Shown here: in pieces, positions 1 through 37,557 of the stretch
How the letters are laid out: each line of letters opens with the position of its first letter
Numbering within the stretch: the stretch's first letter is position 1
The notes under the pieces: model-generated
What the model was told of the DNA's origin: nothing
The model's input: only the letters and a program-made list of their open reading frames with translations
Database searches by the model: none
Position numbers and translations under genes: made by a program
Source of the DNA: an uncultured archaeon
GTDB taxonomy: Archaea > Thermoplasmatota > Penumbrarchaeia > JASLWR01
Direction: 5' to 3'
Assembly (NCBI GenBank): GCA_964342815.1
Contig: CAYFHS010000020.1
Location: 37,894-75,450 of the forward strand
DNA length: 37,557 nt

Positions 1-75
1 AGGAGAGGCAGAGAAAGGAGAGGCAGAGAAAGGAGAGGCAGAGAAAGGAGAGGCAGAGAAAGGAGAGGCAAAGAA
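1..75 (+). repeat. 15-bp in-frame tandem repeat (AGGAGAGGCAGAGAA)n encoding GEAEK
   Basis: Four perfect copies at 1-60, a fifth with one mismatch at 61-75, and degenerate copies to about 140. The array runs off the window edge. Confidence 0.95.
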
Positions 76-2833
76 AGGAGTGACTGATAAAGGGGAAGCA
101 GAGAAAGGACTGACTGATAAGGTAGAGGCAGAGAAAGGAAACCCGGATGAAAGGGGGAACGAGGGTGAGGAGCCCGATGAATGTAGAAAGAAACCAGAGA
201 AACCATTGTCCCATTCAAGTTCTGGAGAGCTGGAATTTCCTGAAATCAGTATTAGAAAGCTATATGGTCCTCCCAGAAAACGCACACGCCGGGAAAAGGT
301 ACGGGTATATCTTACAGCGGTAGTGGTGGCCGTACTGGTCGGTCTTTCGATATTTTCATACATACGTTTCACAGCACCTGTGACAGGCTTCGATTCGGAT
401 GGAGATGGAATGCCTGATGATTGGGAAAATAGATACGGATTGGATCCCGATGATGGTTCGGATGCAAAAATTGACAGTGATGGTGACGGCCTTACAAACC
501 TGGAAGAATATCGTTATAACATATCCGCATCTGTAAAAGGCACGTGGGAGGGAGGAACCGATCCAAGGAATCCGGATTCCGATTTGGATAAGATGATGGA
601 CGGATGGGAAGTTGATCATAACCTGAATCCTCAGAATTCGTCCGATAAGAGATTGGATCCCGATAATGACGGAGTGGTTTTTACTGTCAACAATGTGACA
701 TTGGATGTAGATTTCTTCAATCAAAAGGAATACCAGGCACAAACCGATCCCAACGATCCAGATTCGGACGGAGACGGAATGCTGGACGGCTGGGAGGATT
801 TTTTCAACCTCTTCCCGTTGAGTCCAATTGACGCGGAGAAAGACAATGACGGAGATGGTCTGCTGAACTCATGGGAATTCCTTAATGGAACAAACCCTTC
901 GAATAACGATACTGATTCAGATGGGCTGGAAGACCTTATAGAACTCACTACCTATAATACAGACCCTTTACTTCGTGATACTGACCAGGATGGAATGCCC
1001 GATGGTTGGGAAGTGGGTTATGGGCTGGACCCCCTTGACGGGAATGATGCATATATGGATGGGGACGATGATGAACTCGCTAACTGGAGAGAATATTATC
1101 ACAATACTGATCCATACAATCATGATACCGACTCTGACAAAATGCCTGACGGTTGGGAAGTGGAAAAAGGATGGGACCCTATTAACGGGACCATGGAGAT
1201 CGATCCGACTTATCCGGATGGGAAGGACGATCCTGACAAGGATATTCTATCCAATTTCGAAGAGTTTAGAAAATTTTCGGATCCACTTGATTACGATACC
1301 GATGACGATGGCCTCAATGACGGTCTTGAGGCAGTGATAGGATTCCCCGGAAAGCTAGTTAACGGTGTTTTCCATATTGATGACCAATCTGCAGTTTATT
1401 TCACCGATCCGATATCCAAGGATACTGACAATGATGGGATTGACGATCTCGAAGAAACTAGAGGCGGTACCAATGCGTCCAATACCGATAGCGACGAAGA
1501 TGGTCTCGATGATATGGAAGAGGTCTACGGCGTCTGGATGGAGGATTTCGGCCTGGTACACCCAAATCCGTCAAACGAAGATACCGATTTCGACGGATTG
1601 ACCGATGCGGAAGAGGTCTACTCCACTTACGGTTATATAACCCATCCAAATCTCCCCGATACCGACTTCGACCAGTTGATGGACGGCCAAGAAGTATTAA
1701 CCGATTTCTTTCCGTACAGAGATGATCGAAATGACGGGAAGATCGACAGTTCCGATCCAAGAAACGTGGATACGGACGGAGACGGTATGTTCGATGGATG
1801 GGAAGTGGATTTCGGTATGACGAGAGTTATCAGGAACGACACTGGTCCAAACTTTATTCTGGATTATACCGCAGAAATTGGACTCTCGACATGGTTCGAT
1901 AAAGATTACGTTAATCTGAAATACAACTGGAACGGCAGCAGCTGGGAAGACTTTTTGGACCGCAACGGGGATGGTTTGATCGATCCGGAACTGCCTCCTA
2001 TGTTCGTCATCAATCCCGTTCTTTCAAATGACAGGCTGTATGACCCGGATAACGACGGACTTTACAATTACGTGGAGCATGATCGATTCAAAGAGATAAC
2101 CGGATTGGACAACAGCACTGATCCTTTGGAAGTGGATACGGACGGCGATGGTATGCCAGATGGCTGGGAGTTGGATTATTTATCATATTTTCCGGATTTG
2201 GGAATATGGGGTCCAAATCCCCTTCGATGGGATTCCTGGGAGGACCCTGACGAAGATGGCTGTCACTATGAGATCGACGGGGAAATGTATTATCATCCAT
2301 TCGTGAATATCGAGGAATACTGGTGGTCTAACTTCTATTCTAATCACTGTTATCCTAATTCGAGCGATGTGGACAATGATGGAAAACTCGATGGCGAAGA
2401 GATCTGGAAACATTCGTATGAGGGCGGCATTACCGAGGGAGATGGACTTGCAAACGGTTGGGAATGCCTTTTCGGTGCCTATAATCTATACATTTTTGGC
2501 CCTGAGGATTATATTCCACCCAATATTATGCCGCTCCATTTCAATCCTTTCACCTCGGACAGCAATGGCGATGGGATACTGGATCGGGATGCAGATCCCG
2601 ATGGGGATAATTCATCCAATCTGGAAGAATTTCTAAGAAAGACCGATCCAACGGATCCTTTGAGTTTCCCATCCAGGGCAAGTGGGGGTGATGATGAATA
2701 TCATCAAATTGGCCTTTCAAATCCGGGCTCAAAATTAGGGAAGATTGGAAGAATAAATACAGAGGGGTTAGGGAGCCTGGTAATCTTATGCGGAATCGTC
2801 ATTCTTATTGTTAGAAAACGCTTTTCTTCCTGA
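2..2833 (+). CDS. 5'-truncated membrane-anchored protein with many TSP3-like (DxDxDGxxDxWE) calcium-binding repeats
   Basis: Frame is open from base 2 (GEAEK repeats), so the track start at 80 (GTG) is probably internal. Hydrophobic segment VYLTAVVVAVLVGLSIFSYI is followed by about 20 or more DxDxDG motifs with WE/EE and TDP/NP spacers. C-terminal hydrophobic stretch plus RKR. Confidence 0.8.
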   Translation, partial: GEAEKGEAEKGEAEKGEAEKGEAKKGVTDKGEAEKGLTDKVEAEKGNPDERGNEGEEPDECRKKPEKPLSHSSSGELEFPEISIRKLYGPPRKRTRREKVRVYLTAVVVAVLVGLSIFSYIRFTAPVTGFDSDGDGMPDDWENRYGLDPDDGSDAKIDSDGDGLTNLEEYRYNISASVKGTWEGGTDPRNPDSDLDKMMDGWEVDHNLNPQNSSDKRLDPDNDGVVFTVNNVTLDVDFFNQKEYQAQTDPNDPDSDGDGMLDGWEDFFNLFPLSPIDAEKDNDGDGLLNSWEFLNGTNPSNNDTDSDGLEDLIELTTYNTDPLLRDTDQDGMPDGWEVGYGLDPLDGNDAYMDGDDDELANWREYYHNTDPYNHDTDSDKMPDGWEVEKGWDPINGTMEIDPTYPDGKDDPDKDILSNFEEFRKFSDPLDYDTDDDGLNDGLEAVIGFPGKLVNGVFHIDDQSAVYFTDPISKDTDNDGIDDLEETRGGTNASNTDSDEDGLDDMEEVYGVWMEDFGLVHPNPSNEDTDFDGLTDAEEVYSTYGYITHPNLPDTDFDQLMDGQEVLTDFFPYRDDRNDGKIDSSDPRNVDTDGDGMFDGWEVDFGMTRVIRNDTGPNFILDYTAEIGLSTWFDKDYVNLKYNWNGSSWEDFLDRNGDGLIDPELPPMFVINPVLSNDRLYDPDNDGLYNYVEHDRFKEITGLDNSTDPLEVDTDGDGMPDGWELDYLSYFPDLGIWGPNPLRWDSWEDPDEDGCHYEIDGEMYYHPFVNIEEYWWSNFYSNHCYPNSSDVDNDGKLDGEEIWKHSYEGGITEGDGLANGWECLFGAYNLYIFGPEDYIPPNIMPLHFNPFTSDSNGDGILDRDADPDGDNSSNLEEFLRKTDPTDPLSFPSRASGGDDEYHQIGLSNPGSKLGKIGRINTEGLGSLVILCGIVILIVRKRFSS

Positions 2834-2957
2834 GGGACCAATGGAGATACTTTCGAGGAAGGATTTATAAAACTGTCTGTATATACCACGACAAAATTAA
2901 ACGGATGAATCTGTAACTGACCGGCTTTTAATTGAATGATTATCTGGTGAAATCGAA

Positions 2958-4004
2958 ATGACTTTAAAATGTGCTATTATAATGTGTGAAAAAGGAACGG
3001 AATCAATTGCGAGTCAGATCCAGCAATTAAAGGAGAAGGGTTTGGACTTGGTGGAACTTCGATTGGACCGGTACCTGTTCTTGGAAGATACTACTGACGA
3101 ATTAACGAAAGTTCCCAATGACGAGACGGCCAAAGTGAATGATAAAATTTCAGATACATTGGAAGACGTCCCGGATGACAAGGGGACTGCAAAGGAAAAA
3201 AACTCTGGGGTACCCTCTGAAAAAAACAATGGTGACGAGGTAAGTACAGAGAGTGAAATAGATGCGGATGTCTCGGTTGACGAATCCGAATCCATCGAGG
3301 TCCTGGTCCCTGTCTCTAAGACTCCCGGAGAGGGCATCGGTGACGACAATAAATCCTCTTCGCAGGTAGAAACCGAGAAACCCGAAGAAACTATTGAGCC
3401 AAAACCCAAGCCCAGCATCGAGCAGTTGGAAAATATAATTCGTGAAAGCTCCATCCCAGTTCTATGTTCTGTTCAACGCAAGGAGAACGGAGGATGGTTT
3501 GAAGGAGATCTGGATGAAAAAAGGGCTCTCTTGAAGAAGATAATCGAATATTCCCCAACATATTTGGAAGTGGAATTGGATGATATACAAATAGACAAGA
3601 CTTTTTTCGAAATCCTAGATGAAGCCAGAAAAAAATCCATTAAAGTTATTATTTCGAAGTATAACGCCGAAGGATGCTACAGCGAGGAGGAATTTGAGTA
3701 CATCCTTCGATCCATGTACGAAATGAACGGTGATATCTACAAGATCTGCTGCAACATATCGAGCTTCACTCATTTGGCAAACATTTTTGGCTCTGCTTTT
3801 GAGATGAGAAAAGATGAAAAATCCTTTACGTTTCATGGAACGGGGAAACTTGGTAACAAATGTGCCCAATATGCCCCTATCCTAGGTTCGGTTATGGCAT
3901 TTTGCTCACCCAGTAAGGATGAGGTTGTGGAAAAGGGCCTCGTGGATATCGACCTCCTGAACGAGCAGTGGAATGTTCTTACAGGGAAAGACATTTTGTT
4001 ATAA
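2958..4004 (+). CDS. Type I 3-dehydroquinate dehydratase-like (AroD-fold) protein, degenerate, with acidic insertion
   Basis: Motifs DLVELRLD, ENGGWFEG, YLEVEL, KVIIS, GDIYKI, GKLG and LGS occur in AroD order. GGTGA SD lies 7 nt before the ATG. Several catalytic residues are missing, so no symbol is given. Confidence 0.75.
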   Translation: MTLKCAIIMCEKGTESIASQIQQLKEKGLDLVELRLDRYLFLEDTTDELTKVPNDETAKVNDKISDTLEDVPDDKGTAKEKNSGVPSEKNNGDEVSTESEIDADVSVDESESIEVLVPVSKTPGEGIGDDNKSSSQVETEKPEETIEPKPKPSIEQLENIIRESSIPVLCSVQRKENGGWFEGDLDEKRALLKKIIEYSPTYLEVELDDIQIDKTFFEILDEARKKSIKVIISKYNAEGCYSEEEFEYILRSMYEMNGDIYKICCNISSFTHLANIFGSAFEMRKDEKSFTFHGTGKLGNKCAQYAPILGSVMAFCSPSKDEVVEKGLVDIDLLNEQWNVLTGKDILL

Positions 4005-4086
4005 TAAAATCGAACTATCATTGAAGAAAGGGAGGGGAGCTTTCTCTTTTGAATGAAATTTCGAAGACGGGATTACCGGTGGCTCT

Positions 4087-5106
4087 ATGGACACCACAAA
4101 CCTTTTCACAGTAATAACGATAATTGAGATTATATTGATAATTTTAGCCGTAATAATACTTCCTCGAATGAACAAAGCCATGGTATCCATGATATTGGCC
4201 ATGGGGATCATGGTTGTTTTTATTACCCATGTTATATTAGATTCACGCATATTGGGGGGTGAAGTACGGTTTTTGTGGAGCTCTTCGGGCGAAAAATTTC
4301 AGCTTCCCTTCTTGTGGGAAAAGCTTGGTTTTAGTGTTGCAGACGTGCTTGAAGGACAGAAGCTCTATTCTTTCGTAACAGCCCTTTTCGTCCATGCAAA
4401 CATGATCCATCTGATCGCGAATCTGCTTGTTCTCCTTCTTCTCGGAGTACCACTGGAGCAGAAAATCGGGGCTCGAAACTTTGCGATACTGTTTTTCGCA
4501 GCAGGTATCGGTGCAGGATTGATAAAACTCCTATTGGTTGCGCCATTTGCTGATCTGAATGACAGCATGAATCCAATACTTAATCCGAATTCCACGGGTA
4601 TCGGAGCATCCGGAGCAATATTCGGCGTACTGGGGGCCTTCGTGGCCCTTTATCCTAAAGAGAAAGTAATTTTCCCATTGATCCTGATCAGGCCCTGGCC
4701 GGTTTTTATAATCGCATTGATATACGGCGGTACTGAAACGGTCATGGTACTCCGAGGTGTCCAGGACGGAGTTGGGCACCTTACACATTTTAACGGTCTC
4801 ATTGTAGGAGTCGGAGTCGCGTTATTATTGAAAAAAATGGATTTGATCCCGGGAAAAAGAAAATGGCTTAGATCAGATAAGACCCTTGTGTCAGAGCTTG
4901 AAAAGATGACTGCCAGTGAGCCTGACCGAAAAATTCTCCGGAAGATAGAAAAAGCCGACCTGCCTGAAATAAGGAACGCATGGGTAGAGCATTTTTTGGA
5001 AAAGGTCACCTGTCCCCGGTGCGGTACGGGATTTGATAAATTAGACAATAATGAATGTGATTGCGGATACGTATCCCTTGGTGAGTGGAAATTGAAAGAA
5101 AAGTAG
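4087..5106 (+). CDS. Rhomboid-family intramembrane serine protease (S54) with C-terminal Cys4 zinc-finger-like motif
   Basis: HANMIHLIAN, catalytic GASGAIFG, GHLTHFNG, multiple TM helices, and CPRC...CDC at the C-terminus. GGTGG SD lies 4 nt before the ATG. Confidence 0.92.
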   Translation: MDTTNLFTVITIIEIILIILAVIILPRMNKAMVSMILAMGIMVVFITHVILDSRILGGEVRFLWSSSGEKFQLPFLWEKLGFSVADVLEGQKLYSFVTALFVHANMIHLIANLLVLLLLGVPLEQKIGARNFAILFFAAGIGAGLIKLLLVAPFADLNDSMNPILNPNSTGIGASGAIFGVLGAFVALYPKEKVIFPLILIRPWPVFIIALIYGGTETVMVLRGVQDGVGHLTHFNGLIVGVGVALLLKKMDLIPGKRKWLRSDKTLVSELEKMTASEPDRKILRKIEKADLPEIRNAWVEHFLEKVTCPRCGTGFDKLDNNECDCGYVSLGEWKLKEK

Positions 5107-5118
5107 AGGAAAATATGC

Positions 5119-5892
5119 TTAATATTCCCTTGAGAATCCATCACATATCTCTTCAACATCAATGGTCTTCTTTCCTCTGGCATCCGCTAGTTCGTCTGCC
5201 TTTTTGATGATATCTCTGATCCGTTTCTGGTCGATGACCTTTTGTATCGATCGAACCAGATTTTTTATCTCACCATACCTTTCCTCCGACAAAGCCTCCT
5301 CCATATGAAAGATAGTTTCGTTCATCTCCTCTTCAAGGAATTCCCTAAGCTCATCGATGGCATTATCATTTATCCTTTTTTTAGTATAGAGTAAGGCGAT
5401 ATGTTTCAATTCTTTGTTTCCCAAGAAAAAATTTTGGCCAATACCCATGGAAATATTATCATCTGAAGGACCGCTCTCATCAGCTTCCTTTATGATCTTG
5501 GAATTATCCACCACGCATTTTATGTGTTCTCTTTTTATAGTCCTCATGTTCTTTGCGAGAGCTAGACCGGCAGCACCCATTATCAATTCTCGAATGAGCG
5601 ATTCCGTCTCGTTTTTTATGGTAATTGCCGCTGCTGCGCTCTGGTTGAGTTCCGTAACTTCGCCCATTATGCCTCTCACCCTATTAAGCGACAGCTGAGG
5701 ATTGTCTGGATCAAGAATGGTCTTTGCATCAGGATATGCTTGTTTGGTCGCTTCCTGCATTCTCTTTGTGGACATACGGATCCATTCTTCTGCTATCTCC
5801 TTGAGAAGTTCTTTTCCGTCACTGCTGATATTGAAACCGGTTACACTCTTGCATACGTCGGTTACTCTTCCGACAGAAAGACCCTTTGCTAT
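5119..5892 (-). CDS. Multi-histone-fold protein (three tandem folds, possibly part of a fourth); probable ATA start at 5892
   Basis: The frame is open from 5913 (in-frame TGA at 5914-5916). The 39 codons upstream of the track ATG (5775) read IAKGLSVGRVTDVCKSVTGFNISSDGKELLKEIAEEWIR. With the following residues they align to the HMfB-type fold, as do LSLNRVRG...MRTIKREHI and LGNKELKH...GKKTIDVEEI. Confidence 0.8.
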   Translation of the reverse strand: MAKGLSVGRVTDVCKSVTGFNISSDGKELLKEIAEEWIRMSTKRMQEATKQAYPDAKTILDPDNPQLSLNRVRGIMGEVTELNQSAAAAITIKNETESLIRELIMGAAGLALAKNMRTIKREHIKCVVDNSKIIKEADESGPSDDNISMGIGQNFFLGNKELKHIALLYTKKRINDNAIDELREFLEEEMNETIFHMEEALSEERYGEIKNLVRSIQKVIDQKRIRDIIKKADELADARGKKTIDVEEICDGFSREY

Positions 5893-7310
5893 CCGATCAA
5901 CTCCTGAATTACGTCAATATCGTTGGAATAATATATGGTTGTGTTCAGACCTGAGCTATCCTTGTACAGATAACCATCCCTTATGAAAAATATTTCTTCT
6001 TCATGATAATCCTCTATGAAAAAAATCATTTCATCATATGCATCGTTGAATTCTTCATTATCTTTCACTGTGTCCCATGTAGTACAGAATACGGACAAGA
6101 AGTCATTGGCCCTGGTATAATAGTGAAACCTGTCTCCGCCCCACCCGGATGCTGCATTTCTCGCTTCCTCACCGGTCATATCCATTCCCAACAGGCTTAT
6201 TATGGATGTGTCCATGCTGCCACCCACATGCTGATCAAGCATCTGTGAAATTAAATATTCACCGAGAGTTTCACGGAACTCAAGATCGAATCCGGATATG
6301 GGAAGTTCAAAACTTATCTCCTTGGGTTCCTCTGACATCAGATATTTTTCATAATGAATGATCTGTTCGGAGGAAATTGGTGGATTATCATACAGCCGGT
6401 TGACACTATCCCATTCATCCTTGCCATATGCACCCTGTACGAAAGACAGACCGCTGGTGTAGGGGAACAGGGTAAGGGAAGTGAGTGCTTTGTTTCCCTC
6501 AACATTTGCGGAATTGATAAGTGCACTTCCGATTGTCACAGTTGCGTCCAACTCCTTAATCACCCTTTCTAAAACGGACATGTTTGAAACGTACTGGTTC
6601 ATCACGAGAGTTGCATCCCCTTCTACCACAGATAATCTTGCCAGCTGCTGGTCATAGGAATTGTTTTCTAAAAAAACCTCCAGATCGAAATATTGGTCTT
6701 GTAGAGCATGAGTAAATTCATGAGAAAGTATGGAATTGATATAAGGTGATAGGTGGTTTCCGATCACATACATTTCCTTCGTCTCCGGGTCATAAAAACC
6801 GGCGATCTGATCCGCTGAAGACTCTACCGAGAGATTTAAAAGATCGAATTCGTCATCTATTATGAACGTATTGCGATATATCGTTTCCTCGCGCTCTAGC
6901 CTGGCTTTCTCCTCTTCATCCAATAACTTATCCAAATAATCAAGAAGCTCTTCTTTTGACATAGTTTGTGGGGGAACGTCCTTTTTCGGCTCCAACCCCC
7001 TTATCTCACCTACCTCGTCAATACTCATATACCCCGTCTCACTATCGGATTTCCAATAATAATATGCTGTAACGGATGACACGATAATGATTATGACCAA
7101 TGCGACCAAAAAAAGCAAATGACCCCTTTTCTTACTCTTCTTTTCAATCTGTTTATGACGTTTCTTTTCTTCTTTCATGGTTGCATGTTCGAAATAATAA
7201 TTGCAGCTGGGACAGAATTTTTTCTTTCCCTCATGTATAAAAACCGGCTGTTTGCATTTGGGACATTTTAAATTCTTGGTATAGGCCTTGTCCCCTTTCG
7301 CTTTGGGCAT
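5889..7310 (-). CDS. Membrane-anchored zincin metallopeptidase-like protein (HEFTH) with N-terminal zinc ribbon
   Basis: CPKC...CPSC, a Lys-rich segment and one TM helix, then GFYDP, SHEFTHALQDQ, VEGDAT, FPY, SSEQIIH and GWGGD. The start is placed at MPKAK (7310) because GGTGA lies 5 nt upstream; the track start is 7322. Confidence 0.8.
   Translation of the reverse strand: MPKAKGDKAYTKNLKCPKCKQPVFIHEGKKKFCPSCNYYFEHATMKEEKKRHKQIEKKSKKRGHLLFLVALVIIIIVSSVTAYYYWKSDSETGYMSIDEVGEIRGLEPKKDVPPQTMSKEELLDYLDKLLDEEEKARLEREETIYRNTFIIDDEFDLLNLSVESSADQIAGFYDPETKEMYVIGNHLSPYINSILSHEFTHALQDQYFDLEVFLENNSYDQQLARLSVVEGDATLVMNQYVSNMSVLERVIKELDATVTIGSALINSANVEGNKALTSLTLFPYTSGLSFVQGAYGKDEWDSVNRLYDNPPISSEQIIHYEKYLMSEEPKEISFELPISGFDLEFRETLGEYLISQMLDQHVGGSMDTSIISLLGMDMTGEEARNAASGWGGDRFHYYTRANDFLSVFCTTWDTVKDNEEFNDAYDEMIFFIEDYHEEEIFFIRDGYLYKDSSGLNTTIYYSNDIDVIQELIG
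5895..5904 (-). promoter_or_regulatory. Shine-Dalgarno site GGAGTTGATC for the histone-fold gene
   Basis: 9/10 match to GGAGGTGATC, the complement of the archaeal 16S 3' end. Spacing to ATA 5892 matches the other genes in the window (3-7 nt after the GGTGA-equivalent). Confidence 0.7.
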
Positions 7311-7604
7311 TATATTCACCATTATTCGTTGTCAAAGCTTAAATGAACATCATGATATAAAAATGAATCAGTCAGATATACATAAAGTGTATTATGGCCG
7401 GGGTGGGGATCGGCCCTGTCAAACCACTATTGCTAATGATATGAGCTGATGTTATCAGCCGTCCAAACCATGTTTAATGCTCCCGTAAAAAGCAAAGGGC
7501 AATTCGTTGCACATGTCGATGTTCGGTCCACAATAGATTACACCAATTTAACTTATCATTCACATACAACGAAATATGATGATTTGATAGGAGAATGAAA
7601 AATG

Positions 7605-8093
7605 TTAAATCTTTTCTAAATTCTTTACCAAACTATAAATTTCATGGGCAAACAATTCGACACCATCACCTTTTGAAAAATGGTTAGCTAAATGATATTG
7701 TAATAGTCTTCTTCTTTCATCTTGAAGGGAAATAACTAATTCACAGTCGTTATTGGCTTTTGATGCTTGTTCAAGCCTTGTTCTGGATTCTGAATCTAAC
7801 ATTCCATAATGAACAAACGATTCGGGAAACTTATCTTCAAATTGAGGTAGATAGAATAAGTAATATACTTTATATTTTCTAATTGAATCCTTATAGTTGG
7901 TGTTCCTACTCAAGGAATCCATAGCCATTATTTTTGATAAAACAATAAGTTCTCGATGCTCACAATCACAAATGGATGTAATAACCATCCAATTTGAATC
8001 ATCAGATGGAGGATTGTTTTTAATAAATAAAATATCGCCCGGTTTAAAATGTGGAGAAATAGCTTTCATATAAAACTTAGAAGGGTCATACAT
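7605..8093 (-). CDS. Hypothetical protein coupled to the ATPase (GDIL...VITSICD...LANHFSK)
   Basis: 162-aa ORF whose ATG lies 1 nt after the ATPase stop. AT-rich like its partner. Confidence 0.7.
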   Translation of the reverse strand: MYDPSKFYMKAISPHFKPGDILFIKNNPPSDDSNWMVITSICDCEHRELIVLSKIMAMDSLSRNTNYKDSIRKYKVYYLFYLPQFEDKFPESFVHYGMLDSESRTRLEQASKANNDCELVISLQDERRRLLQYHLANHFSKGDGVELFAHEIYSLVKNLEKI

Positions 8094-8094
8094 T

Positions 8095-9069
8095 TTAATC
8101 CTCTTTCATTAAGAATGATTTATCAACGAATTCATTTGAAACTTCTTTTGAAATCATAGTGCTAAAAGAAGTTACATTTCTTACTTTCCTCATTCTTCCG
8201 TATTCTAATGGAATTATATTAATATTAGGTTTGGATATTAATGACCTTGAATGAGTACCAATTATGAATTGATTATTATTCTGTTCATGCGATTTTTGGA
8301 TGATATTTGAAATTTCAATAACCATTCGAGGATTCATGTGTAATTCTGGTTCGTCGATAAGTATTAAGGAGTTTTTCGAAAAATGAATAATTGATATAAA
8401 TGAAATCAATTGTTGAACTCCTGAAGATAATAACCCGAATGGAATCGCATAATTGTTAATAATTGCTATGAGCTTACCATGTTGGTTTTCCTTATCTAAT
8501 GAGATATATATTTTCTTGAGATCGGGATGAACTTTTGATATTAGATCCGATAATTCTTCTAGTTCATCAGGTTTATTTATGGTCATTTCAACATATGGTC
8601 TCAGTGCTTCTTCAGATCCCATTTCGCTACTATCAAATTTTCGTTGAGGTAGATATTGTATATTGCGAAGACTGAAATATTGGTTTCTGAAATGTCTTTC
8701 TGAAGGAATATAATGGTAATATCCAATTAGAGTTTCAATGTCTGAAAAGCGAGGAACATTATCCATGTTTATAGATAAATTAAGTCCATCGGTTACTTTG
8801 TAAGTCATTTTCATTTTCTTTTCATTTTTATGTGTGACTTCTCCTACAAATTGAATCGCTTTTGTAGTTCCAAACCAAAAATCAGATTTTTCCACACGTA
8901 AGAGTTTCTTTTCAAGTAAAAGACCCTCGAAGAACCTATTAATCGCTGTTAGAATGTTTGATTTCCCACAACCGTTAGGTCCTATAAGAACATTAACGCC
9001 AGGCTCAATTGAGAGCGAAATATTAAATATTGACCGATAGTTTTTAATATTAAATGTGTGAAGTTGCAT
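8095..9069 (-). CDS. ABC-like ATPase (OLD/AAA_15/AAA_21-type), no C-terminal TOPRIM domain
   Basis: N-terminal IKNYRSI, Walker A GPNGCGKS, signature LSSGVQQ, Walker B LILIDEPELH and H-loop GTHS. Only 324 aa. Confidence 0.9.
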   Translation of the reverse strand: MQLHTFNIKNYRSIFNISLSIEPGVNVLIGPNGCGKSNILTAINRFFEGLLLEKKLLRVEKSDFWFGTTKAIQFVGEVTHKNEKKMKMTYKVTDGLNLSINMDNVPRFSDIETLIGYYHYIPSERHFRNQYFSLRNIQYLPQRKFDSSEMGSEEALRPYVEMTINKPDELEELSDLISKVHPDLKKIYISLDKENQHGKLIAIINNYAIPFGLLSSGVQQLISFISIIHFSKNSLILIDEPELHMNPRMVIEISNIIQKSHEQNNNQFIIGTHSRSLISKPNINIIPLEYGRMRKVRNVTSFSTMISKEVSNEFVDKSFLMKED

Positions 9070-9802
9070 ATTCTAAGTACGGTACTTATGTTATTAAAAA
9101 GTTACTCTGTTGTTGGCTAATCTTCCAGTTTTCGATTTTACCAATTTAAGGTTTAAGATTTCTCCACAGAAAAAAAAGTAGCTCAATTCTTAGAACTCGA
9201 AAAATCATCGCCTTTTCCCACCATCTCCGATGCTTGGTGGTACAGCACATTTATAACTAGCGAGTTCTAGGCTCACGTAAATGGACGAAGAGAAGCAGAA
9301 ATAGAGTTAATTTGTAGTCTTTTCACCAAAATAATTTCCGATCGCTGTAGCAGTTCTACAAAACTAATAATCGCAAACAAAACAATATTAATGTCCGGCA
9401 TTCTTTATAGATAAGTTAGATGTCGGTTTCTGTGATTGATTTCTCAGTTTGGTTGTGATTTGGTTTAATTTTTTCAATTGCTCATAAATGATTAACAAAG
9501 GTTTTTAATCCTCGGCGATTTCAATAGCTAAACATTGGAATCAAACCACTTTCCCGGGATAAATCGTTCTTATGTAATAAAAAAATCCTCAATTGGACCC
9601 TCGAATATCTTATTGATATCAAGAACATAGATGGAGTATTTGTTTCAAGAAATCACGAACAAAAATGTTATTTAATAGTGGGATTATTAAATTCAGCGGA
9701 ATCGGTCCTTCCAGGGTGCGATTCCGCGAACATCATCAAGGTTTACACCATTGAAGATATCTCGAAGCTGTTCGAATAATTAAAGTTCATACGGGATCAT
9801 AT

Positions 9803-12800
9803 ATGAAAAGAGAAATTGTGATCGGTGTATTACTTATATTGATAGTCCAAATATTATTCGGCTTCCATTCTCCCGCCGAATCGATTCGGTATTCCGAAAG
9901 CAGGATTGGTTCCGATTACATCAAGGAAATGAAAAAAAATTCACACAATGAAGTTGAAAATGAGCATCCCAAACCCCGTACATTTCAAAATACTTTCACC
10001 CGACAGGATGAACCCGGTATTGCCGGCACCTGGAGCGATAACTTTGATAGCGACAATAAAATAGAGTGGATGGAAGGAGTTAATGTAGGGAGCGGAAAGG
10101 TCAATATGAACTATTGGACTTATAAAAAATCTATTAACATTACGAATAATCAAGGGCGGATAAGTTCTTATCAAACCTTGCTAACCTTGAATTTATCGGT
10201 CTTCAATTATTCTCATACAGGGGATAATGGGAACGATCTGAGATTTCTGGATGAGGAAGGCCGTGAGCTTGCATACTGGATCGAGCAGTGGGATCCTAAC
10301 GGCCAAAGTAATATATGGATCAATATGACCGATATGCCCACTGGCACCACTCGTATCTGGATGCATTACGGCAATCCCACTGCCGGAAGGAGAAGCGATG
10401 GGACACAGGTGTTTGAACTTTTCGATGATTTCGAGGACGAGCAGGTTGGAAACTCCGTTATCCCAGGAGGATGGACTCTTGACAAGGCTGGAACCTATCG
10501 GTTCGGTGTGGCGAACAAGGACGGATCCCGGCGGTGGTGGCAGTATTGTGAACGATGGGCGCCGGTTCCTCCCCACGGAGGGAAAGCGAGGATTTACAAA
10601 CGTACGAGAACCTTGACTAATTGGAGTTTTGAGGGGAGGGTGTTAACATTCAATGCCTACAACAATAATCTGTACACCCCTTGGCTCCTCGCCTCATTCG
10701 GTTCTACGGCCGCCACGGCAACTTTCCGTCATGTCAATCCTGATCATGTCTGTTTCCTTGGTGGGTCCGGTTATCAACCCTTTCAATGGAAGGATAACAC
10801 CTGGTACGATTTCAGACTCACATACGACGGGCAGGTCCACCGCTTGTATTTCGATAATGAATTGAAGGCATCCTGGTGGCACGCCGGAGATTCTACCGAT
10901 AGATTCTACCTGGGCAGCGGTTACTTTGGCAAGAACTATTACGACCTCCCTCGTGTGAGGAAATATATTTCCCAGGAACCCACAATCCAGGTGGGTGACG
11001 AAATTTTGAATCCACTACCCCGTATCGTTTCGAAGCCTATAACCCTGCCAAAAAATATGCGTCGGTACACACTGAGTGTAACAAAGGTGGAATCGTTGGA
11101 TACCAATATTGCAATTTCAGTCCTGAACAGTACGTCCAACGAATCTTTACAGGGATATACGAACTTATCGGAAAATATTATTAACCTCAGCGCGCTGCCT
11201 CATATGAACGTCAGCTCGATACGTCTGGTAGCCTGGTTCACAGGTAGTAAGCAGTCAACACCGTCTCTCGATTCTTGGAAGATCGAATGGGCGTCAAAAT
11301 ATCCGCGGTTTGTCTTGAATATTTCGGACATCTCCATTGCAGAGGAAACACTTGAAAATAATATCCTCGATCTATCTAATCACTTCGTGGATGATTATTC
11401 CAGCGAAAAATCCTTTTACTATAATCTCGAGTATATCTCGGATCCAACAAACGTGGTTTTTAAGCTTGAAGGCTCGATATTGGATCTAGTATATTTGGCA
11501 GAAAACTTTACTGGTGAGGTCTATTTACGGGTTAATTATACCAATGGTTATAATTTGAAAGTCTCATCAAATCTATTCAAATTGATAGTTCATAACATCG
11601 ATGACGGTCCTGTATGGGTACTTGAGCCGCCCCGAATATCCATGCGTGAGGATACTCATTATGTATCGAATTTTTCTCTCGATGATTTCGTATTCGATGC
11701 TGAGAACGACGATCTTGAATTTTCAGCGGAGAGCTCGGATGATAATCTTACCGTGGAGGTGGGCGATAACAACAGCCTGGTGATAATCCCGGAATTGGAC
11801 TACTTTGGTAAAGGAAAAATTTTGGTAGAGGTCCGGGAGACCGCAAGCACTGATCTTTTTGCAAAAAAAAGTATTGAGTTTATCGTAGATCCGGTAAATG
11901 ACCCACCAAGGATCGTCATGGATATTGACGATAGGTTTATAGAGGAAGATTCAAAATTGTATCTCGATGTCGATAAATATTATTTTGATCCGGATGACTC
12001 TGAACTTTTGTTCATGTCCACCACGGAAAGCGATAACATCAGCCTGTCCATATTAACGAACAATTCTCTTTTGATAGAACCCTCGCCGGATTGGTTTGGT
12101 AAAGCTAGGATATCCCTTGCAGCGGTGGATCCGTCGGGCGAGATGGGAAATATATTTTTTGATGTCGAGGTAGCGGACGTCAATGACATTCCACGTGCAT
12201 TTATTCTACCTTTTTCTGAAGAGTTGATCATAGGCGGGGACGACATGTCGATCACGGGACTGGGACTTGATGATGATGGACAAATTGTGGAATACTTATG
12301 GGAATCGGATGTGAATGGGTACCTCTCAAATACCTCTATATTGGACCTGGCGGCGGTTTCCCCATTATCTCAAGGACGTCATGTGATTTCATTTTCAGTA
12401 ATGGATGAAGATGGGGCATGGTCTTCTTCTGTACTCGCTGAATTACTTATTACATCACCACTACTGGAGCTTGAGGATTTTTCCATCGAAGGTAAGAAAT
12501 TTACTGAAGGGGATGATGTGACCATCAAACTCAAGATAACAAACAGAGGCACTGCTCTTGCGAAAGACATTATCGTTGGCATCAAGGTTGACGGATACGA
12601 GATTGATTCGATTACGTTCCCCTATATTTTCAGCGGAGAGAGTAAAACTGCTGAGACGATTTGGCTAGCTGAGGTAGGAAATCATAATATATCGCTGGAA
12701 ATTATGGATTCGAATAGCTGGACCGTTGAAATACGTGATGAGCTAAAACCTGTTAAGTTGATTGAAGTGGAGAACGACCGAAGCTATTATTTGCTGCTAA

Positions 12801-12985
12801 CATCTCTCGGATTTTCGCTGATGCTAATAATTTTATTTTTTGTTATTTCCACGGGACTGAAAAGCCGCCGTCGAAAGAAGATCCTTCGTTCTTTGCGTAA
12901 CGAGATAGAAGAAACTGCTTTGAACGGAGTCGGAGTTGCAGAAGCAGAAGAAATTTATAAAGCGTGCAAAGATAAATTTGGATGA
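9803..12985 (+). CDS. Secreted, C-terminally anchored surface protein: DUF2341, lectin-like domain, Ig/cadherin-like repeats, CARDB-like domain, TM
   Basis: Signal peptide; DLRFLDEEGRELAYWIEQW...IWMHYGNPTA...FDDFE (DUF2341 pattern); NIDDGP, VNDPP and VNDIP repeat junctions; ITNRG...GNHNI (CARDB-like); TM followed by KSRRRKK. Confidence 0.75.
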   Translation: MKREIVIGVLLILIVQILFGFHSPAESIRYSESRIGSDYIKEMKKNSHNEVENEHPKPRTFQNTFTRQDEPGIAGTWSDNFDSDNKIEWMEGVNVGSGKVNMNYWTYKKSINITNNQGRISSYQTLLTLNLSVFNYSHTGDNGNDLRFLDEEGRELAYWIEQWDPNGQSNIWINMTDMPTGTTRIWMHYGNPTAGRRSDGTQVFELFDDFEDEQVGNSVIPGGWTLDKAGTYRFGVANKDGSRRWWQYCERWAPVPPHGGKARIYKRTRTLTNWSFEGRVLTFNAYNNNLYTPWLLASFGSTAATATFRHVNPDHVCFLGGSGYQPFQWKDNTWYDFRLTYDGQVHRLYFDNELKASWWHAGDSTDRFYLGSGYFGKNYYDLPRVRKYISQEPTIQVGDEILNPLPRIVSKPITLPKNMRRYTLSVTKVESLDTNIAISVLNSTSNESLQGYTNLSENIINLSALPHMNVSSIRLVAWFTGSKQSTPSLDSWKIEWASKYPRFVLNISDISIAEETLENNILDLSNHFVDDYSSEKSFYYNLEYISDPTNVVFKLEGSILDLVYLAENFTGEVYLRVNYTNGYNLKVSSNLFKLIVHNIDDGPVWVLEPPRISMREDTHYVSNFSLDDFVFDAENDDLEFSAESSDDNLTVEVGDNNSLVIIPELDYFGKGKILVEVRETASTDLFAKKSIEFIVDPVNDPPRIVMDIDDRFIEEDSKLYLDVDKYYFDPDDSELLFMSTTESDNISLSILTNNSLLIEPSPDWFGKARISLAAVDPSGEMGNIFFDVEVADVNDIPRAFILPFSEELIIGGDDMSITGLGLDDDGQIVEYLWESDVNGYLSNTSILDLAAVSPLSQGRHVISFSVMDEDGAWSSSVLAELLITSPLLELEDFSIEGKKFTEGDDVTIKLKITNRGTALAKDIIVGIKVDGYEIDSITFPYIFSGESKTAETIWLAEVGNHNISLEIMDSNSWTVEIRDELKPVKLIEVENDRSYYLLLTSLGFSLMLIILFFVISTGLKSRRRKKILRSLRNEIEETALNGVGVAEAEEIYKACKDKFG

Positions 12986-12996
12986 GTTTTTAAAAT

Positions 12997-13028
12997 AAAA
13001 AAAAAGGTAAGCGAAGAGCTCGCTTACC
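12997..13028 (-). terminator. Hairpin plus U9 terminator for the archaellin operon
   Basis: 9-bp stem GGTAAGCGA/TCGCTTACC (13006-13028) overlapping the stop codon, followed on the minus strand by T9 (A-run 12997-13005). Lies between convergent genes. Confidence 0.7.
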
Positions 13029-14922
13029 ATATCAGAATATATCTATCATCCCGCATTGGAGGGATCTCAAAGGTGTGAATGCATATTTCTGCCTCTGCAA
13101 GCAGGATCTTCATTACCACTTCTTTATCCAGGGTCATGGTTACACCAACATCGGCAAGATCTATGTATATATTTACTAGCGTCCCCTTTTCCAATTCACC
13201 AGAGTGTTCAAAGTCACTGAAACCGCTGTCTGTTGGATTCACAGCGATGGCAGTATAGCTTTCGTTGGTATTATCTGCATTGTAATAAAGGGTTAAATGT
13301 TCAGAACCGTCGTAAAGGTCTATCGATACATCCTTCATATTTATTGAATCGCTCCCGGATCGCGGTCTCACCTTGAATTCCAGAACCTGTATCCGGTCAG
13401 TGGGGATTACTGGGTAAGCCATGTTTCCCGCACTGTCCACTGCTGTTATGAGATAATAATAATATACCGATGTCAATCCATTATAATCTGTAAATGATCT
13501 GGCGTTTTCACTCAACTCTACTAGCGGGTCTAAATGCTTGACCTTCTCCAGCGTATTGATATCGTCGTTGTCTCGCACCCGATATACATTGTAACCTCCG
13601 ATGCCGGAATCGCTATCTGCTGCCGAGTTCCATGTGAGCCTGATGGAGTTTGGGTTGCGGAAATAGAAGAGATTGTATATACCTGTGGGATTTTTTCTAT
13701 CGACTCGGGTTACGTCTATTCCTTCAGCAATGTTATACAATACCTGGTTGCCCGAAGCGTCCTCACCTATTATTCCATAATGGTAGGTTCCTGTTTCTGA
13801 AGGATGGTCGTAATAACTGCTGGCAGAACCGTTGAGGAGGGCAATGAGGGTATTGTCATCATGTATATTGACCCTTGTCCGGCCGTCCGTATCGATATAT
13901 GATCCGGCATTTTCCATGGAGGATTCGTTGACGTAAATGTACTGTCTGGCAAGAGCGGTTCCGGCATCCGGATCCGGGATTGTCCACAGAATTGTTACCG
14001 TTCCACTCAACTCGAATTCCAATTTAAAATGCGTACCGGCAATATGCGGGGTGGAGTCTTGATCGAAGGTATTATTATCGGTCCTGTTATAATTATTTGT
14101 ACCGGAATACAGCACCATGTTGTTTGCCATGTCAATACCCACAACAGCATATGCGTAATATAGAGAACGTATATCTCCGACGCTATAGTCGATGTATGTT
14201 TTTTGGTTGTTATCTTCCTCATTATATGGGATTATGGCGATCAAGTCACTAGTGGTTAAGACCTTGTTCAAACTCACCAATGCATCCAAAGAGCCGTTGA
14301 GAGTATCGGCTTCGGAACGAAAAATCCTTTCCTCTTTCATTCCTGTGTCCAGGTCCACTCCGGAGTTCCAGGTTAGTTTCACGTACAGCGGGGAAACACC
14401 GTCCGGAGTCACCCAGACGGATTCAATTGAGCCTCGGAGAGGTTCATAACTTTCTCTTTTGGGAAAACGAGTTCTTATCATGGTGCTGTCATTTCCGTTC
14501 TCGTTCCGATCTCCAATGATGGTCACAACATCGAGACCCGCAGTGATGGAATCGGTTGTATCTTCAAGAACACCTCTCGCGTCATTTCTTAAAAGTGAGC
14601 CTGCATAGAGCATAATCCCTGCGGCGATGGCTGCGATTATAACCATGGCAATGAAAATTATCAAAGTTCCAACACCCATGGTGGCTTTTTCATTTTGTCG
14701 GAATCGAGCCCTTTTAGAGTTTGTTCGTGCAATTACTTTTGTCGAACAATGCACCATTGAAGACTTGTTTTTTCTTCCTCCGATAATGGGATCGTTCCCC
14801 CTTGAGTAAATATTATTGAAGATGAGAGTCACTAGGTCTGCCCTGTTAGACCGCCTTTCATCGAATTTTTTTTCATTATTAATAGAATCCGGAATCTTCA
14901 CCAAGTCAGCTCTGAAGATCAT
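13024..14922 (-). CDS. flaB: Archaellin (FlaB/ArlB family) with three inserted Fn3-like domains
   Basis: Class III signal EKA/TMGVGTLIIFIAMVIIAAIAAG and an archaellin-like C-terminus (IQVLEFKVRPRSGSDSINM...LEKGTLVNIYID). Three W...Y...AVD.xGN repeats lie in between. ATGA overlap with the upstream gene and a GGGGTGG SD. Confidence 0.8.
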   Translation of the reverse strand: MIFRADLVKIPDSINNEKKFDERRSNRADLVTLIFNNIYSRGNDPIIGGRKNKSSMVHCSTKVIARTNSKRARFRQNEKATMGVGTLIIFIAMVIIAAIAAGIMLYAGSLLRNDARGVLEDTTDSITAGLDVVTIIGDRNENGNDSTMIRTRFPKRESYEPLRGSIESVWVTPDGVSPLYVKLTWNSGVDLDTGMKEERIFRSEADTLNGSLDALVSLNKVLTTSDLIAIIPYNEEDNNQKTYIDYSVGDIRSLYYAYAVVGIDMANNMVLYSGTNNYNRTDNNTFDQDSTPHIAGTHFKLEFELSGTVTILWTIPDPDAGTALARQYIYVNESSMENAGSYIDTDGRTRVNIHDDNTLIALLNGSASSYYDHPSETGTYHYGIIGEDASGNQVLYNIAEGIDVTRVDRKNPTGIYNLFYFRNPNSIRLTWNSAADSDSGIGGYNVYRVRDNDDINTLEKVKHLDPLVELSENARSFTDYNGLTSVYYYYLITAVDSAGNMAYPVIPTDRIQVLEFKVRPRSGSDSINMKDVSIDLYDGSEHLTLYYNADNTNESYTAIAVNPTDSGFSDFEHSGELEKGTLVNIYIDLADVGVTMTLDKEVVMKILLAEAEICIHTFEIPPMRDDRYILIW

Positions 14923-15584
14923 TCCGCCACCCCCCCATCCGTAAACTCGTAAAAATGCTGGTGGAGCTTGAATGTGCTGAAGTCCGTTGTTGTTGTGATG
15001 TCCACCCTGTTTTTTATCATGAAGATTATTTCAAGAACTTTCGCGTGGTGCAGGCTCGTTGTGGTTGGTACGTCGTCCTCGGTTTCGCATTCGAAAAATC
15101 CCAGATCCCCGAAGATCATTTTGGAATAATTCAGTAACTTTTCGAGGACGACCTGGTTGAACCAGCCAAGGTCCCGATAATGGTTCAGAATACTGATGAT
15201 CCCATCCGTACCAACACGTTTCTTTATGAATTCTATAAGAAACATAACCGTTGCGATACCATTCATGTCGTTTGGTAGATCCGTAAGGATAAATAATCCT
15301 TCATCCGGGGGACTTGGTTTCTCGGGTGGCTCTCTTTTTCGAACTATCTTGTCAGGTGTTTTTGGCTGTTTTATCGCGCCATTTTCCTTTTTTTCTTCGA
15401 TTTTTTTTGGTTCCGCTGGCGGCGATTTTGGTTTTCTTGCGAGCCTAAGATATTTGTTCAGACTCTCGTCTTCCCATAATTTGCTTTCGGTTCGACCACT
15501 CTTTGAGTTGTGATCAGATCCTGAAAACCCTTTATCTCCCCAACGTTTTGATTCACCAATGCTCTCAGGTATTGCCATATTCAA
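14919..15584 (-). CDS. ArlD/E (FlaD/E) domain protein with disordered Pro/Lys-rich N-terminus
   Basis: LTDLP...IEFIKKRVG...ILNHYRDLGWF...VLEKLLNY...HHAKVLEII follows the FlaD/E pattern. Coupled to the archaellin. The start could be ATG 15578. Confidence 0.7.
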   Translation of the reverse strand: MNMAIPESIGESKRWGDKGFSGSDHNSKSGRTESKLWEDESLNKYLRLARKPKSPPAEPKKIEEKKENGAIKQPKTPDKIVRKREPPEKPSPPDEGLFILTDLPNDMNGIATVMFLIEFIKKRVGTDGIISILNHYRDLGWFNQVVLEKLLNYSKMIFGDLGFFECETEDDVPTTTSLHHAKVLEIIFMIKNRVDITTTTDFSTFKLHQHFYEFTDGGVAE

Positions 15585-15779
15585 CTACTCCTGAGAGATC
15601 ACAAGCCCTGTGAACCCAGCGCGTAGGGAATTACCATGAAGTAACTCACCTTACACTGATTCTAATTAAAATATGTCATAGGTGATATTTATTTGTTTGT
15701 ATCAGATTTGATAATTAGATATAAAAACCACTATTCATTACCAAAATAATAGATAGCCAGTACTGTAAAATTCTGCTAT

Positions 15780-16487
15780 TCAGACACCCTTTTTGTCCTT
15801 TCCCCATATCATCTTGTGTAATTGAGCTATAAATCGAATGTCCAGATGCGGGGGCCAATCGTATTCTAGGAACAACTTAACCATGTCTCCAAGGTCCGTC
15901 TGATCGCTGGGTTGAATTATCACGGGGGACCGAATCTGATTCTTCTCTGTGAAAGAACGTGCATAGTCCATGTCCCTCACATCGTCAGCAATGAATTTGA
16001 GCTGGTCCCATGGTTCAAGAATGGCGAGATTATCAAAAAGGAAAGATCCGGATTCCCCGGATGATGGTGTTTTTACGTCGAGAGAGATCACAATTTTTCG
16101 ACGACGATCCCGAGGTTCTACACCAAAGGTCTTATCAAGGAATCCACCAACATCCAATGAGCCGTTGGTCTCAAGATGGACCAAAAATCCATCATTTAAA
16201 AGTAAGGTGGTCAATTTCGGTAAATGTTCCTGCAATAGCGGTTCTCCACCAGTAAGACAAACGACCCGTTCCGGGTATTTTCCGATCCTGCTCATCAGTT
16301 CCGTCAGAGATAATCTATTTCCTTCATTGTAAGCATAAATAGTATCACACCATGAGCAGCGGAGATTGCAGCCGGTAAAGCGTGCGAAAATGGTAGGCTG
16401 ACCCTGGTAAATACCCTCACCCTGGATCGAGCGGAAAACCTCGTTAACTTTAAAGATTCTTACCTTTTTTTCGTATGTTCGGGACAT
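15780..16487 (-). CDS. queE: 7-carboxy-7-deazaguanine synthase (radical SAM)
   Basis: EVFRSIQGEG, RFTGCNLRCSWCDT (CxxxCxxC), LTGGEPLLQ, LETNG, DVKTPSSG and QLHKMIW. Confidence 0.92.
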   Translation of the reverse strand: MSRTYEKKVRIFKVNEVFRSIQGEGIYQGQPTIFARFTGCNLRCSWCDTIYAYNEGNRLSLTELMSRIGKYPERVVCLTGGEPLLQEHLPKLTTLLLNDGFLVHLETNGSLDVGGFLDKTFGVEPRDRRRKIVISLDVKTPSSGESGSFLFDNLAILEPWDQLKFIADDVRDMDYARSFTEKNQIRSPVIIQPSDQTDLGDMVKLFLEYDWPPHLDIRFIAQLHKMIWGKDKKGV

Positions 16488-16795
16488 GTTCAGTGCATGG
16501 AAAATGGTATCTTTCGATTATAACTGTTATTGTTATATTCAATAATGTATTGGGTTTTGTTTAAATTTAAATAAAAGCTCACCCCAGGATCAATTAATTA
16601 CCGAAAAAAGTTACCCACAAATGATTAAACCAGTAAGAATGCTCAAAACGGAAACGATAGTTCCATTTAATTGTCCATGATTTATTTCTACATCTATCTA
16701 CCGGATAAATTAATGATTTTTGATAAAAAGTAGTAAACTATAAAAGAAAGTTTGCCCCATCTATATAGATTCAATTAATCAATAAGGTGGATATC

Positions 16796-19700
16796 ATGAA
16801 AAGTACACTTGTAGTGTTGGGGGTATTGATCCTCACGGCAATCCTCATCGGAGCTGCCAACAACGACGTTATCATAGAAGAAAAGGATAATAGGGAAGGA
16901 ACTGTCAGGTCAGTTTCCTATAACGGAGAAGGATCATTCTCAATGAAAACAAGAGCTGGAAATTGGTTTATAAAGACAGTTGATACCACAAATTCCGTTG
17001 GTTATTACACATCCATTGCCCTTGATGACAAAAATATACCTTACATTTCCTATTATGATTCCACCACCGAAAATCTCAAATTCGCCAAATTTGACGGTTC
17101 GAACTGGAACGTGGAGATCGTAGATGAACAGGGGGATGTGGGTAAAGGTACCTCTATAGCTGTAGACAGCAGTAACAATATTCATATTGGTTATGTTGAT
17201 TATACGAACCGAGACTCCAAATACGCTTACTTCAATGGTAGTGCATGGACCAATGAAACTGTGTATGCATCGGGACTTATTGCCGCAGTCTACATGTCCA
17301 TTGCAGTGGATTCAAATGACCGTCCGCATATGTGCTGGTACGACCAGCAAGGGGGCAATCTTAGGTATGCATACCACGATGGAAATCAATGGAACAATGA
17401 AATCGCAGTTAGTACGAATGTTGTCGGACTGTATTGTTCGATCGATATAGCTTCGGATGACCGGCCCCATATCAGTTATTACGATGGTACTGATGATGAT
17501 GTGCAATATTCCTACAAGAATCAATCAGGGTGGCAAACTCAAAAGGTGGACACCAACGGAAATGTCGGATGGTACACTTCGATAAAATTGGACTCGAACG
17601 ATCGACCGCATATAAGTTATTACGATTCGACCCTTGACGATTTAAAATATGCTTATTATGATGGGAATCAATGGCATAATGAAACAGTGGAATCTCAGGG
17701 TAACGTCGGTTCGCATACATCAATTGATCTGGACACTTCCGAACGTCCGCATATCAGCTATTATGACACTACGAATACAAACTTGAAATACGCTTACAAT
17801 GATGGAAACCAGTGGCATAATGAAACCATTGATAATAATGGCGTTACGGGGGATTATACTTCTCTCACATTGACCACAAATGATGTGCCTCATATAAGTT
17901 ATCGACGCGAGAAGCACTTGAAATACACCGTTCTGGATAATAGTACACCAAACTCAACTGTAAATCCTTTAACGGGCTACTGGAAGCACGATTCCATCAA
18001 CATCACGGCTAACGCGACAGACAACGGGGAAAGTGGCGTGGATTCCGTGGAACTCTTCTATCGATACAGGGTGAATAAAACCTCGAACTGGGGCGGCTGG
18101 AACTCATCCGGAGTGGACACAAAGGAACCCTGGTCCTGGAGATTCAATTTCTCGGAGGGAGTGGGACGTTACCAGTTCTACTCCAATGCCACCGATCATG
18201 CGGGACGCGTGGAATCTTCACCTGGGTCGAAGGATACGAAATGCGGATATCGACCAAATAGATGGTCGATACTGACGCTGGATGCACCGGGATCCATTGG
18301 CAAGTATACATCCATGGCCCTGGACGATCAAAATATGCCTCATATCAGCTACTACGACGATACGAGCGACGATCTGAAATACGCTCATTTCAACGGGATA
18401 CAATGGCTCATTCAGACAGCAGACTCACCTGATAGTAGGGGGAAGTATTCCTCTATCGCTGTGGGTGCTGATCGCAAGGTACATATTAGTTATTATGATG
18501 ATACCAATGACGACCTGAGATACGCTCTCCTCGACGATGGGAACTGGACCCGGGAGGTCATCGATTCCTCTGGCGATGTCGGGAAGTATACGTCCATCAC
18601 GTTGGACTCAAACAACAGGCCGCACATCAGTTACTATAACGGCAGCAATACGAACTTACAATATATATATTATGACGGGGCCAAGTGGAATAAAGAGACA
18701 GTTGACACCACGGGAGTTATGGGTTGGTATACATCCATCGCATTGGATTCCAATGATAAACCCCATATCGCTTATTACTATGTCTCCGGTGCCGACCTGA
18801 AATATGCCCACAAGAACGGAAATTGGCAGAAAGAAACGGTTGATTCCGGGGGAAGTGTCGGGTATTACACGTCACTCGTGTTGGACACGAACGATAATCC
18901 ATATATCAGTTACAGGGACGAGACGAACGATGATCTGAAATTTGCCCATCATGATGGGAACCAGTGGAAGATCAAGGTGATCGATTCAGTGGGAAATACT
19001 GGGTATCACACCTCTATAGCGCTGGATGGCCTCGAGAGACCCTTGATAAGTTATTACAGCATAACCGATACGGATCTGAAATATGCCTATTTAGATGAGA
19101 ACGAATGGCACCTGGAAACGATTGACTCGGACGGAGCTGTGGGACAATATATGTCAAATGCAATTGACAGTTACGGCCGCACCCATATCAGTTATTACTC
19201 TTCCACCGGCTCGGAACTGAAATACGCCGTGTACGATTATAAAGCCCCCATATCGAGGGTGGATCAAATTTCACCGTACTGGGGCAAAACGTCACCGTTA
19301 ACAATTACGGTAAGCGCAACGGATATCTACGACGATTTCGAAAAAGGCTGGGGGAGCTGGCGGAACATGGGCGGGGATGACTTCGATTGGTCTCGAAATA
19401 ACGGTTCCACCCCAAGTCCGAATACCGGACCTTCGTCGGGAGCCGATGGAAGCACCTGGTACATATACACTGAAGCAATAGGGAATTATAAGAAGGAGGC
19501 TATCATTGAGAGCCCCTCCATCGATTTCAATCTTAGCGGGGATGAAAAGATGACTTTCTACTACCATATGTACGGATCCAAAATGGGTAATCTCACCCTC
19601 GAAGAGAATACCGGTGGTTCCTGGAATAAACTGTGGGAAAGGAAGGGACCTCAGGGGAATCAGTGGAATTATACCTCTGTGGACCTGTCTTCATTATCCG

Positions 19701-22700
19701 GAATGGGAAAATTGAGATTCATAGGTGTAACGGGAGAGTCATTTTCAAGTGATATCGGTATAGACCAGATCGCAATTTTTGCAGGGAATTCTCTTAACAC
19801 GGTGGAGAATGTCACTCTATGGTATCGGTATTCCCAGAATAATAATTCCTGGGGTGGATGGACATACTTCGGAAAGGATTCCACGGATCCTTGGTCCTTC
19901 AATTTCAACACTCCGGAAGGAACCGGTTATTATCAGTTCTATTCCATGGCAAACGACACTCTTGGAAACCGAGAAAGGCTTCCCGCTTCCTGGGATACTG
20001 TGTATGCTTACGATCCTGATGCTCCCGTGATCTCCACACCGGCCATGTACAATGGAAACTATCAAAATAATCATTTCAATGGCGTCATATCAATTCGATC
20101 CGACGTATCGGACGCGGGTATAGGTCTCAATACCAGTTCCTGTCTGAGATCGGTAAACGGTGGGGGCTATTCCAATGCCAACTCTTACTATTCAACCGGA
20201 AAATTGTATTTCGATAATTACAATCCTGGGGCTAGTTTCAACCTGAGATTGAGAATGTCCGATAAACTTGGTAACCAGCAGACCAGTTCCCAGGTAACCT
20301 TTACATATGACGGTACAGCTCCTACCTTTGGAAATCCGGAAATATATAACAGTTCCACTTATGGAGTATATTATAATGGTCGGATCAATATTAGGGTTAC
20401 TGCCGCGGATGCTGGTGTCGGACTGGATGTTGGAACTCCCCTTTATTCTCTGGATAACGGTGCGAACTGGCAAAATGCGGATTGGGACGGCACCTACATT
20501 TATAAAGAGAACTTGAACCCGGGGGGGAACATAGATATCAAATTCCGGATTAAGGATCTTCTGGGAACCGAAGGAAACAGCAATATGCTGAATATGAAAA
20601 TCGATAACAATCGTCCCGTATCGTCGGTAAATGGTATAAATCCATATTGGAGAACAACTTCCCCCATCACAATCTCCAATTCCGTTACCGACAATGGTGA
20701 AAGCGGGGTTCGAGACCTTGCATTATGGTATAAATTCAGCGTGGATAATACGAGCTGGACACAGTGGAAACCCTTTGGGCTCAAAATAAATATGTGGAAT
20801 TTTGATTTCACAGCACCGGATGGTGACGGATATTATCGTTTCTATACCATTGCCAACGATACCGTGGGAAATCAGGAAAATTCCCCGGCCGGGGGTGGCG
20901 CAGATACATTATGCGGTTATGATTCCAAAGCACCGACAATAGATCAAGACTTTAGTCCCGGCCACGGTACCACCGGAGACCGGTTTACCATTAAGATCAA
21001 GGCATTGGATAATATCAAGGTAACCGCTGTAACTGCTACGTGGGGTCATGGCGGTAATGGGGGGAGTGATGTACCATTGACCGACAACGGGGACGATAAT
21101 TGGACTTTGACCGTAACATTGGATCAAAGCATAGCGCAGTTGAATTTCACCCTGAAATTGAGAGATCCCGCAGGCAATGTTTTCGAAACAGCGCAAAAAT
21201 CTGTGGGTGTAAATGACAACGATATACCGGGTATTACAGCGGATCATACGGGACAGACGGGATATACCGGAGACAGCTTCGCGTTTTCGGTGGATGCAGC
21301 AGATAATATCGGGTTCGGGATCGTTCAGATCAACTGGACCCAGGGTCAGAATTCCGATGTTCTCGTGCTTCAGGATCAAAACGGGAACGGGAACTGGATC
21401 GGTACGTTAAATTTAGCTCCGGATAGTGTTAAAGACCTTGTCTACGAGATCTTTTTAGAGGATGAGGCGGGAAACGTCAACAAGAGCCAAATGAAGACCA
21501 TTCAGGTAATGGATAATGACAATCCTGTGTTAGAGGGAGATAACAGCGTTGATATCGGTACGACTGGAGACCAATACAATTTCACAATTATTGCTTCCGA
21601 TAATATTGGTGTTGAAAAAGTTAGGGTGAACTGGGCACACGGAGGGCTCATGGACGTTGCCGTTCTTAGGATCGATGGGCAGGGAAGGTGGCAAGGAAAT
21701 ATCACTACTAATGAATTATCAATTGAGTCGCTCAATTATAATATTACAATTGAAGATAATGCCGGAAATTCATTTGAAAGTGCAATGAGACAAATTGAGA
21801 TCAAGGATAACGATCCTCCCAAGTTTGATGGTGAGATCGATCATGAAATTCCAAAAACCGGTGAAATGATCAATGTCACAGTGCGGATGATGGATAATAT
21901 CAATGTAAGTGAAGTTTTCGTGGTATTCAACTTTGAACGTGGTCGGGATGAAATGACCGAACCTATGGAAAGGGTAGCAGGGAATATTTGGAGGTTTACG
22001 GGTCAGGTCCCCCATGATGCCATCGTTATTAATTATTTCTTTTTGGCAAACGATGAAAACGGAAATCATCTGAATACCCGGGATGAATTCGGTGTGAACA
22101 ACAAGAGTGTCGATGATACGATCCTACCCCAGGCAGTGGCCGGTGGTGTTCAAGACGTGGAACAATATGAGATTGTTGAATTCAATGGTGGAGGCTCTCA
22201 CGACAATACAGGTATCGAGAATTTTACCTGGAGTTTCAACTACGATGGTAAAGAGATCCAATTATACGGTGATATTGTGGGATTTCGATTTGATCTTCCT
22301 GGGCAATTCGAAATAACATTGACCGTTTGGGATCGAGATGGCAATTCGGGCATCAGTCACACCTTTGTCAATGTCAAGGATATCACACCGCCCAACGCTG
22401 AAGCAGGGGAGGATGTGGTGGAAATCGGCCAGGAGCAAGAGGTGCATTTTAATGCTGAGCAAAGCAGTGATAACGTGGGAATCGTAGAATATATCTGGAA
22501 ATTTTCCTATGATGGGGAAGAACGTGAATTCCGTGAAATGGAGTTCAAGTTCAATTTTGATATTCCTGGAGAGTACAACGTAACATTGACTGTCATCGAT
22601 GGGGAAACAAATTTGGATCGGGATTTTGTAACGGTTATCGTCAGAGACATCCATAAACCGGAAATCCATCTATCCATCAATGGTGATGAAATAAATAATG

Positions 22701-25039
22701 ATGAGAAATACAATGTCTTGCGTGACGACCAGATCGAGATGAACGCCCGAGGCAGCAGTGACAATGTCGGTATCGTAGAATTTTCCTGGAAAATTCAATG
22801 GCTTGACACCGAAGAGGTATTGCATGGCGACATTATTAATTATAGATTCGATCAATCCGATATTTATACTGTAACTCTTACGGTTGTTGATGCAGCGGGA
22901 AACACTGCTGAATTGGGATTCGAAATAAACGCGAAGGCCGGGGATAATGAGGCTCCAATCGCAAAGATCGCCGTTGATGGAAAATATGTAAAAAGGGGAG
23001 ATATTTGGGAAACAATGATCGGAACCGAGCTTAATTTCAATTCCGGTAAAAGCCACGACAATCTTGGTATCGTAGCCAGGGACTGGTATGTGGAAGGTCC
23101 CATTGGGGAAGAAAATTTTTCGGGGCCTGATATTAGTTATACATTCAATGAAATAGGGGTGTATACTGTTACTCTCACAGTTTATGACGATGTAGGTAAT
23201 TCCCACAGCATGAGCATAAACATTGAGACTATAAAAGAAGAGCCGGTAAAAGCCAGCGTAGGCCCCTTAAAGGATGAAGATGGTACTCCAGTTGCAGATG
23301 CCCAAGTGATCATTGAATATGATGGAGAAGTATACACGGTAAAGACCGATAAGGACGGAATGGCACATTTCGATATTCCCGTGGCGGAAATTCCCCCTGG
23401 TACAAAGATAACGGCCACAAAAGATGGGGAAGAAATTGAGTGGACTCAGGGTGAAAACCAACCTTCTTTCAAATCGCAGGGAGATGATGGAGGACCTCCG
23501 GTCATATTGATCGGAGTGGGTATTGTGATATTGATATTGATAATTATTATTTTCATAATCGTAAAGAGAAGGAAAAAAGGCGGCGAAGAAGGGAAAATGG
23601 AGGAAATGGTCGAGGACGGGGAAGAAGAGGTTGAAGAAGAAAAGGAATTGGTCGAGGAAGAAATGATTGGACCTCAAGCCGTGGTGACGAAGCCCAAGGA
23701 AAAGAAATCCAAAGCTCCGGTGAAGGAAGGAATCAAAGGAAAAAGCAAGAAAGAAAAGCCGGGTAAAAAAGGGAAAGCGAGAGAAAAAGCCAAAGCAAAG
23801 AGGAAAGAGAAGATCGAGGAAACCATTCGGGAATATGAAGAAGAGCTTGAAGATGAAGGGGAAAAAGAGGAAGATGAGGAGGAAGAGGAAATTGTGGAGG
23901 AGTATGGGGGGGAAGAGGATATTGAAGAGGAGGATATTGATGAATGGGATAGTGGGTCCGAAGATTATGATGATGTGGACGAGGAAGAAGACCTTCCCCT
24001 GCCCCCGCCCCCCGAGGAGTTGAAGGATCATCTCGCCGCCCTTTCATTGGAAAAGGTTTCGTCTTCTATAAGAAACATCATTCCCGGGTATATAATAACC
24101 GACAAGCTTGGGGCTGGTGGTTTTGCCACGGTTTACAAAGCGCTAAACAGGGATGGGGTCGCAGTTGCTCTCAAGCTGCCCAAGTTCCTTGACGAGACCA
24201 TCGACAGCTCGGTTCTTAGAAAATTCCAGGCCGAGGCAGATATCTGGAAGAAACTGAATCACAAGAATATCGTCACCTTTCTCGGTAGCGATGTCAGGCC
24301 CATTCCATATATGTCCATCGAATTGATGGAGGGTGGAAACCTTGCGGGTCTGTTGAAGGACCACCGTCTTTCGGTGAAGGAAGCAAAACCACTGATACTC
24401 CAGATACTGGACGGTCTTTCCTATGCCCACCGAATGGCATCGGTGCACAGGGATATCAAACCTGAAAATATATTATTTACCAAGGACGGCATTCCAAAGA
24501 TCGCGGACTGGGGCATTGGCAAGTTCATGGCCTCTGAAAGCGTGTCCCAGAGTATCGGAACCAAGGGAACCTTTGCCTATGCTGCTCCGGAGCAGTTCGA
24601 CCGAGAGACCTACGGACAGGTGGACTGGTCCACTGACCTTTTCCAGGTCGGTATCGTCTTCTACCAGATGCTTACCGGTGTGAATCCCTTCATGGCCGAC
24701 GAGCTTGCACGGGTCATGGGATTGATCCTCACGAAAACCCCTGATCCACCCAGTAAATACAATCCCGAAATATCGACGGAGCTTGACGAGATCGTAATGA
24801 AGTGCATCGAGAAGAAGAAAGAGGACCGATGGAGAAGCACCGACGTTGTATACAGCCAGCTAAAGGATATGGAGAAAAAGAAGCTCGTGAGCCTGAAGAA
24901 ATATCGCAGGTCACTTGAGCGGGCCTTGAAGGATGGAATAATTTCCGAAGACGAGGATGTTATGCTCTCCGAACTGAGAGAACATATGAGCATTTCTGAC
25001 TCAGAACACTCGGCTCTTGTGGATGAGATTATGAAATAG
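16796..25039 (+). CDS. Giant receptor-like Ser/Thr kinase 1: two 7-blade propellers, Ig-like domains, MAM, 4 PKD-like domains, TM, charged linker, Hanks kinase, C-terminal helical domain
   Basis: Signal peptide; 14 repeats of VDxxGxVGxYTSIALD..PHISYYD..LKYA; MAM motif; single TM followed by KRRKK; kinase motifs GAGGFATV, VALK, HRDIKPEN, DWG and APE. ATG 16796 is preferred because GGTGG lies 5 nt upstream. Confidence 0.9.
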   Translation: MKSTLVVLGVLILTAILIGAANNDVIIEEKDNREGTVRSVSYNGEGSFSMKTRAGNWFIKTVDTTNSVGYYTSIALDDKNIPYISYYDSTTENLKFAKFDGSNWNVEIVDEQGDVGKGTSIAVDSSNNIHIGYVDYTNRDSKYAYFNGSAWTNETVYASGLIAAVYMSIAVDSNDRPHMCWYDQQGGNLRYAYHDGNQWNNEIAVSTNVVGLYCSIDIASDDRPHISYYDGTDDDVQYSYKNQSGWQTQKVDTNGNVGWYTSIKLDSNDRPHISYYDSTLDDLKYAYYDGNQWHNETVESQGNVGSHTSIDLDTSERPHISYYDTTNTNLKYAYNDGNQWHNETIDNNGVTGDYTSLTLTTNDVPHISYRREKHLKYTVLDNSTPNSTVNPLTGYWKHDSINITANATDNGESGVDSVELFYRYRVNKTSNWGGWNSSGVDTKEPWSWRFNFSEGVGRYQFYSNATDHAGRVESSPGSKDTKCGYRPNRWSILTLDAPGSIGKYTSMALDDQNMPHISYYDDTSDDLKYAHFNGIQWLIQTADSPDSRGKYSSIAVGADRKVHISYYDDTNDDLRYALLDDGNWTREVIDSSGDVGKYTSITLDSNNRPHISYYNGSNTNLQYIYYDGAKWNKETVDTTGVMGWYTSIALDSNDKPHIAYYYVSGADLKYAHKNGNWQKETVDSGGSVGYYTSLVLDTNDNPYISYRDETNDDLKFAHHDGNQWKIKVIDSVGNTGYHTSIALDGLERPLISYYSITDTDLKYAYLDENEWHLETIDSDGAVGQYMSNAIDSYGRTHISYYSSTGSELKYAVYDYKAPISRVDQISPYWGKTSPLTITVSATDIYDDFEKGWGSWRNMGGDDFDWSRNNGSTPSPNTGPSSGADGSTWYIYTEAIGNYKKEAIIESPSIDFNLSGDEKMTFYYHMYGSKMGNLTLEENTGGSWNKLWERKGPQGNQWNYTSVDLSSLSGMGKLRFIGVTGESFSSDIGIDQIAIFAGNSLNTVENVTLWYRYSQNNNSWGGWTYFGKDSTDPWSFNFNTPEGTGYYQFYSMANDTLGNRERLPASWDTVYAYDPDAPVISTPAMYNGNYQNNHFNGVISIRSDVSDAGIGLNTSSCLRSVNGGGYSNANSYYSTGKLYFDNYNPGASFNLRLRMSDKLGNQQTSSQVTFTYDGTAPTFGNPEIYNSSTYGVYYNGRINIRVTAADAGVGLDVGTPLYSLDNGANWQNADWDGTYIYKENLNPGGNIDIKFRIKDLLGTEGNSNMLNMKIDNNRPVSSVNGINPYWRTTSPITISNSVTDNGESGVRDLALWYKFSVDNTSWTQWKPFGLKINMWNFDFTAPDGDGYYRFYTIANDTVGNQENSPAGGGADTLCGYDSKAPTIDQDFSPGHGTTGDRFTIKIKALDNIKVTAVTATWGHGGNGGSDVPLTDNGDDNWTLTVTLDQSIAQLNFTLKLRDPAGNVFETAQKSVGVNDNDIPGITADHTGQTGYTGDSFAFSVDAADNIGFGIVQINWTQGQNSDVLVLQDQNGNGNWIGTLNLAPDSVKDLVYEIFLEDEAGNVNKSQMKTIQVMDNDNPVLEGDNSVDIGTTGDQYNFTIIASDNIGVEKVRVNWAHGGLMDVAVLRIDGQGRWQGNITTNELSIESLNYNITIEDNAGNSFESAMRQIEIKDNDPPKFDGEIDHEIPKTGEMINVTVRMMDNINVSEVFVVFNFERGRDEMTEPMERVAGNIWRFTGQVPHDAIVINYFFLANDENGNHLNTRDEFGVNNKSVDDTILPQAVAGGVQDVEQYEIVEFNGGGSHDNTGIENFTWSFNYDGKEIQLYGDIVGFRFDLPGQFEITLTVWDRDGNSGISHTFVNVKDITPPNAEAGEDVVEIGQEQEVHFNAEQSSDNVGIVEYIWKFSYDGEEREFREMEFKFNFDIPGEYNVTLTVIDGETNLDRDFVTVIVRDIHKPEIHLSINGDEINNDEKYNVLRDDQIEMNARGSSDNVGIVEFSWKIQWLDTEEVLHGDIINYRFDQSDIYTVTLTVVDAAGNTAELGFEINAKAGDNEAPIAKIAVDGKYVKRGDIWETMIGTELNFNSGKSHDNLGIVARDWYVEGPIGEENFSGPDISYTFNEIGVYTVTLTVYDDVGNSHSMSINIETIKEEPVKASVGPLKDEDGTPVADAQVIIEYDGEVYTVKTDKDGMAHFDIPVAEIPPGTKITATKDGEEIEWTQGENQPSFKSQGDDGGPPVILIGVGIVILILIIIIFIIVKRRKKGGEEGKMEEMVEDGEEEVEEEKELVEEEMIGPQAVVTKPKEKKSKAPVKEGIKGKSKKEKPGKKGKAREKAKAKRKEKIEETIREYEEELEDEGEKEEDEEEEEIVEEYGGEEDIEEEDIDEWDSGSEDYDDVDEEEDLPLPPPPEELKDHLAALSLEKVSSSIRNIIPGYIITDKLGAGGFATVYKALNRDGVAVALKLPKFLDETIDSSVLRKFQAEADIWKKLNHKNIVTFLGSDVRPIPYMSIELMEGGNLAGLLKDHRLSVKEAKPLILQILDGLSYAHRMASVHRDIKPENILFTKDGIPKIADWGIGKFMASESVSQSIGTKGTFAYAAPEQFDRETYGQVDWSTDLFQVGIVFYQMLTGVNPFMADELARVMGLILTKTPDPPSKYNPEISTELDEIVMKCIEKKKEDRWRSTDVVYSQLKDMEKKKLVSLKKYRRSLERALKDGIISEDEDVMLSELREHMSISDSEHSALVDEIMK

Positions 25040-25243
25040 AACACAATGATAATTATTCCAGAGGAATTACTCTGAATTCGATCTCTCCGAAGGCCAGTAT
25101 TATTCTTTTAAAAGTAGACGGAGTACCCTGCTGAAAATGGATGGGGATAGTTAAGTTAGTGGAGAGTTTTATAAAGTAATAGATGTATAAAGGGATATTT
25201 GTGATATTGCTTCCAGTACTCTAATTAAAGGAAGGTGAAAGAG

Positions 25244-28200
25244 ATGAAACGTACCATAGTCATTGTGGGAGTTTTGGTTCTTACCATTTTATTATTAATG
25301 GTTGGGAATGAGAACTTCGTATTAATAAAGGAACGATCAGGTAACAATAACGATGTTTCTTCCGTAGAGCAGGTAGAAAAAATGGATAGTTTTGAAAGCC
25401 AAAGCAGGGGTGATAATTGGTTCCGGACGACCGTTGATAGCTTAAACGATGTCGGGAAATACTCATCCATTGCGGTGGATGTGAACGGAATACCTATCAT
25501 CAGTTATGTGGATACCACAAATAACTGGCTGATGTATGCCAAGTTGAACGGATCGACCTGGGACGGTGGAATGATCGATAATGGTAATATTATAGCACAT
25601 ACTTCAATCGCTCTGGACCCACGCAACGGCGAGCCGCATATCAGCTATTTCCGCAATAATAATCTAAGGCATGCATATTACGGAGGAACTCCCGTCGGAT
25701 GGCATATAGATACCGTTGACAATTCAGGGGGAGTCGGTAATTACTCTTCTATTAAGATCGACAGCAGCGGCAATCCCCACATAAGTTATTATGATGCTAC
25801 GAATCGGATTCTAATGTACGCTAAGCACGATGGAAACCAATGGCACAATGAAACCGCAGATGATACAGGGGAAAATAATGCAGGTAATGTCGGAACTTAT
25901 AGCTCTCTCACACTTGATTCCGCTAACAAAGCTCATATTAGCTATTATTCGGGTAGCACTTCGAACCTATTATACGTTAAAGAAACCGAATCCGGAGGTG
26001 GTTGGGGTCGTCAAACACCGGATGCTACCGGTAGTGATAATGCGCGTCAAATCGGCAAATACACATCCATTGTGCTGGACAGCGGGGATAAACCAAGAAT
26101 AAGCTATTATGATGAGAATAACAAAAACCTTATGTTTGCATATAAGGATGCTGCTCAGGGTGGTGGGGTTATCTGGCGAAAACAAACTATCGATCAAAAT
26201 GGAATTGTTGGGATGTATACATCCATATCTGTTGGTATCGACAACCATCTTAACATTAGTTATTATGATCAGACCAACGGCGATCTGAAAATTGCATCTA
26301 ATAATTCGGGTGGATGGGTAATTAAACCCGTGGACACACAGAATGACGTCGGGCTTTACAGTTCAATGGTAATGTGGGGTGAGAATGTGCCATATATCAG
26401 TTACTATGACCAGACAAACGGTGATCTGAGATTTGCTACCATTGACAATGAAAGGCCGAACTTAGTGGATAATACCGTAAGACAGGTGGGGACTGCTAAT
26501 CCGTTGGAATTTAATATAAGTGCAACGGATAACCGAGAAGTAGGTTCGGTACATGTTAACTGGGTCCATGGCAATAATAGCGACAATATGTCCCTGCAGA
26601 AAAGAGGGAATAATTGGCTTGGAACCATAACCACCAGCCAAGATACTAACGATTTAACCTACACGGTTTATGTCAGGGATGTTGCAAGTAATTATGCAAT
26701 TTCTGCTCAGAAGAATGTTCCGGTCACTGATGATGATGCCCCGCAATTTGAAGCTGATAATAGTCCCCGTGAGGGATATACCGGTGACAATTTCACATTC
26801 AAGATCATTGCTCATGACAATATCGGTGTGGAAAAAGTCTGGGTAGACTGGTCCTTCTCAGATGATAGCGATACTCTTTATTTAACTCCAGGTGGTGACG
26901 ATACCTGGCAGGGAGATATTCACCTCGACATCAAACACGTGGGACCTCTTGAGTACACATTCCAGATACAGGATGGTGCCCAGAACACATGGAACAGCAC
27001 CCAGATCTCGATACCGGTCAAGGACAATAAAGCGCCAAAATTAATAGAAGATACAACTGCCGGAGCTCCGGGAACCGAGGAAGTTTTCATAATTTCCGCG
27101 GAGATAATGGACAATATTGGTATTTCACAGGTGGAACTGAAATATTCTTTCAACGGGGATGATTGGCTAAATGAAAGTATGGTTGGCTCCTCTGGAAATC
27201 TCTGGGAATCATCCCTCACGATCCCGAAAAATGCGACCACTCTGGAATATTCTTTCCATATTTTCGATGTGTCCGGGCATGATATTTCGACAAACTTCAC
27301 GCGGCTTCAAGTACGGGATACCATAGCCCCAACGGCAGACGCCGGTGAGGACCTAATGATTCTTGAGAATGAACCTATCACATTTAAAGGCAATAACAGC
27401 CATGACAATATTGGAATAACCCGATATTCTTGGACTTTTGATTATGACGGGGCAATGAAGGAGTTAGAGGGTGAATTCGCTGATTTTACCTTTGCAATTC
27501 CCGGGACATATATAATTACCTTGACCGTGACCGATGGTTCTAATAATACGAACACCGACGAGGTTACCGTTACAGTATTGAAGGAAATTCCCTTTAAAGC
27601 AATTCCGGCGGTAAATGGAAACCCAATAGGTGCCAATGAAAATTTGACTATTTCCTTGGGAACTGGATTGGTGTTTGATGCTCGTAACAGCACTGGAGAT
27701 ATTACGGAATATGTGTGGAACGGAGAAAATGAAGCCGGAGCAGGTAAGCTGGAATTCCAAGGGGCCTTTTTTGTTCATATTTTCGATATTCCCGGTATTT
27801 TCACCGTAACATTAACCGTTTCAAATCCTTCATCCGGGGAGAACGACAGCATTTCCTTTAAAATTATTGTAGAGGAAGCAGGAATGGATGATTCGGAAGA
27901 TCCCATTGTTCTGGTATCTATAAATGGTGAACCCCTGGGCTCAGGTGGAAAATATACCGTGCAAAGAGGTGATCGGGTAATTCTGGATGGGAGAAACAGC
28001 ACTGACGATACAGGGATCGAGAAATATGAATGGTCTGCCGATCTTATTGATAATCCCTTGAAGTTTGAAGGAGGAATTGTAACCCATAAATTTCTGAAAG
28101 CAGGTTCCTATAACGTCACATTGACCGTTACCGATAAAGCGGGAAAATCTGCCAGTATGACCTTCACCATAATTGTGGAGAAAGAGGATATCGTCGAGCA

Positions 28201-30151
28201 GATTTTTAGAATAGGTCCAATAGTAGATGCTGGCAGCAATCCATTGGAAGGTATTACAGTACAATTCATGCTTGGACCCGACTCTTACTCCGTGGATACC
28301 GATGGATCGGGATTTGCCAAATTTGCATTATCACCTGATGATGTACCTGATGGAACCGAAATCACTGCCACAAACGGCCAACTGACTTTCACCTGGAACC
28401 AGGGAGACAATATTCCCGTCTTCGATGAATCAAACCCGCAGGAACACGAGGTCCCGGTTGGTCCGGTTCTCGATGCCGATGGAGACCCGGTGGAGGGTGC
28501 AGAGGTAAAGATCCTCATCGATGGGAATCCATACTCGGTAGAAACAGACGAAGATGGAATGGCTATATTCAGACTCCCCGTGAACGATATACCTGGTGGT
28601 ACAAGGGTGACCGCGGTTTTTGATGGTGAAACAAAGGAGTGGAAACACGGGAGTGAGACCATACCGGCTTTCTCATCGCAGGATGAAGGAATTCGTCCAG
28701 TGGTCTATGCTCTGGCGATCATAGTGCCCGTTTTCTTCGTTATACTCCTTTTGATACTAATCGTGAAGAAACGTAAAAGACAGAAAGAGATAAAGGAGAG
28801 GATGTCCGAGCTCAAGCATGAGATCGAGCGGGAAGAAGAGCTCGAGAGGATCGGGCGAACGGTCCAGGCGGAGATAAGCAAAGGGTCCAAGGCAAAGGAG
28901 AAACCTGCGGAAAAGGAGCAGGAAGAACCTGTGACTGATAAGAGACCACGGAAAGGGAAGAGAAAGGAACCGGTTGCGGCATCGGTTGAACCGAAAGCGA
29001 CGAAACCCAAAACGGAAACAAAGGCAACGGAAACCGTTGAAGAACCTTCTGGGGAAGCAGAAGTGGATGTGTGGGGTGATGAGGATTATATGGATGACGA
29101 ACTGCCACTTCCCCCTCCACCTGAGGACCTTAAGGAACATCTCGGTATCATCACCATGGAGAAGGTTCCATCGCATATGAAGAACATACTTCCTGGATAT
29201 ATTATCACCGATAAGCTGGGTAGCGGTGGATTTGCAACGGTGTACAAGGCAATAAACAAGGATGGCGATGGAGTTGCCATCAAACTTCCAAAATTCCTGG
29301 ACGAGACCATCGACAGCTCGGTTTTGAAGAAATTCCAGGCAGAAGCAGACATATGGAGGAAACTGAAACACAAGAATATCGTCACCTTCCTTGACAGCAA
29401 TATTCGTCCGGTTCCCTACATGACCATCGAGCTGATGGAAGGGGGGAATCTTGATGGATTGTTAAAGGACCACCGGCTTTCGGTGAAGGAGGCAAAACCC
29501 CTGATACTCCAGATCCTGGATGGTCTATCTTACGCTCACAGGATGGCCTGTGTGCACCGCGATATCAAACCCGAGAATATTCTATTTACGAAGGACGGGG
29601 TGCCGAAGATAGCTGATTGGGGTATCGGGAAATTCATGGCGGACGAAAGCGTTTCTCAGAGTATTGGTACCAAGGGAACATTCTCTTATGCCGCGCCTGA
29701 GCAGTTCGACCGGGAGACTTATGGAGATGTGGATTGGTCTACTGACCTGTTCCAGGTAGGTATTGTATTTTACCAGATGCTCACCGGTGTGAACCCGTTC
29801 CTGGCGAACGAGCTTGCCAGAGTAATGGGTCTAATAATGAATAAAACACCGGACCCCCCCAGTTCCTTGAATCCTGAAATATCGCCTGAACTGGACGAGA
29901 TTGTGATGAAGTGCTTGGAAAAGAAGAAGGAAGACCGGTGGAGGAGTACCGACGTCATTTACAGCAAGCTCAAAGAAATGGAAATCCGAAAACACGGGAA
30001 CCTTAAGAAATACCGCCGTTCCCTTGAAAGAGCTCTGAAGGATGGAGTCATCTCGGAGGATGAGGATGTCATGCTTGCCGAACTCAGGGAACACATGAGC
30101 ATATCCGATACCGAACATTCCTCTCTCGTTGACGAAATAATGAATGGTTGA
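25244..30151 (+). CDS. Receptor-like Ser/Thr kinase 2: one 7-blade propeller, Ig-like domains, 3 PKD-like domains, TM, kinase, C-terminal helical domain
   Basis: Same repeat type (7 copies); TM followed by KKRKR; kinase motifs GSGGFATV, VAIK, HRDIKPEN, DWG and APE. ATG 25244 has GGTGA 5 nt upstream. Confidence 0.9.
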   Translation: MKRTIVIVGVLVLTILLLMVGNENFVLIKERSGNNNDVSSVEQVEKMDSFESQSRGDNWFRTTVDSLNDVGKYSSIAVDVNGIPIISYVDTTNNWLMYAKLNGSTWDGGMIDNGNIIAHTSIALDPRNGEPHISYFRNNNLRHAYYGGTPVGWHIDTVDNSGGVGNYSSIKIDSSGNPHISYYDATNRILMYAKHDGNQWHNETADDTGENNAGNVGTYSSLTLDSANKAHISYYSGSTSNLLYVKETESGGGWGRQTPDATGSDNARQIGKYTSIVLDSGDKPRISYYDENNKNLMFAYKDAAQGGGVIWRKQTIDQNGIVGMYTSISVGIDNHLNISYYDQTNGDLKIASNNSGGWVIKPVDTQNDVGLYSSMVMWGENVPYISYYDQTNGDLRFATIDNERPNLVDNTVRQVGTANPLEFNISATDNREVGSVHVNWVHGNNSDNMSLQKRGNNWLGTITTSQDTNDLTYTVYVRDVASNYAISAQKNVPVTDDDAPQFEADNSPREGYTGDNFTFKIIAHDNIGVEKVWVDWSFSDDSDTLYLTPGGDDTWQGDIHLDIKHVGPLEYTFQIQDGAQNTWNSTQISIPVKDNKAPKLIEDTTAGAPGTEEVFIISAEIMDNIGISQVELKYSFNGDDWLNESMVGSSGNLWESSLTIPKNATTLEYSFHIFDVSGHDISTNFTRLQVRDTIAPTADAGEDLMILENEPITFKGNNSHDNIGITRYSWTFDYDGAMKELEGEFADFTFAIPGTYIITLTVTDGSNNTNTDEVTVTVLKEIPFKAIPAVNGNPIGANENLTISLGTGLVFDARNSTGDITEYVWNGENEAGAGKLEFQGAFFVHIFDIPGIFTVTLTVSNPSSGENDSISFKIIVEEAGMDDSEDPIVLVSINGEPLGSGGKYTVQRGDRVILDGRNSTDDTGIEKYEWSADLIDNPLKFEGGIVTHKFLKAGSYNVTLTVTDKAGKSASMTFTIIVEKEDIVEQIFRIGPIVDAGSNPLEGITVQFMLGPDSYSVDTDGSGFAKFALSPDDVPDGTEITATNGQLTFTWNQGDNIPVFDESNPQEHEVPVGPVLDADGDPVEGAEVKILIDGNPYSVETDEDGMAIFRLPVNDIPGGTRVTAVFDGETKEWKHGSETIPAFSSQDEGIRPVVYALAIIVPVFFVILLLILIVKKRKRQKEIKERMSELKHEIEREEELERIGRTVQAEISKGSKAKEKPAEKEQEEPVTDKRPRKGKRKEPVAASVEPKATKPKTETKATETVEEPSGEAEVDVWGDEDYMDDELPLPPPPEDLKEHLGIITMEKVPSHMKNILPGYIITDKLGSGGFATVYKAINKDGDGVAIKLPKFLDETIDSSVLKKFQAEADIWRKLKHKNIVTFLDSNIRPVPYMTIELMEGGNLDGLLKDHRLSVKEAKPLILQILDGLSYAHRMACVHRDIKPENILFTKDGVPKIADWGIGKFMADESVSQSIGTKGTFSYAAPEQFDRETYGDVDWSTDLFQVGIVFYQMLTGVNPFLANELARVMGLIMNKTPDPPSSLNPEISPELDEIVMKCLEKKKEDRWRSTDVIYSKLKEMEIRKHGNLKKYRRSLERALKDGVISEDEDVMLAELREHMSISDTEHSSLVDEIMNG

Positions 30152-30162
30152 AATAGTGGTCA

Positions 30163-31098
30163 CTATTCGTCATCAAGCTCCAGGTCGACCACTTTCCTTT
30201 CCTTCAGCTCCATTATTACCGGAGAGCCAAAGGCATAGAAAAGAGCTACTCCAAGTGCCAGGACAGCGCTGATGTTCAGTCCGAATATCTCCATATTGGT
30301 GAGGTCCTTCCAGACCTTGATATTGAAAACCTTTAGTGTAAGCGATATGATGAATAGGAATACCAGACCGCTGAATATCAGGCGGACTTTACCGTATATT
30401 TTTGGATATTTGTAATCACTCACCATCAGAAAAGCCAGTAGAATAGCGATACTGCATATTACTATTTTCATGAGCCAGTAACTCTCCCCTGTGTCCGGAT
30501 TCGGGTGGAAAAGAAAAGCCAAAACGCATATTATGAAGGCGTTAGGGGGTGTCGGTAATCCTATGAACATATCCAGTTTATGAGCCGAGGAAACGAATTT
30601 TGCCAGGCGAAGCATTCCAAAGAGGGCTACGATCACCGAAGTGATGATAACAATCACATTGATAATGATATCGCCCCTGCTGGCAGAATGCCAGGGAATC
30701 GCATATACACTGTAAAGAAGATATGCGGGAGCGAGACAGAATGTTATGGTGTCGGCAATTGAGTCCAGATAATGCCCGATCCTGTTTTTCACACCGAACT
30801 TTTTCAACTCCCACCTGGCAACTTCCCCGTCCACGCCATCGAGGATCATCCCGAATACGATCAATATTATACCCGGAAGGAAAAACAGCTCCTTTTCTCC
30901 GATATATTCTCCCCATCTACCCCGGAACGAGAGCATTGCAAGGAAACCGCACATACAGTTTCCCATTGTAACAAAATCGGCTATCTTGATCTTTTTGAAT
31001 ATCTTCAGTTTGTGGCGCGTTCCACCAATCTTTTCGCGGATCCTCTTTGACGGGACATTACCACCTGCCTTTCCTGAATTCTCGTGTTGATATGTCAA
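30163..31098 (-). CDS. pssA: CDP-alcohol phosphatidyltransferase, archaetidylserine synthase-like
   Basis: ADFVTMGN, DGVDGEVAR...IGHYLDSIADTITFCLAPA, LRLAKF and FIGLPTP. The start codon (TTG) is uncertain. Confidence 0.8.
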   Translation of the reverse strand: MTYQHENSGKAGGNVPSKRIREKIGGTRHKLKIFKKIKIADFVTMGNCMCGFLAMLSFRGRWGEYIGEKELFFLPGIILIVFGMILDGVDGEVARWELKKFGVKNRIGHYLDSIADTITFCLAPAYLLYSVYAIPWHSASRGDIIINVIVIITSVIVALFGMLRLAKFVSSAHKLDMFIGLPTPPNAFIICVLAFLFHPNPDTGESYWLMKIVICSIAILLAFLMVSDYKYPKIYGKVRLIFSGLVFLFIISLTLKVFNIKVWKDLTNMEIFGLNISAVLALGVALFYAFGSPVIMELKERKVVDLELDDE

Positions 31099-31166
31099 TT
31101 CGAATAATTACGGTATCGCTGGGGTAAATCTATTCAACCATTTTTTCTGTTCTGGATAAGTGAGGT

Positions 31167-31547
31167 TCATCGACTCCGGGTCCACATGTCTTTATCGATA
31201 TTATCGTAAATCTCAAATTTATTACCCTTTTTGGAATCCTTCGGCTTTGGGGGTTTGCCAAGTTCCTTTATCTTTTGTTTGTTCAATTTCCAGTAATGGA
31301 TCCTCCAAACTTGTCCTCTTTTTATCGTTACCTCTTCCCTCTCGGTCTTCAAAAGGCCAATCTCCTCCAGCATATAGAATACATCGCGATCACTGGGGTT
31401 CAATCGGTTGTCAATGGCATAATCCTCGAAACCGAAAAAATTTATGAGATATTCCGCAAGGGACCTTATGTCATCTTCACCCATACCCTTCTTACCCAAT
31501 GTGTTTCTCAATGCCTTGACGAGGTCGTTGATGGTTACAATTTCCAA
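31167..31547 (-). CDS. Conserved Thermoplasmatota hypothetical protein (DUF6015-like)
   Basis: NFFGFEDYAIDNRL..DRDVFYMLEEIGLLKTEREE...WRIHYW recalls DUF6015 (from memory, not searched). TTG 31547 has GGTGG 5 nt upstream; the track start is 31643. Confidence 0.65.
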   Translation of the reverse strand: MEIVTINDLVKALRNTLGKKGMGEDDIRSLAEYLINFFGFEDYAIDNRLNPSDRDVFYMLEEIGLLKTEREEVTIKRGQVWRIHYWKLNKQKIKELGKPPKPKDSKKGNKFEIYDNIDKDMWTRSR

Positions 31548-31702
31548 ATTGACCACCCCATGGGATAATAACCCTATTCGAATAAATGGAGCTTCTTTTT
31601 CCCAATGAGTCATATTCTTAGTATGATTTCTGGATAGAGCCACAGTCCTAATATTATTATCCTAAATTATATTTTCGGTTTCTTGATTGGCCAAGGGTAT
31701 TA

Positions 31703-31727
31703 TCTGGATTTCGCTTACAAATCCAGA
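31703..31727. promoter_or_regulatory. Perfect inverted repeat TCTGGATTT-N7-AAATCCAGA, possible operator
   Basis: Lies in a divergent intergenic region, directly adjacent to the TATA-like TTTTTATTAATA at about 31729-31740. Confidence 0.4.
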
Positions 31728-31847
31728 GTTTTTATTAATAAGCAACCCTTTTTTTATGAATAGGGTGTTTAGGTGAGTTGTTGTAGATGAAGAAATACTC
31801 TCATTCCACTCGGAAAAGGAACTCAAACGGGCTAACGAGGTTTCAAT

Positions 31848-32291
31848 ATGGCAAAACATGGGTCTTTATATGTTCTAGCAGCATTGGTGTGGTTTGCCGG
31901 GGCGTTCTCGTTATTATCAAAAGGCCTGATTTTATTGCTTCACGCAGAAGATATTATGGGTGGGCAGTCATGGCCGTGGATTGCATTTGCCATGGGTATT
32001 TTCATTGGTATAATAAAGGCCCGTTTATTTTTGTTAAAAAGTTGTAAAAAGAACATTGAGCGGATTGCTGCTCTTTCGAATCCAAAGTGGTGGCAGTTCT
32101 ATAAAGTAAAATTTTTTATATTCCTTGTGGTAGTTATTTCACTCGCTATATTTATATCGCGCCTTTGGGATGAGAACTATACTGCAACATGCATTATCGG
32201 TGCGGTTGATCTCTCTGTGGGAATGGGATTATTTCTGTCGAGCTATGCTTTTCTAAGTGCACACCGAAAAAATGGGATTTTTACTAATTAA
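31848..32291 (+). CDS. Small 4-TM hypothetical membrane protein
   Basis: Four hydrophobic segments with a basic loop (KKNIERI). GAGGT SD. Confidence 0.75.
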   Translation: MAKHGSLYVLAALVWFAGAFSLLSKGLILLLHAEDIMGGQSWPWIAFAMGIFIGIIKARLFLLKSCKKNIERIAALSNPKWWQFYKVKFFIFLVVVISLAIFISRLWDENYTATCIIGAVDLSVGMGLFLSSYAFLSAHRKNGIFTN

Positions 32292-32363
32292 AACCTCTCG
32301 ATGACAATGAGTTTGCCATGCTCTAGAGTTCCTAGGTTTGGCTAAAGTAATGTAATATTGATG

Positions 32364-32372
32364 AAAAAAAAA
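32364..32372 (-). terminator. Oligo-T terminator after tRNA-Val
   Basis: T9 on the minus strand starting 2 nt after the discriminator base. Confidence 0.75.
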
Positions 32373-32373
32373 G

Positions 32374-32447
32374 TGGGCCAAGCCGGATTCGAACCGGCGG
32401 TCATCGCCATGTCAAGGCGACATCATAACCAACTAGACCATTGGCCC
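32374..32447 (-). tRNA. tRNA-Val(GAC), no encoded CCA, no intron
   Basis: GGGCCAA/TTGGCCC acceptor stem, D-loop AGTTGGTT, anticodon arm TCGCC-TTGACAT-GGCGA, T arm GCCGG-TTCGAAT-CCGGC and discriminator A. Confidence 0.97.
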
Positions 32448-32702
32448 ATATCATATCTGTATTTTGTTGTTGTAAGGGCGGGATCAGGAGCCAGCACACT
32501 TGCTGGCGACCCAGATGTGAACCGACCAGAGGGAGGTATACATCGTTGGGAGCCAACACACCTGTTGGCGACTTAGTTGTGACCTGCGCAAAGCGCTGGT
32601 TACAACGTGATATGCTGGCATACCTGCCAGCATGGCCAGGTGAAAACCGAAGGGCAAAGCCCTGTTTTCACCGAGGATAACCAACTAGACCATTGGCCCA
32701 TA
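32425..32702. repeat. 26-bp perfect direct repeat ATAACCAACTAGACCATTGGCCCATA at 32425-32450 and 32677-32702
   Basis: Equals 3 nt of leader plus nt 1-23 of tRNA-Val. The two copies flank a 226-bp insert. Confidence 0.95.
32487..32676. ncRNA. Candidate structured RNA or ssDNA element: three tandem ~62-nt two-hairpin modules
   Basis: Hairpin A starts at 32490, 32552 and 32614 (exact 62-nt period). Hairpin B loops are centred at 32529, 32591 and 32657. Both stems show compensatory substitutions. Function and strand are unproven. Confidence 0.6.
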
Positions 32703-32732
32703 CCGGATTTACTTCTGGTTATTGTTATTCAC

Positions 32733-32747
32733 GATAAAAACCTTTCG
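32733..32747 (-). promoter_or_regulatory. BRE-TATA promoter CGAAAGG-TTTTTATC upstream of the truncated tRNA copy
   Basis: Archaeal BRE/TATA-like arrangement about 34 nt upstream of the first G of the 5' tRNA fragment (32699). Confidence 0.6.
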
Positions 32748-32814
32748 CCGAAATGGGAAAAAAACATCATGACCGGGATCAACAAAATCAGCCGATATTA
32801 CCAATTATTGACAA

Positions 32815-35800
32815 TCAAGTTTCATCACCAATAACTGTATCCCCGGTGTCCTCGACCTCAATCATAGCTTCACTGCTTTCATTTTTATTTTCAGGTTCTA
32901 TTTCTACTCCTACTCCATTCTCACCGGCTATTTTTTTTATTTTAATTCTCTTCTTTTTTGCAATTTTTTTAATCGGGTCTTTTTTAGCTGCTGGTTCTGT
33001 TCCTTTCACGGATTGTCTCAGGAAACTAGGATTTACCCATATTACTATAAGCAGGATCAGTAGAAACACAAATGCGGCTGCCGCGTAAAAATTGATCCTC
33101 ATTTCTGAGGTTGACGTAATGGTAACGTATAGGATTGCCGAATCGTTTGCCCCGTCATCATCTGTTACCGTGAGAACGACTGTGTAATTTCCATCACTTT
33201 TGAAATGATGAACCACAGAAACACCATGACCAACTTTCCCATCACCAAAATCCCACATATACTGTAATGAGTCGTAATCAGAAGGTGTATCCGTCGAATT
33301 TATCGCGGAAAATGTTATGGTCGCTCCTTTCTTATGAATGTCGGTTGCGTTGGCTACCGGCGGCCTATTGTCAATTCTGATCTCCTCCACGTCAAATGCC
33401 GTCATAGGTTCATCGAGGTCCAGGTCGGTAATATAAAGGGTGATATTGTAGGTTCCGGCTTTTCTGTATACGTGCTCGGCCGACAGAGAATAATTTTTTC
33501 CGGTCCCGTCACCGAAATCCCAACGTACGCTCTTGTAGAAGACGTCGGATGGATCATTGGGGTCATAGGAATTTATTGCGCTCATATATATTGTATCGTC
33601 TTCTTTACCGCTTCTCTGGACCTCAATTACAACCACCGGTGGTGCGTTTGATATGTTGAAAAGTACAGACATGGAACGTTCGATCATATGATTATCCCAA
33701 ACGGTTAGGGTGACCAGGAAATTCCCTTTCTTAACAAAGGAATGAACCACCGTGGATTCATTTTCCACGAGCTTTGAGCCATCCCCGAAATCCCATATTT
33801 CTTTTATGATAAGGCCGTCTATGTCCACGGATAGCGATTTGAAATGGATATTTTCACCTCCCTTGACCTTTACCCCGGTATCCACTAAATCCAGTGGACC
33901 CGTTAGGTTCAAAACCGCCTCTATACGGGGTTCCGGAGGAAGGTTGGCCACGTATCTCTCGCTTGCATGAGACCAGGTGTCCTCGAAGTCCTTAACATGC
34001 AGATTGAGATCGTAATTACCGGATTCAGTGAATGTGTAGGTGATCTGCGTGTCATAACCTATGTTCCGCCCGTTGATCTCCCATGTGTAATTTGCTATCG
34101 GCCCGTCAAGGTCGTATGAACCAAGCCCGGAGAACGAATAAGGTGTATTCACTTCAACGACTTTTGGCAGCTCTAGGGTTTCTTTGATTTCGATCAAGGG
34201 TACCGGTTTTCTGTTATCTATTAGGAGGTGTAATAAGCTTCGAGCGAATTCAAAATTGTCGTAAGGCGAATATTCCCCTTCCTTTGAGATATTTCCGTCG
34301 GAAAGTATCCCATCGCTTATCACGGCAAGTCGCCCCTTCCCAATTGATGAATAGACACTCAGACTTTCGTTATTCTCCGATTTCAGGACGGTATGGTCGC
34401 CTCCTTCCGGAACCTTGTTGTGCCGGTCATAGTAGATGGTCTCTACGTAATCGAACTTTTCCAAAGATCGGTTAATATTTGAGGTGTTACCCCTTCCCGG
34501 TGCTTGGCTGTTTGTCCAGGAGATTCCACCCATCGATGTGATGGGTAACGAGATATCATTTTCCCCTCCACCCATTATGAATACGCTGCTTCCGTTAATA
34601 AGAAAATTCTCTATTGCCGAGATTTCACCTGTAGTGAATGTTTCCGTGGGTCCAGTGCTTATGTACAGGTCAAATCCATCAAGTTCTTCACCGTAAGCGC
34701 GTTTGTTCAGGATTTCAAGCTCGAAATTCTCTGCTAGGAATTCCTGGGTTATAGTGTTATAGTTCATACTGTTGCCGTGGCCCAGGTCGATCAGTAATTT
34801 TTTCTTGGTTTGAACATAGGTGGATAGGTATTGCCCCTCAACGGGATCACGTGCGCTGTTTCCGACCATGGAGATATCTTGTGTTTCGAACCAGTAATAG
34901 ATTTTTGTATAGCACGGATATGGTGGAATATCTCCCTGAAATATAGTATTTGTTACTTGTTCCAGTGGGATTCTCGTAATAGGTGTTCCCGGTGCGGAGG
35001 AGTTCACCATGTAATTCAAAGAGGTCCTGTTGATATCGATTCCCATGTTGTCGGTGATGGTTGCAATCATTGTATAGGAATTTTCTGTCTCGGTGATATA
35101 TTCCACTGGGAAGTGAATAATAGTAGGCGGCGTGAGATCGAGACCTACCCAGAAATTGAAAAGGGTTCCTGGAATGGTTGGTTCTGCATTTACCGGCTCG
35201 GTATATGTGGAATTGTCGCTGAGGAAAAGCTGGATATAATAGTAGAGGGTGACGTCATTAACCGAAATATCGAGAACTGCACGGTATATATCTTCCTGAA
35301 ATAAGAAATCCACCGGGTTGAAGTTAACTCCATCGATGGAATAATTCAAAACCACACTTGCAATACTACCCGTAGGTGCATGAACGGTGGCTTCGAAAAT
35401 ATATGGGCCGTTCACGTTCTCGGTATCGCCCAGCGGAACGTGATCGATGGAGATCGGAGTTGGTGAATCGTATTCTTTTAGGAAATCGATCCAGGGGGTT
35501 TCGGAAAAATCGAAATTCCGCAGGTATGTGTTATAATATGAGGAGGAAAGTATTTTTTCCGGGAACCAAATCGCCAGACCCAACGAATTTGGGTGGTCCG
35601 AGCCGGTACCGTATGCCACCACGCTGTCTTTGAGCGCCACAGTCAACTCCGTGGCTTTCTGTTTCAAGGACAGGGGTAGTGAAACATCGTCTTTGATGAT
35701 TTGTGCAAAACTGTATAGATCAACGTAACGTGACCGCGGTGAGTCCGCCTGTCTTCTCGCACTCCGTATCTCAGAACTATAATGATACGTGGAGGATATC

Positions 35801-36771
35801 AATGCTCTAGCGAAGGTTTCGAATGCCGGAATCAGAAACTTATCCATTGATGCAATACTTAGTGCCATCTCCGTGATGTAGCCTTGATCGTAAATCTCAA
35901 TGTAACGTTCCACGATATTTATGGCTACATCCAGGGATGACGAAAGCGGTTTTTCCGATATGAAAGACAATGCTCTCTGGTAATCCCATCCCGCGGCGGG
36001 AACTTCATCGGAGGCTCCGATGAAAAACTTTGCGTATTGCCGTATCTGATAAGCCGATTCCAGATAACCGAAATAACAAACGTCAGCGGCAATAATTTCG
36101 AATTCGGCACTATGACTTTCCTTCAATTCCGAGAGTACCGATGATAATTCCCACATTTTGAGATCGTCGCTGCCGCTGCTCCAATCCTTGCAGAATCCCC
36201 TGGTCGTCCCGTTTCCGGAATCTCCTCTCCGCTTGAAGAGACCACTTCCATGATCCCACATTACGAGAATATATCTTCTGGCTGGGTAGTTATCTATACC
36301 CCATTCCAAGAAATCACTTAGAGTATCGGGATTCCCCATGTTCAGTTCACCAAGGGAATCGTTTACAGGTGGAGTATTGATTGTAAGGGGATCGAAATCC
36401 TGCTGTACCAGGAACCGTCTCGTATCGGTCCAGTCCCCGTTACTTGCATCATGTCCTGATATTCTGTCGAACTGTACCACAATATTGAGGTCCGGACCGC
36501 TCCCTACCATCTCCATCTCGTTGAAATCGGATATGGCCACATCTTCCAGGTTATTGTCAGCTGCCATGTATACGAAAACGGTCCATTCCTTTTCAGCTCG
36601 GCCCCTTTCTCTTGATTCATGTTTTCCTGTTTCACTATGGAAACTGACAACCGAGGGAACCAATGTTACCATGCCTATCATGACAAAAAACATCAGTACC
36701 GTTGGAAAGCGTCTGGAAATTAGTTTGGTGGGGAAATTACCCCGCTTTTGTTTTGATTTTAGATCGGACAT
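32815..36771 (-). CDS. Membrane-anchored clostripain-family (C11) cysteine peptidase with Ig-like, GATase-like and PKD domains
   Basis: EWTVFVYMAADNNLE, LNMGNP, catalytic WDHGSG and ADVCYF, then E.P..GWDY. KKLLIDLGHG domain; several WDFGDG PKD motifs; TM plus a K-rich/acidic tail. GGTGA SD. Confidence 0.88.
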   Translation of the reverse strand: MSDLKSKQKRGNFPTKLISRRFPTVLMFFVMIGMVTLVPSVVSFHSETGKHESRERGRAEKEWTVFVYMAADNNLEDVAISDFNEMEMVGSGPDLNIVVQFDRISGHDASNGDWTDTRRFLVQQDFDPLTINTPPVNDSLGELNMGNPDTLSDFLEWGIDNYPARRYILVMWDHGSGLFKRRGDSGNGTTRGFCKDWSSGSDDLKMWELSSVLSELKESHSAEFEIIAADVCYFGYLESAYQIRQYAKFFIGASDEVPAAGWDYQRALSFISEKPLSSSLDVAINIVERYIEIYDQGYITEMALSIASMDKFLIPAFETFARALISSTYHYSSEIRSARRQADSPRSRYVDLYSFAQIIKDDVSLPLSLKQKATELTVALKDSVVAYGTGSDHPNSLGLAIWFPEKILSSSYYNTYLRNFDFSETPWIDFLKEYDSPTPISIDHVPLGDTENVNGPYIFEATVHAPTGSIASVVLNYSIDGVNFNPVDFLFQEDIYRAVLDISVNDVTLYYYIQLFLSDNSTYTEPVNAEPTIPGTLFNFWVGLDLTPPTIIHFPVEYITETENSYTMIATITDNMGIDINRTSLNYMVNSSAPGTPITRIPLEQVTNTIFQGDIPPYPCYTKIYYWFETQDISMVGNSARDPVEGQYLSTYVQTKKKLLIDLGHGNSMNYNTITQEFLAENFELEILNKRAYGEELDGFDLYISTGPTETFTTGEISAIENFLINGSSVFIMGGGENDISLPITSMGGISWTNSQAPGRGNTSNINRSLEKFDYVETIYYDRHNKVPEGGDHTVLKSENNESLSVYSSIGKGRLAVISDGILSDGNISKEGEYSPYDNFEFARSLLHLLIDNRKPVPLIEIKETLELPKVVEVNTPYSFSGLGSYDLDGPIANYTWEINGRNIGYDTQITYTFTESGNYDLNLHVKDFEDTWSHASERYVANLPPEPRIEAVLNLTGPLDLVDTGVKVKGGENIHFKSLSVDIDGLIIKEIWDFGDGSKLVENESTVVHSFVKKGNFLVTLTVWDNHMIERSMSVLFNISNAPPVVVIEVQRSGKEDDTIYMSAINSYDPNDPSDVFYKSVRWDFGDGTGKNYSLSAEHVYRKAGTYNITLYITDLDLDEPMTAFDVEEIRIDNRPPVANATDIHKKGATITFSAINSTDTPSDYDSLQYMWDFGDGKVGHGVSVVHHFKSDGNYTVVLTVTDDDGANDSAILYVTITSTSEMRINFYAAAAFVFLLILLIVIWVNPSFLRQSVKGTEPAAKKDPIKKIAKKKRIKIKKIAGENGVGVEIEPENKNESSEAMIEVEDTGDTVIGDET

Positions 36772-36793
36772 GTTTCACCTTAAAAAATTTATC

Positions 36794-37552
36794 TTATTTG
36801 CCGGTGGGACCACCTTTATGGTTTTTGGATTTTACATTTTTTACGTTAATACTGGAATCGGATTCCCCACTATCCCCCGATTTAGGTTGATATTTCTTTC
36901 CCACCAATACGAACCAGATGAAAAATAGAAACAGAACGAAAATCAATTGTCCTGTTTTCCACCACCATATGTGGATAGCGTCCCATGTTTCACGGCCGTA
37001 TGCCTTGGCTATGGGCCAGTTCAAAACCAAACGGATGATATTTTCGATATACAATATACCGCAAAGTATTCCGATCCATTTCAACCGCTTTTTTATATTC
37101 ATTCTTAAACGGAATCCCATGATGAATCCCATAAGCAAAGCAGTTATGAATATCATTTCCAGAACCGCAGTGCAGTCGGGTATTACAATAAGAGTACCCA
37201 GAGGTTCGGGGTATACGAGACCAGTAACTTTATCCAGTTCAACCGGGATCGAAAATAATTTCGAAACGTAATACGTAAGACGTACCGTAATGAATTGAAT
37301 GATCAGAAAAGGTTTCCAGCTCCAGCCCTGTGCCCCTCCGGTATTATACCATTTATCCCAAAGGTATAGTATAAACCGCCCCGCAAGATAGGAGGGAAAT
37401 ACCCAGATGACAAGATAGAAGAAAATCCTCATGCCTCTCATCATTAGAACTGCAGGGGGAATGTCATCTTCTTCCTTCTTTACAATATCACACTTCTTTC
37501 TTTTAATTCCTTTTTTTTGTATATTCTTATTTTTTGAATTCTTTTTTTCCAC
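36794..37552 (-). CDS. Exosortase/archaeosortase-family transpeptidase
   Basis: Multi-TM protein with the Cys-Arg-His triad in family order: IIPDCTA, ENIIRL, AIHIWW. The start (GTG) is at the window edge and may lie further upstream. Confidence 0.75.
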   Translation of the reverse strand: MEKKNSKNKNIQKKGIKRKKCDIVKKEEDDIPPAVLMMRGMRIFFYLVIWVFPSYLAGRFILYLWDKWYNTGGAQGWSWKPFLIIQFITVRLTYYVSKLFSIPVELDKVTGLVYPEPLGTLIVIPDCTAVLEMIFITALLMGFIMGFRLRMNIKKRLKWIGILCGILYIENIIRLVLNWPIAKAYGRETWDAIHIWWWKTGQLIFVLFLFFIWFVLVGKKYQPKSGDSGESDSSINVKNVKSKNHKGGPTGK

Positions 37553-37557
37553 TTTTA

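What the first reader, a model, noticed from the sequence alone, without database searches (positions are those of the whole stretch)
32425..32702. 5' end of tRNA-Val duplicated 252 bp upstream, bracketing a tiny insert
A perfect 26-bp direct repeat (3-nt leader plus tRNA nt 1-23) flanks 226 bp with no credible ORF. This resembles attL/attR of an element integrated at a tRNA, but it uses the 5' end (3'-half sites are the usual case) and the cargo is only a structured sequence with no integrase in the window. Recombination between the repeats would release a 252-bp circle and restore a normal promoter-tRNA unit.
Basis: partly seen in the sequence, partly recalled or inferred. Interest (0 to 1): 0.7.

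Follow-up and report, generated by a model that had tools for sequence, protein, structure and literature searches.

The report
tRNA-anchored hairpin repeat unit, archaeal
The duplicated start of the tRNA-Val gene is real and marks a recently gained 252-bp non-coding unit, one of an undescribed family of hairpin-rich units that copy the front half of a tRNA gene, sit just upstream of tRNA-Val and tRNA-Leu genes in a small group of marine Thermoplasmatota archaea, and come and go between sister species.

Summary
A perfect 26-bp direct repeat (32425-32450 and 32677-32702; a 3-nt leader plus tRNA-Val(GAC) nt 1-23) brackets 226 bp.

The insert is not a lone oddity. It holds three copies of a ~62-nt two-hairpin module with strong covariation. 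These are followed by a second tRNA piece (nt 23-38, of tRNA-Val(UAC) type) and a 22-nt leader.

The same architecture lies upstream of tRNA-Val and tRNA-Leu genes in all four genomes of this archaeal order, in 1-3 tandem copies. The sister species has the exact empty site at the orthologous locus. All three tRNA-Val loci differ in occupancy between the two species.

The window's unit carries the tail, leader and one module of a tRNA-Val(UAC)-locus unit, so it moved between paralogous tRNA genes.

No integrase, Y1 transposase, reverse transcriptase or viral attP could be linked to it. No circle or RNA reads were available.

Best reading: a selfish, non-autonomous, tRNA-anchored repeat unit. 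It spreads and is lost by recombination across its tRNA 5' copy and is carried in the pre-tRNA leader.

This scan had already noted sister arrays elsewhere in this genome.

The parts
32364..32372 (-). Run of nine T after the tRNA (archaeal-type terminator signal)
   Evidence: Read directly. Its function as a terminator is inferred.
32373..32447 (-). Intact tRNA-Val(GAC), the only GAC isoacceptor found in this genome
   Evidence: ARAGORN; Rfam tRNA, 67 bits; genome-wide tRNA list.
32425..32450 (-). Direct repeat copy A: tRNA nt 1-23 plus 3 nt of leader (TAT)
32448..32469 (-). Inner leader (CAACAAAATACAGATATGATAT) brought in with the unit. It resembles the leader at the tRNA-Val(UAC) locus of sister species G001.
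   Evidence: Tail plus leader is 34/39 identical to the G001 TAC-locus unit.
32470..32486 (-). Tail: copy of tRNA-Val nt 22/23-38 including a UAC anticodon (TGATCCCGCCCTTACAA)
   Evidence: 16/17 identical to tRNA-Val(UAC), 12/17 to the GAC gene beside it. The same kind of tail occurs in units of G001 and G003.
32487..32548 (-). Hairpin module M3 (P1 stem with inner hairpin, then P2 hairpin)
   Evidence: Alignment A1 and covariation. 92% identical to module 1 of the G001 TAC-locus unit. Covariance model R1 scores 73 bits.
32549..32606 (-). Hairpin module M2
   Evidence: 71 bits. About 78% identical to the module in the tRNA-Leu(UAA) array on contig C12.
32607..32676 (-). Hairpin module M1
   Evidence: 80.5 bits. 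86% identical to the module at the tRNA-Val(CAC) locus of another genus, G003.
32677..32702 (-). Direct repeat copy B: orphan tRNA nt 1-23 plus TAT, standing where the tRNA starts in the sister species
32730..32749 (-). Conserved BRE/TATA-like host promoter (GGCGAAAGGTTTTTATCGTG) upstream of the orphan copy
   Evidence: Nearly identical at the empty site of G001, while flanks further out are about 77% identical. Promoter function is inferred.

Best explanation
**What it is.** The repeat marks one copy of a lineage-specific, non-coding, tRNA-anchored repeat unit. In tRNA orientation the unit reads:
- orphan tRNA-Val nt 1-22/23;
- three copies of a ~62-nt two-hairpin module, inserted at the 3' edge of the D-loop;
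- tRNA-Val nt 23-38, with a UAC anticodon;
- a 22-nt leader;
- then the intact tRNA-Val(GAC).

**Shown.**
- The unit is an insertion relative to the sister species.
- Its tail, leader and last module come from a unit of the tRNA-Val(UAC) locus type.
- Units of the same build sit upstream of other tRNA-Val and tRNA-Leu genes.
- Units vary in copy number and occupancy between close relatives.
- The module is a covarying structure restricted to this archaeal family.

**Inferred mechanism.**
- Units are gained, lost, multiplied and moved between paralogous tRNA genes by recombination across the tRNA 5' segment they carry. The most likely route is host homologous recombination (ectopic gene conversion, unequal crossing-over). 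The two copies are then homogenised, which gives the perfect 26 bp.
- Loss by recombination between the repeats restores the promoter-tRNA unit.
- No terminator-like T run interrupts the unit and the conserved promoter lies upstream of the orphan copy. The whole unit is therefore probably transcribed as a ~275-nt 5' leader, and RNase P releases the tRNA. This would explain why the insertion is tolerated in front of the genome's only tRNA-Val(GAC).
- High sequence conservation across genera combined with fast turnover points to a selfish repeat rather than a host gene.
For: **Empty orthologous site.** G001 has both flanks syntenic at 76-79% identity, and the promoter joins the tRNA directly.

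**Occupancy differs at all three tRNA-Val loci between G000 and G001:**
- GAC: filled in G000, empty in G001.
- UAC: empty in G000, filled in G001.
- CAC: empty in G000, filled in G001.

**Shared unit architecture.** G001, G002 and G003 carry units with periods of 116-254 bp and one or two units per locus. The tRNA-Leu(CAG) locus has three units in G000 and two in G001. The tRNA-Leu(UAA) locus has two units.

**Inter-locus origin of the window's unit.** Its tail matches tRNA-Val(UAC) at 16/17 against 12/17 for GAC. Tail plus leader is 34/39 identical to the G001 UAC-locus unit, and M3 is 92% identical to that unit's first module.

**Copy-number variation.** A metagenome contig closely matching the G001 UAC locus has at least two tandem units where G001 has one.

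**The module is a real structure.** 93% of cells are paired against 27-40% when partners are slid. There are 24 double-change cells against 8.2 +/- 2.2 in shuffles, and 9 of 18 pairs are compensatory.

**Conservation beyond neutral.** M1 is 86% identical to a module of another genus (91% over 92 nt including the tRNA part). Orthologous flanking DNA of that genus is about 66% identical.

**Restricted distribution.** The model hits only family f1 among 121 Thermoplasmatota genomes.

**Homogenisation.** Both copies in the window carry T16 and T23. The G001 orthologue and the other G000 Val tRNAs have G16, and orphan copies in relatives mostly have C23.

**No mobile-element enzyme nearby.**

**Read-through is plausible.** The unit has no T run longer than 4, and T9 follows the tRNA.
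Against: - Homologous recombination cannot explain how units arose independently at unrelated tRNAs (Val, Leu-CAG, Leu-UAA) with the module always placed right after the last D-loop A.
- It also cannot explain how a near-identical module (M2) occurs in both a Val and a Leu array. Some targeted insertion step of unknown enzymology seems to exist.
- A 22-26-nt homology is short for RadA-type recombination.
- Transcription, RNase P processing and the active strand are all untested.
- Strand signals conflict. A conserved A.C in P1 (16 of 33 copies) would be G.U on the antisense strand, whereas UUCG loops favour the sense strand.
- No empty-site or circle reads were seen, though only low-depth contigs were available.
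- Only four genomes of the order exist in the collection, and they are related.
Confidence: 0.55

Rival explanations
1. Mini integrative element. The unit is a non-autonomous element with attP equal to tRNA nt 1-22(26). A site-specific recombinase encoded elsewhere mobilises it in trans. It excises as a 116-254-bp circle and re-integrates at the 5' part of tRNA genes, supplying its own leader and tRNA 5' end.
For: - Precise empty site.
- The unit brings its own leader, distinct from the host leader.
- The boundary falls at the same D-loop position in three unrelated tRNAs.
- Turnover is fast and conservation across genera is high.
- Tyrosine recombinases exist in all four genomes. One of 392 aa is conserved in all four, and one of about 415 aa occurs in G000 and G001.
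Against: - No recombinase lies next to any unit.
- The conserved 392-aa enzyme may simply be the housekeeping Xer. This is my inference and was not tested.
- No larger parent element with the same ends was found in the four genomes.
- No viral contig holds the tRNA 5' 22-mer, and phages and plasmids give no match.
- Inner leaders resemble the local host leader at several loci, which suggests local duplication.
- A DNA circle of 116-254 bp is very small for synapsis by a tyrosine recombinase (general knowledge).
- No joint or circle contigs were seen (weak, because depth was low).
Confidence: 0.22
2. Host-functional structured RNA. The modules form a leader-borne small RNA or processing element. 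It is released by RNase P from the pre-tRNA, or made antisense and pairs with tRNA-Val nt 1-38. It regulates tRNA maturation or another process.
For: - Strong covariation.
- The position downstream of a conserved tRNA promoter guarantees expression.
- UUCG tetraloops occur in several module types.
- On the plus strand the structured core is flanked by two arms that together are antisense to tRNA nt 1-38.
- Three E. coli tRNA-linked repeats turned out to be sRNAs (PMC8144298).
Against: - Presence or absence differs at every tRNA-Val locus between two species of one genus, and no locus is constantly occupied.
- Module number and order vary freely.
- Decayed copies lie upstream of live ones.
- There is no Rfam family.
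- Leu units have a different tail.
Confidence: 0.15
3. tRNA-splicing substrate. The orphan 5' half (nt 1-38 with UAC anticodon, modules acting as a D-loop intron) is an alternative 5' exon or split-tRNA piece, joined to the 3' half of the downstream gene.
For: - The tail ends at nt 36-38, the canonical intron position.
- The minimum-energy fold of the precursor can pair the orphan acceptor strand with the tRNA 3' end.
Against: - Intact stand-alone tRNA-Val(UAC), (CAC) and (GAC) genes exist.
- Leu units have no anticodon-arm tail.
- Some tails carry anticodon-position changes (TTGC in L004 and in unit 2 of L005).
- No bulge-helix-bulge motif was evident at the junctions. This was by eye only and was not modelled.
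Confidence: 0.04
4. Assembly artefact: a collapsed or chimeric join at a repeated tRNA sequence.
For: - The genome is a metagenome-assembled genome.
- The distal junction is bridged only in the probable source sample.
Against: - Independent contigs from three other studies span the tRNA/insert junction and most of the insert with no mismatch.
- The same architecture occurs in three other genomes and in metagenome contigs.
Confidence: 0.03

Closest known systems
tRNA-linked repeats (TLRs) of Escherichia coli (Egan and Landy 1978; Rudd 1999; as described in PMC8144298)
   Same: - Non-coding units of roughly 100-250 bp lie inside tRNA operons.
- Each is delimited by an 18-26-bp copy of the end of the neighbouring tRNA.
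- There are one to five per locus.
- They are co-transcribed with the tRNA.
- Origin and function are largely unknown.
- The same genome also has 3'-side units of exactly the TLR kind behind tRNA-Val(UAC).
   Different: - Here the copied end is the 5' end and the units lie upstream. TLRs copy the 3' end and lie downstream.
- The organism is archaeal.
- Units carry a covarying two-hairpin module and a second tRNA piece (nt 23-38).
- Gain and loss between sister species and transfer between paralogous loci are demonstrated.
attL/attR partial tRNA copies left by integrase-bearing elements (Williams 2002; Reiter 1989; Thermococcaceae examples of 9-23 kb in PMC9897764), and their decayed, trans-mobilisable derivatives (CIMEs, from my own knowledge)
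   Same: - A direct repeat of part of a tRNA gene brackets the inserted DNA.
- Relatives have an empty site.
- The tRNA is reconstituted with element-supplied sequence.
   Different: - The repeat is the 5' part, not the 3' part.
- The inserted DNA is 116-254 bp with no gene.
- No integrase is linked to it.
- Units form tandem arrays.
- A further tRNA-derived piece lies inside the unit.
REP/BIME elements and IS200/IS605-derived palindrome-associated transposable elements (PATEs)
   Same: - Short structured palindromic modules occur in many dispersed copies.
- The modules are often clustered and nested.
- Their presence differs between sister genomes.
   Different: - No Y1 transposase or RAYT was found in G000 or G002.
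- No module lies near the Y1 genes of G001 and G003.
- REP and PATE elements do not copy tRNA ends.

Membership tests
Integrase-mediated tRNA-integrating element (attL/attR) | Direct repeats derived from the target tRNA flank the insert | tested here: met
   26/26 repeat equal to the leader plus tRNA nt 1-23.
Integrase-mediated tRNA-integrating element (attL/attR) | Empty attB in related genomes | tested here: met
   Syntenic locus G001:C98 lacks exactly the 252 bp.
Integrase-mediated tRNA-integrating element (attL/attR) | Integrase or recombinase gene in or beside the element, or a parent element carrying one | tested here: not met
   - Neighbouring genes are a CDP-alcohol transferase, DUF6015, clostripain-PKD and kinase-PKD.
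- No longer element with these ends occurs in four genomes.
- No viral contig holds the core.
Integrase-mediated tRNA-integrating element (attL/attR) | Excised circular form with attP | tested here: inconclusive
   No joints were found in the contigs of four runs, but depth was only 2-4x and no raw reads were available.
E. coli-type tRNA-linked repeat (TLR) | [quoted passage not shown] | tested here: not met
   The copy here is of the 5' end and the unit lies upstream of the tRNA. The definition is taken from PMC8144298.
E. coli-type tRNA-linked repeat (TLR) | One to five tandem units inside a tRNA operon | tested here: met
   1-3 units lie between the promoter and the tRNA at Val and Leu loci.
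REP/BIME or IS200/IS605 PATE | Dispersed multi-copy palindromic module | tested here: met
   - The covariance model gives 10, 15, 25 and 1 hits in the four genomes.
- One ~90-nt relative has several copies at 86-94% identity in G001.
REP/BIME or IS200/IS605 PATE | Cognate Y1 transposase (TnpA or RAYT) in the genome, with the same hairpins at its element ends | tested here: not met
   - PF01797 is absent from G000 (88.9% complete) and G002.
- No module lies within about 3 kb of the Y1 genes of G001 and G003.
Archaeal tRNA intron or split tRNA | The piece is needed to make a functional tRNA, with a bulge-helix-bulge motif at the junctions | tested here: not met
   - A complete tRNA follows the unit, and all three Val isoacceptors have intact genes.
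- The bulge-helix-bulge motif was not modelled formally.
Any Rfam RNA family | Score at or above the family's gathering threshold | tested here: not met
   Only the tRNA passes. The best other hits have E above 0.01.

The most novel reading that the evidence does not exclude
The units are a new class of self-homing mini-element. Each is a 116-254-bp structured DNA or RNA that carries a copy of the first 22 nt of its target tRNA. It inserts at the D-loop edge of tRNA genes while rebuilding an intact tRNA behind itself, and excises as a tiny circle. The enzyme would be either not yet recognised or a host recombinase recruited by the conserved two-hairpin module. That would be a gene-less integrative element riding tRNA promoters.
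Probability: 0.2. Interest if true: 0.85.

Novelty: new variant of a known kind. Interest (0 to 1): 0.58.

Why it matters
Partial tRNA copies are normally read as scars of large integrated viruses or plasmids. Here the whole "element" is a few hundred bases of conserved hairpins plus tRNA pieces. It still shows the marks of mobility: a clean empty site, transfer between paralogous tRNA genes, copy-number change, and cross-genus conservation well above that of flanking DNA.

It offers a 5'-side archaeal counterpart to the unexplained tRNA-linked repeats of E. coli, with enough natural variation to work out how such units arise.

If a dedicated mechanism exists, it would be a very small system for site-specific insertion at tRNA genes. 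If not, it shows how structured selfish repeats can colonise pre-tRNA leaders and be tolerated because RNase P removes them.

It also matters for annotation, because orphan tRNA 5' halves and long structured leaders can be mistaken for pseudogenes, att sites or new RNA genes.

Tried and rejected
- **Rfam.** Searches at gathering and permissive thresholds on the window and 12 related loci found nothing but tRNAs and one RNase P RNA.
- **nhmmer.** A module profile run on the genome found only the three window modules above noise, so sequence alone is too weak.
- **Public reads.** 20 runs hold part of the stretch and none is on record as RNA (no RNA holder listed). Laying four runs gave only 2-4x contigs. 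No joints, no empty form and no circle were seen. The stretch from 32693 to about 32930 (the end of the distal repeat and the adjoining upstream flank) was not covered in those runs.
- **Metagenome contig L075.** It could not be extended, because the record is not held.
- **Phage, plasmid and viral-contig searches.** Searches with the insert and the tRNA 5' core gave no match.
- **Y1 transposase loci of G001 and G003.** No module was found nearby.
- **Reverse transcriptase.** It occurs only in G003, so retro-homing is not supported.
- **Hammerhead, K-turn, C/D-box, bridge-RNA or omega-RNA-like readings of the module.** These were considered by eye. They were rejected because the conserved boxes pair as Watson-Crick stems, and Rfam models of the ribozyme and HEARO families gave no hit.
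Not tested.
- **Chromosomal rearrangement between tRNA-Val loci.** Rejected. Downstream flanks are orthologous beyond about 100 nt, and only small 3'-side repeat units differ.
- **Literature.** Full-text searches found no description of 5'-side tRNA-anchored hairpin units in archaea.

Full report
**1. Observation**

tRNA-Val(GAC) lies on the minus strand at 32373-32447 (ARAGORN; Rfam tRNA at 67 bits). The repeat finder reports a 26/26 identical direct repeat at 32425-32450 and 32677-32702. The spacing is 252, and weaker similarity runs to 49 nt. In tRNA orientation each copy is TAT followed by GGGCCAATGGTCTAGTTGGTTAT, that is tRNA nt 1-23.

The 226 bp between the copies is richer in G+C than its surroundings. 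It folds far better than shuffled sequence on both strands (z -7.9 plus, -5.2 minus). No Rfam family matches it.

Contigs from three other studies cover the tRNA/insert junction and most of the insert without mismatch, so the arrangement is not an assembly accident.

**2. Anatomy of the insert**

In tRNA orientation the unit reads as follows:
- orphan tRNA nt 1-22/23 (32699-32677);
- module M1 (32676-32607);
- module M2 (32606-32549);
- module M3 (32548-32487);
- TGATCCCGCCCTTACAA (32486-32470);
- CAACAAAATACAGATATGATAT (32469-32448);
- the intact tRNA.

The three modules are homologous to one another and to modules in relatives (alignment A1). Each module has a 9-bp stem P1 enclosing a small inner hairpin, a short linker (UGG/UAA + GUC), and a 7-bp hairpin P2 with an ARGURU loop.

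Covariation is strong:
- 9 of 17-18 pairs show compensatory changes.
- 93% of cells are paired, against 27-40% when partners are slid by 1-3 columns.
- There are 24 double-change cells, against 8.2 +/- 2.2 in shuffles.

The 17 nt after the modules is a copy of tRNA-Val nt 22/23-38. It is of the UAC isoacceptor type (16/17 identical), not of the GAC gene it sits beside (12/17). What is duplicated is therefore a 5' half-tRNA plus leader. The hairpin modules are inserted exactly at the 3' edge of the D-loop (…GGTTA | modules | TGATG…).

**3. Relatives**

The window is contig C20 of a 4.35-Mb, 88.9%-complete genome. Its relatives are deposited as uncultured marine "Thermoplasmatota archaeon" metagenome-assembled genomes. 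The order has only four genomes in the collection. All four carry units of the same build upstream of tRNA-Val genes:

| Genome | Locus | Units |
|---|---|---|
| G001 | UAC | one 188-bp unit with two modules, plus a decayed older one |
| G001 | CAC | one 136-bp unit |
| G002 | UAC | one 116-bp unit |
| G003 | UAC | two units of 127 bp |
| G003 | CAC | one 142-bp unit |

At each of these loci the tail copies the anticodon arm of the tRNA that follows. The tail stops at nt 36-38.

A covariance model of the module (R1) also found the architecture at two tRNA-Leu loci:
- tRNA-Leu(CAG) has three tandem units in G000 and two in G001. The module follows …GGTCAA, the equivalent D-loop position.
- An intron-containing tRNA-Leu(UAA) on C12 has two units.

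The model also hit more distant module copies that are not next to tRNAs. One such ~90-nt element has several copies at 86-94% identity in G001 and is missing from the orthologous G001 site. Among 121 Thermoplasmatota genomes the model hits only this family, apart from one marginal hit.

**4. Gain, loss and movement**

The orthologous GAC locus of sister species G001 is syntenic on both sides (76% identity over 751 nt and 79% over 798 nt). It keeps the BRE/TATA-like GCGAAAG(G/T)TTTTTATCGTG. It runs from the leader straight into the tRNA, so G000 has exactly 252 extra bp.

Conversely, G000 lacks the units that G001 has at the UAC locus (flanks about 80% identical) and at the CAC locus (promoter and leader conserved). 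All three Val loci therefore differ in occupancy within one genus.

The right part of the window's unit comes from a UAC-type unit. Tail plus leader is 34/39 identical to the G001 UAC-locus unit, and M3 is 92% identical to that unit's first module. M1 is closest to modules of another genus: 86% to G003, and 91% over 92 nt including the tRNA part. Orthologous flanking DNA of G003 is only about 66% identical. M2 is about 78% identical to the module of the Leu(UAA) array.

A metagenome contig closely matching the G001 UAC locus has a second tandem unit with two SNPs where G001 has one unit.

Two levels of change are thus seen. Whole units move and multiply among tRNA genes that share the 5' segment. 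Modules are exchanged even between arrays at unrelated tRNAs.

**5. Enzymes**

Genes around the site encode a CDP-alcohol phosphatidyltransferase, a DUF6015 protein and two large PKD-domain surface proteins. No recombinase is present.

Searches across the four genomes gave:
- **Y1 transposase (PF01797):** none in G000 or G002. Those of G001 and G003 have no module nearby.
- **Reverse transcriptase:** G003 only.
- **Tyrosine recombinases:** one 392-aa type in all four genomes, a ~415-aa type in G000 and G001, and two more in G000. None is linked to a unit.

The insert and the tRNA 5' core have no match in phage, plasmid or viral-contig collections.

**6. How it most likely works**

Shown:
- It is an insertion or deletion bounded by the repeats.
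- It has an inter-locus origin.
- Tandem copy number varies.
- The modules are structured and conserved.

Inferred:
- **(a) Recombination.** Units are gained, lost and multiplied by recombination across the tRNA 5' copy. I favour host homologous recombination (gene conversion, unequal crossing-over) for four reasons.
  - Units are shared among paralogues with the same 22 nt.
  - Arrays expand and contract.
  - No dedicated enzyme or parent element appears.
  - The two copies in the window have been homogenised. Both carry T16 and T23, whereas the G001 orthologue and the other G000 Val tRNAs have G16, and orphan copies elsewhere mostly have C23. The identity ends exactly where homology ends.
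- **(b) Transcription.** The conserved promoter lies upstream of the orphan copy. No T run longer than four interrupts the unit, and T9 follows the tRNA. The unit is therefore probably transcribed as a long 5' leader and removed by RNase P. That would make an insertion in front of the genome's only tRNA-Val(GAC) harmless.
- **(c) Selfish behaviour.** Conservation above the neutral level together with rapid turnover is the signature of a selfish repeat.

What this does not explain is the first formation of units at unrelated tRNAs with the same D-loop boundary, or module exchange between Val and Leu arrays. A targeted insertion step with unknown enzymology probably exists.

The active strand is unresolved. 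A conserved A.C in P1 (16 of 33 family members) would be a G.U on the antisense strand. UUCG loops in several module types point to sense RNA.

**7. Comparison with known systems**

The nearest described things are the tRNA-linked repeats of E. coli. Those are units bounded by an 18-19-bp copy of the tRNA 3' end. They lie downstream of the tRNA, with one to five per locus, and their function is largely unknown (PMC8144298). The present units mirror them on the 5' side. The same genome also has true 3'-side units behind tRNA-Val(UAC).

Classical att scars come from elements of 9-23 kb with integrases (PMC9897764). That membership fails on the integrase feature. REP/PATE membership fails on the transposase feature. 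Full-text searches found no description of such 5'-side units.

**8. Earlier notes of this scan**

After I had worked out the module structure and the Leu arrays, look-ups showed that the scan had already flagged related arrays on other contigs of this genome. These were the Leu(CAG), Leu(UAA), Arg and Asn/Ile loci and the dispersed nested hairpin repeats. The three modules of this same stretch had also been flagged. These notes agree with what I found. I re-derived the Leu loci and the dispersed-family claim myself, and I checked the TLR comparison in the paper.

**9. Verdict**

This is a real, recently gained member of an undescribed family of tRNA-anchored hairpin repeat units. It is a new variant of known kinds (tRNA-linked repeats, att-like partial tRNA duplications, REP-like hairpin repeats). 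The mechanism is only partly resolved. Interest is moderate to high.

Noticed in passing
G000:C29, about 100 nt downstream of tRNA-Val(UAC) (22505-22579, minus); the same in G001 (L004): A copy of the tRNA 3' end (GTTCGTGATCCGGCTTGGCCCA followed by a T run) lies about 100 nt behind the gene. The small downstream units are shared between the UAC locus of G000 and the CAC locus of G001. This is a 3'-side array of the E. coli TLR kind.
   Followed up: partly
G000:C12:12568-12690 (L058): A tRNA-Leu(UAA) with a ~35-nt intron next to the anticodon loop was missed by ARAGORN and found by Rfam. It is preceded by two 184-bp units. In these the orphan tRNA copy is interrupted twice, after nt 8 and after the D-loop.
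   Followed up: partly
G000:C5:73756-74290 (L068) and G001:C69 (L067): Three (G000) and two (G001) tandem ~150-200-bp units lie upstream of tRNA-Leu(CAG). After the module each unit has a stretch complementary to the tRNA D-loop (TTGACCAGG against CCTGGTCAA). This closes a three-way junction, unlike the sense-strand tail of the Val units.
   Followed up: partly
G000:C26:51794-52829: A tyrosine recombinase gene (open frame of about 415 aa) lies about 470 nt downstream of tRNA-Thr(UGU). This is probably a classical integrated element at a tRNA 3' end. A similar recombinase occurs in G001.
   Followed up: no
G003:C11 (L069), about 120-170 nt upstream of tRNA-Val(GAC): A module-family hairpin pair lies on the strand opposite to the tRNA with no orphan tRNA copy. 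The module is therefore not always co-oriented with, or attached to, a tRNA fragment.
   Followed up: no
G000:C25:35533-35618: tRNA-Ser(UGA) has a copy of its last 22 nt (3 or fewer mismatches) 105 nt downstream.
   Followed up: no
window 25235-30151 (+) and 32815-36771 (-): Two giant surface-type proteins flank the site. One is a 1638-aa PKD-repeat protein ending in a Ser/Thr kinase domain. The other is a 1318-aa clostripain (C11) peptidase with PKD repeats.
   Followed up: no

Follow-up and report, generated by a model that had tools for sequence, protein, structure and literature searches.

Why do three consecutive pairs of hairpins sit in front of a tRNA gene? The window studied here, a stretch of 37,557 nucleotides (nt), is part of contig C20 of G000, a 4.35-Mb Thermoplasmatota metagenome-assembled genome. 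At 32487–32676, direct reading of the sequence reveals three head-to-tail units, each consisting of a hairpin A of 7–9 bp and a longer hairpin B. An earlier, sequence-only reading took this array to be a candidate novel structured RNA. Here, we present the case that a novel structured RNA gene is the less likely interpretation. We hold, with moderate confidence, that the array is composed of non-autonomous palindromic mobile elements lodged in a 5′ stub of tRNA-Val.

The structure itself is well supported. Hairpin A is GCCAGCA-CACT-TGCTGGC in unit 1 (32490–32507), GCCAACA-CACC-TGTTGGC in unit 2 (32552–32569), and (AT)GCTGGCA-TACC-TGCCAGC(AT) in unit 3 (32612–32633). The hairpin B stems of units 1, 2, and 3 span 32514–32544, 32576–32606, and 32639–32672; their loops are AGA, AAA, and AAA, and their basal pairs are GATG/CATC, GTTG/CAAC, and GGTG/CACC, respectively. 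Units 1 and 2, with a spacing of 62 nt, align ungapped at 72% identity over 60 nt. Tandem Repeats Finder does not report the array, a miss that is expected because the units are this divergent. The tandem units thus stand where the sequence-only reading had placed them, with the same stems and loops.

That reading had also claimed that sequence changes while pairing is kept, and the claim is borne out when more copies are considered. Specifically, in an alignment of 10 modules, encompassing the three window units and seven homologous units from three related genomes, 93% of the cells in both stems are paired, with compensatory (double) changes at 8 of 16 stem pairs. The covariation score was reached by none of 500 shuffles, and sliding the stem partners by one to three columns reduces pairing to 26–41%. 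Shuffled controls, which the sequence-only reading had named as a check, likewise perform far worse than the native fold: the minimum free energy of the 255-nt stretch carrying the array is −113.6 kcal/mol on the plus strand (−77.2 ± 4.5 for shuffles; z = −8.2) and −102.4 kcal/mol on the minus strand (z = −5.6), and for each strand 0 of 200 dinucleotide-preserving shuffles is as good. Selection for pairing in the module stems is real. Furthermore, the junctions from tRNA to modules and from modules to the right flank recur with 0 differences in marine metagenome contigs from three studies, and therefore the array is not an assembly artifact. Metagenome contigs aligned on the locus show no joints and, in the parts covered, no alternative alleles.

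The sequence-only reading of the array left out what brackets it: a tRNA-Val gene on one side and a 26-nt repeat of that gene's 5′ end on the other. The 226-nt segment between the two holds the three modules. The features of the locus are the following.

32373–32447, minus strand: intact tRNA-Val(GAC) gene (ARAGORN; Rfam tRNA, 67 bits).
32425–32450, minus strand: direct repeat copy 2 (X2), tRNA nt 1–23 plus 3 nt of leader, within the working gene; 26 nt identical to 32677–32702.
32451–32471, minus strand: spacer, copied from the leader of a tRNA-Val(UAC) locus (..ACAGATATGA), ~85% like the spacer of the G001 UAC locus.
32472–32486, minus strand: Y1, TGATCCCGCCCTTAC, a copy of tRNA nt 22–36 (or 37) of the UAC type, from comparison with tRNA-Val sequences.
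32487–32548, minus strand: module 1, subfamily alpha, 90% to module a of G001 contig C114 (covariance model R1, 70 bits).
32549–32610, minus strand: module 2, subfamily gamma (covariance model R1, 69.6 bits).
32611–32676, minus strand: module 3, subfamily beta, 80–86% to modules of G003, a member of another genus (covariance model R1, 79.5 bits).
32677–32702, minus strand: direct repeat copy 1 (X1), the displaced tRNA nt 1–23 plus 3 nt, abutting the native upstream region; the empty site on G001 contig C98 has a matching flank.
32703–32750, minus strand: native tRNA-Val(GAC) upstream region, conserved at the empty G001 locus.

Read in the direction of the tRNA, the order is upstream region with a TATA-like box, X1 (nt 1–21/22), modules 3, 2, and 1, Y1, spacer, and intact tRNA. 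The tRNA census found no other GAC isoacceptor gene in the G000 assembly. Y1, which closes the 5′ stub at the anticodon loop, is of the UAC type and not the GAC type: tRNA-Val(UAC) has TGATGCCGCCCTTAC where the window tRNA has TGATGTCGCCTTGAC. The TATA-like GGTTTTTATC at 32734–32743 (minus strand) lies upstream of X1 and is now 252 nt further from the tRNA gene; judged by the archaeal TATA consensus, it is the likely native tRNA-Val(GAC) promoter. The 21-nt spacer, by sequence reading, contains no TATA-like box at a usable distance, and therefore the tRNA is probably transcribed from the old promoter through the cassette. The 226-nt insert harbors no credible gene, and all the frames that span it (52–79 aa) also cross the tRNA or its repeat.

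Evidence that this segment was inserted comes from relatives. The genomes compared, all belonging to one Thermoplasmatota family, are G000 (the window), G001 (same genus), G002, and G003 (another genus). On G001 contig C98, the orthologous tRNA-Val(GAC) gene has the same flanks and no insert; a single gap of ~252 nt accounts for the difference. In G000, the GAC locus is filled with three modules, and the UAC and CAC loci are empty. In G001, GAC is empty, UAC is filled with two modules, and CAC is filled with one; a metagenome variant of this UAC locus has the entire unit doubled. G003 has one copy of the 5′ segment at GAC, and so no stub, two whole tandem units at UAC, and one module at CAC. 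In G002, UAC is filled with one module, and two further tRNA-Val genes, not assigned to GAC or CAC, are stub-less. The architecture is uniform: all five tRNA-Val stub types have a tRNA copy that runs to nt 37/38, with the modules placed directly after nt 21. Pattern scans of genomes and metagenomes for the stub–module junction returned this family only, plus chance matches.

The presence/absence pattern, the UAC-type stub in front of a GAC gene, and the tandem units together indicate that the unit is gained, lost, and amplified by recombination between tRNA 5′ repeats. The proposal is that a 252-bp unit, containing the modules, the stub remainder, the leader copy, and tRNA nt 1–23, entered tRNA-Val(GAC) from a tRNA-Val(UAC)-type locus. 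Entry would have occurred by recombination within the ~23 nt common to all tRNA-Val genes, an event that would leave the 26-nt direct repeat. One detail complicates this scheme. Both window repeat copies have T at tRNA position 16, and UAC-type loci have G; the shared T is more easily explained by a duplication of the target or by subsequent conversion than by simple recombination with a copy carried on the element. As to the source, in G001 the native tRNA-Val(UAC) leader upstream of X1 (C114, locus L027, ~2060–2118) contains a decayed ..GGCTCC-CGATGCCGC..-ACAGATATAATAT unit, and the "empty" UAC locus of G000 retains a shorter relic, GATTGGCTGTTTCGATGATCTATAT. Judging from these remains, the UAC locus looks like the ancestral home of the cassette.

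Not one of the seven tRNA-Val stubs of the four genomes is free of modules, and therefore stub and modules may arise together. The subfamily order in the tRNA direction is X-beta-gamma-alpha-Y in the window and X-alpha-b-Y in G001. Subfamilies are thus shuffled between arrays, and their order gave no resolution of the order in which modules were inserted. Valine tRNA genes are not the only ones involved. Three stubs are present at tRNA-Leu(CAG) in G000 and at least two in G001, and an intron-containing tRNA-Leu has two units. At both kinds of tRNA-Leu gene, the modules lie where D-loop and D-stem meet in a truncated 5′ copy, with two to three units in tandem, and the leader is repeated with every unit.

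Beyond tRNA genes, the module is a dispersed repeat. Covariance-model searches recover 19, 20, 1, and 28 copies in G000, G001, G002, and G003, respectively. Thus, the homologue search that the sequence-only reading had put forward does find homologues in the family genomes. Modules are 50–66 nt long and number ~20–30 per genome in three of the four family members; a few diverged copies exist in two other families of the class, and 147 other Thermoplasmatota genomes sampled contain no module. The dispersed consensus is YCTCG-stem-loop-stem-CTGAST-YGC-stem-AGTG-stem, with loop and linker sequences conserved across subfamilies. The sequence-only reading had matched the array to no known RNA family, and Rfam release 15 agrees, both at gathering thresholds and by E-value: in the window, tRNA alone reaches the gathering threshold, and the other matches in 32300–32800 are far below it, none covering a module. 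At 12 other module loci, Rfam finds only tRNA and RNase P RNA.

Two copies are especially informative. At locus L060, a clean 50-nt copy is inserted in the loop of another repeat hairpin, which is interrupted there and intact at locus L048, and no target duplication accompanies the insertion. In the second case (locus L104, G000:C5:59862–59912), a module lies in frame within an open reading frame, where its 17 codons encode DLDESKDSSGLPGRDRS. The host frame specifies a receptor-like Ser/Thr kinase, and the module falls in the acidic juxtamembrane linker. No empty allele of this copy was found; the linker is not alignable in relatives. The nested copy and the in-ORF copy show the module to be a discrete insertion unit. 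Most other copies are intergenic, often among further hairpin repeats. Seven of the 19 G000 copies lie no more than 500 nt from a tRNA gene, and one copy precedes the "empty" tRNA-Val(CAC) gene by ~260 nt. No shared insertion target motif was seen in the flanks of dispersed copies, and no gene recurs within 1.5 kb of 19 of them.

These findings do not support a novel RNA gene confined to a single locus. The units are copies of a dispersed repeat that is present or absent at tRNA-Val genes, nests in another repeat, occurs inside a reading frame, and varies in number. Dispersed copies, together with an insertion that duplicates a tRNA 5′ end, have the look of selfish repeat DNA and not of a gene dedicated to a new RNA. 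Two observations temper this reading. Copy number is low compared with REP-like families, which counts against a mobile element, and the 80–86% conservation of the beta subfamily between genera could alternatively mean a cellular function.

Several further observations concern the surroundings of individual copies. In G001, the module of locus L046 (C104, 1501–1551, plus strand) lies 70 nt past the 3′ end of the archaeal RNase P RNA gene (1622–1965, minus strand), and the module of locus L047 lies 108 nt downstream of tRNA-Leu(CAA). Approximately 190 nt upstream of the L060 module (G001:C117), another repeat (TATATTGTCAATGGTG) is fused to the initial 13 nt of the tRNA-Val 5′ segment (GGCCAATGGTCTA). 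The tRNA-Val stubs on G001 contig C92 and G003 contig C27 likewise have the ATTGTCAATG..CTTGACAAT inverted repeat upstream of them.

If the modules move, what moves them? The search covered family assemblies that are 89–93% complete and from which extrachromosomal elements may have been binned out. G000 and G002 lack Y1 transposase (PF01797); G001 and G003 have five Y1 loci between them, and a search with filters off located no module within ~2 kb of any of these. Neither TnpB nor Cas1 was found in the four family genomes. There is no small GIY-YIG gene: the PF01541 matches are open frames of 599–673 aa, presumably UvrC judging by their length, and one 230-aa frame in G003, none of them at these loci. 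Matches to tyrosine recombinase (PF00589) are on other contigs only, with none at the cassette loci. Viral contigs, examined with two pattern scans and the covariance model, contain no module. G000 does encode a 415-aa tyrosine recombinase frame (C26:51794–52829) that starts ~470 nt downstream of tRNA-Thr(UGU); it probably marks a classical element integrated next to that gene and has no relation to the Val cassette.

The modules resemble several known systems and coincide with none. The bacterial REP/BIME (REPIN) elements are mobilized by RAYT Y1 transposases (PMC3116915, PMC3733652). Like them, modules are short, non-coding, dispersed palindromes that show compensatory change, form tandem arrays, are mostly intergenic, and fold asymmetrically with respect to strand. 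Unlike them, modules contain two hairpins in 50–66 nt, exist in only ~20–30 copies per genome, inhabit an archaeal host, and are linked to duplicated tRNA 5′ stubs, which is not a REP feature. Modules start with YCTCG and have CTGAST after hairpin B; the GTAG/CGTC tag that marks the hairpin foot of REP/REPIN sequences is absent. Although the modules are palindromic, we reject membership in the REP/REPIN–RAYT class on account of the missing tag and the lack of a module-flanked RAYT/Y1 gene.

Rickettsia palindromic elements (RPE) and the palindrome-associated elements derived from IS200/IS605 are small palindromic mobile sequences that cause no target duplication and can sit in frame in open reading frames. 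The modules, too, are small and palindromic, are inserted without target duplication, and have an in-ORF copy. They differ in that no transposase or defined target motif was found for them, and a preference for tRNA genes is new. Archaeal bulge–helix–bulge introns can occur at non-canonical tRNA positions, such as 20–25 in the D-arm (PMC4090602). The likeness is foreign sequence at a D-arm position of a tRNA-like sequence; the difference is that only the dead stub is interrupted, whereas the working tRNA gene is continuous. A bulge–helix–bulge intron was rejected on that ground and because inspection revealed no 4-bp helix with 3-nt bulges at GGTTA/YCCTCGG and GGCTCC/TGAT. A C/D box sRNA was likewise rejected: 32451–32702 contains no TGATGA on either strand, and CTGA occurs nowhere but in the CCTGATCC of the stub remainder. 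For a split-tRNA half, a K-turn, a group II intron domain, an integron attC site, a TnpB/IscB guide RNA, and an H/ACA RNA, the defining motif or partner was missing each time. Nor did the literature searched contain a description of hairpin-split tRNA stubs arranged in tandem before intact genes.

The strand on which the modules fold bears on whether they act as RNA or as DNA. Among 34 distinct modules, 461 of 506 stem pairs are Watson–Crick in the tRNA sense, with 22 A·C, 8 G·T, and 15 other combinations. The A·C mismatches concentrate at one stem position, where 17 of 30 modules have them and where the opposite strand has G·U. Of the 34 modules, 29 fold better antisense to the tRNA, that is, on the window plus strand, by a mean of 2.6 kcal/mol, a test that overstates independence as the modules are related. 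The structure thus seems adapted to the strand antisense to the tRNA. Set against probable transcription in the tRNA sense, this preference favors a DNA-level role, as a single strand, over a role as leader RNA, with antisense RNA a possible alternative.

Three rival explanations deserve consideration. One sees the locus as a scar that site-specific integration left behind: a plasmid or virus encoding a tyrosine integrase would have recombined in the tRNA-Val 5′ half, with crossover in the anticodon loop or D-loop, carrying its own leader and 5′ half. Most of it would then have been deleted, leaving attL, a remnant, and attR, with the hairpins as former arm or accessory sites or as later colonists. 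The classical integrase crossover region includes tRNA nt 37/38, which is where the displaced stub ends, and the direct repeat of the tRNA 5′ part, the regenerated intact gene, and the leader-like spacer all suit such a history. Integrases that target tRNA genes exist in G000, as the frame near tRNA-Thr on contig C26 illustrates. Archaeal integrase-mediated integration of the SSV and pNOB8 types leaves partial tRNA repeats, and a published parallel is the Caldiarchaeum tRNA-Thr 5′ fragment with its recombinase element (PMC3293823; reviewed in PMC8371274). The resemblance extends to a tRNA-terminus direct repeat around the insert, a displaced 5′ fragment, and polymorphism between close genomes. 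When the locus is judged as a tRNA-targeting integrative element, the repeat, intact gene, and empty site are all there, but the integrase gene is not. The insert is only 226 nt, and no remnant of an integrase or other gene exists at any of the seven tRNA-Val stubs. No attP-bearing element was found in the four genomes, which have no copy of the tRNA-Val 5′ segment away from these loci. Moreover, the stub is split at nt 21/22 by modules, small tandem units, differing in how many modules they hold, are found at several tRNAs, and compensatory stem change is unexpected for protein-binding arm sites. We regard an integration scar as an unlikely explanation for the array as a whole. A narrower question is whether the stub, with its end at nt 37/38, first arose as one, which it may have.

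The other two rivals assign the array a role as RNA. In one, the plus strand, antisense to the tRNA, would encode a structured non-coding RNA, a multi-hairpin scaffold whose 3′ tail (32677–32702) complements the 5′ part of every tRNA-Val gene or precursor and which could act as a regulator or guide. The better plus-strand fold with its conserved G·U position, the conserved loop and linker sequences, and the complementarity of the tail to all three tRNA-Val genes are what such an RNA would display. We judge it quite improbable: sequence reading finds no suitably placed TATA box or oligo-T terminator, the congener lacks the element at the orthologous locus, and modules nested in other repeats and inside a reading frame carry no such tail. 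The second possibility is that the array, read in the tRNA sense, belongs to the 5′ leader of pre-tRNA-Val and acts in cis on how the tRNA is processed, stabilized, or regulated. The position of the native promoter upstream of the cassette, the spacer devoid of a usable TATA box, and, by sequence reading, the absence of runs of five or more T in the tRNA sense make co-transcription with the tRNA probable. Nonetheless, the tRNA of relatives works without the cassette, modules fold worse in the tRNA sense owing to the recurrent A·C mismatch, and module number and type vary freely. A leader function seems to us very improbable.

We return to the reading that we favor, a non-autonomous mobile element. 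According to this model, the modules are tandem copies of a small, non-coding, two-hairpin palindromic element that behaves as non-autonomous mobile DNA. In the window, they interrupt a truncated tRNA-Val copy upstream of the gene, the stub of nt 1–37, at its D-loop position (nt 21/22). The hairpins would be the recognition structure of the element, most likely on single-stranded DNA of the window plus strand, and the mobilizing enzyme would act in trans. Transcription of the tRNA would start at its old promoter and run through the cassette, which RNase P would then cut off as a 5′ leader. Among the roles that the sequence-only reading had entertained, that of a single-stranded DNA recombination substrate comes nearest to this model; a protein-binding scaffold and an aptamer found no support. 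We also entertain, with little conviction, a bolder idea. The hairpin array could be an active machine on the antisense strand, either a scaffold RNA or folded single-stranded DNA, and the 3′ tail copying the first 23 nt of the tRNA could direct its insertion or copying into any tRNA-Val gene. Such an array would belong to an undescribed class of tRNA-gene-colonizing elements. If true, this would amount to guide-directed homing in the absence of an element-encoded protein, and it would explain why stub and modules always travel together.

Other repeats occur in this lineage. A second cassette type of ~108 nt (GGCGAGCA..AAGGGCAGGGTTTT..CAAAAAGTTTT) is present in G000 after tRNA-Val(UAC) and tRNA-Ser(UGA), at C29:22505–22579 plus ~125 nt downstream and at C25:35533–35618 plus ~135 nt downstream. 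Each of these cassettes is followed by a copy of the last 15–24 nt of the respective tRNA and an oligo-T terminator. tRNA-Ala(UGC) and a tRNA-Phe in G000 similarly have 3′-end copies downstream. These 3′-end cassettes and copies, alongside the 5′ stubs, indicate that both ends of tRNA genes are colonized in G000. Away from tRNA genes, two further hairpins downstream of the same ORF are kept in position between G000:C4:52400–52700 and G001:C81:43840–43960, and their stems differ: GGAGGC-GAA-GCCTCT versus GGAGGC-TTT-GCCTCC, and GGTCGGCAATTGCCGGCC versus GGTTGTCAGATGACAACC. To judge from these sequences, intergenic hairpins of the lineage are under structural selection generally.

On our best reading, the element is kin to known kinds of selfish DNA, with an apparently undescribed and unexplained link to the 5′ ends of tRNA genes. 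For genome annotation, the implication is that such arrays mimic structured RNA genes and can mislead RNA discovery based on covariation. If the reading is true, marine Thermoplasmatota carry miniature palindromic elements that prefer the D-loop position of tRNA gene copies and that build tandem arrays of stubs and hairpins ahead of working tRNA genes. The finding bears on how non-autonomous hairpin elements move with no visible transposase, and on the fragmentation of, and insertions into, archaeal tRNA genes. It may represent a widespread, overlooked route by which tRNA loci are remodeled.
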